This document shows positions 1 through 64,000 of a stretch of 64,000 nucleotides of DNA, piece after piece. This stretch comes from Bacteroidales bacterium (GTDB lineage Bacteria; Bacteroidota; Bacteroidia; Bacteroidales; GCA-2748055). The notes under the pieces are model-generated. The model was given only the letters and a program-made list of their open reading frames with translations, was not told the origin of the DNA and did no database searches. A program made the translations under genes and the position numbers. Positions within the stretch are counted from its first letter, which is position 1. Each line of letters starts with the position of its first letter. The DNA lies in contig JAOZQY010000001.1 of the NCBI GenBank assembly GCA_029931975.1, forward strand, positions 24,003 to 88,002, in the 5' to 3' direction.

Positions 1-1
1 G

Positions 2-598
2 GCCAACCGGGAAACCAAGGATGAACGCTACCGCTATGTGGTAGGTATATCGGGAGAATCGGGTTCAGGAAAATCTGAGCTGGCTCATACTCTGGGTACT
101 TGTTTGAAGTCACATCATATCAGGGTGAAAGTGATTCATACCGATAACTATTACAGAATTCAACCTCTGTTGCGGGAGGAGTGGCGCAGGAACAAGGGCT
201 TTGATAAGATTGGGCTTGGAGAATACGACTGGGTTAAGATAAGGAAAACACTGAGGGATTTTAGGGAGGAGCAGGAGTGTATGATTCCCTGCATCGACCT
301 GATTCCGGAACAGGTGGATAAGCTGATTACCGATTTCAGCAAGATTGATCTCCTGATTTTGGATGGGCTCTATGCCATTGGGGCCAAGGATATTGATATG
401 CGGGTTTTCATTGACCTTACCTACCACGAAACAAAGATCAACCAGATTATTCGGATGAAGGAAGCCATGAGCGAATTCCGAATGGGTATCCTGGAACATG
501 AACACCAGGCAGTGTGCACATTGAAAGAGTCTGCCGACCTTGTGGTGGATAAATCCTACCAGGTGGTTACCATGAAAGAATATCTAAAAGGGGAATAA
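2..598 (+). CDS. P-loop kinase of the uridine kinase/phosphoribulokinase family (5' end outside window)
   Basis: The frame is open from base 2, with no stop upstream of listed ORF 38..598. Walker A GESGSGKS is followed by HTDNYY, a pattern typical of uridine-kinase/PRK-like kinases. Recognised by eye only. Confidence 0.55.
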   Translation, partial: ANRETKDERYRYVVGISGESGSGKSELAHTLGTCLKSHHIRVKVIHTDNYYRIQPLLREEWRRNKGFDKIGLGEYDWVKIRKTLRDFREEQECMIPCIDLIPEQVDKLITDFSKIDLLILDGLYAIGAKDIDMRVFIDLTYHETKINQIIRMKEAMSEFRMGILEHEHQAVCTLKESADLVVDKSYQVVTMKEYLKGE

Positions 599-607
599 TT
601 TTTTGAG

Positions 608-976
608 ATGGAGATTCCCAAGATTTTATACGTGGATGATGAAATCATCAACCTGGAGTTGTTTCAACTCACCTTCATGAATGTTTTCCAGGTGCTTGTT
701 GCTGAATCGGCAGAAGAAGGGCTGAAATTACTGGCGCTGAATTCCGATATCCATGTGGTTATTGCCGATCTGAAGATGCCCGGGATGAACGGAATGGACT
801 TTATCAAGGAGGCAAAGAAAATGAACCAGGAGAGGGTGTGCATGTTGCTCACAGGTTTTATGGAACCGAATATTATGATGGAGGGATTAAATAAGGAGTT
901 AATATTCAGATATATATTGAAACCCTGGAATAAGGATGAACTTGACGAGAATATCCGGGCGGCTCTGAATCATTAG
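608..976 (+). CDS. Single-domain response regulator (CheY-like receiver)
   Basis: Carries the acidic pair YVDDE, the phospho-acceptor context VVIADLKMPGMNG, LLTG and KPW. Lies 9 nt downstream of the kinase-like gene. Confidence 0.85.
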   Translation: MEIPKILYVDDEIINLELFQLTFMNVFQVLVAESAEEGLKLLALNSDIHVVIADLKMPGMNGMDFIKEAKKMNQERVCMLLTGFMEPNIMMEGLNKELIFRYILKPWNKDELDENIRAALNH

Positions 977-1069
977 TTTTTTTGGTAGTTCATTATGTCC
1001 AGTCTACCTGCCAATGCGATAGGCGAGCTTCAGCAGTACAGCCTTGGTAGAATGAATATCCCAACGTAA

Positions 1070-1681
1070 TTACAGGGCGGTGATTATTGATATTTTATGG
1101 ATGACCACTGGCTCTTGCAGGTATTGACCCTCATCGGGCAGTATCTGGATGGCCCTCACAACATCCATACCCTTAATTACTTTCCCAAAGGCAGCAAAGC
1201 CCTGTCCGTCAGGATTCCGTTTACCCCCAAAATCCAGAGATGGCTGATTGCCAATGCAGATAAAGAATTCAGAGGAGGCACTTCCCGGTTTATTACGTGC
1301 CATGGAGATTACTCCGTCGGTATGCAGAATTCCTGTCTCCCGCGTAGTCTCATGGATGATGGTTGGAATTGTATCCACTATTTCATCACGGAAAAGGCCA
1401 CCCTGAATCACTTCGATTTTCACCTTGTTATGTGGCTGGTTGTCCATTCGAACCACTCTGTAGAAGACGCTGTTTGTATAATCTCCTTTCTCAACATGAG
1501 ACAGGAAATTGGTGGCTGTTACAGGGGCCAGTTTCGGATAGAGTTCAAGGGTGATATTTCCCCGATCAGTGTTAATCACCACCATGGGATCGGACCGGTC
1601 GCAGGAGACCGGTCCAATCAGCATGATGAGTAATAATATAGCTGTGAGTCTAACCCAGTTTATGTTTCTGAATAAATTCAT
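1070..1681 (-). CDS. Cyclophilin-type peptidyl-prolyl cis-trans isomerase, probable lipoprotein
   Basis: Cyclophilin motifs are present: NITLELYPKLAPVTATNF, FYRVV, ISMAR, SEFFI. The start was moved to Met16 (MNLFRN...LIGPVSC lipobox) to limit overlap with the downstream gene. Confidence 0.85.
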   Translation of the reverse strand: MNLFRNINWVRLTAILLLIMLIGPVSCDRSDPMVVINTDRGNITLELYPKLAPVTATNFLSHVEKGDYTNSVFYRVVRMDNQPHNKVKIEVIQGGLFRDEIVDTIPTIIHETTRETGILHTDGVISMARNKPGSASSEFFICIGNQPSLDFGGKRNPDGQGFAAFGKVIKGMDVVRAIQILPDEGQYLQEPVVIHKISIITAL

Positions 1682-2990
1682 TAAGTACAAACTCCAGGTT
1701 GGGTTCACCAATCTCCTGCAGGTCATAATAAACCCTTGTATTTGGCTTTTTAATGTTGATTACCCGATTCAGGTCGATGGGTGTACCAATAATTACCGAA
1801 TCACAATCTGAATTGTTAATGGTAGATTCCAGGTCCTTCAACTGTTGCTCTCCATAGCCCATGGCAGGAAGCAGGGTCCCAATATTCGGGTAAATCTCGA
1901 AGGTTTCGGAGAGTTTTCCAACGGTAAATGGCCTGGGATCGACCAGCTCGGCGGCGCCATACTTCCGGGCTGCTATCACACCTGCTCCCAGCTTCATTTC
2001 TCCGTGGGTAAGTGTTGGTCCATCTTCCACCACCAGTACTTTTTTACCTTTGATTATGCCCGGATTATCCACCCTGATGGGCGATGCCCCATCAATTACC
2101 GTGGCCCCCGGATTTACTTTTTCAATACTTTCCCTGACAATCTGAATGCCTTCGGGAGAGGCACTATCCATTTTATTGATTACGATGGCATCGGAAGTGC
2201 GAAGCACCACCTCTCCGGGATAGTAGTCTAATTCATGTCCGGGCCTGTGTGGATCCACCACACCAATTGTCAGATCAGGCTTATAAAAGGAGAAATCGTT
2301 GTTCCCCCCGTCCCAGAGAATCACATCACATCCATCCGGATCAACTTCGGCTGCCCGTACAATGGCCTCATAATCGACCCCTGCATAAATCACATTTCCC
2401 CTGACCACGTGGGGCTCATACTCCTCCATCTCTTCGATGGTACATTTATGAAACTTCAGATCCTCCACTGTGGCAAACCGTTGCACTTTTTGTTCCATCA
2501 GATCGCCATAGGGCATCGGGTGCCTGATGGCCACAACCTTTAGTCCTTTTTTCATCAGTAATTCAATTACCCTTCGGGATGTCTGGCTCTTTCCGCAACC
2601 AGTTCTTACCGCGCAAACCGAAATAATTGGTTTGCTGCTTTCAATCATGGTATCATTGGTTCCCAGCAGTGTGAAATTTGCTCCTGCCGCATTTACTATG
2701 GCGCTGATGGCCATTACTTTATGGTAAGGAAGGTCGCTGTACGAGAAGACACAGGTTTTAACCTTCAACTCTTTGATTAACTGTGGCAGTTGATCTTCGG
2801 GGAAAATGGGAATCCCTTCCGGGTAAAGCCTTCCTGCCAGTCCTGTCGGATACTTCCGCCCGTCAATATCTGGTATTTGTGCTGCGGTAAATGCTACCAC
2901 ATTGTACTCCTCAACCTCTCTGAAATAGGTATTAAAATTGTGAAAATCTCTTCCGGCTGCTCCGATGATAAGAATATTCTTTCTGTTCAT
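1650..2990 (-). CDS. Cyclic 2,3-diphosphoglycerate synthetase-like P-loop protein
   Basis: 446 aa. N-terminus NILIIGAAGRDFHNFN and internal CAVRTGCGKSQTS P-loop, recalled as typical of the cDPG-synthetase-like family. The assignment is from memory, not a search. Confidence 0.55.
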   Translation of the reverse strand: MNRKNILIIGAAGRDFHNFNTYFREVEEYNVVAFTAAQIPDIDGRKYPTGLAGRLYPEGIPIFPEDQLPQLIKELKVKTCVFSYSDLPYHKVMAISAIVNAAGANFTLLGTNDTMIESSKPIISVCAVRTGCGKSQTSRRVIELLMKKGLKVVAIRHPMPYGDLMEQKVQRFATVEDLKFHKCTIEEMEEYEPHVVRGNVIYAGVDYEAIVRAAEVDPDGCDVILWDGGNNDFSFYKPDLTIGVVDPHRPGHELDYYPGEVVLRTSDAIVINKMDSASPEGIQIVRESIEKVNPGATVIDGASPIRVDNPGIIKGKKVLVVEDGPTLTHGEMKLGAGVIAARKYGAAELVDPRPFTVGKLSETFEIYPNIGTLLPAMGYGEQQLKDLESTINNSDCDSVIIGTPIDLNRVINIKKPNTRVYYDLQEIGEPNLEFVLNEFIQKHKLG

Positions 2991-3172
2991 TTGTAATTGT
3001 ATTTAGTGTTCGACAATCTCAAATTTATGCGAATATCCCTGTCGTTATACTGAATATGCTGTACAATAGCAATTGGTGATAATTATGTAGAATAACTTGC
3101 AAACAATTGCGTAATATTATATTAGGGATTTTTCGAATATTTATTCCGAAATTCGAAAAAGTTTAATGAGAA

Positions 3173-3790
3173 ATGAATTTTCTGGCACACACATATCTAT
3201 CAGGTTGCAATGAAGAGATCATTGTTGGAAATTTCATGGGCGATTATGTGAAGGGGAGGAAATACCTACTCTTTCCCGAGCAGGTAAAAAAGGGGATCCT
3301 GATTCATCGCGATATCGATTCCTTTACCGATATGCACGAGATAACAAGGGTCAGTAAACAGAGGATTGCGGCCAGGTATCATAAATATGCCGGGATTATA
3401 ACGGATATTTTTTACGACCATTTTCTGGCATCGCTTTGGGATAATTACTCTACTTTGCCACTCAACCAGTTTGTAAACCGGACCTATGACATATTGAAAC
3501 GTAATTACAAGGTATTGCCCGATGCCATAAAGAATTGGTTTCCCACCTTTCTGGAAAACAACTGGATGATGGCTTATACTACGGTCGATGGCATTGAACT
3601 GGTTTTGGAGCGGATGTCGGCAAACACTTCTCTTCCCGACCATTCAGCCTATGCAGTTGAAGTCTTAAGAGATCAGTATTCCGTTTTTATGGAGGATTTC
3701 CTGGAATTTTTTCCTTTGATCATACAGTTCCTGGAAGAAAAATACGAGATTGATATTTCGGTACAACGAAACGGCTATCCTGATTGTTAA
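3173..3790 (+). CDS. acpH: Acyl carrier protein phosphodiesterase
   Basis: N-terminus MNFLAHTYLSG and a length of about 200 aa are typical of AcpH. Confidence 0.75.
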   Translation: MNFLAHTYLSGCNEEIIVGNFMGDYVKGRKYLLFPEQVKKGILIHRDIDSFTDMHEITRVSKQRIAARYHKYAGIITDIFYDHFLASLWDNYSTLPLNQFVNRTYDILKRNYKVLPDAIKNWFPTFLENNWMMAYTTVDGIELVLERMSANTSLPDHSAYAVEVLRDQYSVFMEDFLEFFPLIIQFLEEKYEIDISVQRNGYPDC

Positions 3791-5139
3791 GCGTACTGCT
3801 TTTTCTCAGTAGTTAAAGTTTGCCCCGGAAGCTTATCAACTTTCAGTAGTTTTTCATACTCCTGCTCATAGAAAAACTCTTTTTCTCCAAATGCAGGAAC
3901 CAGGTCATCCAGCCATTGTGCCTGAGAATCAAAAGCAGCAAAGAAAGGTTTGCCCACCCATTCTGGATTCCTGCCCTGCAGGAACTCCAGCACAAATACT
4001 TTTTCACCCTGAACTTCAGTGATTCCAACAATGCGCACTTTTCCGGGGCCTGCTGACATACTTGGACCTCTGACAGTCCTTCCAATACCACTAACCTGCT
4101 GATAAGCTTCATTAAAAATCCGGTGTGCCTCTTCCAGGCTTACTCCAAAATAAGATTGGGCTCCGGTATCTCGTGCCACAAACATATAGTAGGGAATAAT
4201 TCCCAGGTTCACCTGTTCTTTCCACATATGGGCCCATACAGCCGGCTTGTCATTAATATGCTGTAGAAGGGGTGACTGGCTTCGGATTTGTGTGCCGGTC
4301 TCCCTGATCCGTGCGATTGCCTCTTTGACAGCATCCGTTTCAAGTTCGCGCGGATGGTTAATATGGGCCATTAGCGCCAAATGGATACCCCGGTCGTTGA
4401 CCTTGCGAAACAGATCAAGCAATTCCTTTGAGTCCGGATCACTAAGGTACCTGTAGGGCCAGAATGAAAGGGATTTTGTACCAATACGTATTGTTTTTAA
4501 CTGGGGAAGGTCTGCATTCAGAAAAGCATTAATATACCGTTCCAGCATTTCTGTTTTCATTATCATGGGATCGCCACCGGTGATCAGGATATCTGTGATG
4601 GACGGATTCTCTTTCAGGTATGAAATCACCAGGCTGGTTTGTTTCATGGCAAATTTAAGCTCATTTAGGCCTGTGAACTGGGGCCATCTGAAACAGAAGG
4701 TACAGTAAGCATGGCAGGTCTGCCCCTGTGAGGGGAAGAAGAGTATTGTTTCCCTGTATTTGTGTTGAATTCCGCTTAGCTTTTCACCCTTCAGGGTAGG
4801 TATATTGTGTTCAAGCTGACCGGCTGGATGGGGATTCAGGTTGAGCTGAACTTCGTGAATATACTTGGCCAGATCTGCTTTGCTGACATTGTTTTCCACC
4901 AAAGCGGAAAGGGCTTTGAACTGGGAGGGTTTAAGCATCTCCTTCTGTGGAAAATTGAGGATAAACATGGGATCCTCGTGGTAGTTGTCCCAATCAATCA
5001 ATTCATTGATAACGTAATTATTGGTTTTGAATGGTAGTACTTCTGATACTATTCTAATTGACTGGATCTGCTCCTTACTGAGTTTCCCATAGATGGGGAT
5101 TTTATCTAAATTATGTCGTGCGTATACCTGATATTTCAT
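3787..5139 (-). CDS. KamA-family radical SAM aminomutase-like protein
   Basis: CxxxCxxC cluster CHAYCTFCFRWPQF, followed by DILITGGDP and the HINHPRE region typical of lysine 2,3-aminomutase relatives. Confidence 0.8.
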   Translation of the reverse strand: MKYQVYARHNLDKIPIYGKLSKEQIQSIRIVSEVLPFKTNNYVINELIDWDNYHEDPMFILNFPQKEMLKPSQFKALSALVENNVSKADLAKYIHEVQLNLNPHPAGQLEHNIPTLKGEKLSGIQHKYRETILFFPSQGQTCHAYCTFCFRWPQFTGLNELKFAMKQTSLVISYLKENPSITDILITGGDPMIMKTEMLERYINAFLNADLPQLKTIRIGTKSLSFWPYRYLSDPDSKELLDLFRKVNDRGIHLALMAHINHPRELETDAVKEAIARIRETGTQIRSQSPLLQHINDKPAVWAHMWKEQVNLGIIPYYMFVARDTGAQSYFGVSLEEAHRIFNEAYQQVSGIGRTVRGPSMSAGPGKVRIVGITEVQGEKVFVLEFLQGRNPEWVGKPFFAAFDSQAQWLDDLVPAFGEKEFFYEQEYEKLLKVDKLPGQTLTTEKKQYA

Positions 5140-5263
5140 AAAAACATTCTCTGGATTTGGCCGGGGGCATTTTTCCGGCGAATAGCAAAGATATGGAAAA
5201 TCGAGGAAAATTAAAAGAAATCCCCCTCTCTGGAAACATAATACAGGCTTAATCGAACCTTGT

Positions 5264-6688
5264 TTATCTCAATAATTCGAGCCTGCTGGCATCCAGTCTG
5301 AGGAATATGAAAAGGAACATGGTGAAAGTCCAGAGTGATGATCCTCCGTAGGAGAAAAATGGTAAGGGGATTCCAATAACCGGCAGTAATCCAATGGTCA
5401 TCCCGACATTTACAATGAAGTGTATAAGTATAATGGAAATAAAGCCATAGCCAAAAATCCTGCTAAAAGAAGACCTCTGCCTTTCTGCCAGAACAATTAT
5501 TCGCAAAAGGAATCCCACATAGAGCAGGATGACAAAGCTGGTACCAAGGAAGCCCCACTCTTCACCCACGGTGCAGAAGATAAAATCGGTACTCTGCTCC
5601 GGTACAAAATGGAGCTTGGTCTGGGTGCCGTTCAGGTACCCCTTTCCGGAAAAGCCACCGGAGCCAATAGCAATTTTTGATTGATTTACATTATATCCCA
5701 CTCCCTGGGGATCATCCTCTATTCCAAGGGTTACATAGATCCTGTGCTGCTGATGTGGTTTTAGCACATTATTCATTGCAAAATCAACCGAGATGATAAA
5801 CAGGATGGAAATAAGCAATCCGGCCAGGATTTTCATTTGCACGTATTCTCTCAGCCGGAACCCATTGATAGTAATTATTACTGCAACAGGAGTCAGGGCA
5901 GCAAGCCCCAATACAAACAGGGAAAATTCGGTTTGAAGAAGATAATTTACACCAAAAAGAATGCCGAACAATGCAGCTACAATCGCAGCATTTACTGCCC
6001 CTTTCTTAAAGGACCTGGCAATAATCATAGAGAGGATCAGGGTAATGGAAAACAGGATCAGGAGAAGCAATGCTTTTTCGAGCAGAAGGGTGGTAAAAAA
6101 CAGCAGTCCCAGGGCAGCCAGCATCATCATGATATTGGATGAAAAGCCCTCCCTGAAAAGTACCAGGAGAAAGGCTGAGTACACCAGCACTGATCCCAGG
6201 TCTGGTTGAAGCAGTATCAGCATGGGAGGTGCAGCAATGATGGCAAAGGCTTTGATAAGATGCCAGAACCTCCTGATATTGTAATTGTGAGAGGTGAGCA
6301 GATTGGCAAGAGCAAGAGCGGTGATGGGTTTGGCAAATTCAGAGGGCTGAAGTTGAAAACCTCCGATGATGAACCAGCTTCTGGCCCCGTTGATCTCCTT
6401 TCCAAATACCAGGACGCCAAGCAGCACTCCCAGCAGGACGATGTAGAGCAGATAGGAAAAGTAGATATAGAATTTGGCATCCAGCACCAGCATAAGCATG
6501 GCCAGGAGCAAAGAGGCTCCTATCCAGATCAGTTGTTTTCCGAATCGCTGGGAGAAATCAAAAATACCCCCGTGGGCCTCCATAATATTGGCAGAATAAA
6601 TATTCATCCATCCAAAGCTGATCATTAGCAGCCAGAGCAAAATAGTGACCCAGTCAAGGTTGGCAACTATGCGATTCCTTTGTACCAT
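5264..6688 (-). CDS. rodA: Rod shape-determining protein RodA (SEDS family)
   Basis: Polytopic membrane protein with QPSEFAK, TDFIF and the GIPLPFFSYGGSS motif. Sits immediately downstream of mrdA. Confidence 0.9.
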   Translation of the reverse strand: MVQRNRIVANLDWVTILLWLLMISFGWMNIYSANIMEAHGGIFDFSQRFGKQLIWIGASLLLAMLMLVLDAKFYIYFSYLLYIVLLGVLLGVLVFGKEINGARSWFIIGGFQLQPSEFAKPITALALANLLTSHNYNIRRFWHLIKAFAIIAAPPMLILLQPDLGSVLVYSAFLLVLFREGFSSNIMMMLAALGLLFFTTLLLEKALLLLILFSITLILSMIIARSFKKGAVNAAIVAALFGILFGVNYLLQTEFSLFVLGLAALTPVAVIITINGFRLREYVQMKILAGLLISILFIISVDFAMNNVLKPHQQHRIYVTLGIEDDPQGVGYNVNQSKIAIGSGGFSGKGYLNGTQTKLHFVPEQSTDFIFCTVGEEWGFLGTSFVILLYVGFLLRIIVLAERQRSSFSRIFGYGFISIILIHFIVNVGMTIGLLPVIGIPLPFFSYGGSSLWTFTMFLFIFLRLDASRLELLR

Positions 6689-6695
6689 AAGCTCC

Positions 6696-8564
6696 TTAAT
6701 TGTTTTGAAGTGTATCGTTCACTATACTATCCTTTTTTCTGGCAGGTGCCACCGGTTGGATGAGTTGCTTGACCCAGTTCTCATACCATGTTCTTTTCAC
6801 TTCTCCAGTTAGATATTTCTCAATCATCAGGCTGGCAATGGGAGCAGCATAAGTAGTTCCAAATCCTTGGTTCTCCACATATACAGCAATGGCAATCTTT
6901 GGGTTTATTTTGGGAGCAAAGGCGATGAAAATCGAGTGGTCATTGCCATGGGGATTCTCAGCGGTACCGGTTTTCCCGCAAACGGTGATGCCTTCTATTT
7001 TCGCATTCCTTGCCGTTGAACCTGCTCCGCCGTTGATTACCAGGTCCATCCCGTCCACAATGGGGCCATAGCATGATGTGTCAATGCTGGTATAATGTTT
7101 TTTGGCGTAAGCTTCATCTATGCTTTCCTCTCCTTCAATCTCACTGATCAGGTGGGGTGTGATATAATAGCCCCGGTTGGCGATAGTGGCGGCCATGTTG
7201 GCCATCTGCAAAGGAGTAGCGAGGAGTTCACCCTGCCCTATTGCCAGGGAACGAATGGTGAGATAGTTCCAGTGATTCTCTCCATAGATCCTGTTGAAGT
7301 AGTCAGAAGTTGGAATATTTCCATTCAGTTCATTGGTTAATTCTATGCCCAGGGACTGTGCAAAACCCATGGAGAGCAGGTGCTGACGCCAGTTGTCATA
7401 GGCCTCTGCTGCGGAGGCGAACTTAACATCTTGCAGAATGCTTTTCAGTACATTGATAAAGTAGGTATTACAGGAGTTCTGGATGGCTTCAATCAGGTTC
7501 AGCGGGGTTTCATGAAGGTGGCACGCGGTATGAATATTTCCCACATAAAATCCGTAATAACAATGGTGCTCGGTCTTCTTTGTGATTACCTTCTCTTGCA
7601 GGCCAATGAGGCCCATGATTGTTTTAAAAGTGGAGCCTGGTGGATACTGGGCCATCAATGCCCTGTTAAAAAGAGGATTCAATGTGTCGGTGGCCAGTTT
7701 ACCGAATTCAACACCAAGGCTCCTGCCAACCAGTAGATCGGGAGAATAGCTGGGTGCACTTACAAGGGCCAGTACCTCTCCGGACTTAGGTTCAAGGGCA
7801 ACCACACTTCCCACATAGTGAGACATCAGCTCTTCCCCATAGGCCTGGAGCTCCATGTCCAGTGTGGTGGTCAGGTTTTTCCCTACTTCAACGCTTACGT
7901 CCAGCTTTCCCTCCTCGTAGGATTCAATGGCCTGGTTATGCACATCCTTCAGAAAAATATCTTTCCCTTTTTGTCCCCTCAGATACTCTTCATATGCTTT
8001 CTCCACACCTGATACACCGATATAATCACCCATTTGATAATATGGATCCTTGTCCAGGTGGTCCTGGTCCACTTCCCCTACATAGCCCAATGCATGAGAT
8101 GCAATGGGACTGGTATACTCCCTGAGGGTGCGGGTTTGCACATACAGACCGGGAAACTGGAACATTTTTTCCTGGAGAAGTGCTGCATTTTCATAGCTTA
8201 CCTGTTTCATAAAAACAGAGGGTACCCGGTATGAATAAGATTTGGCTGAAGACAGCCTTTCCCGGGCACTTTCCCGGGTGATTTTAAGTATTGCGCATAG
8301 CTCCGTGGTATCAAAAGTCTCCAGCTGACGGGGTATAACCATAATATCGTAGGCGGCCTTGTTATAGACCATGATCTTTCCAGTACGATCATAAATCAGT
8401 CCCCTGGCCGGATAGATTGTCCTTACGCTCTGGGCATTGCTCAGGGCATATTGCTCATAAGAATTATCCATGACCTGGATATGGAACAGGCGGATCATAA
8501 ACAGCAATCCAACGAGGATGATTGCTGCAGCAAAAACATACCTTCTGTCCCTGTACTGGTTCAT
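6696..8564 (-). CDS. mrdA: Penicillin-binding protein 2 (transpeptidase)
   Basis: Has the STFK (PPGSTFKT), SCN (SCNTYF) and KTGTA motifs and an N-terminal TM anchor. Lies within the mre cluster. Confidence 0.9.
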   Translation of the reverse strand: MNQYRDRRYVFAAAIILVGLLFMIRLFHIQVMDNSYEQYALSNAQSVRTIYPARGLIYDRTGKIMVYNKAAYDIMVIPRQLETFDTTELCAILKITRESARERLSSAKSYSYRVPSVFMKQVSYENAALLQEKMFQFPGLYVQTRTLREYTSPIASHALGYVGEVDQDHLDKDPYYQMGDYIGVSGVEKAYEEYLRGQKGKDIFLKDVHNQAIESYEEGKLDVSVEVGKNLTTTLDMELQAYGEELMSHYVGSVVALEPKSGEVLALVSAPSYSPDLLVGRSLGVEFGKLATDTLNPLFNRALMAQYPPGSTFKTIMGLIGLQEKVITKKTEHHCYYGFYVGNIHTACHLHETPLNLIEAIQNSCNTYFINVLKSILQDVKFASAAEAYDNWRQHLLSMGFAQSLGIELTNELNGNIPTSDYFNRIYGENHWNYLTIRSLAIGQGELLATPLQMANMAATIANRGYYITPHLISEIEGEESIDEAYAKKHYTSIDTSCYGPIVDGMDLVINGGAGSTARNAKIEGITVCGKTGTAENPHGNDHSIFIAFAPKINPKIAIAVYVENQGFGTTYAAPIASLMIEKYLTGEVKRTWYENWVKQLIQPVAPARKKDSIVNDTLQNN

Positions 8565-9068
8565 CTATTTACGGAATACAAAATACTGGCTGAGTACAAT
8601 GGTTGAGGTGGAAAGAATTGAACTCAGTATCACCCGGAGCAAGGTACTTAAAAAATGTTTCAACTGGAATACCTCCAGGTAGAAGAGAGCCAGATGATGA
8701 ACAAGTACAATTAGCAGGGTGTATTTCAGAAACCAGAGGAAACCGTAATAGTGGATCCTGGGGAAAGTCTCTGCTTCATAGCCATCACGGGGGGCAAGTA
8801 AATCAAGCAAATAGGGACGGACGAATGCTATAAGGATGCTTGCAGCAGTATGCATCCCGAGGGTTCCTGTAAACAGGTCCATAGTTAGTCCCAGTGCAAA
8901 GCCGGCAAGGAGTTGCATCCACCTGGGTGTTTCAAAGGGCATCAACAGGATGAAAAGGAGATAGATATATGGAATCATATATCCATTGATCATCACATTA
9001 TTCATAACCAGTACCTGGAACAGGATGACCACAACAAAGCGGAAGATATTTCTGGTCAGGATATACAT
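8565..9068 (-). CDS. mreD: Rod shape-determining protein MreD
   Basis: 167-aa polytopic membrane protein between mreC and mrdA. Shares one base with the mreC stop (TAATG). Confidence 0.75.
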   Translation of the reverse strand: MYILTRNIFRFVVVILFQVLVMNNVMINGYMIPYIYLLFILLMPFETPRWMQLLAGFALGLTMDLFTGTLGMHTAASILIAFVRPYLLDLLAPRDGYEAETFPRIHYYGFLWFLKYTLLIVLVHHLALFYLEVFQLKHFLSTLLRVILSSILSTSTIVLSQYFVFRK

Positions 9069-9886
9069 TATCTGTGTTGGTTTTCCAGGTTTAACTGCTC
9101 TTCCTGCCTGTAGTTGCGGATTACATTTACATGATAGAGGCGTTGAAAATCGGTGAAAAGTTCAATCCTGATATCATAAAAATTCCCCTTGTCCAATGAA
9201 AATGACTCAATCCTTCCAACCTTGATTCCCTCAGGAAAGATGGATGAAAATCCACTGGTCAGAATGGTATCTCCCGCTGCCAGCTCCACATGAAATGGTA
9301 TCTCGTTTAGTACGGCATATCGGGGAGAGCTGCCATCCCACTGGAGTATCCCTGAATAATTGTTTGATTTAATCTTTGCGCTTAATCTGAAATCCCTGTT
9401 AATTAGTGGAATGACCGTTGCAAAGTTGGCTGAACTTTCGAGGACAATCCCCACCAGGCCCTGGTCAGAAATAACCCCCATATCCCGAAATACTCCCTGT
9501 TTCTTACCTTTGTTGAGGGTCAGGTAGTTATACTGTTTGAAGATGCTGTTTTGAACGATTCGGGATTGAATGAAGAAATAATGATGCCCTTCCCTTAAAT
9601 CACTGATTACTGTGGCGCTATCAAGATTGGAACTTAGGATATCAAGCCTGTTCCTCAGCTTAAGATTCTCTTCAGAGAGCTGCTGGTTGACCTCTTTAAG
9701 TGAGAAATACTCTCTTGCCCCATCCACTTTGCTGTAGATATACCCGGTGGTCTGTCGGTTCAAAGCAATTAGTTTGGATCGCTGAAAACCACTGCCCTGT
9801 ACCATAAGCACAACTGCAATTATCTCCAGTAACAGAAACAAAAGCAGATTGGAGTACTTTTGGATGAATCTGAGCAGTGTCCTCAT
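9068..9886 (-). CDS. mreC: Rod shape-determining protein MreC
   Basis: N-terminal TM helix, then a coiled coil (LSEENLKLRNRL), then a beta-rich domain. Position directly after mreB. Confidence 0.85.
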   Translation of the reverse strand: MRTLLRFIQKYSNLLLFLLLEIIAVVLMVQGSGFQRSKLIALNRQTTGYIYSKVDGAREYFSLKEVNQQLSEENLKLRNRLDILSSNLDSATVISDLREGHHYFFIQSRIVQNSIFKQYNYLTLNKGKKQGVFRDMGVISDQGLVGIVLESSANFATVIPLINRDFRLSAKIKSNNYSGILQWDGSSPRYAVLNEIPFHVELAAGDTILTSGFSSIFPEGIKVGRIESFSLDKGNFYDIRIELFTDFQRLYHVNVIRNYRQEEQLNLENQHR

Positions 9887-9907
9887 ATGCTATATGCAAA
9901 CCCGATC

Positions 9908-10927
9908 CTACCTCATCAGGAAAGGGTACTTGTCTACGTTCCTAAGGGCTATCCCGGTACCTCGTGCCACCGCCTGCAAGGGGTCTTCGGCTATGTGGAA
10001 GGGGATGGATATCTTTTCTGCCAGCCTTCTGTCCAGTCCCCTGAGCAGGGCGCCACCTCCTGCAAGGTAGATTCCCTTGGTGACAATGTCGGCATAGAGT
10101 TCGGGAGGAGTCTGTTCCAGGACCGAGAGTATGGCTGTTTCGATTTTAGAAATGGATTTGTCAAGACAGTGACCAATTTCCTGGTAAGAGATTGGTATCT
10201 CTATAGGTAGTGCGGTCATAAGGTTCGGTCCGCGGACATAAAAATCCTGTGGTGGTTCATCAAGTTCGGGTAGTGCAGAGCCCACCTCAATTTTGATATT
10301 TTCTGCAGTACGCTCACCTATCTTGATATTATGCTGGTGCCTCATATAAGTCTGGATGTCGCTGGTAAATCCGTCACCTGCAACCCTGATCGACTGGTTA
10401 CAAACAATTCCCCCCAGAGCGATTACCGCAATCTCTGTGGTTCCTCCACCGATATCAACAACCATGCAGCCTTCCGGAGCCTCAACATCGAGCCCGATAC
10501 CAATTGCCGCTGCCATGGGTTCAAAGATCAAATAGACATCTCTGCCTCCAGCATGTTCAGATGAGTCCCTTACGGCGCGTCGCTCCACTTCGGTGCTTCC
10601 AGATGGAATACATACCACCATCTTTAGTGAAGGAGTAAAAAGTTTGCGTTTTGCATTAATCATCTTGATCATCCCCCTGATCATCAACTCTGAGGCCTGG
10701 AAATCGGCAATAACGCCGTCGCGCAGGGGTCTGATTGTTTTGATATCTTCATGGGTCTTGCCATGCATTTGCCTGGCTTTCTCTCCAATGGCTATCAGTT
10801 TTCCCGTATGTCGTTCAATAGCCACAATGGAGGGTTCATTAACAACCACTTTATCATTGTGAATGATTATCGTATTGGCAGTTCCCAGGTCAATGGCAAG
10901 TTCCTGCTGGAATGAAAACAATCCCAT
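9908..10927 (-). CDS. mreB: Rod shape-determining protein MreB (actin-like ATPase)
   Basis: Carries IDLGTANT, VVDIGGGTTE and GIYLAGGGALLRGLD. Confidence 0.95.
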   Translation of the reverse strand: MGLFSFQQELAIDLGTANTIIIHNDKVVVNEPSIVAIERHTGKLIAIGEKARQMHGKTHEDIKTIRPLRDGVIADFQASELMIRGMIKMINAKRKLFTPSLKMVVCIPSGSTEVERRAVRDSSEHAGGRDVYLIFEPMAAAIGIGLDVEAPEGCMVVDIGGGTTEIAVIALGGIVCNQSIRVAGDGFTSDIQTYMRHQHNIKIGERTAENIKIEVGSALPELDEPPQDFYVRGPNLMTALPIEIPISYQEIGHCLDKSISKIETAILSVLEQTPPELYADIVTKGIYLAGGGALLRGLDRRLAEKISIPFHIAEDPLQAVARGTGIALRNVDKYPFLMR

Positions 10928-10949
10928 ATGTTTTTTATGTTATAGTAGA

Positions 10950-12473
10950 TTAATGTTTAAAATGTCTGATTCCTGTGAAAACCATGGCCAAACCATGTGC
11001 ATCACAAAAATCGATGGAGTCCTGATCACGTACCGATCCTCCTGGTTGTACCACTGCCCTTATTCCTGCATTTAAAGCGATCTCCACACTGTCGGCAAAA
11101 GGAAAGAATGCATCGGATGCCATTACAGCACCTTCCAGGTTAAATTCAAAATTCCGGGCTTTCTCTATACTCTGTTTCAGTGCATCCACCCTAGAAGTTT
11201 GTCCCACTCCCGAAGCTACCAGTTGCTGGTTCTTGACAAGTACAATGGCATTGGATTTGGTATGTTTCACAATTTTATTGGCAAATACCAGATCGGCCAG
11301 TTGTTCGGGTGTGGCCGGTGTTTTGGTGGCCGGCTTCATCTCCGACTCCGTCTCCGTAGAGAGGTCGCGATCCTGTACAAGCACTCCATTTAGTGCGGTC
11401 CGGATTGTAATGTCCTCAGTAGTGTTGTTCTTCTGTATCAGGATAATCCTGTTCTTCTTTTGTTGCAGAACCTTTAAAGCATCTTCTGTATAGGATGGAG
11501 CAATCACCACCTCGAAAAAGATCTTATTCATCTCTTCGGCAGTTTCTACATCAATCTTCCTGTTGGTGATCAGAACTCCTCCAAAGGCAGAAACCGGGTC
11601 GCCTGCCAGGGCATCCTGCCATGCATTCACCAACTTTTCCCGGGTGGCCAGTCCACATGCATTGTTATGCTTCATCACAACGAAAGTGCAGTCTTCAAAC
11701 TCCTTGATTAACCCGACTGCTGCATCAATATCCAGCAGGTTGTTATAAGAGATCTCTTTTCCGTGAAGCTGTTCGAATAGTTCATCCAGGTCCCCGTAGA
11801 AATGTCCCTGCTGGTGGGGGTTTTCCCCGTAGCGCAGTTTCCTGGATTGTTTTTCACTTACTTTCAGGGCACTTTTCCGGTCCCCATCGAAGAATTTAAA
11901 AATCTCTGAATCGTAGTGAGATGACACATTGAATGCCTGTGCGGCATATACTTTTCGCTCTTCCAGGCTGGTATTGCCCTTGCCCGATTCAAGAAGTGCG
12001 AAGAGCGGGTCATACTGCTCACGGGACGATACTACAAGCACATCTTTGAAATTCTTGGCTGCTGCCCTGATCAGGGAGATCCCCCCGATATCAATTTTTT
12101 CAATAACTGCCTGCTCTTGGGCACCTGAAGCCAGGGTATCTTCAAAAGGATAGAGGTCCACGATTACCAGGTCAATCTCCGGAATCTGGTATTCGGTCAG
12201 TTGCTCCAGATCGCCAGATTCTTCCCGACGTGCCAGGATTCCTCCAAAAACCTTGGGATGCAGGGTCTTCACGCGTCCACCCAGAATCGAGGGGTAGGAG
12301 GTGAGTTTCTCCACTGTGTTAACAGGGATTCCAAGATCACCGATAAATTTTTGGGTGCCTCCTGTGGAATAAATAGAAATACCCAGTTCATGAAGTTTTT
12401 TTACAATTCGATCCAGTCCCTCTTTTGAGTAGACTGAAATCAATGCGTTGCTGATTGGTTTATTAGTGGACAT
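10950..12473 (-). CDS. purH: Bifunctional AICAR transformylase / IMP cyclohydrolase
   Basis: N-terminal MGS-like domain (ALISVYSKEGL, STGGT), a C-terminal AICARFT domain ending FTGIRHFKH, 507 aa. Confidence 0.95.
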   Translation of the reverse strand: MSTNKPISNALISVYSKEGLDRIVKKLHELGISIYSTGGTQKFIGDLGIPVNTVEKLTSYPSILGGRVKTLHPKVFGGILARREESGDLEQLTEYQIPEIDLVIVDLYPFEDTLASGAQEQAVIEKIDIGGISLIRAAAKNFKDVLVVSSREQYDPLFALLESGKGNTSLEERKVYAAQAFNVSSHYDSEIFKFFDGDRKSALKVSEKQSRKLRYGENPHQQGHFYGDLDELFEQLHGKEISYNNLLDIDAAVGLIKEFEDCTFVVMKHNNACGLATREKLVNAWQDALAGDPVSAFGGVLITNRKIDVETAEEMNKIFFEVVIAPSYTEDALKVLQQKKNRIILIQKNNTTEDITIRTALNGVLVQDRDLSTETESEMKPATKTPATPEQLADLVFANKIVKHTKSNAIVLVKNQQLVASGVGQTSRVDALKQSIEKARNFEFNLEGAVMASDAFFPFADSVEIALNAGIRAVVQPGGSVRDQDSIDFCDAHGLAMVFTGIRHFKH

Positions 12474-12539
12474 TGGTTTTATGGATAGTTCTTCCTAATT
12501 TTAACTTTCTTTGCAAAAGAAACAGTTTCCGCTGACATA

Positions 12540-13826
12540 ATGAAGTCAAAACGCAACAATTTATTAATGGTTATCATACGCTTAGTCTGGGAAAGTTTGA
12601 TCATGGCAATTCAGTCGGTTACTGTAAACCGTTTGCGGGCCATGTTATCCTTGTTGGGGATCACGATTGGTATCTTTGCAATCATTGCTTCATTTACCAT
12701 TGTGGACTCCCTTGAAAGCAATATCAGGGAGAGTGTTAACAGTCTTGGAAGTGACTTGTTGTACGTGGAGAAATGGCCCTGGGCTCCCCCTGAAGGAGAA
12801 AATGAATACCCCTGGTGGAAGTATATGAACAGGCCACTGGCTTCATTTGATGAATTTGAATATCTCAAGGATCATACAAAAGGTGCAAAGAATGTATGTT
12901 TCATGTCGTATGTGGGTCGCAGGCTCGAGTATGGCAATAACAATATTGAAGGAGCGGGTGTTGTTGGAGTGACCGAGGAGTTTAAGGATATAAGGGCATT
13001 TGAACTGGAGAAGGGAAGGTATTTCTCACCCATGGAACTCAAAGCAGGAAGGAATGTGGCGGTTATTGGATCTACCATCGCAAAGGATCTGTTTGAAGGG
13101 GCAAACCCTCTGGGAAAGTATATTGAGGTTTTTGGTAGCAAAGTTCTGGTTATTGGCGTGGTGGAAAAGGAGGGAAAAGGGACCTTCAGCGGACAAATAC
13201 TGGATGATGTTGCCATTTTACCACTTGACTTCTTTATGAACTATGTTGATATCCGGAAAGAGTATGCCAATCCACAGATCTGGGTGCAGGCCAAACCCAG
13301 AGTGGGAGTGGAGGAACTGACTTTCGAGGTTACTCAGATTCTCCGATCGCTCAGAAGGCTTAAACCACTGGATGAGGATAATTTTGCCCTGAATCAGACC
13401 AGCATTATCAATAACCAGCTGGATAAGCTGTTTGCAGTGCTGAAAATCGCAGGCATCTTTATCGGATTCTTCTCCATAATGGTAGGAGGTTTCGGCATTG
13501 CGAATATTATGTTTGTTTCTGTGAAGGAGAGGACCCATATCATTGGTATACAGAAGGCCGTTGGAGCAAAACAGTACTTCATCCTTCTGCAGTTCCTTTT
13601 TGAGTCGGTGATGTTATCTGTTGCAGGCGGTATTATTGGCTTGCTGATTGTATTTATTGGAGCCTCCATCATAAGCATGTCTGGTGATTTTACGGTGACT
13701 CTGACCATGAAAAATATTGTACTGGGCATAGGGATTTCCAGTGTCATCGGGCTGGTTAGTGGAATTTTCCCTGCATGGCAGGGAGCCAGAATGAATCCGG
13801 TGGTGGCGATTAACTCCTCCTTCTGA
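12540..13826 (+). CDS. ABC transporter permease, MacB/FtsX-like
   Basis: N-terminal TM helix, a large periplasmic domain, and a C-terminal FtsX-type four-helix region (RTHIIGIQKAVGAK). Confidence 0.85.
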   Translation: MKSKRNNLLMVIIRLVWESLIMAIQSVTVNRLRAMLSLLGITIGIFAIIASFTIVDSLESNIRESVNSLGSDLLYVEKWPWAPPEGENEYPWWKYMNRPLASFDEFEYLKDHTKGAKNVCFMSYVGRRLEYGNNNIEGAGVVGVTEEFKDIRAFELEKGRYFSPMELKAGRNVAVIGSTIAKDLFEGANPLGKYIEVFGSKVLVIGVVEKEGKGTFSGQILDDVAILPLDFFMNYVDIRKEYANPQIWVQAKPRVGVEELTFEVTQILRSLRRLKPLDEDNFALNQTSIINNQLDKLFAVLKIAGIFIGFFSIMVGGFGIANIMFVSVKERTHIIGIQKAVGAKQYFILLQFLFESVMLSVAGGIIGLLIVFIGASIISMSGDFTVTLTMKNIVLGIGISSVIGLVSGIFPAWQGARMNPVVAINSSF

Positions 13827-13834
13827 TCACAGCG

Positions 13835-15196
13835 TTAAATGAATATTCCATAGAGGACCCTTCCCATCAGGAAATAGATGAAGAGGCCCATGATATCATT
13901 CATGGTAGTAATAAATGGTCCGGTGGCCAGGGCGGGATCTATCTTCATCCTGTTCAATAACAAGGGAATCAGTGTTCCAAAGAGGGCGGCAAAAATAATC
14001 ACTATGAATAGCGAAGAACTCACAGTAAAGGTGAGTGCCAGATTGTGACTGATGAAGAAGTTATACAGAAAAAGAATTCCCGAGAGAATCATTCCATTCA
14101 GCAGGGCTACAATAAGTTCTTTTCCCAGTTTCCGGTAGGTGCTTTCCAGTCCCAGGCTGTTGCTGGCGATGCCCTGTACAATGATGGCGGATGACTGTAT
14201 ACCCACATTTCCTGCCATGGCGGCAATCAGAGGAATAAAAAAGGCCATTTCGGGATTGATCTTGATATCCTCTTCAAACCTGCCTATGACAGCTGCCACC
14301 ACAATTCCTCCCAGGAGTCCGATAATGAGCCATGGCAACCTGGCACGGGACAAGCGGGAGGGTGAGTCGGTGGTCTCCACATCGGTGGTGATACCTGAAG
14401 CCAGCTGGTAGTCTCTTTCGGCTTCATCCCTGATCACATCTACCACATCGTCGATGGTGATCCGGCCCATCAGCCGGCCAATGGAGTCGGTTACCGGCAA
14501 TACAATCAGGTCATATTTTTCCATGATCTGGGCAACCTCTTCGGAGTCCGTGTCTGTCCGAACAGAGCGCACTTCGGCATCATAAATATCTTTGACCCTG
14601 GTGGAGGCGCTGGCCAGTAAAAGCGCCTTCAGGGAGAGAACTCCCAGCAGCACATTTTCATTATTAACCACGTAGATATAGTAAATTTCGTCCAGATCCT
14701 CGGCCTGCTTACGCATTTCCCTGATACAGGTGGCCACCCCCCAGTTCTCATTCACCCGGATCAACTCTTTGGCCATCAGTCCCCCGGCCGTATCTTCATC
14801 GTAACTTAGCAGGTCGACAATATCTCCAGCCTGTTCCACATCATCAATATGCAACAGCACCTCCTGTTTTTTCTCTTCTGCCAGGTCGCCAATCACATCG
14901 GCCGCATCGTCCGATTCCATATTGTCGATAAACTGGCTGGCAATGATTTCCGAAGGGAGCGCCTTCAGAAAGGCTTCCCGTTCATCTTCCTCCAGTTCTA
15001 CCAGTACATCGGAGGCCTTCTCAGGATCGAGAAGCAGGTAGAGGTAGGTAGCTTCCTCCCGGGAGAGGTTTCCGTAGATTTCGGCAATATCGGCAGGGTG
15101 AAGCTGGTCTAGCATCTCCAGGGCTGTACTGTCGGCCCTCTGATCAATAACAGACCTTAGTGCATTTATATACTCACGGGTCAGTTCGGTACTCAT
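13835..15196 (-). CDS. mgtE: Magnesium transporter MgtE
   Basis: MgtE N domain, tandem CBS region, and a C-terminal channel domain with DPALATGPFITTMNDI. Confidence 0.93.
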   Translation of the reverse strand: MSTELTREYINALRSVIDQRADSTALEMLDQLHPADIAEIYGNLSREEATYLYLLLDPEKASDVLVELEEDEREAFLKALPSEIIASQFIDNMESDDAADVIGDLAEEKKQEVLLHIDDVEQAGDIVDLLSYDEDTAGGLMAKELIRVNENWGVATCIREMRKQAEDLDEIYYIYVVNNENVLLGVLSLKALLLASASTRVKDIYDAEVRSVRTDTDSEEVAQIMEKYDLIVLPVTDSIGRLMGRITIDDVVDVIRDEAERDYQLASGITTDVETTDSPSRLSRARLPWLIIGLLGGIVVAAVIGRFEEDIKINPEMAFFIPLIAAMAGNVGIQSSAIIVQGIASNSLGLESTYRKLGKELIVALLNGMILSGILFLYNFFISHNLALTFTVSSSLFIVIIFAALFGTLIPLLLNRMKIDPALATGPFITTMNDIMGLFIYFLMGRVLYGIFI

Positions 15197-15204
15197 AACT
15201 CTGC

Positions 15205-15969
15205 CTATTGTTGAGATTCAACCCAATTTGTTAGTTCAATAAATTCCGGGACGCCAAGTTGTTCCGGGCGCTTTGACAGCAATTCAAAATCACTGTCCAA
15301 ATTTAATAAAATAGATTTGATTGAGTTCCTGATCATTTTGCGCCTTTGATTAAAGGCGGTTTTTACCAACTTGCGAAAGAGTATTTCATCGCAGGGCAGG
15401 GCCACCGTTTTGTTTCTGGTAAGCCTGATGACGCCTGAAGTGACCTTGGGAGGAGGGAAAAATGAGCCTGGTTTCACTGAGAAAAGGAATTCAATGTTAT
15501 AGTAGGCCTGCAAGAGTACGCTGAGTATCCCATATTCTTTGGAACCAGGAGGCGAGGCAATCCTGTGGGCTACTTCCTTCTGAATCATACATACTACTGA
15601 TGGAACACGCTGTCGGTAATCGAGCACATGGAAGAAGATCTGACTTGAGATATTGTAGGGAAAATTGCCAATTATGTGGAACGAACTGGTAATGTGCTCG
15701 TCAATATTAATTTTGAGAAAGTCCTTCTCAAGAATCATATCTTCCAGCACGGGCCAGTTGTGTTTCAGGTAGCTCACCGAGTCGCTGTCTATTTCCACAG
15801 GAATAAGGCGGATCTCCTTTTCGAGCAGGTACCTTGTAAGTATGCCGGTACCCGGGCCAATCTCAAGCACGGTATCGCCAGAATTAACATGCAGGGAATC
15901 CACGATTCGTAAAGCTATGGAATGATCAGTCAGGAAATGCTGACCAAGATGTTTTTTGGGTCGTACCAT
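15205..15969 (-). CDS. rsmA: 16S rRNA (adenine1518/1519-N6)-dimethyltransferase
   Basis: Carries KKHLGQHFL, VLEIGPGTGILT and IGNFPYNISS. Confidence 0.93.
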   Translation of the reverse strand: MVRPKKHLGQHFLTDHSIALRIVDSLHVNSGDTVLEIGPGTGILTRYLLEKEIRLIPVEIDSDSVSYLKHNWPVLEDMILEKDFLKINIDEHITSSFHIIGNFPYNISSQIFFHVLDYRQRVPSVVCMIQKEVAHRIASPPGSKEYGILSVLLQAYYNIEFLFSVKPGSFFPPPKVTSGVIRLTRNKTVALPCDEILFRKLVKTAFNQRRKMIRNSIKSILLNLDSDFELLSKRPEQLGVPEFIELTNWVESQQ

Positions 15970-16025
15970 TGTTTACCAAAGTTAAAATGATTTAGGTATT
16001 TTTGAGGATTAAATCTGCCATTGAC

Positions 16026-16499
16026 ATGATTAAACTCAAAAATCCCTATGCTGAATACCCCGGTTACAGCTGCTTTGGATGTAGCCCCACCAATCCGTCC
16101 GGATTGCATATGGAGTTTTTTAAGGAAGGAGATGAGCTTATTTGCAAGTGGGATCCCGTAGAACATTACCAGGGTTTTCATGACATCCTGCATGGAGGAA
16201 TCCAGGCTACTATGATGGATGAAATAGCCAGCTGGGTGGTTTTTGTGATTCTCGATACTGCCGGTGTGACCTATCAGTTGAGTACCCGGTTTCGCAAGCC
16301 GGTTCATATCTCAAAGGGCCTTATTACTGTTCGAGCAACCCTGGTGAAAAAGCAGAGGAGGATTGCCGAGATAGAGGCCCGCTTATATGATGGAGATAAG
16401 GTCCTGTGTGCCGAGAGCCAGGCCAATTATTTTATTATGCCACATGAAAAGGCTGTCTCCGACTTCCATTTTCCAGGCAAGTATGCATTTTTGAAATAA
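16026..16499 (+). CDS. PaaI/hotdog-fold thioesterase family protein
   Basis: CFGCSPTNPSGL near the N-terminus and the HGG context (LHGGIQATMMDE) of hotdog thioesterases. ATG at 16026 is preferred over TTG at 16002. Confidence 0.65.
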   Translation: MIKLKNPYAEYPGYSCFGCSPTNPSGLHMEFFKEGDELICKWDPVEHYQGFHDILHGGIQATMMDEIASWVVFVILDTAGVTYQLSTRFRKPVHISKGLITVRATLVKKQRRIAEIEARLYDGDKVLCAESQANYFIMPHEKAVSDFHFPGKYAFLK

Positions 16500-16504
16500 A
16501 CTAA

Positions 16505-17677
16505 ATGAGATACGATTTTGATACCCTTATTGACCGAAAGGGAACAAACAGTGTGAAATATGACCTGTCAGGGAAATTTTTCGGAACCAAGGATGTGCTT
16601 CCCATGTGGGTGGCTGATATGGATTTCCCTGTGGCCGGATTTATTCTGGAGGCCATTGAAGAAAGATTGAAGCATCCCTTCCTGGGCTACACATTTCGGT
16701 CGGCTGGTTTTTCAGAGAGTGTGGCTTCCTGGCTGGAGCGCAGGCACAAATGGAGCATAAGTACACATGCTATTGGATTCAGTCCGGGCATTGTTCCTGC
16801 ACTCAATATGGCCGTGATGGAGTTTACCGATCCGGGCGACCGGGTGGTGGTTCAGCCACCTGTCTATTTCCCATTTTTCTCGGCTATTTCAAATCATGGG
16901 AGGGAGCTTGTATATAATCAGCTTGTGAGGAAAAATGAGCGTTATGAAATGGACCTTGATCACCTGGAGGGGCTCTTCAGGGAGGGAGTGAAATTGTTTT
17001 TTCTCTGCAATCCGCACAATCCGGTAGGCAGGGCATGGTCGAAGAAAGAACTTGAACAGCTGGCTGCATTGTGTTTGAAATATCAGGTTTTGGTGATCAG
17101 TGACGAGATCCATTCTGATCTCCTCCTTTTTGGGAATCGTCATATTCCTTTTGCATCCCTTGGAGAAGATATTGCCGATCTGACCCTGACCTGTATGGCA
17201 CCCAGTAAAACCTTTAACCTGGCCGGACTCTATACTTCTGTAGTGATTGCCACAAACCCGGGAATCAAAAAGAGATATGAAAAAATTCTTGATGTGGTTC
17301 ATGTGGGGGGGGATAATATCCTTGGGCAGGTTGCTCTGGAAGCGGCATATACAGATGGGGATGAATGGCTCGATCAACTATTGGCCTACCTGGAAAAGAA
17401 TTATAAGAATTTTTGCTCATTTTTGAATGATGCTGTTCCGGAACTGCTCATTTCCCCGCTGGAGTCCACTTACCTGGCATGGCTCGATTTTTCTTTTCTA
17501 CAGCTCGATGATGAAACGCTTAGGAATTTCATTATACATAAAGCTGGACTTGGCTTGAATGATGGACCCATGTTTGGTCCTGGAGGAGCGCAGCATCAGC
17601 GTTTAAATATAGCATGCCCGGAGAAAATCCTGATGGAGGGAGCCGGACGATTGGTAGAGGCTATACGGAAGGCCTGA
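16505..17677 (+). CDS. MalY/PatB-family PLP-dependent C-S lyase (cystathionine beta-lyase-like aminotransferase)
   Basis: N-terminus YDFDTLIDRKGTNSVKYD, plus CNPHNPVGR and the SKTFNLAGL PLP-lysine context. Confidence 0.85.
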   Translation: MRYDFDTLIDRKGTNSVKYDLSGKFFGTKDVLPMWVADMDFPVAGFILEAIEERLKHPFLGYTFRSAGFSESVASWLERRHKWSISTHAIGFSPGIVPALNMAVMEFTDPGDRVVVQPPVYFPFFSAISNHGRELVYNQLVRKNERYEMDLDHLEGLFREGVKLFFLCNPHNPVGRAWSKKELEQLAALCLKYQVLVISDEIHSDLLLFGNRHIPFASLGEDIADLTLTCMAPSKTFNLAGLYTSVVIATNPGIKKRYEKILDVVHVGGDNILGQVALEAAYTDGDEWLDQLLAYLEKNYKNFCSFLNDAVPELLISPLESTYLAWLDFSFLQLDDETLRNFIIHKAGLGLNDGPMFGPGGAQHQRLNIACPEKILMEGAGRLVEAIRKA

Positions 17678-17723
17678 TCTTTTCGTATATTTAGGAAGTA
17701 AAGGGGATATTAACAAGCAACAG

Positions 17724-18869
17724 ATGAAGCTCAGGTTTTCTTTCACTTTTAAGATCTTATTGCCATACCTGGTATTTGCTCTTTTATTTTTCGTAGTATT
17801 TCTGAGTGAGTTTAATAAGGCTCACACTCTGGTTCCATATTTGTCTGTGGCCGGAATGGTGGCAGCACTTTTTTTTGGAATGATTCAGCTTTTATGGCTG
17901 AAGAAGCGACTGGACCGCGTCAAAGGACTGGTGGGTCAGCTTACGAGGGGGAATATTCCCAATTTTAAAGCAAGTAAGGTTAAGGATGAAACAGGTCAGC
18001 TGGAGATCAGCCTGGAGAAACATGTTTCCAATCTTAAAAATATCGTAGCTTTTTCAAGGTCCATGGCCACGGGCGATTTCACTGGACGATATGAGAAATT
18101 AAGTAGTGAGGATGAAATTGGAGATGCATTGAACAGGCTGAAAGCCAGCCTGATGAAATCTATGAAGGAAAGTGAAATCAGGCGACGTGAGGAGGAGAAT
18201 CGCACATGGTCAGCTCAGGGTCTTGCCAAGTTCAGCTCTCTCTTCAGAGAGGTTGAGGATAATCTTCATGACCTTTCTGCCTTGCTGATGAGAGAGTTGG
18301 TCAATTATACAGAAGCAGATATCGGGGCTCTTTTTATTACAATGGATGAAGGAGATGAAGAGGATACTTATCTGAAGGTTGCGGGAAGTTTTGCTTTTGA
18401 CAGGGAGAAGCAGATCTTTCGATCTTTTAAGTTTGGAGAGGGACTTGTGGGACGATGTGCCATGGAAAAGGAATTGATCTATGTGACAGATCTGCCATCT
18501 GATTATATAAAAATTCGTTCCGGATTGGGTGAGGATGCGCCTTCTTCCATCCTTCTTGTTCCAGTGTTGCTTGATAATCAGGTATTGGGCGTCATGGAAT
18601 TGGCTTCATTGGGTGAGATGCCTTCTTTTCAGATTGAATTTATAAGGCAGCTGTCAGATGCGCTTGCCACCACTCTGGCCAAAGTGAAGGCAAATCTGCA
18701 AAACAGAAGGCTATTCGAACAGACCAAGAAGCAGGCTGAGGAACTGGCCTCCCAGGAGAATGTGTTCAGACAAAATATGGAGCAATTGCAAGAAGCACTT
18801 GAGCGCTCCGTTGTAAAAGAAGCCGCCTTACTCAAAGAGATTGAAACACTTCGAAAGGGATTATCCTGA
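17724..18869 (+). CDS. Membrane-anchored HAMP/GAF domain protein without recognisable output domain
   Basis: Two N-terminal TM helices, HAMP-like linkers (ATGDFTGRYE), then a GAF-like core (LVGRCAMEKELIYV ... VLGVMELASL) flanked by coiled coils. Confidence 0.65.
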   Translation: MKLRFSFTFKILLPYLVFALLFFVVFLSEFNKAHTLVPYLSVAGMVAALFFGMIQLLWLKKRLDRVKGLVGQLTRGNIPNFKASKVKDETGQLEISLEKHVSNLKNIVAFSRSMATGDFTGRYEKLSSEDEIGDALNRLKASLMKSMKESEIRRREEENRTWSAQGLAKFSSLFREVEDNLHDLSALLMRELVNYTEADIGALFITMDEGDEEDTYLKVAGSFAFDREKQIFRSFKFGEGLVGRCAMEKELIYVTDLPSDYIKIRSGLGEDAPSSILLVPVLLDNQVLGVMELASLGEMPSFQIEFIRQLSDALATTLAKVKANLQNRRLFEQTKKQAEELASQENVFRQNMEQLQEALERSVVKEAALLKEIETLRKGLS

Positions 18870-19051
18870 TCCACCAATACATTTTGTCAGCCCGAACAGG
18901 GCTGCGCATGACAATATGACACCGAATAAGGCCGATAGTATGCCATAATGACAGCTAAACCTCTTGTTTTTGCTTCTGGTACATGGTTTGACCTGTGCTG
19001 TTCAGAGATTTTAAACATAAACATGAACAAAACAAATAGGAGGAAAGAGAA

Positions 19052-19480
19052 ATGTTAGCAAAAATCAACAGAAATTACCTTCCTGCTTACTGGGATGATT
19101 TTTTCAACGACAGTTTTTTCAATCAGATGAAAAGCACAGGTGATATGGGTATCGCTCCGGCAGTGAATGTGTCTGAAGACGATAAGGGATATACCATTAA
19201 AGTGGCAGCTCCCGGAATTCAAAAGAAGGATTTTCAGCTGGAGGTGGACAATGATGTACTGACTATTTCAAGCGAGCAAAAAGCGAGCAATGAGGAGCAA
19301 AAGCAAACTTTTCTGCGAAGGGAGTTTAGTTTTCAGACATTCAAAAGGAGTTTTCATCTTCCTGAAACCATTGACCAGAAACAGATTAAAGCCACACATG
19401 AGGCAGGGATTTTTACTCTGACACTTCCCAAGAAAGAGGAAGAGATTCAGAAGGCTCCCAGGCAGATTGAAGTGAAATAG
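19052..19480 (+). CDS. Hsp20/alpha-crystallin small heat-shock protein
   Basis: PAVNVSEDDKGYTIKVAAPG and the alpha-crystallin core ending GIFTLTLPK. Confidence 0.9.
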   Translation: MLAKINRNYLPAYWDDFFNDSFFNQMKSTGDMGIAPAVNVSEDDKGYTIKVAAPGIQKKDFQLEVDNDVLTISSEQKASNEEQKQTFLRREFSFQTFKRSFHLPETIDQKQIKATHEAGIFTLTLPKKEEEIQKAPRQIEVK

Positions 19481-19526
19481 TGGCTGGTGAAAAAGGGAAT
19501 AGTGTTTAGTTAGCTAGGTTTGAAGA

Positions 19527-19555
19527 GGCAGGGTCTGATCAGGTTCCTGCCTTTT
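19527..19555 (+). terminator. Putative intrinsic terminator after hsp20
   Basis: GGCAGG (19527-19532) pairs with CCTGCC (19546-19551) and is followed by TTTT. Confidence 0.55.
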
Positions 19556-19730
19556 GATTATATCTCATTTTTCCCCAGGTCATCACGATTACCCCGGCAG
19601 TGGTCAGGATGATGTCCATAAATTCCACGCTGTTAAAACGTTTTCCCAGGAATCTTAACCCCAGAGAGGAAAGCAAGTGTAATACCTTTGACAGTGGGGT
19701 TGTGCTTCGAAAAAAAGTCTTTCATAGAAA

Positions 19731-19762
19731 TAAAAAAACCGGTGCGCATGTGGCGTACCGGT
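19731..19762 (-). terminator. Intrinsic terminator after pgi
   Basis: 10-bp stem spanning 19738-19762 (ACCGGTGCGC / GGCGTACCGGT, one G-T pair, 5-nt loop). On the minus strand it is followed by a run of seven T (A-run 19732-19738 on plus). Confidence 0.7.
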
Positions 19763-19789
19763 CCTTTAACATGGTATGTGATAAAATGT

Positions 19790-21133
19790 TTACAGTCTGG
19801 ATTTGATTTGGGCGCTTTCCTCTTCAAAACCGGGTTTCTCCAGCAGGGCAAACATATTCTTTTTATATGCTTCCACGCCAGGCTGGTTGAAGGGATTGAT
19901 GCCCAGCATATACCCGCTGATGCCGCAAGCATTCTCAAAGAAATACAAGAGCTGACCCAGCCAATGGGCATTTAGAGCAGGAACGGAGATCCTTATGTTG
20001 GGGACGCCTCCATCCAGGTGGGCCAGGATGGTACCAAGCTCTGCCATTTTGTTAACATGGTCGATGTTTTTGCCTTCCAGGTAGTTCAACTGATCCAGGT
20101 TGGCAGGATCACCGGGAACCTTTACCTGGTGGTCGGTCTTTTCCACACTGATAACAGTTTCAAACAGGGTTCTTTCACCCTCCTGGATGTACTGCCCCAT
20201 GGAGTGGAGGTCGGTGGAGTTATCCACAGCAGCAGGAAAAATTCCCTTTCCTTTTTTCCCTTCACTTTCCCCATAAAGTTGTTTCCACCATTCCGATACG
20301 TAATGAAGCTTGTTGTGGTAATTCACCAGAAGTTCGATCTTCTTTCCCGAACGATAGAGTGCATTGCGGGTGGCCGCATAAAGAGCAGCAGGATTCTCCT
20401 CGAAAGGAAGGGCAGGATCGCAGCTCTGGCTCATTTCTTTGGCACCGGCTACCAGTTGCCTGATATCCACACCGCATATGGCCAGCGGGATCAGTCCCAC
20501 CGGGGTAAAAACCGAAAACCTTCCACCCACGTTATCCGGAATCACATAAGAACGGTAGCCTTCATCAGTTGCCAGTTGCCTGAGGGCTCCTTTACTGGAA
20601 TCGGTGACAGCAATGATCCGGTCCCGGGCTTCCTTTTTTCCAACTTTCTCTTCAAGATGGTTTTTAAGGATACGGAATGCCAGTGCAGGTTCGGTAGTGG
20701 TTCCGGATTTGGATATGACTACTATGGAATAGCTCTGTTCATCGAGCAGTTCCAGCAGCTCGTGCATATAGTCTTCACCGATATTGTGTCCTGCAAAAAG
20801 CATATGGGGAGCCTTCTGGCCCTTCTTCAGGTGAGAAAAATTGTGTGCCAGTGCATCATTTACTGCTCGGGCACCCAGGTAGGATCCTCCGATTCCCACC
20901 ACCACGAGAACTTCGGTTTTTTCTTTTAATCCGGCCACTGCAGTTTCAATGCCGACAATTTGTTCTTGGGCAATTTCCGAAGGAAGGTGAAGCCATCCCA
21001 GATAATCGTTTCCCTGCCCATCTCCTTGGTAAAGAGTTTGTTGTGCTGATAAAGTTTCTCCGGAAAGCTTTTTGATTTCTTCCGCTGAAACGAAATCGTA
21101 AACCCTTGAAATATCCAGTGTAATCTGTTCCAT
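19790..21133 (-). CDS. pgi: Glucose-6-phosphate isomerase
   Basis: 447 aa with [18 protein letters not shown] and the [11 protein letters not shown] region. Confidence 0.93.
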
Positions 21134-21238
21134 TTTATTGTTCTAAGGAGTTAGATAATATAGCGCAAAAGTAAACAAAATTCTTTCTATTTTTCCCAAA
21201 ATGTTATCTTCACTACCCTGATTTTATATATTCTTAGC

Positions 21239-22870
21239 ATGAAAGTATTAGCAGCTTTTATTTCTGTGATCCTGTTCTCTTTTCCGCTTTATGCCCAGAA
21301 GAAGGGCATGGAGTCGATCAATGTACACGATCTTAAGATGCATATGAAGTTTCTGGCCTCCGATGAATTGGAAGGGCGCGATACCGGTGAACCCGGTTTG
21401 CAGGTAGCGGCCCGGTACCTTGCTGTACAGGCAGAGCAGCTTGGACTTCAGGCTGCAGATGCTGATGGGAATTATATGCAGCCTTATATTATTGAGGAGA
21501 AAGCTTATGACCGTGGAAAATGTCATGTGGCCATCATGCTTGGGGATTCCCTTTTAACATTGAACTCCGATCCTTTCTATGTTTTACCGGCCCCTTCCGG
21601 GGATCGAACCATTATTGAAGGAGACGTGGTATTTGTGGGCTATGGAATCAGCTCGGAAGAGCATGGGTATAACGATTTTGAGAAAGTGGATATTCGCGAT
21701 AAGGTAGTGCTGATGATGAACCGGGCTCCCATGAATGAGGAAGGAACCCAGGCGCAGTTTGATAACAGCAAATGGACCGGGATGGAGAATCTCCAGTATA
21801 AAATGCAGTATATATACTCGCAGCAACCTAAGGCAGTATTGATGGTGATGGACCCAAAGTCAGGCATGCGTTCCATTGAAGATGTGAATCCGGCCATTGG
21901 AAAGTATCTGAGCAGGTCCCGGGGATTGAAGGCAGAGGAGGAAGAGACTGACGGAGGTAATGGGAACTCGCCCGAAGTGGTATTTGTCCATCGCAGTGTG
22001 GCCGATCAGCTGCTGGCACCTTTGGGTAAAAACCTGGAGGACCTGCAACTGGAGATTGACCGGAACCTGGTCCCGCAATCCTTTCCACTGGAAGGAATCA
22101 TAGTGAAGGTTGAATTGTTTATGGAAACCAAAGATCTGGAGATAGATAATATTTTTGGTATGATCGAAGGAAGTGATCCGCTTCTGAAGGATGAGGTGGT
22201 GATCTACATGGCTCATTACGATCATTTGGGTGTCGACGGAGAAGGGGGGGTGTTTAACGGGGCCGATGACAACGCATCGGGAACCGTGGCGCTTATTGAG
22301 ATTGCCGAAGCGTTTATGAAAGAGAAGAAGCGCCCCAAAAGAAGTGTGGGTTTTCTATGGGTATCGGCCGAAGAGATTGGACTGTTTGGATCAGAATACT
22401 TTGCAGCACATCCGCTAATTCCGCATGATAGAATTGCTGCAGCCATCAATCTCGATATGGTGGGCCGCACCAGGACGGAAGAGGATTCAAAAAGCTCCCG
22501 TTCCGGACTGACCATTCAGGGGGGCGATTCGGTAAAGGTTATTGGCGGACTTCAAAGCAAGGTGCTTATGGAGATCAATGAGCGTTCGCTGGCAGAAGCG
22601 GGTCTGGTGGGAAATTACCGGTATAACAATCTCACAGATCCCAATCGGTACTTCTTTCGGAGCGATCACATCAGCTTTGCCAGGAAAGATATCCCGGTAT
22701 TGTCCTACTCAACCGGTACACATCGTGATTACCACCTGGTAAGTGATGTGGAGGAATCCATCGATTATGATAAATTCCTGAAAATGACACGTTTCTGCTA
22801 TAAGGCAGGATTCAATGTGGCACAATACAGCGGTCCAATTAAGGTTGACAAGCCCATGTCGATGTGGTAA
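21239..22870 (+). CDS. M28-family metallopeptidase (secreted)
   Basis: Signal peptide, a PA-like insert, and the M28 core HYDHLG ... GADDNASGTVALIE ... AEEIGLFGS. Confidence 0.85.
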   Translation: MKVLAAFISVILFSFPLYAQKKGMESINVHDLKMHMKFLASDELEGRDTGEPGLQVAARYLAVQAEQLGLQAADADGNYMQPYIIEEKAYDRGKCHVAIMLGDSLLTLNSDPFYVLPAPSGDRTIIEGDVVFVGYGISSEEHGYNDFEKVDIRDKVVLMMNRAPMNEEGTQAQFDNSKWTGMENLQYKMQYIYSQQPKAVLMVMDPKSGMRSIEDVNPAIGKYLSRSRGLKAEEEETDGGNGNSPEVVFVHRSVADQLLAPLGKNLEDLQLEIDRNLVPQSFPLEGIIVKVELFMETKDLEIDNIFGMIEGSDPLLKDEVVIYMAHYDHLGVDGEGGVFNGADDNASGTVALIEIAEAFMKEKKRPKRSVGFLWVSAEEIGLFGSEYFAAHPLIPHDRIAAAINLDMVGRTRTEEDSKSSRSGLTIQGGDSVKVIGGLQSKVLMEINERSLAEAGLVGNYRYNNLTDPNRYFFRSDHISFARKDIPVLSYSTGTHRDYHLVSDVEESIDYDKFLKMTRFCYKAGFNVAQYSGPIKVDKPMSMW

Positions 22871-22874
22871 GTGC

Positions 22875-23528
22875 CTATAGAGGCTGTAGATAGATGTTTC
22901 TGAACTGCAAGGGAGCACCTTCCGATTGAAGGGCAATATTTCCTTCGGTGAGGGACATGTCGCTCGCGATATTCTGCAGAACTCCATTCACAATTACCTC
23001 CAGGTTTCCATCTTTTGAGGTGATCTTATAGCTGTTCCATTCCCCTGCTGGTTTTTCACTGCTCTCCTCGAATTTTGGAATAACCAGGTAGCGGTTCTGC
23101 TCCGAGCTAACCATGTAGGTGGAATCTTTGATGGTGATAGCAGCTCCTTTTCCCATCAGAACAATGTCTCCTGCTTTTCCATCCATTAACTGGCATTCGA
23201 TGCAGTGAGGAAAGATCATTTCTTTGCCCTGTACATTAATCAGCACGCCACTGTTGGAGGGTTCTCCGGTCCATCTCCACTCCAGGTGCAGTGTATAATT
23301 ACTGTAAGACTCCCTGGTCCGGATATAGCCGAAAGGCTGTCCGATGGTATTTAAAACACCATCTTCCACATAAAAGAGGTCTTTAGGTTCTCCGTCTTCA
23401 CTATCCACAATGATGTTCCAGTTATCCAGATCCTGTCCGTTGAAGAGTTCGATCTTTCTTTCGGTGTTGCAGGAGAGTACCAATAGGGAAAGGCAAATAA
23501 ATATTGCTGATGTTAGTAAGGTTTTCAT
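22875..23528 (-). CDS. DUF1080 (3-keto-disaccharide hydrolase-like) domain protein, secreted
   Basis: Signal/lipobox LLVLSC, then LFNGQDLDNWN ... YSNYTLHLEWRW ... NSGVLI ... IALQSEG ... FRNI pattern. Confidence 0.7.
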   Translation of the reverse strand: MKTLLTSAIFICLSLLVLSCNTERKIELFNGQDLDNWNIIVDSEDGEPKDLFYVEDGVLNTIGQPFGYIRTRESYSNYTLHLEWRWTGEPSNSGVLINVQGKEMIFPHCIECQLMDGKAGDIVLMGKGAAITIKDSTYMVSSEQNRYLVIPKFEESSEKPAGEWNSYKITSKDGNLEVIVNGVLQNIASDMSLTEGNIALQSEGAPLQFRNIYLQPL

Positions 23529-23578
23529 ATGTAAATAATTTCAGTTGTTATTGGGTTAATCAAACATAGTACAAATTT

Positions 23579-24409
23579 TCAGTACACCTCCGGAACAAAG
23601 GTCTGGTCCGAGAGGGGGGGCCTGACATATCCCTCCATGGAGATGGGAGGAAGGTCGATTTTTTTATGCTTGATCTCCTTGTAGGGGATCATGGACAATA
23701 AATGATGAATAGTATTCAGGCGGGCCCTTCTTTTTTCATCAGCGTTAACCACAAACCATGGTGCTGTTTTGGTGTCTGTATAGGAGAACATCTCATCTTT
23801 GGCCTTGCTGTATTCGATCCACCGGCTCCTCGATTCCAGGTCCATTGGACTGAATTTCCACCTTTTCAGTGGATCTGCGATGCGCTCACGGAAACGTTTT
23901 TCCTGCTCATCATCGCTCACAGAGAACCAGTATTTAATCAGGATGATTCCTGAGTGAATCAGCATTTCTTCGAAGCGGGGGCACGAGCGCAGAAAATCCC
24001 AGTACTCATCCTCTGTACAGAAGCCCATCACATGCTCCACACCAGCCCGGTTGTACCAGCTTCTGTCGAAAAGGACGATCTCTCCTTCAGCCGGAAGATG
24101 GGCCACGTAACGTTGAAAATACCATTGGGTCTTTTCGCGTTCTGTGGGCACTCCAAGGGCTACTACCCTGCAGATTCTTGGGTTCAGTCGCTGTGTAATT
24201 CGTTTGATGACTCCTCCTTTTCCGGCTGCATCGCGACCCTCGAAAAGGACCACTACGCGGAGTTTTTCTGACTTAACCCATTCATGAAGCTTCACCAGTT
24301 CGAGCTGTAGTACCTCTAGTTCCTTGAAATAGAATTTCTTATTGAGTTTTGTCTCTTTTGAATTACTGCCGGTATCGGTTGATTTTTTTTGCTTTTGGCT
24401 CTTGGTCAT
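23579..24409 (-). CDS. ppk2: Polyphosphate kinase 2
   Basis: VVLFEGRDAAGKGG Walker A and FDRSWYNRAGVE. Single PPK2 domain, 276 aa. Confidence 0.9.
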   Translation of the reverse strand: MTKSQKQKKSTDTGSNSKETKLNKKFYFKELEVLQLELVKLHEWVKSEKLRVVVLFEGRDAAGKGGVIKRITQRLNPRICRVVALGVPTEREKTQWYFQRYVAHLPAEGEIVLFDRSWYNRAGVEHVMGFCTEDEYWDFLRSCPRFEEMLIHSGIILIKYWFSVSDDEQEKRFRERIADPLKRWKFSPMDLESRSRWIEYSKAKDEMFSYTDTKTAPWFVVNADEKRRARLNTIHHLLSMIPYKEIKHKKIDLPPISMEGYVRPPLSDQTFVPEVY

Positions 24410-24492
24410 AAGGAGTGGGGTATAGGGGTAAATTTATAATAAAATAGGATATGATTCAATGCAGGTTTTATGCAAGATACAATATGTGCAAC

Positions 24493-24528
24493 AAATAAAA
24501 AGGCCATCTGCCATAGGCGGATGGCCTT
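24493..24528 (-). terminator. Intrinsic terminator after upp
   Basis: 9-bp stem AAGGCCATC / GATGGCCTT (24500-24528). On the minus strand it is followed by TTTTATTT. Confidence 0.65.
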
Positions 24529-24609
24529 GTATCAAATGTAAATCAAGCGCCTTGCTGCTTGTTCAGGCCAACTGTTCATCACAAGTTAAGTTATAAGATA
24601 GTGAATGAA

Positions 24610-25248
24610 TTAGCTTTGTTCCGGAAAATCGTTAGTGCCAAAGAGACGATCGCCGGCATCGCCCAGACCGGGGACAATGTATCCCAGCTCATTCAAACCT
24701 TCATCCAGGGCAGCCAGGAATATATCAACGTCCGGGTGATCCTTGCTGACCCGCTCAAGGCCTTCCGGGGCACCCACAATACAGACCAGTTTCAGATCGC
24801 TTGCACCCTCACTTTTTAGTTTATCCAGGGTGGCGCTGGCACTTCCCCCGGTGGCCAGCATCGGATCCAGAACAAGGACAATAGCTTTCTTTATTCGGTA
24901 AGGGAACTTTGCATAATAGCTATGTGGCTCGAGGGTGGCATGGTCACGGTACATACCCACGTGTCCGATTTTCGCAATGGGAATCAGGTTGGTGATTCCA
25001 TCCACCATGCCAAGTCCGGCTCTTAGCACCGGAATTAGAACAATGTCCCTTGAAAGTTCACTTGTTATGCACTTGGTCAGTGGGGTTTCGGTCTCGGTTT
25101 TGCGGAGTGGGATATCCCTGGTGATTTCGTAAGCCATTAATCCGGCAATCTCATTTACGTTTTCACGAAACTCCTTGGTCCCAGTATGTTTGTTTCGAAT
25201 TTGGGTCAGCTTGTGCTGAATCAGTGGGTGGTCGACGATGTGAAGCAT
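24610..25248 (-). CDS. upp: Uracil phosphoribosyltransferase
   Basis: [18 protein letters not shown]-binding loop and C-terminal [16 protein letters not shown]. Confidence 0.93.
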
Positions 25249-25253
25249 AGAAT

Positions 25254-26555
25254 CTATTGTTTAAAAACCGAAGAGTCCGTCTCTCTTTTATTGCCGCGGA
25301 AAGCTGCAACAAATGCCTGTTCGAATCCTGACTCTTTGCACTGAAGTCTGAATGCATTTGCTTCCACAACTGTTTCGAACTGTCCGACCGTTATTCTGTA
25401 AGAACCCTTATAATAATATTCATTCGTAGTGTAGCTTTTCCCGGCAATGCTCACAGAGGGTGTGCTCTCTGCTTTCTCACTGGACTTGATCTGGACCCGG
25501 AAAGTGACCAGGTCCGGATCAGATTGCAATGCAGGTTCCTGATTTTCATTTCTGACCGGGGGCTGTTCCAGTTCTTTTTCAGGTTCAGCCTGAGGACGGT
25601 TGACTGACTGTATGGCTGGATCGGCGAGGGTTTGCAGAAGCAGAGAGATCGTTCTGGACGATTCTTCCTCCATAAGGGAGTCAGTAAATGAGGCCTTGTT
25701 CAGGCTGACCCTGAGCGCCATCCCTCCTGATCCTGATGGATCTGTTCTGGAAAAAAGAGCCACCTGTTTTTCTGGATGAAAGCATATTCCCAGTTCATTG
25801 TCCGGACCGTTTAACGATCTTCCCAGGTTCCGGGGATGGTCCCAACTTTGCCCGTTGAAGGGGCAGAAAAAAATATCATATCCACCATATCCTGAGTGAC
25901 CGGTGGAGGAGAACCAGAGATTGTTCTGGCTATCCAGGAAAGGGAACCTTTCGTGACCGCTGGAATTGATCTCTTTTCCCAGGCTTATGGGTGTGGACCA
26001 ACCCTCGTCGGTGTTTTGGCTGACAAAAAGGTCAAGTCCCCCGCTTGTTGGAAGCCGGTCTGACGAAAAGACCATTACTGAATCATTTGAGGAGACAGCA
26101 GGATGAAGGTAACGGTACTGATCAGCTGTAAAGGAAAGTTGCCAGAGGTCAAAAACTTTCTGGTCTTCTATGGACATTTCAAATATCTTTTCCACAGTTC
26201 CGTATTTTTCTTTCTTCAGGGACCTGGTATAATACCCCTTGCTGTGGTCTGCCCGAAAAGAGAAGCTGGCCGGAGAGCCGAAGAATTGTTTATTTGCAAA
26301 AAGTGTCCGGGCACTTGCCGGATCAGCTTGATCAATCGGAGTACGATAGTTTATTGCTTCCCCGGATTTCAGGAAAATAATATCATCCTGATAAAAGCCC
26401 ACATCATAGCAGGGACCTGTTAAATTCAGGTCCAGGGTATCGATCAGAAGCCATTCTTCAGCTTGCGAACCAAGAGAGTCGGAATAATAGTAATCGTTGG
26501 CTGTCACCGGGATGAGTGAATAGGTCGCAATCAGATATAAGGTAAACAAACTCAT
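25254..26555 (-). CDS. PD40-repeat (TolB-like) protein with C-terminal SPOR peptidoglycan-binding domain
   Basis: Repeated FSSDR...GGLDLF / FSSTG..GGYDIF motifs. The C-terminus FRVQIKSS ... [34 protein letters not shown] has a SPOR-like pattern. Confidence 0.65.
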
Positions 26556-26739
26556 TTGAACAAGATGAAATGTTTTATGTTATCTGAATTAGACTGCAGG
26601 CATTATCAAAGGTATAAGATTTTATAATTAACGATCAATTAATCGCGAAAGTGTGGGAAATTTTTTATTCATACTGCTTTTTCATAAATTGGCTATCGTT
26701 TTGGAACCGAAAACAATAATCAAACTAAATGTTTCAACC

Positions 26740-27573
26740 ATGAAAAAGGCACTGTATCAACAACCAGGCATATTTGTAATAGGATTAGTGATCTCTATTT
26801 TGCTAATCTTTTCCGCTTGTAACACAACACAGAAGAAGCAGGGAGATGTAGCTATGGCGGATGGGGAATCTGCCACAAAAGAAGAAGTTGTAAAAGATCT
26901 TTCCGGTTATCCAATTCCCACATCCTATGAGATTACAACGCTCATTTACCAGGCAGGAGCCCCTTATATACAGTCCCTTTCCAATGGTCCTGAAAAAGCA
27001 GGTGAGTATATCACTCAGCGCGATAAAGTGCTGAACCTAGGTGTATATGCAACGGACCTCTGTTACGCAACTACCTATATGATGAAGCAGGGAACCATGA
27101 ATTACCTGGAAGCATCCAAAACCCTCATTGATGATCTTGGGATTTCGACCACCTTTAACATAAAATATGCGGAGCGCATTGAGATAAATATAGATAACCG
27201 CGATTCCCTGATTCAGATTGTTGGAGAATCTTTCGAGGATACATGGAATTATCTGGTTGATAATCAGCAGGATGTATTGGCCCGCCTGGTCGTATGCGGA
27301 AGCTGGATAGAAGGGATCTATATTACCACTAATGTTGCGATAAAAGCAATTGACAATACATCTTTTCTCGAGGCGCTTGCAAAGCAAAAGAATTCCTTGA
27401 ATCAACTGGTCACTATCCTTGAACCTGTCAAAGATGTGGAGGAGGTGACTGATTTATACAAGGGCTTGTTCGAACTTCAGTCTTTCTATGAAGGAGTTGG
27501 AGATGTTTTGACCGGTGAGCAGTTGACCGAAGTTTCAGCCCTGGTGGAGACCTTGCGCAGCGGTATAGTATAG
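26740..27573 (+). CDS. Helical lipoprotein, paralog of 39280..40227
   Basis: Start placed at Met30 of the listed ORF (MKKALY...LLIFSAC lipobox). Collinear by eye with the 315-aa lipoprotein of the intact operon (LNLGVYATDLCYA vs ALGIYMTDLAYSA; CGSWIEGIYITTN vs SAGAFIESLYLAAN). Confidence 0.6.
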   Translation: MKKALYQQPGIFVIGLVISILLIFSACNTTQKKQGDVAMADGESATKEEVVKDLSGYPIPTSYEITTLIYQAGAPYIQSLSNGPEKAGEYITQRDKVLNLGVYATDLCYATTYMMKQGTMNYLEASKTLIDDLGISTTFNIKYAERIEINIDNRDSLIQIVGESFEDTWNYLVDNQQDVLARLVVCGSWIEGIYITTNVAIKAIDNTSFLEALAKQKNSLNQLVTILEPVKDVEEVTDLYKGLFELQSFYEGVGDVLTGEQLTEVSALVETLRSGIV

Positions 27574-27607
27574 AACAGTGTCGGCCGGCAATGGCTGATC
27601 AGACATA

Positions 27608-29293
27608 ATGAAAGAGGCCGTATTAAATGCGCTGTTACAGCTATTTGCAATAATAGCCAATGTATCAGAGGATGGTGTTTCTTTCAAAGCCAGGTCAATT
27701 GTTAAAGCTTTTCTCAGACAACACCTGAAAACCAACCTGATCAATAAATATCTGGTTGTCTTTGATAGTTACCTGGAAATTCATCATCCCGATTTGTTTG
27801 GTGGTGAAATTAGGAGCCGCAGGCAAACCCTTTCCGACTTGGAGAGACTGAAATATATTACTGAGGAGATAAACAGGAGTTTGCTTCAGCGCGAAAAATT
27901 CATCGTTTTTTTTACGACTGGTTGAATTCATCAATGAAGATGATATAATGACCGCCAAAGAGCTAGCCTTTATAAGGACCATAGCCGATTCATTCAATAT
28001 TTCCAGGACAGAGCATGATAACACGAAGAACTTTGTACTGAATGCATACAATGCCATTGACAAGGAGCATATCATGGTAATTGACAGTATGAAGTTACCT
28101 GAGATCAAGGGAATCAGGCACCAGAGGGAGAAGGATCTGGAGGGCAGGATCGCCATCCTTCATCACCCTAGCACAGACACATTTGTGGTTCGCTACCTGG
28201 GTGACCTGAACCTGTTCCTGAACGGGCGACCAGTTATTCCTGAAAGAATTGAACTATTGGAACAGGGATCCTTAATTACAGGGTCGCTGATCAGCCCGGT
28301 TTATTACAGCGATATTTCCAGAAAATTTCATCATGTCAAGGAGTTCACAAAGATTTCCTTTGTGGCAAAGGATATTGAATATCGCTTTAAGAACAGCAAC
28401 AAAGGGATAAAAAAATTCAGCTTCAGCAAAGAGTCGGGCAATTTGATTGGAATTATGGGTGGAAGCGGGGTAGGGAAGTCGACCCTGCTTAATTTATTGT
28501 GTGGAAAGTTGAAGCCGCTTTCGGGACAAATTACAATCAATGGCTATGATATCCACCAGGAAGAGTCTGAAATAGAGGGAATTCTTGGTTTTGTTCCCCA
28601 GGATGATCTTTTGCTGGAAGAACTAACGGTTTTTATGAATCTCTATCTTAATGCCAAACTCTGTCTGAGCAACCTGACTGAAAAAGAACTGCTGAGGAGG
28701 GTCCATCAGGTTCTTACGGATCTGGACCTGGAGGAGATAAAGCACCTGAAGGTTGGTAATCCCCTGAAAAAGTTTATCAGCGGTGGACAGCGTAAAAGAC
28801 TCAATATCGCCCTTGAGCTGATCAGGGAATCACTGGTTTTGTTTGTGGATGAACCCACGTCCGGACTCTCGTCCATGGGCTCGGAAAAGGTGATGTTGCT
28901 TCTGAAGGAGCAGGCCCTAAAAGGAAGGAAGTCCGGGTTCTGGAACTTATCGATAAGTGGGGCGGAAAGGAAGCATATGTGGAAATGAATAATAACTATT
29001 CTAATAAAAGACTTGAGGATTTGCTTTTAAATAAGGGTCAGTTTGTGACAGAATGGAATACGCACCTGGTAAGGAAAGAGGCCCCGATATACCAGGTACC
29101 CAATTCCAGAATTGGCAGGGCACATTTGTTCGCACCGGTAAAACGACTGGGCCCTCTTTCTATTGGAACTTACTGGTTTAACATGCTTGCTATCTGGATT
29201 TCTGTCATTATTTTTTTCATTACCCTGTATTACGACCTCTTGCGGAAATTCACCACATGGAACCGGATCCGGAAACTGCGTAAAAGTACCTAG
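27608..29293 (+). pseudogene. Decayed paralog of the 1028-aa TerB-like ABC ATPase/permease (frameshift plus large internal deletion)
   Basis: Three consecutive ORFs (27608-27925, 27948-28988, 28979-29293) align in order to residues ~1-105, ~105-445 and ~900-1028 of the protein encoded at 40263..43349. The frame changes at a T8 tract and again at ~28920. Walker A, signature and Walker B are retained; the H-loop and all permease helices are absent. Confidence 0.7.
27906..27913 (+). repeat. T8 homopolymer at the first frameshift site of the decayed ABC gene
   Basis: Counted directly: cgTTTTTTTTacg. Removing one T joins ...REKFIVFF to LRLVEFINEDDIMTAKEL. Confidence 0.9.
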
Positions 29294-29704
29294 GAACAAT
29301 CCTTTCCTGATGAGATAGGAATGATTCTCGAGTCATCCTGTTATGATTACTATTCCACAGGTGCAACACCGGAAAAAGCTCTGAATGCTATTAATTTCAG
29401 TGACTGGGAAGCATACAGTCTCACAAAAAAAATCGGCTTGCTGGGGGATATCTGTAAAATGGCAGAAGATGAGGCCTTGAAAGTAATGCGTGAGTAAAGG
29501 GCTTCTTAGTGATCGATTCATGTTAAAAATATGAAATTTGGTCAAAACTTGCTGCCAGTCCCAAACTATTGGGATACCCTTTTGTTTTCCTTCTGTCACA
29601 ATTTAAAATCATTTGGTAAAAATCAGAGATGGGAATCTTATTGATAGATTGAACTTTAGAAGTTTAAGAAGTATATTTGTATAAAATCGAAAAACCATAC
29701 TGCC

Positions 29705-30253
29705 ATGAAAAACTTAACAAGAGTATTATTGCTCGTAATGATAACAGTCAGCCTTAGCTCCTGCGAATCGATTAAAGGCATTTTTGATGTTGAAGTGGAT
29801 ACTACCATTGAAGGCGAAATGGATATCCAGACGGATGGGACTGCTCTGAAATCCACAAATGATTATGGATTTGATGAATCGATCACAGTGGCTGTTTTAA
29901 ATGATGATCTGTATGAATATGAGGATAAGATTCAGGAATTTAAAACTTCGGATGTTACCATAGAGGTACTCTCGGTAGACTCTTCAGATGTAGTGTTTTT
30001 GCCCGGTACTATATTTACAATTTCAAATGGGGTGAACCCTTCCGTAAGCTGGGAGATAACCACAGATTGGCCCCTTGAGCAGGGAAGTATGCTGGATCTC
30101 CTGGATGCAGGTCTCTATGCTGGGGTCGAGACAATTTTAGATGAAAGGGTAGATATTACTATTTCGGCTGTGGGCAGCGCTAACAAAGGGAATGTCCATG
30201 CTACAATTCGAGTGGGTATTGAGGTTACGGTTGTTGCCAATCCCCTGGATTAA
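29705..30253 (+). CDS. Hypothetical lipoprotein
   Basis: Signal peptide with lipobox (VSLSSC), then an acidic, beta-rich 160-aa body. No family recognised. Confidence 0.5.
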   Translation: MKNLTRVLLLVMITVSLSSCESIKGIFDVEVDTTIEGEMDIQTDGTALKSTNDYGFDESITVAVLNDDLYEYEDKIQEFKTSDVTIEVLSVDSSDVVFLPGTIFTISNGVNPSVSWEITTDWPLEQGSMLDLLDAGLYAGVETILDERVDITISAVGSANKGNVHATIRVGIEVTVVANPLD

Positions 30254-30341
30254 GCTTACATAAGAAAGCTAATTGGAAGGTTTTCCGTTTTATATGATAA
30301 TTTTACATCTGCATTAGTGCACACAGTAAAATATCACTCCC

Positions 30342-31706
30342 ATGAAAAAGCTTGTGAAAAGAATCCTTTGGATCTTATTGATCGCTCTGATTTTTTTAGT
30401 GATCTGGTTTGCCTGGCCCAGGGTGCCCATTATTACGGCCTTTGCAGCCAAAGGAATGTGCTCCAGTGTATTTCTTGCAGATAAAACCCCGGAGCGGGTA
30501 GCTGCTGAGGATCTCTCCTTTTTCCCCATCAGCCTGGCAAAGTGTGAAATTGATTATGAGGAAAAATCGGTAACTGCAAAGGTATTTGGACTGGGGAAGC
30601 GCAAGGTGGTTTTCAGGGAAGGGCTGGGCTCGGTGATTGTGCTGGACAAACCCGAAGAGAAGTTAATGGCCGATACTTTTAAGATTCCGGATCCTGGCTA
30701 CAGTCAGGACACCATTCCCTGGCCCCTGGGCGATGTGATGCCGGAGTCGCTGCCTCAAGGGGTGAATTATGAAAAGCTCAATGCAATTCTGGATGAAGCC
30801 ATTGATGATCCGGAAGCAGAAGCTTTTAAGAAGACCCTCGGAGTAGCCGTAGTTTATGACAATGAACTAATCGGTGAAAACTACCTGGATGGCTATGATG
30901 CCTGGACAAAGTTTCATGGCTGGTCCATGACCAAATCTGTGACCGGAGCCATGGCTGGAGCACTGGTGAAGGAGGGAAGAATGGATATTAAGGCAACTAC
31001 AGGTATTCCTGAATGGTCCGGTGATGAGCGGAAGAATATTACCATTGAGAATATTTTGCATATGAGCAGCGGACTGGCTTGGTTTGAGAATTATTTCACC
31101 ATCTCCGATGCCACAGTGATGTTAATGCAGAGTGATGATATGTTTGCTTCGATCACGGGCTGTGAACTGGAGCATGAACCGGGAAGTTATTGGAACTATT
31201 CATCGGGTGACGCTAACCTGCTGTCCGGATTGCTTAGAATGGCCATCGGAGATAATCAGGAGTACCTGGGTTATGCTTATACAAGTATTTTTCATCGCAT
31301 TGGCATGTTGAATACGGTGGTGGAGACCGATGCCAGCAATCTTTTTGTGGCTTCCTCCTACAGTTATGGTTCCACTCGCGATTGGGCCCGTTTTGGTATG
31401 CTTTTCCTGAATGAGGGTATTTTCGAAGGAGATACGGTGCTTACACCAGAGTGGGTGGACTATATGAGGACTGCGGCACCAGCATCTGATGGCCAGTACG
31501 CCTCCACATTTTGGTTGAAAGAACCAAATGAGGAGCGGGCCCTGGTGGATGTACCAGACGATATTTTCTTTGCAGATGGTTTCCTGGGGCAGCGGGTTTA
31601 TATAATCCCCTCCAAAAAGCTGGTGGTGGTGCGTATGGGTTACAGCCTGAGCGACTTTAATGTAAATGATTTTCTGAGAGATATTATAGCCACTCTTCCT
31701 GCATAG
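30342..31706 (+). CDS. Serine hydrolase of the beta-lactamase/transpeptidase-like family, N-terminally anchored
   Basis: N-terminal TM helix and the S-x-x-K motif SMTKS. A YSS/YSY region is consistent with class C-like esterases. Confidence 0.8.
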   Translation: MKKLVKRILWILLIALIFLVIWFAWPRVPIITAFAAKGMCSSVFLADKTPERVAAEDLSFFPISLAKCEIDYEEKSVTAKVFGLGKRKVVFREGLGSVIVLDKPEEKLMADTFKIPDPGYSQDTIPWPLGDVMPESLPQGVNYEKLNAILDEAIDDPEAEAFKKTLGVAVVYDNELIGENYLDGYDAWTKFHGWSMTKSVTGAMAGALVKEGRMDIKATTGIPEWSGDERKNITIENILHMSSGLAWFENYFTISDATVMLMQSDDMFASITGCELEHEPGSYWNYSSGDANLLSGLLRMAIGDNQEYLGYAYTSIFHRIGMLNTVVETDASNLFVASSYSYGSTRDWARFGMLFLNEGIFEGDTVLTPEWVDYMRTAAPASDGQYASTFWLKEPNEERALVDVPDDIFFADGFLGQRVYIIPSKKLVVVRMGYSLSDFNVNDFLRDIIATLPA

Positions 31707-31783
31707 AGCTTACAGCTGTTGTGCAGCAAGCTGGGCATGTAATTTTTTTGTAATAGTGAAGTGTTCGTGATCGTAATAGGACT

Positions 31784-33434
31784 TCAGGTCCCAGGATCTT
31801 TGAAGTACTTCACCAGCCTTATTAATAAAGCATACTGATCTCCTGGTTTTAAGGCAAGGGCTAAGCGATAATACTCCTCTGCCTTTTGAATGGATCCTCC
31901 CTTTGCATATATACTGGCATACCATAGCAATATATTGGCTTCCGGCCAGCCACTCTTCTCTTTCATTTTCCGAATCTCTTCCAGGTAGAAAGCCGTCCTG
32001 GCAGTGTCACCCTGCGATACGGTACATATGGCCTGCCAGTAGTAGAAGGTGGACTTCTGTTCGGGCCAGTGCTTAATTCCCTCTTCGAAGAGCTTATGTT
32101 CCTTTTTGTGTGAACCTATTTCGTGGTAGGCCCCACCCAACAATATATAGGTCCATGCTAAGCTCAAAGCCTTCGATGGATGCTTCCCATTGGTGAAGGT
32201 TGAAGTTGATCCAGGCCACCATGTCTGTCATGTAAGTTGAGTGCGGATACAGATCCAGGTAGCGCTTAGAATAATCCAGTTGCTCCAGTGGTTTTTTATC
32301 GGCTACGGCTTTCACTGCCCGAACCTTCAATTGCATTTCTGGTGGTAACTGCTCCATCCTGTCGTATGCTTCGTATGCCCACTTTTTTGATAGTTCTGCC
32401 TGACGAATATCGGCATAACAATATGCCAGCTTCATCATGGCCGAAACGAAATTGGAGTCAGCCCGGATCGCTTTGTTGTAATTCTCTGCTGCGCAGGAAT
32501 AGTCGAGATATCCATGACACATTAAACCCTGCAGATAGTATTTATAGGCTTTCGGAGAATTGGTATAAGCATAAGCCAGATTGAAATCAACGCTTTGTCT
32601 GATCTTTTTGATTTCCAAGAAATTGCGTATTTGTAGAGAAAGGGAGTCGGACAGTTTAAACAGTTCATCTTCAGCATTGCCTTCCATCGCATAGGATTTG
32701 TAAATCTCTTCTGTGGCAGCATTCATGATATTGGCGGTAATTCTCAACTTATCGCCCAATTTGTGCATGTTCCCGGAGATCACCGTATTGGCTTCCACCT
32801 TACGAGCCATGTCATTAATCAGGGAAGGAGTAAGTGATGCGTAATTGACCCCTGCATCCTTCTATATTAAACTATTCATGGTCAAAAATTGTCTTACAGA
32901 TAATTCTTCGGAATTAGAAAGAGCAGTGATGACCAGGTTTTGCAATCCTCCCTGCCAAAGGTTGTAGATGGAATCGCCTGTCATGTTTTTAAAAGGCATC
33001 ACAGCGATGGAGATTTTCCCCTTCATCGCTCTGGGTAGATTAGAATTTCCTGCCTGGAAAATTTTAGGGTAGACCAGCACAGCTACAACAATAAGGAGAA
33101 CCCCAATTATTCCATCACTTACTCTGAGCTTCCTGCGATGAGTCACTTCAGCTTCCTTGTCCTGTACCACCTTCTCAAGGGGTTCGGTTTTTACCACCCC
33201 GTGAGGGGTGATATCAAAGATCCAGGAGAGGACCAATGCCACCGGCAGGCCAAGAATCAATAGAATGATAACCAGGGTTACGGTCCAGTCGGGTAGTCCA
33301 AGCCGGGGCAACATAATATCCCCTGCTTCCATGATGATAAAGGCGGTGGCTGCATACATAGCCAATACCTTCGGTACACCGCGTCGCTTCAGTTCCTTCC
33401 AGAAAGAAGGGCGTTTTTCCTTGGTAAGTGACAT
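31784..33434 (-). pseudogene. Membrane-anchored TPR-repeat protein gene interrupted by an in-frame TAG and a frameshift
   Basis: ORFs 33434-32862 and 32810-32094 are in the same frame, separated by a single TAG (32864-32862) and 17 sense codons. ORF 32167-31784 continues the TPR repeats in another frame, overlapping the previous ORF by 74 nt. Confidence 0.65.
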
Positions 33435-33599
33435 CTATGCACGGGTTTGGTTCTCTGCAATTTACGATTTGAAAGTACAGAAGTCAAATGACACTTGGCG
33501 GGAAAAAGCAGGAAGCCGTCCCGAATCTGCAATAGAGTAGGCCTGTTGGTCATATTGTGATTAATATCTTATATTTATCATTACTGAAAATTCCATTTA

Positions 33600-36062
33600 A
33601 TGCCACTCAACAACAACTCATTTCTGAGAATCCTGTTTTTGTCACTTGCAGTCTCCTTTATCTCCTGCAAGCGAGAGGCTGCTACAGATTTTTTTCGCAA
33701 TACCGACTTCAATGCCCAATGGCAGTTCCATATGGGCGATATTGGTGATCCAGCATCCCCGGAGATTGATGCAAGGGAGTGGAGACCGGTTCATCTTCCC
33801 CATGACTGGAGCATTGTTGATTATAAGGTACAGGATTCACTTCATGCAGGACCTTTCTATAAAAATCTTCCTGGAGGGGCGGATGTGGGATACCTGCGTG
33901 ACGGGATTGCCTGGTACAGGAAGGAATTCATGATCTCGACCAGTAGTGAAGGGAAACAGCTTATGCTCAACTTCGATGGCGTGCAGACTCAGATGGAACT
34001 CTGGGTGAATGGCACCCTGATCGGGGAGCATGCTTATGGATATACTCCCTTTCTCTTTGATATTGCTCCGGCTCTCAACCCTCCGGGCGAAAACAATGTG
34101 ATTGCAGTGAAGACTGTTAATCGGGGGGAGAATTCCAGGTGGTTTTCCGGGGCTGGTATCTACCGGCCTGTGACATTATCCATGCTTCAGCCGGTGGCCA
34201 TTGCTCCCTGGGGTTTGTATGTGACCACTTCTGAGGTATCAGATGAACAGGCAACTGTTAATCTCGAAATAGAGGTGTCCAATCAATTGGATGTGGAAGC
34301 TGAACTTACAGCAGAAATAGCCATTGTTTCACCGGGCGATCTGCAGATTATGTTTTCAACAGCTGCCCTTTCTGTAGGGGCAAATTCAAATGCTACCCTT
34401 TCTGCTTCGGAAAGCATTGGAAACCCTCAACTTTGGAATATCGATCAGCCGCAACTTTACAGGGTAGAAGCAATCCTCTATGCGGATGGTAAAAAGGTAG
34501 ATAGTTATAGTACCAGCTTTGGGATCCGATCTATAGCCTACAGTGTGAAGGATGGATTTCTGCTCAATGGAGAGGAGGTCCTGATGAAAGGTGCCTGCAT
34601 GCACCATGACAACGGACTGCTTGGAGCTGCAGCGTTTCAGGACGCTGAATACCGCAGGGTGAAACGGATGAAAGAGAATGGCTACAATGCCATCCGGACC
34701 AGTCACAATCCTCCGTCAGCATCCTTTTTGGATGCCTGTGATGAGCTGGGGATGCTGGTGATTGATGAGTCCTTTGATCACTGGTTGAAACCAAAACGCC
34801 CCAATGACTATTCCAACTATTTTGAAGAGTGGCATATGAGGGATGTGCAGGCCATGGTGTATCGCGACCGGAATCACCCCAGCGTGGTGATGTGGAGTTT
34901 TGGGAACGAGATCCAGGAGCGTTCCGATCCCGATGGCATTGAGATTGGGAAGCAACTGACAAAGGCAATTAAGGAAGTGGACGATAGCCGTCCCGTAACC
35001 CAGGCAGTATGTCATTTCTGGGATAATCCAGGAAAAGAGTGGGATTACTCAGAAGGAGCTTTCAGCATGCTGGATATTGGGGGGTATAATTACCAGTTTC
35101 TGAATTATGAACCGGATCATCTGAAATTTCCTGAGCGCATCATGTATGGCTCAGAATCGGTACCCCAGCATGCCTGGGAGAACTGGGAGATGGTAAAAAG
35201 GCACAAGTATGTACTGGGCGATTTTGTATGGACAGGGATGGACTATATCGGTGAGTCCGGAATTGGGCATCACTACCTGGTAGATAAGGGAGCCAAAGAG
35301 GAGTGGGCTTCTCTGATGGGCTGGCCCTGGTACGTGGCCTGGTGCGGTGATATCGATCTGCTGGGCAATAAAAAACCACAATCCTACTACCGTGATATAC
35401 TTTGGGGAGCGAGCAAACTTGAGATGCTGGTCTCCACCCCCCTTCCGGAGGGAAAGGAATCCAGATTAAGCTACTGGGGCTGGTACGACGAACTAAAAAG
35501 CTGGAACTGGGAGGGTCATGAAGGCAAAGCCATTACCGTGAAGGTTTATTCCTCCTATCCGGAGGTGAGACTTGAGCTTAACGGCTTGGAAGTGGCTACT
35601 TCACAAATCGACTCGCTGGATAAGTTCGTGGCTCAATTTGTGCTGCTTTATGAACCTGGTGAATTAAAGGCCAAAGGAATCAAGGATGGTAAGGAGATGG
35701 AATCGCTGATTCTGCAAACAGCCGGTCCGGCCAGTCGACTGCTAGCAGACAAAGAGAAAGCAGGAATCTCAGCTGAAAAAAATTCACTGGCCTTTATCAA
35801 TATTGGTGCCATGGATCAGGAAGGAAATCTTGCAGTTACCAATGACTCTGAGATACAGCTTGTGGTGTCCGGTCCGGCCACACTTCAGGCTGCCGGGAAT
35901 GCTGCCCCCATGCACCAGGGAAGTTTTACCGATGATACTTTCAATCTGTTCCGGGGCAAGGGCCTGGTAATTGTTCGTTCGACCGGTGAACCGGGAAACA
36001 TAACAGTGGAGGTCTCAGCAAAAGGACTGGAAGCAGCTACGGTGTCCCTGGAGGCCAGATAG
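33600..36062 (+). CDS. Glycoside hydrolase family 2 (beta-galactosidase-like), lipoprotein
   Basis: Lipobox VSFISC. GH2 sugar-binding region (WYRKEF), TIM-barrel motifs IRTSHNPPS and NHPSVVMWSFGNE, 820 aa. Confidence 0.9.
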   Translation: MPLNNNSFLRILFLSLAVSFISCKREAATDFFRNTDFNAQWQFHMGDIGDPASPEIDAREWRPVHLPHDWSIVDYKVQDSLHAGPFYKNLPGGADVGYLRDGIAWYRKEFMISTSSEGKQLMLNFDGVQTQMELWVNGTLIGEHAYGYTPFLFDIAPALNPPGENNVIAVKTVNRGENSRWFSGAGIYRPVTLSMLQPVAIAPWGLYVTTSEVSDEQATVNLEIEVSNQLDVEAELTAEIAIVSPGDLQIMFSTAALSVGANSNATLSASESIGNPQLWNIDQPQLYRVEAILYADGKKVDSYSTSFGIRSIAYSVKDGFLLNGEEVLMKGACMHHDNGLLGAAAFQDAEYRRVKRMKENGYNAIRTSHNPPSASFLDACDELGMLVIDESFDHWLKPKRPNDYSNYFEEWHMRDVQAMVYRDRNHPSVVMWSFGNEIQERSDPDGIEIGKQLTKAIKEVDDSRPVTQAVCHFWDNPGKEWDYSEGAFSMLDIGGYNYQFLNYEPDHLKFPERIMYGSESVPQHAWENWEMVKRHKYVLGDFVWTGMDYIGESGIGHHYLVDKGAKEEWASLMGWPWYVAWCGDIDLLGNKKPQSYYRDILWGASKLEMLVSTPLPEGKESRLSYWGWYDELKSWNWEGHEGKAITVKVYSSYPEVRLELNGLEVATSQIDSLDKFVAQFVLLYEPGELKAKGIKDGKEMESLILQTAGPASRLLADKEKAGISAEKNSLAFINIGAMDQEGNLAVTNDSEIQLVVSGPATLQAAGNAAPMHQGSFTDDTFNLFRGKGLVIVRSTGEPGNITVEVSAKGLEAATVSLEAR

Positions 36063-36110
36063 TTCTGCCCGGTGACCAGTGTGCTATGAATTTTTATTAA
36101 TACCTTAGAT

Positions 36111-36464
36111 ATGAAAAAATCAACAACAATTCTTATTCTTTTCCTGGCAGTATGCACGATATCTGCCCAGGATATTAACGGAACATGGAGTGGGGCACTG
36201 GATACTCCGGGAGGACAACTGCGGATTAATTTTAATGTCTCTTCAACGGAGCTTGGGTATAGCTCTACCCTGGATAGTCCCGATCAGAACGCTTATGGGA
36301 TATCGGTTGATACCACATTTTACAAAAAGCCAGAGTTAACTATCAAGGTAGCCAGTCTGGATCTGGAATACGTGGGGACTGTGGTTGATGATACATGCAT
36401 GAATGGTACTCTGACTCAGATGGGTCAATCTTTGGAGTTGAATATGAAAAAGAAGGCGGAGTAA
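36111..36464 (+). CDS. Stand-alone secreted beta-sandwich domain resembling the N-terminal module of Bacteroidota alpha/beta or serine hydrolases
   Basis: Signal peptide, then DINGTWSGALDTPGGQLRINFNVS ... LDSPDQNAYGISVD ... LEYVGTV ... GTLTQMGQSLELNMKK. In my recollection this module precedes a catalytic domain, and that domain is missing here. Confidence 0.5.
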   Translation: MKKSTTILILFLAVCTISAQDINGTWSGALDTPGGQLRINFNVSSTELGYSSTLDSPDQNAYGISVDTTFYKKPELTIKVASLDLEYVGTVVDDTCMNGTLTQMGQSLELNMKKKAE

Positions 36465-36664
36465 AGTTGTCTTCTTTTCTCAGAAATTCATGCTGAGTGA
36501 TATTGTATTTGCTGAGTTGTTGATTCATGGGCAGGCATAGCTTGTGAGGGCAATGAGTGCGATAATTTGCTTGCAAGTTTTATGGTTTTAGCTCCAGCTT
36601 GAGCATTAAGCCTTTTTTCCATAAATTGCCGGTGAGAAATTGATTTCAACCAGGTGCTTTTGAT

Positions 36665-37504
36665 ATGGGTATATTCTCCAGAGTAATTTCTCATGTTGGT
36701 TCCGGTACCACTACCGGGAATTACTATAGTTCAATGAACAATGCTTTGTTGAAGCTTAATAATGAGTATACCATGTTGCACTATCCGCTCTATGGTTCAG
36801 AAGGTGATAGTTTTCTCAAAGCACAGGCAAATCTGACCGACTATTGCATGTCGCTTTTGCCGCCTGTCAAGAATAAGATATTGCTTGAAGTGGGTTGTGG
36901 GAATGGTGTTCAGGCCATTCATATTCACAGGAAGTTTGCCCCGGAACGTATCGAAGCAATAGATCTGAATGCAGATAATATTGAAATCGCAAAAAATGAG
37001 GCTGAAAGTAAAGGTATTCAGCGAGTAGATTTCTCTGTTGATGATGCACATGATCTGTCCACAATTGAAGATAATTCCATCGATATTGTAATCAATATTG
37101 AAAGTGCTTTTCACTATCCGGATAAAGCGTCTTTTTTAAAACAGATACACCGTGTTCTCAAACCCGGAGGGTCATTTCTGATTGCAGATATTCTTGCCAG
37201 AAAAAGCAAGGGGAACCGCTTAAAGAATTCCTGGAAAAAAAACATGTCCTACCACCACTGGCTTTTAGAGAACTACCTGGAGGAGCTTTCCCGGGCCAAT
37301 TTTCAGACTGATACGGTGTCAGATATTACTTCTGGAGTAATCCGTGGATTCAAATGTTACAGGAAATGGCTTAGGGAGAGGAAAAGGCTGCATTTTATTG
37401 AAGGACTGATTCTGAAGTTATATTATACTATTCATGTAAATGTAAATGTGTATTTACTGAAGAACAGAAGAAAATATCTTGTTTTTGTGGGGAGCAAGCC
37501 GTGA
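36665..37504 (+). CDS. Class I SAM-dependent methyltransferase
   Basis: Motif I LEVGCGNGVQA, then IDL acidic loop and a post-II region. An alternative start lies at 36734. Confidence 0.8.
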   Translation: MGIFSRVISHVGSGTTTGNYYSSMNNALLKLNNEYTMLHYPLYGSEGDSFLKAQANLTDYCMSLLPPVKNKILLEVGCGNGVQAIHIHRKFAPERIEAIDLNADNIEIAKNEAESKGIQRVDFSVDDAHDLSTIEDNSIDIVINIESAFHYPDKASFLKQIHRVLKPGGSFLIADILARKSKGNRLKNSWKKNMSYHHWLLENYLEELSRANFQTDTVSDITSGVIRGFKCYRKWLRERKRLHFIEGLILKLYYTIHVNVNVYLLKNRRKYLVFVGSKP

Positions 37505-37536
37505 TCTTGAAATTTTGACCAGCTAAAAAGATAGCT

Positions 37537-38787
37537 TTGTATCAGATGGAACAATTTGATGTTATTGTTGTTGGAGCTGGTCCTGCAGGCCTGTTGGCTG
37601 CAGGAAGTGCGGCGGAGAAGGGAGGACGGGTACTTGTCCTGGAAAAGATGAGGCAGGAGGGGCGGAAGTTGCTGATTACAGGAAAGGGACGATGTAACAT
37701 TACCAATGATGCCAATGTGAGCGAATTCATAAGGCATGTCTATCCTAATGGCAGGTTTCTTCGCACTGCATTCGGGCTTTTTTTTTCCAAAGAGATTCTG
37801 GAGTTACTTCAAAGATACGGGGTGGAGACTACCTGCGAGCGGGGTGGTCGCTACTTCCCCACCAGCAACAGGTCGGCAGATGTATTAATGGCACTGTTAA
37901 AGTGGGTAAATGAAAAAAAGGTAGATATTCGTTGTGGAATGAAGGTTGAAAAACTGCTCGTTGAAAATCAAATCATAAAGGGAGTGCAGGCAAATGGCAA
38001 GGAGTTCAGAGCTGGTAAGGTAATCCTGGCCACCGGGGGGAAATCTTATCCGGCCACCGGATCTAACGGGGAAGGCTATGAATTGGCCCGTTCTGTGGGA
38101 CATACTATTGTTCCTGTAAGACCAGCCCTGGTTCCTCTGGAAACGGGAGGTAATCTGGCCCGGCAGCTGCAGGGCCTCACCTTGAAAAATGTGCGGGCAA
38201 CAATCTGGGTAAATGGAAAAAAGGACGGAGAAGATTTTGGTGAGATGATCTTTACCCATTTTGGATTATCAGGGCCCATCATACTTTCCCTTAGCAGGAT
38301 TGTGGTTGATGCCCTGCATCAGAAAAGTGCAGTGGAGATCAGTATCGATCTGAAGCCGGCTCTTGATGAACAAAAGCTGGATGTACGTTTGCTTCGGGAT
38401 CTTAATGAAGCCGGAAAAAAGAATATTTCCAATCTGTTCCGGAATTGGTTACCTGCCTCAATGATCCCTGTTTTTTTGAAATCTCTTGGAATTGATCCGG
38501 GAAAGGTTGGGCATCAGGTTTCCTCCAAAGAACGAAAGAGTATTAGAAATATGATGAAAGATTTCCGTTTTGAAATCAAGGGACACCGGTCGTTTAAGGA
38601 GGCCATCATTACAGCAGGTGGTGTCGCCACAAAAGAAATCACATCAAAAACAATGGAGTCCAAGCTGGTATTCGGACTCTATTTCGCTGGAGAGGTGATC
38701 GATGTGGATGCCGAAACAGGGGGGTATAATCTGCAGATTGCCTACTCTACCGGATTTCTGGCAGGGAGATCACTAAAGCAGTTATAG
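37537..38787 (+). CDS. NAD(P)/FAD-dependent oxidoreductase of the HI0933/BaiN-like family
   Basis: FDVIVVGAGPAGLLAA dinucleotide fold and C-terminal GGYNLQIAYSTG, typical of HI0933-like flavoproteins. Confidence 0.85.
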   Translation: MYQMEQFDVIVVGAGPAGLLAAGSAAEKGGRVLVLEKMRQEGRKLLITGKGRCNITNDANVSEFIRHVYPNGRFLRTAFGLFFSKEILELLQRYGVETTCERGGRYFPTSNRSADVLMALLKWVNEKKVDIRCGMKVEKLLVENQIIKGVQANGKEFRAGKVILATGGKSYPATGSNGEGYELARSVGHTIVPVRPALVPLETGGNLARQLQGLTLKNVRATIWVNGKKDGEDFGEMIFTHFGLSGPIILSLSRIVVDALHQKSAVEISIDLKPALDEQKLDVRLLRDLNEAGKKNISNLFRNWLPASMIPVFLKSLGIDPGKVGHQVSSKERKSIRNMMKDFRFEIKGHRSFKEAIITAGGVATKEITSKTMESKLVFGLYFAGEVIDVDAETGGYNLQIAYSTGFLAGRSLKQL

Positions 38788-39267
38788 CTGGAGACTCACT
38801 TTTTTTCTTGAATAATTCTTGTATTGAATCAATAGTCCCAGGCATCCAACTTTATCTTCGATCTCCTCCTCGGTGGACTTTCTTGCCAGGACATCCACCT
38901 TGATGGTCAATGGTTTTGCAACATCAAATCCAAGACCAATCGATTCCAGATAATTGTCCTCAGCGTTATCGTAAAGCACGTCCTGGGTCTGCTGGTCGAT
39001 CAGGATAAAGTGAATGGGGTACAATTTACTATGGGTGCAAAAGGAGAGAACATAGTCTTTTTGTCCATAAAATACCACATTGAATTCAACGGTGTCCAGG
39101 GCGCTTATGCTTGTCGAGTGGGACTGGCTGTATGTTTTGTAACCTTTCTGAAGGTCGGAATTGCAATCTCCCTCCAGGTGATGTGTTTCGCAATTCTGTG
39201 CAATCAAATGGCCGGGGAGAATCAGAAAGAGTATAGCCAGAACCTGCATTTGTCCTTTTCGTTTCAT
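38782..39267 (-). CDS. Small secreted Cys-containing protein, last gene of the ABC operon
   Basis: Signal peptide (VLAILFLILPGHLIAQ), four Cys, 161 aa. Starts 12 nt after the lipoprotein stop on the same strand. No family recognised. Confidence 0.5.
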   Translation of the reverse strand: MKRKGQMQVLAILFLILPGHLIAQNCETHHLEGDCNSDLQKGYKTYSQSHSTSISALDTVEFNVVFYGQKDYVLSFCTHSKLYPIHFILIDQQTQDVLYDNAEDNYLESIGLGFDVAKPLTIKVDVLARKSTEEEIEDKVGCLGLLIQYKNYSRKKVSLQL

Positions 39268-39279
39268 ATTTTCCCAGAT

Positions 39280-40227
39280 TTATAAATTTGCTGTTACAGT
39301 GTTATTTCTCAACTCAATGATGGCGGCCTTCAAAGCATTAAATTCATCTTCAGTTAAACTGGGCTGACTTGTTGACTTGCCCCCTCCGATGACCAGCTTT
39401 TTTAGCTGCTTGTCATCCGATTCTTTAGATGGTTTGATGGTGACTCTCCCTGTTGCTGGTTTAATTCCGTCGTAGATGCTTTTTATTTTCTCCAGACCCT
39501 CAATGGTCGATATTACACCGGGATCATCAGAATCCAAGCTTTTTGCAAAGACCATGAAGTTATCAATGGCGAATTTTTGATCGGCCAGGTGCTGTAGTGA
39601 GGCATCTGCAGTTAGGTAACTATCAATCATGTTTGCTGCAAGATACAGGCTCTCAATAAATGCACCGGCAGAGATCATCACCACTGTATTGGACCTTTCA
39701 TTTCTTTCACAGAAATGGAGGATATTTATAAATGCATCATTAGAGATGGTGTAAAGAGAATCCAGAAATTCAATGTTGTCCTGAGCTTTCTTAATCATCT
39801 CCTCATCCACAGCTTCATTTATTTGAATTTCCTCAGCCAGAGATTTCGCGACTTCCAAATAATCCAGTGTCTCCTCGTGCCTGCCAAAAAGAGCTGAGTA
39901 GGCCAGATCGGTCATGTAAATACCCAGAGCCTGAGTTTTCATTTTAGTGCCAAGATATTGATCTGCCCTTTCCACGGGATTGAGGAGTGAGCCGTCAAAG
40001 CTCATTTCAAACATATCTATTACGCTTAGCATCTCTGTAGGAGATGGGAATAGATAAAAAACCTGACTGAATGATTCAATTCCGGCTGATGATGCTGTAT
40101 TGTCTACATCCTGGATTAGCACATTGGATTCCTTTTTCCCTGACTGGCAAGCTGAGGCCATTATCATGGCGATCACTATCGCCACGGGAACGATGTTCTT
40201 TCGTAAAGGTTTCATATCGTTTTTCAT
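39280..40227 (-). CDS. Helical lipoprotein partner of the ABC protein
   Basis: Lipobox IMASAC. Paralogous by eye to 26740..27573. Starts 35 nt after the ABC gene stop. Confidence 0.6.
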   Translation of the reverse strand: MKNDMKPLRKNIVPVAIVIAMIMASACQSGKKESNVLIQDVDNTASSAGIESFSQVFYLFPSPTEMLSVIDMFEMSFDGSLLNPVERADQYLGTKMKTQALGIYMTDLAYSALFGRHEETLDYLEVAKSLAEEIQINEAVDEEMIKKAQDNIEFLDSLYTISNDAFINILHFCERNERSNTVVMISAGAFIESLYLAANMIDSYLTADASLQHLADQKFAIDNFMVFAKSLDSDDPGVISTIEGLEKIKSIYDGIKPATGRVTIKPSKESDDKQLKKLVIGGGKSTSQPSLTEDEFNALKAAIIELRNNTVTANL

Positions 40228-40262
40228 TGTAAACTTGGTTCAATTTAAACAAATTTTCCATA

Positions 40263-43200
40263 TTAACTTCCTGGGGGCCTCTTTCTCTTCAGACTGCCAG
40301 AATATACAATAAGCTTTTGTAATACACTATACCTTAAGAGAAGGTAAAGGATCAGTGTCATTAACCAAATGGCCGAAAGATTAAAGTAGAGTGTGGGTAT
40401 CTGCCAGTTTCCCACGAGCTTGACAGATGCATAAAAATGGGCACGACCATTCCTTTTGACGGGATAGGTGTAGACCGGGTCCATTTTGCTAAGAAGTAAG
40501 CCATCTCTTTTAACTAACTTGTGCAGATCATTTCGGTTTAAGACCAATTGAGCCAATTGTTCATTATAATAGCTTCTTTTCAACTGAATATATGCCTCCA
40601 GTCCCCCGGTAACCATCATCAGAGAATCAATCAGATTATCTTTTTCCCGGGTAAGCCTGTCCCGGTGCAGACGAAGTGCAGACTGGTAATTGTGCAGCCA
40701 TTGGATAATATCCTTACCAGCTTCTGCAGAGAAGTGATCCTGGTTGATGTATTCTGGATGCGGGTAAGGTGTGGTCAGAAAAATGGAGGAGAGGGCATTG
40801 TCAATGGTCTGAAGATACCCTGATAAGGCCTGATCATCAGGATTGGTCTGTTGTAAAGCAACGGCATCCTCTATCTCTTGTGTTAGTCTGGGAATAAGGA
40901 ATTGCATATCGTAGGTAATATTGCTCTCTAATCTTTCAATATCATAGAGTGGCTTCTGGTATGCATTATTCATAAACTGATTGACCGACAGGGCTTCATA
41001 AGCCCATCGGCTGGCCATCAAATCACCTGGAAAGGGGACCACCTGAGTGGTTGTAAATTTGTAATGGAGCTTGTCAAATTTTACGATAACACCGGCCAGG
41101 AGAATCTGGGGTACCAAGAGAAACGGAACTATAACATAGATGGCAACCGCAGATTTCAGACCATCAGAAATAAGAAGTCCAAGCATATTAGCAAAACATG
41201 CTGTAGAGAAGAGGATCAGCCAATAAGAGAAGCTCAGTCCACGGATCTCCATAATAAAGTTGCCAACTATCACAAACATCAGCATCTGGATGCCGGACAG
41301 GATAAATAACAGGGAGATCTTGGAAAATAGATAGGCTGTCCTGCTCAGGTGGAGAAATGATTCCCGCTCCTGGATTCTACGGTCTCGGTGGATCTCTTCA
41401 GCAGCGATAATCAGTCCGAGAAAAAGCGCCACAATTACACTCATAAACAGATAGGCCGGGAGGTTTTCATTCTGACTGAAAATGTAGAGGTGTGGGTCTT
41501 GTTCATTACCGGAAACATATTTTGAGAAGAATCCAAGAATAAGCGCCAGAAAGGGAGCCACAAGTAGTGCCATGGACATAAACTGCCGATCGGCCAGCTT
41601 TGAAAGCAGGTTCCTTGTAAAGAAGATCTGACATTGTCGCAATGCCCCTGGAATCATGAATTTAATTGATGGGATATCCTTTTTTTCAGTATTGAATTCC
41701 TGTCCCTTCTCAATCTTTTCCAAATATGTGGAGTACCATTCAGGAGGAGAAGACTTGCGCTGTGTTGTATAAGCTCCATATTCATCCACATCTTTGGCCT
41801 CAATCACTCCAAGTATGTCGTTTGGATTAACATTTCCGCAAGTCGGGCATTCACTTTCAGCAGCATCTACCCTTCCGGCCAGTTTTTTGAAGTAAGTGAT
41901 TCCATCAATCGGATTTCCTGAATAGACCGGGTATCCTCCTCTGTCGAGTACAATAAGGTGATCAAATTGCTTGAACAGTTCGGAGGAGGGCTGGTGTATG
42001 GTTGAAACGACCAGCTTTCCTTTGAGTGTCTGTTCTTTTAGCAAAGCAATCACATGTTCAGAATCGGTTGAGGAGAGTCCAGATGTGGGTTCATCCACAA
42101 AAAGAATTTGGGGCTCACGAATCAATTCGAGGGCAATATTTAGTCGTTTTCGCTGACCTCCACTGATGTACTTATTAAGAGGGGATCCTACTTTTAAGCT
42201 TTTAGCATCGCTAAGATCCAGTTCCTTAAGAAGCTTTTCGACTGCATTATTAATCTCTTCAGAAGTGTGTCCATCCAAACATAATTTTGCATTGAACAGA
42301 AGATTCTGCTCAACTGTCAGTTCCTCAATCAACAGGTCGTCCTGTGGAATGTATCCGATCATTCCATCAAGCTCACCGCTTTTTTTATGAAGGTTGCGGC
42401 CATTGATATAAATACCTCCTGATTGTGGTTTCAGCTCTCCATTCAATACCTTCAAAAGGGTTGATTTGCCAGCTCCGCTTCCTCCCATGATTCCTACCAG
42501 TTGGCCGGATCGGCCCATAAAGCTGAATTTCTTAATTCCGTGAGTTGAATTCCTGAATTGGTACTTTATCTCCTTGGCGCAGAAATTGATTGATTTTGTC
42601 TTGATGTCCTGGAAATACCTGGATACAATTTCAGAGTAATAGATGGGAGAGATGCCCTCACTTCGTATAGAACCACCCCGGGAAAAAATATATACATGTT
42701 TTGGGAAAATATATTTCTCATTGTTTAGTAGTTTTGCTTTTCCGATATACTGGAACATGTATATGTCAGCTCGTTGTATGGTAAAGAATAAGATTTGTCC
42801 GGAAAGTCCATTTTTCTGAATATGCTTGATGTTTCCATCCATGAAATCAGGGTCATCACTAACAATAAGCAAACTCTCCTTCCCGGGGACCTGATAGAAC
42901 TTATCCTTGATAAAGGCCGAGCAATTCTCAAACTCTTTGTCGGTGATCAACAGGCCACTGGCTATTGTGCGAACTGAATCAGAGATAGTACCGGAAAATC
43001 CAGTGCCTGACATTCCTGCATCTGAAAAATATTTGGTAAATCTTATTAAGCTTATGAGGATCATAAACCGTTGGGAGATATGCAGCTCATCGACAATTTG
43101 TTTACAGATCCCCAGTATTTTCACCGACCAGGCAGAGATTTTCTTTTCTTTCTGGTCACTACCCACCAGCTCCATCTCACTGGCATACTGATCAAAGATC

Positions 43201-43349
43201 AGTAAGTATTTTTCTGTCAGGGATTTACTGAATTGCCGGGTAAGATAAGTCTCTACAAAATTCCTTGCAAGGAGATACATAGCTCCCCTGTTGATGTTCA
43301 CCATAATGGCAAACAAACGCATCAAGGAATTGAGCATGGAATCATTCAT
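40263..43349 (-). CDS. Fused ABC ATPase/ABC-2-type permease with TerB-like N-terminal region and long C-terminal extension
   Basis: Walker A GGSGAGKST (42462-42491), Q-loop IPQDD, signature ISGGQRKR, Walker B ILFVDEPTSG, H-loop STIHQPS. About six hydrophobic helices lie between residues ~585 and ~760, followed by a ~230-aa hydrophilic region and a final TM helix (~985-1010). 1028 aa. Confidence 0.85.
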   Translation of the reverse strand: MNDSMLNSLMRLFAIMVNINRGAMYLLARNFVETYLTRQFSKSLTEKYLLIFDQYASEMELVGSDQKEKKISAWSVKILGICKQIVDELHISQRFMILISLIRFTKYFSDAGMSGTGFSGTISDSVRTIASGLLITDKEFENCSAFIKDKFYQVPGKESLLIVSDDPDFMDGNIKHIQKNGLSGQILFFTIQRADIYMFQYIGKAKLLNNEKYIFPKHVYIFSRGGSIRSEGISPIYYSEIVSRYFQDIKTKSINFCAKEIKYQFRNSTHGIKKFSFMGRSGQLVGIMGGSGAGKSTLLKVLNGELKPQSGGIYINGRNLHKKSGELDGMIGYIPQDDLLIEELTVEQNLLFNAKLCLDGHTSEEINNAVEKLLKELDLSDAKSLKVGSPLNKYISGGQRKRLNIALELIREPQILFVDEPTSGLSSTDSEHVIALLKEQTLKGKLVVSTIHQPSSELFKQFDHLIVLDRGGYPVYSGNPIDGITYFKKLAGRVDAAESECPTCGNVNPNDILGVIEAKDVDEYGAYTTQRKSSPPEWYSTYLEKIEKGQEFNTEKKDIPSIKFMIPGALRQCQIFFTRNLLSKLADRQFMSMALLVAPFLALILGFFSKYVSGNEQDPHLYIFSQNENLPAYLFMSVIVALFLGLIIAAEEIHRDRRIQERESFLHLSRTAYLFSKISLLFILSGIQMLMFVIVGNFIMEIRGLSFSYWLILFSTACFANMLGLLISDGLKSAVAIYVIVPFLLVPQILLAGVIVKFDKLHYKFTTTQVVPFPGDLMASRWAYEALSVNQFMNNAYQKPLYDIERLESNITYDMQFLIPRLTQEIEDAVALQQTNPDDQALSGYLQTIDNALSSIFLTTPYPHPEYINQDHFSAEAGKDIIQWLHNYQSALRLHRDRLTREKDNLIDSLMMVTGGLEAYIQLKRSYYNEQLAQLVLNRNDLHKLVKRDGLLLSKMDPVYTYPVKRNGRAHFYASVKLVGNWQIPTLYFNLSAIWLMTLILYLLLRYSVLQKLIVYSGSLKRKRPPGS

Positions 43350-44460
43350 TTGGGAGAACCATTTTCATTTTCCCTTTACCTTCTTTCGATTTTTCAAATA
43401 TTAAACTACCGTCATGGGCTTCCATGATGATCTGGGAAACCGCCAATCCTATTCCCATGGTAAGGTTCAGGGAAAAATTATTGCTTGAAAACTGATCAAT
43501 CAAAATACTGAACAGGGTCTCAGAATAGTTATTTCCCCCATCTTCCACCAGGCACTCCATCGTTCCGTTTAAGTTTGAGGAAGTGATGGTAATCTCTCCA
43601 TTTTCCGGGGTGTGTTCCTTTGCGAAATGGATCAGGTTTACCAGGCAACTCACCAGCAAATCAGAATCTCCTTTTAGCTGGTGGGCATCTGTGCCCACAT
43701 GTATATTTAGTTTGATATCCAGTTCCTTCAGTTCTTCACTGGTCTCGATGGTGCTATACTGAATGACCTCTTGTATGGAAATCGGCTGTTTTTCCAATGA
43801 GAATCCCGGGGATTTTAAAATGGAGATCTGCTGGGCCAGCATGGAGAACTGCTCCAGTTTAAATACCGATTTATCGAGGATATTGACCACTTCGGTGAGT
43901 TCATCTCCTTCAATTTTACTCTTCAACAAGTGCAGTGTTCCCATCATTCGGTTCAGTGGAGGCGTGATTTCATTGCTGATGGAGTTGATGATTTCGGACT
44001 TTAAGCCGTCCATGTTTAACAATTCGGCATTCATTTTCTCAAGCTCTTCCAGAATTTGTTGATTTTTCTTTTTCAGGTGGAAGACTTCAACAGAATTCAT
44101 TATTGTAGCTCTGACTTCATCAGACTGAAAGGGCTTTTTAATGTATCCATGAACACGGCCAACGTTAACCGCATCAATTACTGTTTCTGCTTCAGTAAAG
44201 GCGGTTAAAAGGTACCTCCGGATATCGGGATATTTCTCTGCGACAATTTCCAATAATTCGATTCCAGTCATCTCCGGCATTCGCTGGTCGGAAACAATTA
44301 CCTGGATTTCTTTTTCCTCAAGAATTTTTAGAGCCTCACGAGGGAATTCGGTCAGAGTAATATCGAAGTCTTTTTTGAAAGTTTCCTTGAACAACATCAG
44401 GTTCACAGGAACATCATCCACATACAGTACAACAGGTTTTTCCTGGTCCATGGCAAGCAA
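43342..44460 (-). CDS. Receiver domain fused to a degenerate histidine-kinase-like domain
   Basis: REC motifs: YVDDV, VIVSDQRMPEMTG, LLTAF, KKPF. The H-box-like segment reads SEIINSISNEITPPLN (Asn where His is expected). The N-box-like segment reads LVNLIHFAKEHT (Phe where Asn is expected). The G2-like segment is MGIGLAV. The stop overlaps the ABC gene start by 8 nt (ATGAATGA). Confidence 0.8.
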   Translation of the reverse strand: MLAMDQEKPVVLYVDDVPVNLMLFKETFKKDFDITLTEFPREALKILEEKEIQVIVSDQRMPEMTGIELLEIVAEKYPDIRRYLLTAFTEAETVIDAVNVGRVHGYIKKPFQSDEVRATIMNSVEVFHLKKKNQQILEELEKMNAELLNMDGLKSEIINSISNEITPPLNRMMGTLHLLKSKIEGDELTEVVNILDKSVFKLEQFSMLAQQISILKSPGFSLEKQPISIQEVIQYSTIETSEELKELDIKLNIHVGTDAHQLKGDSDLLVSCLVNLIHFAKEHTPENGEITITSSNLNGTMECLVEDGGNNYSETLFSILIDQFSSNNFSLNLTMGIGLAVSQIIMEAHDGSLIFEKSKEGKGKMKMVLPNE

Positions 44461-44601
44461 CAGTTAATAGGTTGAGTTGATATTGCAATATAATTCAATT
44501 TCGTGTGTATTTTACGCTTGATTAGAGATATAATTGTTAAAAACTTTCCTGCGGCCTGCAGTGATTTAACCCTTGAGTGCTTCGAAAGCCAAAACTTTTA
44601 A

Positions 44602-44871
44602 CTTTTTGTTAGGTTTTTTGAAAGGGGTTTTATTAGTTTGCTTGGACCTGGCGGTATTCATACCCTCAAGGTTCTTCCAATGAACGGGAGCCGGGTCTCT
44701 TCTATGGGGGTGGATGCCCCGGGTTCTTATCAAATCGATTTGGCCGAATTTGAGCAAGGGAGCTATCTCATTCAGGTGGACAGCGACCAGGAATTCACCT
44801 CGCAAATAATCATCAAGCAATATATATTTCTTGCAAGTGGATGCATATTCTTTTCCAGATATAGGCTGTGA
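44602..44871 (+). pseudogene. Orphan fragment resembling the C-terminal sorting domain of a type IX secretion substrate
   Basis: The stop-to-stop frame encodes LKVLPMNGSRVSSMGVDAPGSYQIDLAEFEQGSYLIQVDSDQEFTSQIIIKQ. This matches the usual CTD pattern (x-V-x-D-x-x-G-R-x-V ... G-x-Y-x-I-D-L-S-x-L-x-x-G-x-Y-L-I-x-V ... K-I-I-K-Q). There is no upstream cargo domain. Confidence 0.45.
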
Positions 44872-45289
44872 TCGCATCATTTGCATACGATCAAATGATG
44901 CAATCACCATGGTTTTGTAGGACAACATGGCCGAAGTACTTTTGTGCCGTAATGAGATTTACCCGATCTGGGATTTAAGCAAACAGATAAGCATTATCCC
45001 CAGAGTTTTGGATTACCCTTTTGGGGAAATCTGATTCTGGGAGTCCATGTATCTTATGGCAGGGAGCAGTTGCCAGAAATGTGTAAATACGCCCAGCTCA
45101 TTCCCGCGATGGGTACCCGGTGTAAGGTAAAGCATGAAAACATGTGAAGTTTCCAGTACCAGGAATACGATTCTGTGGGAAGTAATAAAAAGCAAAAAAA
45201 TGATGTTGATAAGCACATGATTCACCTTCATTCGGTGTGTGATTAATATCTAATTTCACAGGCATTAATATACCAAAGGAGATAGTGAT

Positions 45290-46795
45290 ATGAGAGATCT
45301 GGAAGTTTTAATGAATCCAAACAAGATGGTAAAGCATCTTCAGAAACCGGCCCGTGAGTTTACAAAATACGACATCATTAAGTTCATTGGTGATCATCAT
45401 ATTGAAATGCTCAACTTCCGTTATGTGGGTGAAGATGGAAAATTGAAAACACTCAATTTTGTCATTACCAGTAAAGACTATCTGGAGTCGATTTTATCGA
45501 CCGGAGAGCGTGTTGACGGATCCAGCTTGTTCTCTTATATCGATGCGCAATCCAGTGATTTGTATGTCATACCCAGGTTTCGGACAGCATTTGTCAATCC
45601 TTTTACAGAGCAACCCACACTGGATATTTTATGTTCGTTTTACACAAGGGATGGAAAACCGCTAGAAAGTGCTCCCGAGTATATCCTGAAAAAAGCATCC
45701 AGGCTGTTTACTGAAGAAACCGGCTATACTTTCAAAGCGATGGGCGAATTGGAATATTACATTATCAGTGAGAAAAAAGACCTGTACCCTGCAAGGGATC
45801 AGAGAGGTTATCATACTGCAGCCCCTTTTACCAATTGGGAAAGTCTGAGGTTGGAAGCTTTACAGATTATTGCTCAAAGCGGTGGGAAGGTAAAGTATGG
45901 GCATTCCGAGGTTGGTAACTTTACTACCGATACCCATATGTATGAGCAACATGAAATAGAGTTTAATCCTGTTGAGGCTGAAGAAGCTGTGGAGCAATTG
46001 ATCATTGCCAAATGGATATTGAGAATGCTGGGGCAGAAATATGGAGTGACTATTAGTTTTGCCCCGAAAATCACTGTCGGGAAGGCAGGCAGTGGTTTAC
46101 ATATACATTTTCTGGCTGAAAAAGATGGCATTAACCACATGGCTGATGATAATGGCTTAAGCGATACAGCGAAAAAAATTATTGCAGGCATTTTGGATAA
46201 AGCGCAGTCCTTAACTGCATTTGGAAATACAATCCCCACTTCCTACTTAAGACTGGTACCCCACCAGGAGGCCCCCACTAAGGTGTGTTGGGGCGACAGC
46301 AACAGATCCGTCTTGGTACGGGTCCCATTGGGGTGGATAGCTAAAACCAACATGATTAAAGACGTCAATCCTCAGGAAAGAGGAGAAGTGCCTTATATTC
46401 CCGGGAAGCAAACGGTTGAATTCAGAGTGCCTGATGGCTCGGCCGATTTGTATCACCTGATGGCCGCCATGATACTTGCATCAAAAGAGGGATTGCTTTC
46501 AAAGGATTCCTTAAAAAGAGCCGAGGACTTATACATCAATGTGAATATTTTCAAACCTGAGCACAAAGAAGTCCTGAGCGGTTTAACCGCCTTACCTGCC
46601 TCCTGTCATGAATCTGCAGGCTATCTGGAGAATGATGCGGACTTCTACCAGCAAGACGGTGTGTTTCCTAAAGGGGCCATTGATAATTTCATAAAAAAAT
46701 TACAATCCTTTGATGATCAATCCTTAAGTAAAAGGCTATTGGGCAAAACTGAAGAAGTGAAAAAGATGGTTGATCAGTATATACACTGTATGTAA
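45290..46795 (+). CDS. glnA: Glutamine synthetase (about 500-aa type)
   Basis: N-terminal beta-grasp region (IEMLNFRYVGEDGKLK) and catalytic-domain motifs KYGHSEVG and SGLHIHF. Confidence 0.8.
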   Translation: MRDLEVLMNPNKMVKHLQKPAREFTKYDIIKFIGDHHIEMLNFRYVGEDGKLKTLNFVITSKDYLESILSTGERVDGSSLFSYIDAQSSDLYVIPRFRTAFVNPFTEQPTLDILCSFYTRDGKPLESAPEYILKKASRLFTEETGYTFKAMGELEYYIISEKKDLYPARDQRGYHTAAPFTNWESLRLEALQIIAQSGGKVKYGHSEVGNFTTDTHMYEQHEIEFNPVEAEEAVEQLIIAKWILRMLGQKYGVTISFAPKITVGKAGSGLHIHFLAEKDGINHMADDNGLSDTAKKIIAGILDKAQSLTAFGNTIPTSYLRLVPHQEAPTKVCWGDSNRSVLVRVPLGWIAKTNMIKDVNPQERGEVPYIPGKQTVEFRVPDGSADLYHLMAAMILASKEGLLSKDSLKRAEDLYINVNIFKPEHKEVLSGLTALPASCHESAGYLENDADFYQQDGVFPKGAIDNFIKKLQSFDDQSLSKRLLGKTEEVKKMVDQYIHCM

Positions 46796-46890
46796 GAATT
46801 CAGGCATGTGCAGCCCCGGAATAATTATCTGGTCTCCTTCTCTTTTCATCTCTCCAATGGAGAGATTCATCAAGCCCTGACCGTTCTTTG

Positions 46891-46963
46891 AGCCTCTCAG
46901 GGGACTCGAACCCCCGACCTGTTCATTACGAATGAACTGCTCTGCCAGCTGAGCTAAAGAGGC
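46891..46963 (-). tRNA. tRNA-Thr (anticodon CGU)
   Basis: Folded by hand into a 73-nt cloverleaf: acceptor GCCTCTT/GAGAGGC, D arm GCTC-AGCTGGCA-GAGC, anticodon arm GTTCA-TTCGTAA-TGAAC, variable AGGTC, T arm GGGGG-TTCGAGT-CCCCT. CCA is not encoded. Confidence 0.9.
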
Positions 46964-47001
46964 ATAAGAAATTGCAGCAAACTGTAAGTATTTACTGCTA
47001 C

Positions 47002-48201
47002 TTATTTGGGCAAACCAAAGTTGTCTACTACAAAATCAATGTCTTTATCACCCCGTCCACTTAAATTAACCAGTATGGATTTTTGTGGCTGCTCTTTTGC
47101 TACTTTTAATGCATATGCCACAGCATGAGCGCTTTCAAGTGCAGGAATAATCCCTTCCAGTCGACTTAATTCGTAAAAGGCATCAATGGCTTCTTTGTCA
47201 TTAATAATATCGTAGTTAACCGAATTTAAGTCTTTTAGCATACTGTGCTCCGGACCAACTCCGGGATAATCCAGCCCACTGGCAACAGAGTAAACTGGTG
47301 TGGGTTCTCCTTTTTCATCCTGTAAGAGGTAACACTTAAAACCATGTATTATGCCTGGTTTTCCAAATTTCATTGTGGCGGCATGTTCACCAAGTTCCAG
47401 GGAGCGCCCGGATGGTTCGACACCATGCAGTTGGCATTCTTCGTCATCCAGAAATGCTGAGAATATTCCCATCGCATTACTTCCTCCACCTACACAGGCA
47501 ATTACATTATCCGGTAGTTCTCCGGTCATATCCAGATACTGTTCGCGGGCTTCAATTCCAACTATACGCTGAAAATCGCGAACCAACATAGGAAAGGGAT
47601 GGGGACCTACCACTGAGCCAATACAGTATAAGGTACTAACAGGATCTTTGAGATATGCTTCGAAGGCTGAATCTACTGCTTCTTTCAAGGTTTTTAAGCC
47701 ATGAGTAACAGGTACAATTTTGGCTCCCAGTATTTTCATACGTACAACATTTGGGTGCTGTTTTGCAATATCAACTTCGCCCATATGTATTTCGCACTCT
47801 AAGCCAAAATATGCTGCTGCAGTAGCCAGCGCCACACCGTGTTGACCTGCGCCGGTTTCTGCAATTAATTTCTCCTTGCCCAGGTGCTTGGCAAGCAGAG
47901 CTTCACCCATACAATGATTTAGCTTATGAGCTCCTGAATGATTTAAATCTTCGCGTTTTAAATAAATGCGACCTCCATATTTTTCAGACAAACGTGCACA
48001 ATAGTACACCGGAGTTGGTCGTCCCTGGTAATGTTTACGTATACTTCGAAGTTCCTGAATAAAGTTGTGAGACTTACTAATGGTGTGATAGGCATCAGTT
48101 ATTATTTTCATTTCAGCTTCCAGAGCCGGCGGAATAAATGCGCCACCATATGCTTGGAAGAACCCTTCCTTATTCGGATATTTTTTGAAATAATTACTCA
48201 T
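47002..48201 (-). CDS. trpB: Tryptophan synthase beta-chain-like PLP enzyme (no other trp genes in window)
   Basis: [28 protein letters not shown] (PLP lysine), [19 protein letters not shown]. Confidence 0.85.
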
Positions 48202-48471
48202 ACTAAGCTTTCTTTATAATTTGTTTTTACGATCAAGATAACTGATCATTTACATTGGAATATGGGGGATTATGATTGCGGGTCTTTTTTTACAATCCCA
48301 AAACTAGAAATTACTTCCCAATTACCCAATTATTTTACTGAACATTAAAATAAAGCGAACCAAATACGATTATCAGACTCAATTAGGGCAACTCAAGCTT
48401 ATTCTTCTTCGGGACTAATATGCGCAGGGGCCTTGACCTGTTCTTCAAATTGAGAGAAAGATGGATGATCT

Positions 48472-48796
48472 CTAATCTTTAAGACAGCGAACTGAAGCAC
48501 CGTCTCCTTTTGGCAGGCCGTAACGGGTAAATTCTGCTTTGGCTGAATATAATGCCCAGGAATCCCCGATATCGTTATCAAGGTCTTCTGTAGTCCAGAA
48601 ATAAGTCATAAACCCAACAATCACTGTTGGTGTTAAAAGCCATATTTTCACTCATCCACCACTGATCCCCTATTTATATGGTAAGGTATTCATGACCATC
48701 CCTGCTATCGGAAAAAGAGCCTGTTTCCTGGGAATATGAGAGTGTACAAACAATAGCACAAATTGCGAATACCATAATCAAATGCTTTTTAGTCAA
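48472..48796 (-). pseudogene. Remnant of a FISH-domain (Fibrobacter succinogenes major paralogous domain) lipoprotein gene
   Basis: Signal peptide then FSDSRDGHEYLTI-TAA-IGDQWWMSENMAF, with the in-frame stop at 48676-48674. A different frame encodes ...FWTTEDL...GASVRCLKD-stop, the usual C-terminal end of the domain. The central YG.LY.W / CP.GW.LP part is missing. Confidence 0.55.
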
Positions 48797-48813
48797 TCTT
48801 ATGACAAAGGTTT

Positions 48814-50586
48814 TTATGTTTCTTTTTTCATTTTAGCTATCTGGTTTTCCAAGTCTTCTACCTGGTCTCTTAACTCTTTAATCCTGAATTCTCTGCCGAC
48901 AAACAAATTATTAAATTGTTCCAGTTCCTGATTTTTTACTTCCAGTTCCCGGGTCCGTTCTTTGACCAGTTCTTCCAGTTGCTGTTGCTGTTGTATCAGC
49001 TCCTTTTCCGCCTCTTTGCTTGCGGTGATATCAGTGACTATCCCCTCGATGGCTACAGGCTCTCCTTTATCGTTAGTTATCATTGCATTTCGCTGGTGCA
49101 ACCATCTTGTTTCGCCAGACTTGTGAATGATCTGAAATTCGTAAAACGGAGACGAATCTCCAGCCAAAAGCTTACTCCATAGGTTCTCAAAATATTTTCC
49201 CCATGCGGGATGAATTACTTGTTTAATCAAGATTGGATTGTTATAAAACTCCTCGGGAGTATATCCAAATATATCTGATGAAGCCGGACTAACGTATTCA
49301 TAGTGACCCTCTGGCAGGGACATGCGATAAATCATGTCTTTGGCATTCTCTGCCAGGAAACGAAAACTATCCCGGCTCTCCCGCAGCGCCTCTTCGGCTT
49401 TCTTTCGTTCGGTGATCTCGACTACTGTCCCCAATAATTTCAAAGGAATCCCATCAGTATCCCGGGATATTTCCGCCTGTGCATTTACCCACAGTACTTT
49501 CCCGTCAGGGCGGACGACCCTGTGATCGATGTTGTATTTTTTTCCATCTTTTATAGCCAATTCCAGGTTCTGTTGTACGAAAGTTAAATCATCCGGATGG
49601 ACTACAGATGCAACTAAATCCGGAGTGACCCAGTTTTTACCCTTTTCAAGACCATATAGATTAACTACTTCTTCAGATAGCTCTATTTCATTGGTTTGCA
49701 GGTTCCAGTCCAAAAATCCCATGCCTGCCACATTTTGTGCTTTGAGTAATCGATTTTTGGTTTCTATCAGCGCTTCCTCTGCTTGCTTGCGTCTGGTAAT
49801 GTTTTCAAAAATTGCAACAATCTCGCCAGATTCTAATTTGCAAACAAAATTTTTGAAATATCCTGTGAGGTTCTTATCCTCATATAATCTTTCATCGTGG
49901 ATTTCGGACTTCCCGGTTTTAAAAACTCGTCTGAAGACATCTGCCAATCCAAATTCCTCAATGCTTGGCCTTACTTCAAAAATACTTTTGCCCAAATCAT
50001 ATTCTTTGGTCATATTGGTGATTTCCTCTCCTGCTTTATTGATGTCTTTAATAATAAAATCTTTTCCGCCCTTAACTGCTTCATAGATGCAAACTCCATT
50101 GCTCATGTTATTGAACAGTTCTCTGTATTTCTCTTCACTTGTTTCTAATTTTTTATAAGTCTGTTTATTTTCGGTGACATCAGAGGTGAGGCCGAATATC
50201 TGCTTTGGTTTGCCATTAACTAGTCTCGTGAAGATAGATTCCTTTGCATGGAGCCAGCGCCACGATCCGTCTACACGCTTCATCCGGTATTCGTGTTCGA
50301 TGTTTTCTTCATCCTTTGCTGATTGATAGCGCGGCATTATCTCTTTCAAATAGACATTGAAATCGTCAGGATGCATTAATTGTGGAAGAATATTTTCTCC
50401 CATAGTCTGAATCTCTTCTATGCTATAACCCAGGATTTTCGTGATCCCCTGGTTGCTGTAGATAATCTTCCTGTCGATGATGTCATAGATGTAGATAATA
50501 TCGGGCGAAGTATCCAATAGCTTCTGGTGGAAGGCTAGAATTTCCTGTGAAGCTTTCTCTGTGTGCTTGAGCATTGCAGTTTTCAT
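48814..50586 (-). CDS. Four-PAS-domain sensor protein ending in a coiled coil, no output domain
   Basis: Four successive PAS/PAC-like units, each ending in ...ITERK/ITRRK/VTENK-type PAC boundaries, then a Q/E-rich coiled coil. ATG at 50586 is preferred over GTG at 50625. Confidence 0.8.
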   Translation of the reverse strand: MKTAMLKHTEKASQEILAFHQKLLDTSPDIIYIYDIIDRKIIYSNQGITKILGYSIEEIQTMGENILPQLMHPDDFNVYLKEIMPRYQSAKDEENIEHEYRMKRVDGSWRWLHAKESIFTRLVNGKPKQIFGLTSDVTENKQTYKKLETSEEKYRELFNNMSNGVCIYEAVKGGKDFIIKDINKAGEEITNMTKEYDLGKSIFEVRPSIEEFGLADVFRRVFKTGKSEIHDERLYEDKNLTGYFKNFVCKLESGEIVAIFENITRRKQAEEALIETKNRLLKAQNVAGMGFLDWNLQTNEIELSEEVVNLYGLEKGKNWVTPDLVASVVHPDDLTFVQQNLELAIKDGKKYNIDHRVVRPDGKVLWVNAQAEISRDTDGIPLKLLGTVVEITERKKAEEALRESRDSFRFLAENAKDMIYRMSLPEGHYEYVSPASSDIFGYTPEEFYNNPILIKQVIHPAWGKYFENLWSKLLAGDSSPFYEFQIIHKSGETRWLHQRNAMITNDKGEPVAIEGIVTDITASKEAEKELIQQQQQLEELVKERTRELEVKNQELEQFNNLFVGREFRIKELRDQVEDLENQIAKMKKET

Positions 50587-50938
50587 ACTATTCAAAGCAT
50601 AGAATACTCTTATGAAGAGTGTCACGTCTTAGCTTGCACCTGATTTAACTATAAATTTATGAAAAGCGTTGAGATTGTCAAAATATTGGGATTCAATTTG
50701 TTGAGGTTGTTGGCCAGATTTCCGGGCTTTTCAACCGCTTTAAGCTTGTCGATCGTTGTATAGCCAGGCTTAACTGAGCGTCCGAATTAATGGGGAATGT
50801 TCACTATTTATGAAGACCTTGATTTGAAAGACAAAATTATTGCAGAAAACCAGAATTCCGAGTGACAACCAGGTGACAAAAAAGCCCCAACCGGACGATT
50901 GAGACTCACAAAAAGCATTTTTTAAAAAACTCTGTACT

Positions 50939-52687
50939 TTATACAACTGAAACAAAAAGGCCTGCATCTGTTTTTTCCACCCTGGCAAGTTTGTTTTTGG
51001 TCAGGCCTTTTATGGCTTTGTCCCACTTCTTGTTACTGAGTCCCGTTTGCTCTTTCAAGGCGTTCAGGTCAATGGGAGAATTGTTTTTCAGAATACTCAT
51101 AAGCAACTTTTCATCATCGCTCAGCTCAAGGGCTTTGTTACTCGAACCTTCGGTTCTCGTGAGCTCGCCTTCGGCTCGGTTCTCGGGTTTCATTTGCGGG
51201 AAGAATAATACTTCCTGGATGGAGCTTTGGTTGGTCATGAGCATCACAAGGCGGTCCATGCCAAGTCCCATTCCGGAGGTGGGAGGCATGCCATATTCCA
51301 GGGCACGGACAAAATCCATATCGATAAACATCGCTTCATCATCTCCCTTCTCAGAGAGTTTCAGTTGGGCCTGAAAGCGCTCCAATTGGTCGATGGGATC
51401 GTTCAGCTCGGTGTAGGCGTTGCAAAGCTCCTTGCCGTTCACCATCAGCTCGAATCGCTCGGTGAGTTCGGGGTTATCGCGGTGTTTTTTACAGAGTGGC
51501 GACATTTCCAAAGGGTAGTCGGTGATAAAAGTGGGCTGGATCATATGAGCTTCAGCCTTCTCTCCAAAGATTTCATCAATGATCTTTCCTTTGCCCATGG
51601 TATCGTTCACTTCAACACCCAGAGTGTCGGCTATATCCCGAAGTGCAGCTTCGTCCTTTCCTGCGATATCATATCCGGTGGACTCTTTGATGGCATCCAT
51701 CATGCTGATGCGCTTAAAAGGACGTTTGAAATCGATCTCTTGCTCACCCACCATTACTTTTGTGCTACCATGCAGGTCCAGCGCCACCTTCTCGATCATT
51801 TCCTCAGTGAAATCCATCATCCACAGATAGTCCTTGTAGGCTACGTAAATTTCCATCACGGTGAACTCCGGGTTGTGGGTCCGGTCCATCCCTTCGTTCC
51901 GGAAGTCCTTGGAGAATTCATACACTCCGTCGTATCCGCCCACAATCAGGCGTTTCAGATAGAGTTCATTGGCAATCCGCAGGTATAAGGGAATATCCAG
52001 GGAATTATGGTGGGTAATAAAGGGGCGTGCAGCGGCTCCGCCGGGAATGGGTTGCAGGATGGGGGTCTCAACTTCCAGGTAACCCCTTTCATTGAACAGT
52101 TTTCTCAGGGTGGTGTAAACCTGTGTACGTTTTCTGAAGAGTTCTCTTGATTCGGGATTCACAATCAGGTCCACGTAGCGCTGGCGATAGCGAAATTCAG
52201 CATCGGTGACCGCATCATACACCTTACCATCGGCCTCTTTTACAATGGGCAGGGGTCTTATGGATTTGCTCAGAATAGTCAGTTCTTTAACATGCACCGA
52301 AATTTCGCCTACCTGGGTACGGAATGCAAAGCCCCTGATCCCGATAATATCACCTATATCCAACAACTTCTTGAATACAGTGTTGTACAGTGTTTTGTCT
52401 TCGCCCGGACAGAGTTCATCTCTGTTCAGGTAGATTTGAATCCTTCCTGAGGAATCCTGGATCTCTGCGAATGAGGCCTTCCCCATGATCCGTCGGCTCA
52501 TGATTCTTCCCGCCAGGGTAATATCTTTCAGGGCCTCTTCATTCTCTTCAAGCCCAGAAAGGATTTCCGCTGCATTATGACTGATATCAAACAGTTCCGG
52601 AGGATGTGGATTGTACCCCAGTTTTTTTAATTTTTCCAGAGAATTTCTCCTGATTTGTTCCTGTTCACTGAGCTCGGGATTGTGCAT
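50939..52687 (-). CDS. lysS: Lysine--tRNA ligase (class II) with about 80-aa C-terminal extension
   Basis: OB anticodon-binding domain, class II motifs ([14 protein letters not shown]), 582 aa. Confidence 0.95.
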
Positions 52688-52783
52688 TTCTCTATTTATT
52701 TTTCAGCTCACAAAGGTATAAAAAAGATTATGTTAATTTTGTGATGTGCGGGGGGATGATGCCTGTCAAATTTCCAAAAATTT

Positions 52784-54499
52784 ATGAATAAAAACTGGGT
52801 TATAAAATCGTCAGGCAATGAAGAAGCAATTACTTCATTGACTAAGGACCTCGGCATAGAAAGGTCACTTGCCCAGTTACTTGTTCAGCGCAATATTACC
52901 ACCTACAAGGAGGCTAAGGATTTTTTTCGTCCTGATCTCTCCAATTTGCATGATCCTTTCCTGATGAAGAATATGGATGTGGCCATCCAACGTATCCTTG
53001 GTGCTATTCAAGCCGGTGAAAAAGTATTGATTTATGGTGACTATGATGTGGATGGTACTACTGCAGTAGCCCTGGTATACTCCTACTTCAAGGATCACTT
53101 CAAGGGCAGTGATTATTATATACCCGACAGGTATGATGAGGGTTACGGGATATCTCTTAAAGGAATTGATTATGCGGTCGAGCATGGATTCACATTGATC
53201 ATTGCTTTGGATTGTGGAATAAAAGCAGTGGATAAGGTTGATTATGCCAATGAAAAGGGGGTAGAGTTTATTATCTGTGATCATCATAATCCTGGCGAAA
53301 AGATTCCCAATGCAGTGGCTGTCCTGGATCCCAAACAGGAGGGATGTCCTTATCCCTACAAAGAGCTTTCTGGTTGTGGAGTTGGATTAAAGCTTGTTCA
53401 GGCCTATGGAATAAAAACAGGATTGGATCCCAATAAGATATATGACTATCTCGACCTGGTGGTTGTAAGTATTGCTTCAGATATAGTTCCAATTACGGGT
53501 GAAAACCGGGTCATGGCCCATTTTGGACTCAAGAAACTGAATAACAATCCTTCCATTGGTATGAAGGCCATTAAAGAGGTAGCCGGAATCGAGAAAAAAA
53601 GTCTCGATATCGAAGATATTATTTACAAGATTGGACCAAGGATCAATGCTGCCGGGAGAATGGAGTCGGGTAAAAAATCGGTTGATTTGCTTGTCTGTGA
53701 AAAGGTTGAGAATGCAAAGGCTATCAGTCAAACGATCAATAACTTCAATCTTGATCGCAGGAACATCGATACTGAGATCACCAGGCAGGCCATTGAAATG
53801 ATTCAGGGCGATGTTTCCCTCAAGGAGAAGAACTCAACGGTGCTTTATAATCCGGAGTGGCACAAAGGGGTGATTGGGATCGTAGCTTCCAGGCTGCTTG
53901 ATCATTTTTACAGGCCCACGGTGGTTCTTACCAGGTCCAATGGGATGGTGACCGGGTCGGCCCGGTCTGTTAACGGTTTTGATCTTTATAAGGCCATCGA
54001 GTCATGCAGCGATCTGCTTGTGAATTTCGGGGGTCATAAATATGCAGCCGGACTAACCATGAAGGTAAAGAACCTACAATGCTTCAGAGAAAGGTTTGAA
54101 CAAGTTGTGACTGATAATATAGATCCGGATCAGTTGATTCCCGTGGTGGAGATCGATACAGAGCTGCAACTTACCGAAATCACCCATAAATTTTTTCGGA
54201 TCCTGAAACAGTTTCAGCCCTTTGGACCGGAAAACACCAGTCCGGTATTTTTATCGGAGAATGTTGTCGATAATGGTTATGGGCGCACCGTAGGGGCAAA
54301 TGGTGAACATTTGAAACTAACCCTGATCCAGGAGGAAAATCCCTTCAAGGTTTTTCCCGCCATTGGATTTCACAGGGGTAGCGACTTTGCAAAGGTAAAC
54401 AAGGGTGTTCCCTTTGATATCTGTTATCAGTTGATGGAAAATGATTTCAGGGGCAGGGTAGATCTCCAGATTCATCTTCTCGATATGAAATTTGATTAA
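52784..54499 (+). CDS. recJ: Single-stranded-DNA-specific exonuclease RecJ
   Basis: DHH motifs IYGDYDVDGTT, DCG and ICDHH, plus the DHHA1 region GGHKYAAG. Confidence 0.93.
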   Translation: MNKNWVIKSSGNEEAITSLTKDLGIERSLAQLLVQRNITTYKEAKDFFRPDLSNLHDPFLMKNMDVAIQRILGAIQAGEKVLIYGDYDVDGTTAVALVYSYFKDHFKGSDYYIPDRYDEGYGISLKGIDYAVEHGFTLIIALDCGIKAVDKVDYANEKGVEFIICDHHNPGEKIPNAVAVLDPKQEGCPYPYKELSGCGVGLKLVQAYGIKTGLDPNKIYDYLDLVVVSIASDIVPITGENRVMAHFGLKKLNNNPSIGMKAIKEVAGIEKKSLDIEDIIYKIGPRINAAGRMESGKKSVDLLVCEKVENAKAISQTINNFNLDRRNIDTEITRQAIEMIQGDVSLKEKNSTVLYNPEWHKGVIGIVASRLLDHFYRPTVVLTRSNGMVTGSARSVNGFDLYKAIESCSDLLVNFGGHKYAAGLTMKVKNLQCFRERFEQVVTDNIDPDQLIPVVEIDTELQLTEITHKFFRILKQFQPFGPENTSPVFLSENVVDNGYGRTVGANGEHLKLTLIQEENPFKVFPAIGFHRGSDFAKVNKGVPFDICYQLMENDFRGRVDLQIHLLDMKFD

Positions 54500-56487
54500 A
54501 GCATAAGTCGCAACTGAAGCCCTGCTTCCCATTTTTTATTTCCATTTATCTGATCAAAGCCTGAACCAATCACTTCTTTGTTTCTATATTCGATTATAGA
54601 TATTTTTGTTGAAAAAGAAAGCTGGCGAAGCGGCCGGAGTGTGATCAGAATGGTAGTTTTCTGTCCGCTACCATAAAAGACTGGAAAATTGAAACTATAG
54701 TAGAATCCAGGTTCATAGAGATAGATTCTGTTCTCCCAGTTGCTAACAGAGAATAGCACAAATTGTGCGGTAAGCTGCAGATTCCTGGATTTGCAAAGCT
54801 TTAGTTGTTGCATCGCTGCATATCCTGGAATTTCTTCCTGTGTTTGTGAATAGTATGAAATTACCAGCCTGGTCTGCCATTTGAAAAGATCTTCGTAATT
54901 GTAGGTCAGTAGTCCGTCGAGCCTTGTTGTTCTGTAATCATTCAGGGGACGTAATCTGGCCGAGCTAACTGCCGGGGTAAGCTGCCATGTTTTACTGACC
55001 ACTCTGGCCTTCCATTGAAGCACTTTGTTCCCTGGATCTTGCAGGCAGAGATCCAGCCTGTGTCCTCTGGATGGTACTGTTGTACGATACCGGGGAGATG
55101 GGTATCTGAACAGCTCACCGCTTAGCCTTGCAGTAATATATTTTCCAGTTTCCGCATGCAGATGAAAAGCCACTCCTTGTTCATTTGCAATGTTACTGCC
55201 AGAACCATAGGAGGAGGGCAGGGAGCCTTGGTACTCGCTACCATAGTGATGTGCCAGTATGGTCCCCTTTATGAAATCATTGAAATAATATATGGTTCCA
55301 AGCAGGCAGGCTATGGAGTGATATCCTGCACTTGACAATTCTCCAAAAATCTGGCTTTGCTTCTTTTGCCAGTTGGCATGTAGACTGGCCTTCTGATAAA
55401 GCCTGGGGTCCGGGGCTTTTTCCAGGAACTCCAATGCTTTTCTGCTGGGGTAAAGCCATTCAGCACTGCTCAAAAGACCCACTGCCAGGTGACGCTCCCT
55501 GTAGACAGCCTGAATCCCGGTATGGACCCTGAGGGCCAGATCTCTGCCTTCCAGCTCACCAGGTGTCCGGTATAGTCCTGAGCTGCGTTGATACTCCAGC
55601 CAGTGATCAGCATCCGGATTTTCTGTGAGTGCCTTTGGGGAGAGACTTATCCTGCGGTGCGAAACCCATAGTAAGAATTGAATTTTCTTCTGTCCCAACT
55701 GACACGCGATACCCTGGTTAAAAAGAGCTTCAGTTTTTGAAGCATATGGCTTAATCCGGGATAGGGATTGTCGATTGACAACAAAGTTCCCTGGCTGGTG
55801 TATAAATCCGTCACCATTAACAAGCCCCAAACCCTGGTTTAACTGAAAATTTCCAATTACTATGTGTCTGATGATACTCTCACCTTTGTATGAGAGGTAG
55901 GCTGAAATAAATTGCGGTCTGTTCCCGTAGAGAAAAAGTTCCCCGGCATCCTTTTCGTAAGTCAGTCCCATGCTTAACTTCTTCCCTGCCTGAGACCTGA
56001 TTCTTATGCATGTAAGCAGCGGATTACCTGCATCCTTTATGCCTTTACTGGGCGGAAAAGTATGCCCAACATCCATAAGAAACATATGTTTTGAGCGCTT
56101 TTTCACATTGTGAATATGACTATGTTCCAGGCAAATGAAGGGTTCTATTTCAAGTATTTTTGATTGATGAAAACCGGGAAGGACCAAAAGCTCATGGATA
56201 GAATAGAGCTCTCCGTATTTTTCACGGTAGTTCAGCAAATTGTAAAGTTGAAAGGGAGTAAACAGACCAGATGATTCAAACTCTTCGGGAGAAGCGCTAT
56301 TCAGGTCCAGGGGAGGTCTCCCCGATTCATCATAAGCGTTTAAGATAGTTTCTGGTACAATGTCCGATTCACTCCTGTACATCAGGTCCTCCATTTCTTG
56401 TTGGCTGATAATTACCTTTTGTGCCTCCAGGACTAAGGCGATGCATAAGAAAAAGAGCAGTTGACAAAGCCGAATCTTACCATTCAT
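54496..56487 (-). CDS. Secreted helix-hairpin-helix (ComEA-like) domain protein with large beta-rich C-terminal region
   Basis: Signal peptide, then LDLNSASPEEFESSGLFTPFQLYNLLNYREKYGELYSIHELLVLPGF (HhH pair). This is followed by ~500 aa of alternating-hydrophobic strands ending in WEAGLQLRLML. Confidence 0.6.
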   Translation of the reverse strand: MNGKIRLCQLLFFLCIALVLEAQKVIISQQEMEDLMYRSESDIVPETILNAYDESGRPPLDLNSASPEEFESSGLFTPFQLYNLLNYREKYGELYSIHELLVLPGFHQSKILEIEPFICLEHSHIHNVKKRSKHMFLMDVGHTFPPSKGIKDAGNPLLTCIRIRSQAGKKLSMGLTYEKDAGELFLYGNRPQFISAYLSYKGESIIRHIVIGNFQLNQGLGLVNGDGFIHQPGNFVVNRQSLSRIKPYASKTEALFNQGIACQLGQKKIQFLLWVSHRRISLSPKALTENPDADHWLEYQRSSGLYRTPGELEGRDLALRVHTGIQAVYRERHLAVGLLSSAEWLYPSRKALEFLEKAPDPRLYQKASLHANWQKKQSQIFGELSSAGYHSIACLLGTIYYFNDFIKGTILAHHYGSEYQGSLPSSYGSGSNIANEQGVAFHLHAETGKYITARLSGELFRYPSPRYRTTVPSRGHRLDLCLQDPGNKVLQWKARVVSKTWQLTPAVSSARLRPLNDYRTTRLDGLLTYNYEDLFKWQTRLVISYYSQTQEEIPGYAAMQQLKLCKSRNLQLTAQFVLFSVSNWENRIYLYEPGFYYSFNFPVFYGSGQKTTILITLRPLRQLSFSTKISIIEYRNKEVIGSGFDQINGNKKWEAGLQLRLML

Positions 56488-57316
56488 GTGTCAGGGAGCT
56501 TAGGGGTGATATGCCTGAGTCGGTTCTGTATTGGAAGGAGAATTCTGTTACCCATCTTGTGAATTTCAGACTGATGCCCCAGGAAAATATATATGGCCGG
56601 TTGCAGAAACCCGTTCTCAGATTGATTCTGGAATTAAGCTTCCATTCCAGTCCGCTGCAAAGGATAATTCCAGATTCGGCTTTAATGTGAAGCTCAGTGT
56701 ATATGTGGGCTGTTTTGAGGAAAGAGCAAGAGATCCCGGTTTCAATAATCATCTCTTGCCCAGTGGGTAAAGCAGGAAGTGCAGTCCACCCGACAGGATG
56801 AACAAGGCGCATTCCAATTTTCCATTGTTCATTGATCCTGACCTGAAGCCCCAGGGCAAAGCTGATCCCCGGGGCATAAATATACTGGTTAGCAATGCCT
56901 GTGTTCCAGATATGGATCCCCATTCCTGCACTTATTGCTGAATGAAGTTGAAGTCCATAGGAGAGCCACAGGGATGATTGCCTGAGACCTTCAAGTCCCT
57001 GAGTAGTCAGAGCTACTCCAAGGGCTCCTGTTCCTGCAGAGAACTGTCCGGAAAAGGCTGAGCAACCCAACTCTTTCAGCAGGTAGGGTCTGCTATGCTG
57101 CAGGGAGACAGAAGACTGCTCAATCCAACCCAGTCCAGCCTGGTTCTGGTTTGCACACCAGTAGCCCTGACTGCATACTGAACTGCCTCCCAGTGCGGCT
57201 GAAGCAGTTCCCGGGCAGTGTACCTGACAGGTGACACTTGCTTGAAAAAGGGACAAAAAAAAGACCGGTATTAAAATTCCCGGTCTTTTCAGTGTAAACC
57301 CTGTTGGTGATATCAT
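56477..57316 (-). CDS. Putative outer-membrane beta-barrel protein (PorQ/DUF3308-like)
   Basis: Signal peptide, AALGGSSV ... NQAGLG motif pair resembling the AALGG ... NPAGL signature of this barrel family, and a C-terminal aromatic residue (W). Confidence 0.4.
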   Translation of the reverse strand: MISPTGFTLKRPGILIPVFFLSLFQASVTCQVHCPGTASAALGGSSVCSQGYWCANQNQAGLGWIEQSSVSLQHSRPYLLKELGCSAFSGQFSAGTGALGVALTTQGLEGLRQSSLWLSYGLQLHSAISAGMGIHIWNTGIANQYIYAPGISFALGLQVRINEQWKIGMRLVHPVGWTALPALPTGQEMIIETGISCSFLKTAHIYTELHIKAESGIILCSGLEWKLNSRINLRTGFCNRPYIFSWGISLKFTRWVTEFSFQYRTDSGISPLSSLTHEW

Positions 57317-57323
57317 TCTATCA

Positions 57324-57836
57324 TCAGTTGGTTTTAAATTTAAACTTTACGCCCTTTAATTCTTCGTTGGCCTTTACAATTTTGGAGGCCAGGCTCTCCT
57401 TGAATTTCAACATTTTCTCCAAAACTGAAGGATCGCCCGTTCCTATAATCTGTGCGGCCAATATACCGGCATTCCTTGCTCCGTCGAGTCCTACAGTGGC
57501 AACCGGGATCCCCGGAGGCATTTGCAGGATACTCAGTATGGAATCCCAACCATCGATGGAGATGGATGCATTAATGGGAACTCCAATCACCGGCAGGGGT
57601 GTAAGTGCTGCGACTACTCCGGGAAGGTGAGCCGCTCCGCCTGCACCGGCAATAATTACCCGGATCCCCCTCCCTGCAGCATTCCTGGCAAAATCCATGG
57701 CCTGATCAGGAGTCCTGTGGGCCGAGAGGGCATTGATCTCAAAAGGGATCTCAAATTCATCCAGCAGCTTTGCTGCATGTTCCATAATGGGAAGGTCCGA
57801 TGTGCTTCCCATAATAATACTGACTTTAGGATTCAT
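57324..57836 (-). CDS. purE: 5-(carboxyamino)imidazole ribonucleotide mutase
   Basis: VSIIMGSTSDL, SAHRTP and AGGAAHLPG. Confidence 0.93.
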   Translation of the reverse strand: MNPKVSIIMGSTSDLPIMEHAAKLLDEFEIPFEINALSAHRTPDQAMDFARNAAGRGIRVIIAGAGGAAHLPGVVAALTPLPVIGVPINASISIDGWDSILSILQMPPGIPVATVGLDGARNAGILAAQIIGTGDPSVLEKMLKFKESLASKIVKANEELKGVKFKFKTN

Positions 57837-57931
57837 CTATTTATGTAGTTTTGTAAAGATTATCAGTTAACGAAATTACAAATATTTTTTTTCCACGGTT
57901 TTGATGCGTATTTTAATATAAAATATTAGAT

Positions 57932-58477
57932 ATGAATAGTAATATTGTTCAGGTTCATGATAAATATTTTGAACCATTTATTGATGAAGGAGCGATTCAG
58001 AAAGAGATAAGTCGCATTGCGATAGAGATGAACCGCGATTTGGCTAAAAAGGATCCCATATTTCTGGGCATACTGAACGGAGCATTTATGTTTGCCAGTG
58101 ACCTTTTTAAACAGCTGCAATTCCCCTGCCAGATAACTTTCCTGAAACTGGCCTCCTATAGCGGTACAAAGTCTTCCGGGAGTGTTAAACAACTCATTGG
58201 AATTAACCGGGATTTGAAGGACCGTGTAGTTATTGTACTGGAAGATATCGTAGATACAGGTGTGACTCTGGAAACAATTCTCAGGCAGTTGTCGGGTTTT
58301 GAACCGGCGGAGATCAGGGTGGCCACTCTTCTGCACAAACCAGAAGCAACTGTAAAAGAGGTTAAACTCGATTATGTGGGGATGGAGATTCCCAATAATT
58401 TCATCCTGGGCTACGGTCTGGATTACGATGGTTACGGCAGGAATATTAAGGAAATCTACCAGTTGGTGAACTCCTGA
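57932..58477 (+). CDS. hpt: Hypoxanthine phosphoribosyltransferase
   Basis: VVIVLEDIVDTGVTL PRPP loop and GYGLDY. Confidence 0.9.
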   Translation: MNSNIVQVHDKYFEPFIDEGAIQKEISRIAIEMNRDLAKKDPIFLGILNGAFMFASDLFKQLQFPCQITFLKLASYSGTKSSGSVKQLIGINRDLKDRVVIVLEDIVDTGVTLETILRQLSGFEPAEIRVATLLHKPEATVKEVKLDYVGMEIPNNFILGYGLDYDGYGRNIKEIYQLVNS

Positions 58478-58585
58478 TGCCCTCATCTTGCAGCTGCATG
58501 ATTCATCATAATAAATCTGACAGTTGATGGATGAATGCGGCAAATGTTTACTATTTTTGGGAACGCTAAAAAAAACTGAAAAATC

Positions 58586-59161
58586 ATGTTAAATATTGTA
58601 TTATTTGGTCCTCCGGGATCAGGAAAAGGAACACAATCGGAAAAGGTTATTGAGAAATATGGACTGGTGCATATCTCAACCGGAGATATCTTAAGGGAAG
58701 AGGTGGCCGCACAGACCGATCTCGGCAAGCAGGCCAAAGAGATCATGGACAAAGGTGAACTGGTTTCAGATAAGATTGTGATCGGGATGATCCGGAAAAA
58801 ACTTGAAGAAAATCAGGGCGGTTCAGGTTTCATCTTTGATGGTTTTCCAAGGACTGTAAATCAGGCCAGGGAGCTGCGTAAGGCTCTGACTGACTATGAT
58901 GAACGTGTGGGTGTGATGATTTCTCTGGAGGTCCCAAGGGAAGAGCTGGTAAAAAGGTTGCTTATGAGGGGAAAAGAGAGCGGTCGTTCGGATGATAACA
59001 TGGAGACTATTAATAAGCGGATTGATGTTTATAACAGGCAGACCATCCCGGTGACATACTATTACGATAAGATGCACAAACATGCTGCTGTGGAAGGTAC
59101 AGGTTCTGTGGATATGATCTTTGAACGCATCGTAAAGGTTATTTCCATGGTAAAACAATAA
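58586..59161 (+). CDS. adk: Adenylate kinase
   Basis: GPPGSGKGTQ and GELVSD, with a short-lid type LMRGKESGRSDDN. Confidence 0.95.
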   Translation: MLNIVLFGPPGSGKGTQSEKVIEKYGLVHISTGDILREEVAAQTDLGKQAKEIMDKGELVSDKIVIGMIRKKLEENQGGSGFIFDGFPRTVNQARELRKALTDYDERVGVMISLEVPREELVKRLLMRGKESGRSDDNMETINKRIDVYNRQTIPVTYYYDKMHKHAAVEGTGSVDMIFERIVKVISMVKQ

Positions 59162-59183
59162 CAGGTTCTAAAAGGATTATTTC

Positions 59184-60173
59184 ATGTCCAATGCCAACTT
59201 TGTTGACTACGTAAAAATCTTTTGTCGTTCCGGCAACGGGGGGGCTGGTTCGGCGCATCTGCGTCGTGACAAGCTTACCAGTAAAGGCGGTCCTGATGGC
59301 GGTGATGGTGGCAGGGGCGGACATGTAATTGTCCGGGGCAATGAGCAGCTCTGGACACTCTTGCACCTGAAGTATAAAAGGCATGTTTTTGCCACACATG
59401 GAGAGAGTGGCGGATCGTCCCTGAAGACAGGGGCAAGTGGGGAAGACTCCTATATTGAAGTTCCGCTGGGAACAGTGGCGCGTGATTCTGAGACCAGTGA
59501 AATCCTGTTTGAAGTCACTGCGCATGGTGAAGAAAAAGTTCTTATTCGGGGAGGTCAGGGCGGACAGGGAAATGATCATTTTAAATCATCAACTCACCAG
59601 ACTCCACGGTTCTCACAACCAGGAGAAGAGGGTGATGAGGGCTGGTATATACTCGAATTGAAATTGCTGGCAGATGTTGGACTTGTGGGCTTTCCAAATG
59701 CCGGGAAATCCACACTTCTTTCAGCCATCTCAGCAGCCAAACCCAAGATAGCCGACTATGCCTTTACCACCCTGGTGCCCAACCTGGGGATTGTTAAGTA
59801 CAGGGGCGACCGTTCTTTTGTAATGGCCGATATTCCCGGGATCATTGAGGGCGCTAGCGAAGGAAAGGGGCTTGGACACAGATTCCTGAGGCATATTGAA
59901 CGAAACTCCATGCTCATGTTTATGGTCCCATCCGACAGTAAGGATATTGCGGAAGAGTACCAGATTCTGTTAAATGAGCTGGAGCAATATAATCCTGAAT
60001 TGCTGGATAAGCAACGCCTGCTGGTTATTACCAAGTCCGATTTGTTGGACGAGGAACTTGTGGAGGAGATAAAGAAAGAATTGCCTGATGTGAAACACCA
60101 TTTTATTTCAGCAGTAGCAAACGTGGGACTGGTGGGCCTTAACGATACCATCTGGGCCATGTTAAACCCCTGA
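59184..60173 (+). CDS. obg: GTPase Obg/CgtA
   Basis: Obg fold [26 protein letters not shown]1 [10 protein letters not shown]3 DIPG, G4 TKSD. Confidence 0.95.
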
Positions 60174-60180
60174 TCAATAC

Positions 60181-60780
60181 ATGGATTGGCTTTTGCAACT
60201 AGACTCGCAGCTTTTCCTGGCCATCAATGGATGGCACAATGAGACATGGGACGGGATTATGTGGTGGATTAGCGGGAAAACCACATGGTGGCCCTTTTAT
60301 CTTTTTCTCCTGTCTTTTATGGCATGGAAGAAGAAATGGCAATTACTCCCCATGTTGTTGTTTATTATCCTGGTGATCACCCTGGCCGATCAGACATCAG
60401 TGCATTTCTTTAAAAATGTATTTCAGCGACTCCGGCCATGCCATGACCCTGCTTTGGAGGGCTTGGTTCACCTGGTTAACAATAAGTGTGGTGGAAAATT
60501 TGGATTTATCTCATCTCATGCGGCCAATACGTTTGGATTGGCATTGTTGACCCTCCTATGGATTAAAGAACGCTGGTTTACCACACTAATGATTATATGG
60601 GCTCTGCTGGTTGTCTACAGTCGTGTTTACCTGGGGGTTCATTATCCGGCGGATGTGCTGGTGGGTGGTATCTGGGGGGCAGGATGTGGATGGCTGGTAT
60701 TCTTTCTTTTTAGGTGGAGTCTTTCAAAGCTGCCGCTTGGGTGGTGGATCGTCTCCATGAATCGTATAACTGAATCCTGA
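60181..60780 (+). CDS. PAP2-family phosphatase (membrane)
   Basis: KxxxxxxRP (FQRLRP), SSHAAN and SRVYLGVHYPADV motifs. Confidence 0.8.
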   Translation: MDWLLQLDSQLFLAINGWHNETWDGIMWWISGKTTWWPFYLFLLSFMAWKKKWQLLPMLLFIILVITLADQTSVHFFKNVFQRLRPCHDPALEGLVHLVNNKCGGKFGFISSHAANTFGLALLTLLWIKERWFTTLMIIWALLVVYSRVYLGVHYPADVLVGGIWGAGCGWLVFFLFRWSLSKLPLGWWIVSMNRITES

Positions 60781-60792
60781 TTATCTGCCCTT

Positions 60793-61773
60793 ATGCTCTG
60801 TATCAACAGCTTAAATACCAATCCGTATTTTAATCTGGCTTCGGAGGAATATCTGTTGAAAAACTTCCATGAGGATATTTTTCTTCTCTACCGGAACACA
60901 CCATCAATTGTGGTTGGGAAGCACCAGAATACCCTGGCAGAAATCAATCTGAGCTTTGTTCAGAATGAGGGCATTCTGGTGGCCAGAAGGATCTCAGGAG
61001 GAGGTACTGTTTTTCATGACCTGGGGAATCTCAATTTCGCTTTTTTTACAACTGGGAAAGAGGGTAAACTGGTCGATTACAGGAAGGCCACACAACCCAT
61101 TATAGGCGCTATGGAAAGTATGGGGTTGAATGTCAGTCTGGGCAAACGCAGTGAACTATTGCATAAAGGTCTGAAAATCTCCGGTACGGCAAGTCATGTT
61201 TTTAAGCAACGGGTATTGCATCATGGTACACTCTTATTCTCTTCGGAGATGGGTGATTTAAGTAAGGCCCTGCTTACATCTAAAGAACTCTTTACCGACA
61301 GGGCTGTGAAATCGGTCCGGTCCAGAGTTACCAATATCAGGGATCATCTTTCAGAACCCATGGAGATAGAGATGTTTCAGGAGAGGATCCTGAACTATGT
61401 TCTTCAGACCAGTAAAAATGCTCAGACCTTTCATCTGAACGAAAGCGATATGCAGGAGATTAAAATGCTGCGCGATTCGAAGTTCTCCACATGGGAGTGG
61501 AATTTTGGATACTCCCCCAGGTACCAGTTTAACAGAAGTGTTTCATTCAGCTCCGGTCGTTTCAATTTGCATATGAATGTGGAGAAAGGGCTTATCAGGG
61601 AGCTGAAAATCGAAGGAGATTTTATTTCTGAGAAGGATATTGTTTCACTGGAACAGATGCTTTTGGGATGCATTCATGATCCGGAGACCATCCGAATACG
61701 CCTTTCAGGGATCCGGGTGTCTGACTACATATTAGGTCTGCAGAATGAAGAGTTGCTTGTGGGGATGTTTTAA
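60793..61773 (+). CDS. lplA: Lipoate--protein ligase
   Basis: RRISGGGTVFHDLGN, KISGTA and HHGTLLF. Confidence 0.85.
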   Translation: MLCINSLNTNPYFNLASEEYLLKNFHEDIFLLYRNTPSIVVGKHQNTLAEINLSFVQNEGILVARRISGGGTVFHDLGNLNFAFFTTGKEGKLVDYRKATQPIIGAMESMGLNVSLGKRSELLHKGLKISGTASHVFKQRVLHHGTLLFSSEMGDLSKALLTSKELFTDRAVKSVRSRVTNIRDHLSEPMEIEMFQERILNYVLQTSKNAQTFHLNESDMQEIKMLRDSKFSTWEWNFGYSPRYQFNRSVSFSSGRFNLHMNVEKGLIRELKIEGDFISEKDIVSLEQMLLGCIHDPETIRIRLSGIRVSDYILGLQNEELLVGMF

Positions 61774-61822
61774 GAAAGACGCCCCTTTGGGCGCCTTTCA
61801 GGATACTGGTTTGACCCACTAA

Positions 61823-62332
61823 TCAGGAATCCATCAAGAGCTGGGCCAGGGCTTCGGCCTGCAGGTTTATCCCCTTGACTATATATTTGGCCTGACTATA
61901 GAAAAGCTCTCTTTTCCCGAGGAGTCCGGTAATATAATCTAGCAGTTCAGCTTCCGATTTATCCTTTATCAGGGGCCGCTCGGTTCGGGATTTGATAAGG
62001 CGGTCCTTAAGCGCTTCCGGAGATAACTGGATGTAGATTGTGGACCCGTGGGCATTCATTATATCCATCAACTTAGAGTGACAGGGAGCTCCACCCCCGG
62101 TGGCGATGACGAGCTTTTCATGGCTGCATAGTTCAACAAGGATATCATGTTCCCATTTTCTGAATACCTCCTCGCCAGGTTCATTAAAGATCTCGGGGAT
62201 ACTCATTTCGGCTGTCTCTTCAATCAGGTGGTCCATATCCATAAACTGATAGCCGAGCCGGCGTGCCAACTTTGAACCCAGGGTAGATTTTCCAGAGCCC
62301 ATAAAACCGATTAGAAATATCCGGGTATCCAT
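61823..62332 (-). CDS. aroK: Shikimate kinase
   Basis: GFMGSGKST Walker A and ATGGG, 169 aa. Confidence 0.9.
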   Translation of the reverse strand: MDTRIFLIGFMGSGKSTLGSKLARRLGYQFMDMDHLIEETAEMSIPEIFNEPGEEVFRKWEHDILVELCSHEKLVIATGGGAPCHSKLMDIMNAHGSTIYIQLSPEALKDRLIKSRTERPLIKDKSEAELLDYITGLLGKRELFYSQAKYIVKGINLQAEALAQLLMDS

Positions 62333-62333
62333 C

Positions 62334-64000
62334 TTACCACTCTAAAGTAAATTGTCCGGCATCCTGTTTATCGTCATCTTCAGAGTCATTTTTCTTTGAG
62401 GATTCTTTTTCCTCTTTGGGTTTGATAACCTCCATGGGGACATCATCAGGATCCTGTTTGGGAGTCTTTTGTTTTTGAGGGGGCGTTTTCTTTGTCGTTT
62501 TTGTCTTGGTCCTTTCCTTTTTTGCAGGCTCTTTCTTTGCTGTTTCCTTCTTAGGCGCTGCTTTTTTTTCATTCTCTGGTTCTCTCTCTTTTTCCGGGCT
62601 TAACTCCTGGATCACTTTTACCTCATAGTTTGAGAGTCGCTTGCCCCTGGCTTTATAACTCTTGATGCCGATAAACTCTGCTACCTCGATGATCTCCGGA
62701 TTGCGGTTCTTGTTTTTACCGCCAAACTTCAGCTCCAGACGGGGATACTCTACCTCGGTAATCCTGATAAGCCTGGATTCGGGATGCTCACCAATAAAGC
62801 GGGTCCGTTTGGCACCTGCTTCAATCAGGAAGCGTTTCAGGTAGTAATATTTTTGCTCTGCATCGAAATAGGCTGCCGACCAGATCTTGCCCTCCCTGTA
62901 TTTTTCGATGATCTTCACATCATCTTCAAAATGGTTGCTAAGATCGAAATTGGTGGTCCGGAAGTAGCCCGATTTAGTGATGACCATGATCTGATCATCG
63001 CCAGTGAATTCACCCAGGAAGATCCCCCTTGCATCTGCATTTAGCCGCATAACATCCTCGTCGAACCAGATTTTTCGTCCACCCAGGGTTGATACGCCTT
63101 TCTCCTTAATAACAATTTTCTGGACGGAAAATTTGCTCAGTATATTGCCATAGGCACCTCTTCCTTTGACGGCCAGTTCAGCAAAATCAAATTCGAAAAT
63201 AGGGTTTTTCAGTCGAGGTCTTGGTCTCAGGTATACCTTAATCACTTCTGCTTCACCATTGGGGTTGGCGCTGAAGTAGAGTATTTTAGTATGCTGGTGC
63301 GCCTTGCCAATATTGTACTGCTTGTCGCGTGTGATTCCGGTCACCGGGGCACGTTTCATCATTACATTCCCGGAATTGCCGTCGAAGTATACCACGTTGT
63401 AGATGGTTCTGCTATCGTTTTTCTTGAAGACTGCCGCGTGGATGATATCCTTACCTGCAAAGTGTTTGTCGGCCACCTTTGAGATGGTATAGGTGCCGTT
63501 TTTCAGAAAGACGATGATGTCGTCGATGTCGGAACAGTCACATACATAGTCATCTTTCCGCAGGGAGGTACCAATGAAGCCGTCTTTGGCATTCATATAG
63601 AGCTTCTGATTGGCCACAACAACCTTGGAGGCTTCGATACTGGCGAAATTTCTGAGTTCGGTACGTCGGTTCAGTCCCTTGCCATACTTCTTTTTGATCT
63701 GCTTGAAGTAGTTGATAGCGTATGTCACCAGGTTATTCAGGTGGTTCTTCACCTCCTCCATTTCCTCCTCCAGGCCTTTGATATACTCATCGGCCCGCTT
63801 CACATCAAATTTGGAGATCCTTTTGATTTTGATCTCGGTTAGCTTGATTATATCCTCCGGGGTTACTTCACGGAGCAATAGTTTCTTGTATGGATCGAGT
63901 CCTTTGTCAATGGTCTCAATCACGCACTCCCATGTTTCGCACTCCTCAATGTCGTGGTAGATCCTTTTTTCAATAAAGATCTTTTCCAGGGAAGAGAGGT
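62334..64000 (-). CDS. Type IIA topoisomerase subunit A, ParC-like (N-terminal part outside window)
   Basis: The frame stays open upstream of the listed GTG at 63923 to the window end (...LEKIFIEKRIYHDIEECETWECVIETID). Beta-pinwheel repeats are followed by a Lys/Glu/Thr/Pro-rich tail. Confidence 0.8.
   Translation of the reverse strand, partial: LSSLEKIFIEKRIYHDIEECETWECVIETIDKGLDPYKKLLLREVTPEDIIKLTEIKIKRISKFDVKRADEYIKGLEEEMEEVKNHLNNLVTYAINYFKQIKKKYGKGLNRRTELRNFASIEASKVVVANQKLYMNAKDGFIGTSLRKDDYVCDCSDIDDIIVFLKNGTYTISKVADKHFAGKDIIHAAVFKKNDSRTIYNVVYFDGNSGNVMMKRAPVTGITRDKQYNIGKAHQHTKILYFSANPNGEAEVIKVYLRPRPRLKNPIFEFDFAELAVKGRGAYGNILSKFSVQKIVIKEKGVSTLGGRKIWFDEDVMRLNADARGIFLGEFTGDDQIMVITKSGYFRTTNFDLSNHFEDDVKIIEKYREGKIWSAAYFDAEQKYYYLKRFLIEAGAKRTRFIGEHPESRLIRITEVEYPRLELKFGGKNKNRNPEIIEVAEFIGIKSYKARGKRLSNYEVKVIQELSPEKEREPENEKKAAPKKETAKKEPAKKERTKTKTTKKTPPQKQKTPKQDPDDVPMEVIKPKEEKESSKKNDSEDDDKQDAGQFTLEW

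Follow-up and report, generated by a model that had tools for sequence, protein, structure and literature searches.

A four-gene cassette of Bacteroidota that probably encodes a signal-controlled envelope exporter

What is the function of an ABC transporter whose gene is packed between a signaling gene and two genes for envelope proteins? The question is raised by four adjacent genes in the 64,000-nucleotide stretch of Bacteroidales DNA analyzed here (the window), for which an earlier note had proposed a signal-gated module for envelope export or remodeling, specific to Bacteroidota. We examine below the conservation of this cassette, the architecture of its products and the functions that they may serve.

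Gene organization and conservation

All features of the cassette lie on the minus strand. The genes are RRHK (43342..44460; 372 aa from a TTG codon, with a likely start at the ATG at 44451 that yields 369 aa, the length of most orthologues), ABC (40263..43349; 1028 aa), LIPO (39280..40227; 315 aa, or 311 aa from the Met at 40215 selected by gene callers) and SMALL (38782..39267; 161 aa). RRHK and ABC share the sequence ATGAATGA at 43342-43349, a stop/start overlap of 8 nt, and gaps of 35 nt and 12 nt separate ABC from LIPO and LIPO from SMALL, respectively; the earlier note had described this layout, and the ORF coordinates match it. The spacing suggests co-transcription, and in the window the ABC gene is predicted to be translationally coupled to the RRHK gene just upstream.

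The four-gene order and its tight spacing are kept in about 45 species-level Bacteroidota genomes, among 80 related loci. The neighborhood is conserved; its genes move together, and it remains intact through a local rearrangement in the window. RRHK and ABC overlap by 4 or 8 nt in half of the loci compared (18 of 36), with a widest separation of 78 nt, and the median LIPO-SMALL gap in related loci is 15 nt. The arrangement is not due to chance: some 45 of the 80 loci share this order, with short or overlapping junctions. Flanking genes are sub-clade-specific, while the synteny of the cassette is conserved within sub-clades and looks vertically inherited. The carriers are uncultured MAGs in every case.

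Specificity to Bacteroidota stands in that all 80 related loci returned belong to this group; the complete four-gene form, however, occurs in one clade only. A related clade has the order LIPO-SMALL-ABC, without RRHK, and conserved partner genes are absent around distant ABC homologues. As RRHK is lacking in both cases, control by this protein is no inherent property of these transporters as a family.

The window also contains a paralogous locus. LIPO2 (26740..27573, plus strand; HMM E 2.6e-80) is a lipoprotein gene whose product shares 25% identity with LIPO. It adjoins ABC2 (27608..29293, plus strand), a broken ABC paralogue: the frame shifts near 27925, and about 480 internal codons, for TM1-5 and most of the following loop, are deleted; intact versions of ABC2 are found at loci L010 and L017.

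A receiver followed by a pseudo-kinase

RRHK was described in the earlier note as a receiver joined to a pseudo-kinase, and its conserved residues agree. Pfam identifies a Response_reg domain (71.7 bits) and a HATPase_c domain (32 bits, cut-off 26.4), with HisKA at 17.4 bits, below its cut-off of 26.9. In the receiver (residues 11-120; 44101..44430), D15, D16 and D58 are invariant across 42 orthologues, position 86 is Thr in 39 and Ser in 3, and the lysine of the 'KP' motif, K109, is conserved in at least 90%; by these residues the receiver is intact. The DHp-like helix region (residues 154-199; 43864..44001) carries the H-box sequence SNEITPPL, in which Asn163 replaces the phospho-acceptor His. 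Among the orthologues this position is occupied by N (19), Q (7), R (6), S (3), K (2) or H (2), and His is absent in 40 of 42. In the degenerate CA (HATPase_c) domain (residues 264-364; 43369..43671), the N-box Asn position is Phe279 in the window (F in 19, N in 14 and H in 6 orthologues), and G1 and G2 are partly retained. We rejected a canonical histidine kinase, since the H-box His is missing and HisKA falls below its cut-off; judged from its motifs, the dimerization/ATPase module is incapable of canonical autophosphorylation.

Pseudo-histidine kinases have a precedent in Caulobacter DivL, whose DHp/CA module has lost its phospho-acceptor His and is presumed to act through protein-protein contacts. 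RRHK differs from DivL in that its module is soluble and placed behind an intact receiver, and in the predicted translational coupling of its gene with that of a transporter.

An ABCG-type half transporter with an enlarged periplasmic loop

The more than 120 ABC homologues have a uniform length of about 1020-1030 aa. Pfam places ABC_tran at residues 273-423 (112.5 bits, cut-off 25) and ABC2_membrane at 571-791 (59.9 bits, cut-off 26.9), so that the nucleotide-binding domain (residues ~257-495; 41865..42581) is N-terminal to the membrane domain. Conservation across 120 homologues is at least 95% for each of the motifs GGSGAGKST, PQDDLL, ISGGQRKR, LFVDEPTSGL and IHQPS; Walker A, Q-loop, signature, Walker B D-E and H-loop are all intact, in keeping with the complete ATPase that had been claimed.

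In the membrane part, the earlier note had counted about six ABC-2 helices followed by a C-terminal extension with one more transmembrane helix. This is a miscount: hydropathy gives five helices (590-755), a loop of about 230 aa and then TM6 (987-1009), and homology with ABCG1 reaches its TM5 and ends there. The supposed extension of about 230 aa is thus, on this alignment, an enlarged TM5-TM6 periplasmic loop (residues ~758-986; 40392..41078), which shows the lowest conservation of any part of the protein. In the ABC-2/ABCG membrane domain, TM1-TM5 (residues ~571-757; 41079..41639) precede this loop, and TM6 with a basic cytoplasmic tail, KRKR (40266..40391), follows it. ABC can accordingly be described, from its predicted topology and motifs, as an ABCG-type half transporter with a catalytically complete nucleotide-binding domain and six transmembrane helices.

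Its best sequence relatives in the PDB are Cdr1/Pdr5, ABCA3/4 and ABCG1/2/5. Eukaryotic ABCG1, ABCG2, ABCG5/G8 and Pdr5/Cdr1 are among the closest solved structures, alongside ABCA3/4. In the eukaryotic ABCG proteins, as in ABC, the NBD-TMD order is reversed, the H-loop reads IHQPS, a CP..NP motif follows the nucleotide-binding domain, and TM5 and TM6 are joined by an extracytoplasmic loop. In ABC, however, this loop is several-fold larger, and the N-terminal regulatory module is extra. ABC scores 253.8 bits against TIGR00955 (eye-pigment-precursor/White), whose cut-off is 736.35.

The N-terminal module was modeled by AF2 with a pLDDT of 81 and a pTM of 0.80, as a helical bundle packed on a beta sandwich. 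The cytoplasmic bundle (residues 3-148; 42906..43343) comprises seven helices, which confirms the helical region noted earlier; its likeness to TerB finds no support. Residues 1-148 give no match to TerB (PF05099), nor to anything else, in Pfam at E<=10 or in a profile search of PDB sequences, and TerB is not among the 50 Foldseek matches listed, for a query larger than the helical sub-domain alone. The adjoining region of ~155-245 (42615..42887), previously noted as beta-rich, is FHA-like by fold in the model: of the 50 PDB matches that Foldseek listed, nearly every one is an FHA domain, with probabilities of 0.9-1.0, E-values of only 0.05-0.5 and TM scores (target) of 0.3-0.56. No Pfam family, PF00498 (FHA) included, is found for residues 144-259 at E<=10. 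H176, G184, R193 and G203 are invariant. When mapped by eye onto the strands of the model, the pThr-binding Arg (GR) and Ser (SxxH) are absent, with V-S-D-D and E-I-K-H176 in their place, and the His alone is invariant.

In the PknF-Rv1747 system of M. tuberculosis, the gene for an FHA-ABCG exporter shares its operon with that for a signaling protein, which modulates the transporter (PMC3138270, PMC3908365). The earlier note had cited Rv1747 as a precedent, and aptly, as an N-terminal regulatory module and an adjoining signaling gene fit the same logic (PMC3138270, PMC3908365). Rv1747 and ABC are both half transporters with the nucleotide-binding domain before an ABC-2/ABCG membrane domain and with an N-terminal FHA fold, and each system has its signaling gene immediately upstream of the transporter gene. 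However, PknF is a Ser/Thr kinase, whereas the cassette partner is a receiver/pseudo-histidine-kinase; no cognate Ser/Thr kinase was found, the upstream gene encoding REC and pseudo-HK domains, and none occurs among the conserved neighbors of the cassette. Rv1747 has two FHA domains and a phosphorylated linker, whereas ABC has a single FHA-like domain after its seven-helix bundle, without the canonical pThr-binding residues. The cassette also adds the loop of ~230 aa between TM5 and TM6, two dedicated envelope proteins and a diderm Bacteroidota host. As the pThr-binding Arg and Ser are absent and the partner is no Ser/Thr kinase, the analogy is one of logic, not of chemistry.

Two envelope proteins of unannotated families

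The signal peptide of LIPO leads up to the lipobox ...IAMIMASAC27, with Cys27 invariant in 58 sequences, and LIPO is a predicted lipoprotein. Its AF2 model (pLDDT 73.5) is all-alpha: residues 85-253 form a helical core and 293-311 the last helix, as befits the helical lipoprotein first described. A fold search against the PDB gave no match (best E 0.57), and Pfam and NCBIfam gave zero hits; on this model, LIPO is an all-alpha predicted lipoprotein with an orphan fold. Its family numbers 2,662 cluster representatives.

SMALL has a signal peptide and is predicted to be secreted, again as noted earlier. No Pfam domain was found, and all of its 270 homologues are annotated 'hypothetical'. Cysteines C26, C35, C77 and C142 are conserved, with C35 and C77 jointly lost in three distant members. 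SMALL is a putatively disulfide-bonded secreted protein conserved beside the transporter. The export signals and conserved cysteines place both LIPO and SMALL outside the cytoplasm.

The length of an insert in LIPO co-varies with the length, or the absence, of SMALL, which suggests that the two proteins may form a complex. LIPO2 has an insert of 7 aa, that is, it lacks the insert of ~30 aa, and its SMALL partner is also missing.

The accessory proteins fall in no characterized pathway, as the earlier note had anticipated: beyond generic REC, HATPase_c and ABC domains, the cassette proteins have no match in Pfam, NCBIfam, PADLOC, PHROGs or the PDB. None of the four reaches the cut-off of any Lol, Lpt, Mla, GldAFG or bacteriocin export model; ABC gives sub-cut-off scores of the generic nucleotide-binding kind (LolD, 90.8 against 307.75; GldA, 93.4 against 402.6; LptB, 86.4 against 240; L_ocin_972_ABC, 108 against 254.85), and LIPO and SMALL have zero matches to these models. 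LolCDE-LolA-LolB, LptB2FGC-LptA, MlaFEDB-MlaC-MlaA and FtsEX-EnvC share with the cassette the logic of combining an ABC engine in the inner membrane with a lipoprotein and a small soluble protein in the periplasm. LIPO and SMALL are, however, unrelated to their components by sequence or fold, and the transporter is of the ABCG/type V fold, not of the MacB/FtsX, LptFG or MlaE fold.

Possible functions

The cassette probably encodes a hitherto unstudied kind of envelope exporter under signal control. By sequence and analogy, we lean slightly toward a regulated inner-membrane ABCG-fold (type V) exporter with dedicated periplasmic partners. An unlinked histidine kinase would phosphorylate Asp58 in the RRHK receiver; RRHK would then bind the N-terminal module of ABC and switch its ATPase or export activity, in parallel with the action of PknF on the Rv1747 FHA domains. 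The ABC homodimer would move a hydrophobic or lipid-linked envelope component from the inner membrane, and its enlarged periplasmic loops would pass this component to a LIPO-SMALL complex, acting as acceptor or chaperone.

We may also hypothesize that no substrate crosses the membrane, and that ATP hydrolysis moves the periplasmic loop to switch the activity or conformation of LIPO-SMALL, for envelope remodeling or signaling, on the model of FtsEX-EnvC and MacB/LolCDE. The large periplasmic domain, the dedicated periplasmic partners and their co-variation, as in a complex, would suit such mechanotransmission; moreover, no biosynthetic genes are found among the neighbors, and nothing points to a substrate. 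We nevertheless consider it unlikely, in view of the ABCG/ABC-2 fold of ABC: its characterized members export or flip their substrates, whereas the mechanotransmitters known so far share the MacB/FtsX fold. Nor was an enzyme or enzyme-activator signature found in LIPO or SMALL.

Less probable still is a reversed signal, in which ABC would detect or remove an external toxic compound and report to RRHK, with LIPO and SMALL as binding or immunity proteins, after BceAB-BceS or LanFEG-LanI immunity. The adjoining genes of the cassette resemble the ingredients of Bce and Lan immunity modules, in which an ABC transporter whose extracytoplasmic domain is large occurs with a lipoprotein and a two-component-type protein. 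However, the kinase-like module of RRHK has no phospho-acceptor His and so cannot start a phosphorelay, and the FtsX-type fold of BceB differs from that of ABC. The genomic context also speaks against this reading: bacteriocin or lanthipeptide genes are absent nearby, the GC content of the cassette equals that of its surroundings, and its synteny appears vertical within sub-clades. PADLOC matches (mad3, mad8, AbiLi) are confined to the ATPase core of ABC, with nil for the other three proteins.

That ABC and the envelope proteins are functionally separate and adjacent through inherited synteny alone is very improbable: LIPO-SMALL pairs or LIPO-family genes do exist without a neighboring ABC gene (L013, L083, L087), and distant ABC homologues lack conserved partners, but three of five distant LIPO-family genes examined adjoin an ABCG-type gene of similar size (upstream in two, downstream in one), junctions are overlapping or very short, and the linkage survives two gene orders, the rearrangement in the window and the LIPO2-ABC2 duplication while all other neighbors vary.

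Implications

Within the exporter reading, a bolder and more doubtful proposal is that the cassette represents the first ABCG-fold (type V) trans-envelope machine in a diderm, whose enlarged TM5-TM6 domains would dock a dedicated LIPO-SMALL complex that takes a lipidic component of the envelope off the inner membrane and which RRHK would switch through the degenerate FHA-like domain. If true, this would be a new coupling of two-component signaling to ABC transport, and the action of RRHK on the FHA-like domain would extend the Rv1747 principle of post-translational exporter gating from Ser/Thr phosphorylation to two-component chemistry. The cassette defines two sizeable unannotated protein families; if the proposal is right, these previously unrecognized families, one with thousands of members, would act in a complex. 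The outer-membrane machinery of Bacteroidota is only partly understood; several of the Lol and lipid-trafficking components of Proteobacteria are missing or divergent. An exporter with its own lipoprotein and carrier-like protein would be a candidate for a missing envelope pathway of the Bacteroidota.

A conserved four-gene cassette

Four consecutive ORFs, all on the minus strand of the window, encode a receiver and kinase-like protein without phospho-acceptor His (RRHK; 43342-44460, 372 aa), an ABCG-type half transporter (ABC; 40263-43349, 1028 aa), an all-alpha lipoprotein (LIPO; 39280-40227, 315 aa) and a small secreted protein (SMALL; 38782-39267, 161 aa). The RRHK stop codon overlaps the ABC start (ATGAATGA at 43342-43349) and the remaining gaps measure 35 nt and 12 nt, bearing out the overlap and short spacing described in the earlier note. 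The RRHK ORF starts with TTG; an ATG three codons in (44451) gives a protein of 369 aa, the length of most orthologues. For LIPO, gene callers choose the Met at 40215; the protein then has 311 aa and the ABC-LIPO gap would be 47 nt. The GC content of the cassette equals that of the surrounding DNA. The 3' ends of SMALL and of a convergent HI0933-like flavoprotein gene (37537-38787, plus strand) share 6 nt (38782-38787), which leaves no intergenic room for a terminator; the sole terminator-like hairpin downstream on the minus strand (38679-38656) sits within the flavoprotein gene.

We scanned one genome per species with the ABC N-terminal module as query. Relatives were found in 217 genomes, and the 80 loci listed from these are all from Bacteroidota MAGs, as are all genomes carrying the cassette. 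The neighbourhood comparison proposed in the earlier note, performed with iterated HMMs over ORFs, recovered the order RRHK, ABC, LIPO, SMALL in about 45 of the 80 listed loci, those with N-terminal identity of at least 40%. When neighbours of 48 core loci were clustered, only the four cassette families proved universal (RRHK 46, ABC 48, LIPO 45, SMALL 39), the shortfalls corresponding to contig ends or fragmented assemblies. The RRHK-ABC junction overlaps by 4 or 8 nt in 18 of 36 loci and never exceeds 78 nt; median gaps are 54 nt between ABC and LIPO and 15 nt between LIPO and SMALL. The flanks in the window are those of L005-type genomes, rearranged, with the four-gene block intact on their other side.

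Neighbours from outside the four families recur only within sub-clades; among them are haem-binding domain proteins, two lipoproteins (of 182 and 157 aa), PorP/SprF and a PD40/SPOR-like protein. For this reason, flanking haem-binding, PorP/SprF, PD40/SPOR-like, S9-peptidase-like and LPG_synthase_TM genes were rejected as parts of the system. In L024, L042, L045 and L054, ABC and/or RRHK are split into several ORFs. Several of these loci belong to a single MAG series (MFD03804 bins), so that indels introduced in assembly and genuine pseudogenes are equally likely.

A receiver protein with a degenerate kinase domain

In RRHK, Pfam recognizes a receiver domain (residues 11-120, 71.7 bits), a HATPase_c match barely over threshold and a HisKA match under threshold. 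Its H-box has S-N-E-I-T-P-P-L in place of the S-H-E-L-R-T-P-L of kinases. We aligned the window protein with 41 orthologues from related loci. Across the 42 sequences, receiver residues D15, D16 and D58 are invariant, T86 is Thr in 39 and Ser in 3, and the lysine of the KP motif is at least 90% conserved. The phospho-acceptor position is occupied by Asn (19), Gln (7), Arg (6), Ser (3) or Lys (2), with His in only two sequences; the N-box Asn position holds Phe (19), Asn (14) or His (6). Because the receiver aspartates are invariant and His is so rare, the label of receiver/pseudo-kinase given in the earlier note is correct, and this state is, judging from the alignment, a conserved property of the family.

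An ABCG-type transporter with an enlarged periplasmic loop

ABC belongs to the ABCG/ABC-2 (type V) class. Its NBD and ABC2_membrane domains score well over Pfam thresholds, and the Walker A, Q-loop, signature, Walker B D-E and IHQPS H-loop motifs are at least 95% conserved among 120 homologues. Among solved structures, Cdr1/Pdr5, ABCA3/4 and ABCG1/2/5 are closest to ABC in sequence. Membership in the curated White/EPP subfamily was rejected (254 bits against a TIGR00955 cut-off of 736).

Hydropathy places five TM helices at residues 590-608, 632-650, 678-696, 710-728 and 737-755, followed by a hydrophilic stretch (756-986) and a last TM helix (987-1009) with a KRKR tail. The residue-level alignment with ABCG1 reaches TM5 of the latter (PVLLFSGFFVSFD versus PQILLAGVIVKFD) and ends there. 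Since the NBD is cytoplasmic, the 230-aa stretch is predicted to be an enlarged periplasmic loop between TM5 and TM6, in the same position as extracellular loop EL3 of ABCG proteins. Hydropathy and the ABCG1 alignment thus replace the roughly six helices and C-terminal extension first proposed with five helices, the loop and then TM6. This loop is the least conserved region of ABC. Residues 501-513 (about 41811-41849) read C-P-T-C-G-N-V-N-P-N-D-I-L, with C501, C504, G505 and P509 conserved, and resemble the CP..NPA(D/E) motif found after the NBD in ABCG/PDR proteins; in the Cdr1 alignment CP pairs with CP and the final P with P.

The N-terminal module has no Pfam match at E<=10 (residues 1-258), and its family profile has none among PDB sequences at the same threshold. 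An AlphaFold2 model based on a 15-sequence alignment (pLDDT 81, pTM 0.80) predicts seven helices (3-148) followed by a nine-strand sandwich (160-237). The 50 Foldseek matches listed against the PDB for the whole module are almost only FHA domains, among them Rad53 FHA1, Mek1, CEP170, KIF1A, PNKP and EmbR, with probabilities of 0.9-1.0 and E-values of only 0.05-0.5. We therefore consider the beta-rich region of the model FHA-like by fold, a prediction resting on fold matches of modest E-value. No TerB structure is found among those 50 matches, nor is there a match in Pfam or PDB sequences, so that the "TerB-like" N-terminus suggested from inspection is unsupported. In the FHA-like region, H176, G184, R193 and G203 are invariant among the 120 homologues. 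Mapped by eye, V-S-D-D and E-I-K-H stand where canonical FHA domains have GR and the Ser of SxxH, and phosphothreonine binding by this domain cannot be assumed.

Two unannotated families of predicted envelope proteins

LIPO and SMALL lie outside every described family in Pfam, NCBIfam, PADLOC, PHROGs and the PDB. Searches of the first four collections with the four cassette proteins, their sub-regions and divergent LIPO and SMALL relatives returned only REC, HATPase_c and ABC domains. The LIPO signal peptide ends in a lipobox whose Cys27 is invariant in 58 sequences. In the LIPO model (pLDDT 73.5), a disordered tether leads into an all-alpha core (85-253), after which come a low-confidence segment and a last helix (293-311); a nearly invariant KKLVIGG...SQP motif falls in the low-confidence segment (residues ~254-292; window 39349-39468). 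In a Foldseek comparison to the PDB, this model matched nothing but generic helical bundles, and these weakly (best E 0.57, TM below 0.35). A word-indexed search yielded 310 relatives, all "hypothetical", and an exhaustive profile search 2,662 cluster representatives at E<=1e-3, 839 of them at E<=1e-30. Nearly all of the best-scoring 150 matches listed are stand-alone proteins of ~270-310 aa, with no domain fusion among the 150; cluster look-ups of distant relatives gave 'hypothetical protein' only.

SMALL has a signal peptide and 270 unnamed relatives. Of its four conserved cysteines, C35 and C77 are both missing from three distant members that still have C26 and C142; this joint loss suggests that the disulfides are C35-C77 and C26-C142.

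The LIPO stretch between the helix end at 253 and the last helix changes in length with the SMALL partner. It measures 21-39 aa with a short SMALL (131-166 aa; about 40 loci), 8-12 aa with a long SMALL (187-227 aa) carrying a ~70-aa K/E-rich insertion (8 loci), and 7 aa in the LIPO2 paralogue, which has no SMALL (8 loci). SMALL genes noted in this comparison are those of L046, L048, L052, L053, L058-L061 and L075. L061 and L075 share the LIPO, SMALL, ABC gene order of the 8-12-aa group but have the long-segment/short-SMALL combination. The co-variation, which represents few independent events (about three or four clades), would fit a physical LIPO-SMALL complex with an extended segment contributed by one partner or the other.

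Variants and paralogues

A more distant clade (33-37% N-terminal identity) has the order LIPO, SMALL, ABC without RRHK, and at still greater distance ABC homologues of equal length lack conserved partners. Several genomes carry a pair of paralogues, LIPO2 and ABC2, without SMALL and divergently upstream of RRHK; ABC2 is intact in L010 and L017, where the pair lies just upstream of RRHK. In the window (26740-29293, plus strand), LIPO2 is intact and ABC2 is degraded: it has a frameshift near 27925 and has lost ~480 internal codons covering TM1-5 and most of the periplasmic loop. In L014, L016, L027 and L042 as well, LIPO2 persists and ABC2 is fragmentary or missing; ABC2 thus appears to have been lost repeatedly beside a retained LIPO2.

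Viewed from the lipoprotein side, three of five distant LIPO-family genes adjoin an ABCG-type gene of the size of ABC, upstream in two loci and downstream in the third, where a SMALL-sized gene and a receiver gene of divergent orientation are also present. A fourth forms a pair with a SMALL-sized gene, without ABC, in the same MAG assembly as the full cassette L033; the fifth has neither ABC nor SMALL partner. In L085/L086 (1174-8516), a receiver-domain gene (392 aa) is divergent from, not co-directional with, ABC, LIPO and a SMALL-sized gene, and an LPG_synthase_TM gene comes next on the same strand. Additional LIPO and SMALL pairs without adjacent ABC are seen in L013 (1573-3522, minus), L021 (1966-2782, plus) and L083 (6001-7395, plus). 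Fragments of RRHK precede the L013 pair, as would be expected had its ABC gene been lost by deletion; L083 and L033 belong to one MAG assembly.

The upstream region

An 829-nt spacer (44461-45289) separates RRHK from a divergent glutamine-synthetase-like gene. In the closest relatives (L002, L003) this spacer appears to be only ~100-200 nt and similarity is confined to ~90 nt beside the synthetase gene; the extra sequence in the window amounts to ~600 nt. The spacer contains no gene remnant, no repeat found elsewhere in the window and no Rfam match; a 120-aa ORF within it (44566-44928, minus) has no Pfam match. A scan for sigma-70 promoters gave fewer sites than shuffled sequence did, and the Bacteroidetes -33/-7 pattern has no minus-strand site upstream of the cassette. 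Rfam detected no RNA element within or upstream of the cassette; its only match at gathering threshold in the whole window is a tRNA gene (46891-46963, minus).

A putative regulated exporter

The evidence best supports reading the cassette as a regulated ABCG-fold exporter that has periplasmic partners of its own. Its architecture, catalytic competence by motif, topology, export signals and conserved linkage are established at the level of sequence. We may hypothesize that an unlinked kinase phosphorylates D58 of RRHK, which would act on the helical/FHA-like module and thereby switch the transporter; the enlarged periplasmic loops might then hand a hydrophobic or lipid-linked envelope component to LIPO and SMALL. 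Mechanotransmission without transport, as in the FtsEX/MacB model, is a plausible alternative that would agree with the large periplasmic domain and with the lack of any hint of a substrate, although the ABC fold argues for export. Against a flux-sensing or immunity module, the kinase is dead, bacteriocin genes are absent and the synteny looks vertically inherited. Mere synteny of the cassette genes is likewise disfavoured, as their linkage persists across different gene orders, duplication and rearrangement.

For such a regulated exporter, the closest precedent by analogy would be the pknF-Rv1747 operon, in which a kinase encoded beside an FHA-bearing ABC exporter positively regulates the exporter (PMC3138270, PMC3908365). 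The cassette resembles Rv1747 in layout; unlike that system, however, it has neither a cognate Ser/Thr kinase nor the canonical FHA residues of a pThr pocket. Literature searches returned no description of this cassette. Its transporter engine is familiar; its regulatory coupling, its periplasmic loop and its two partner families are not.
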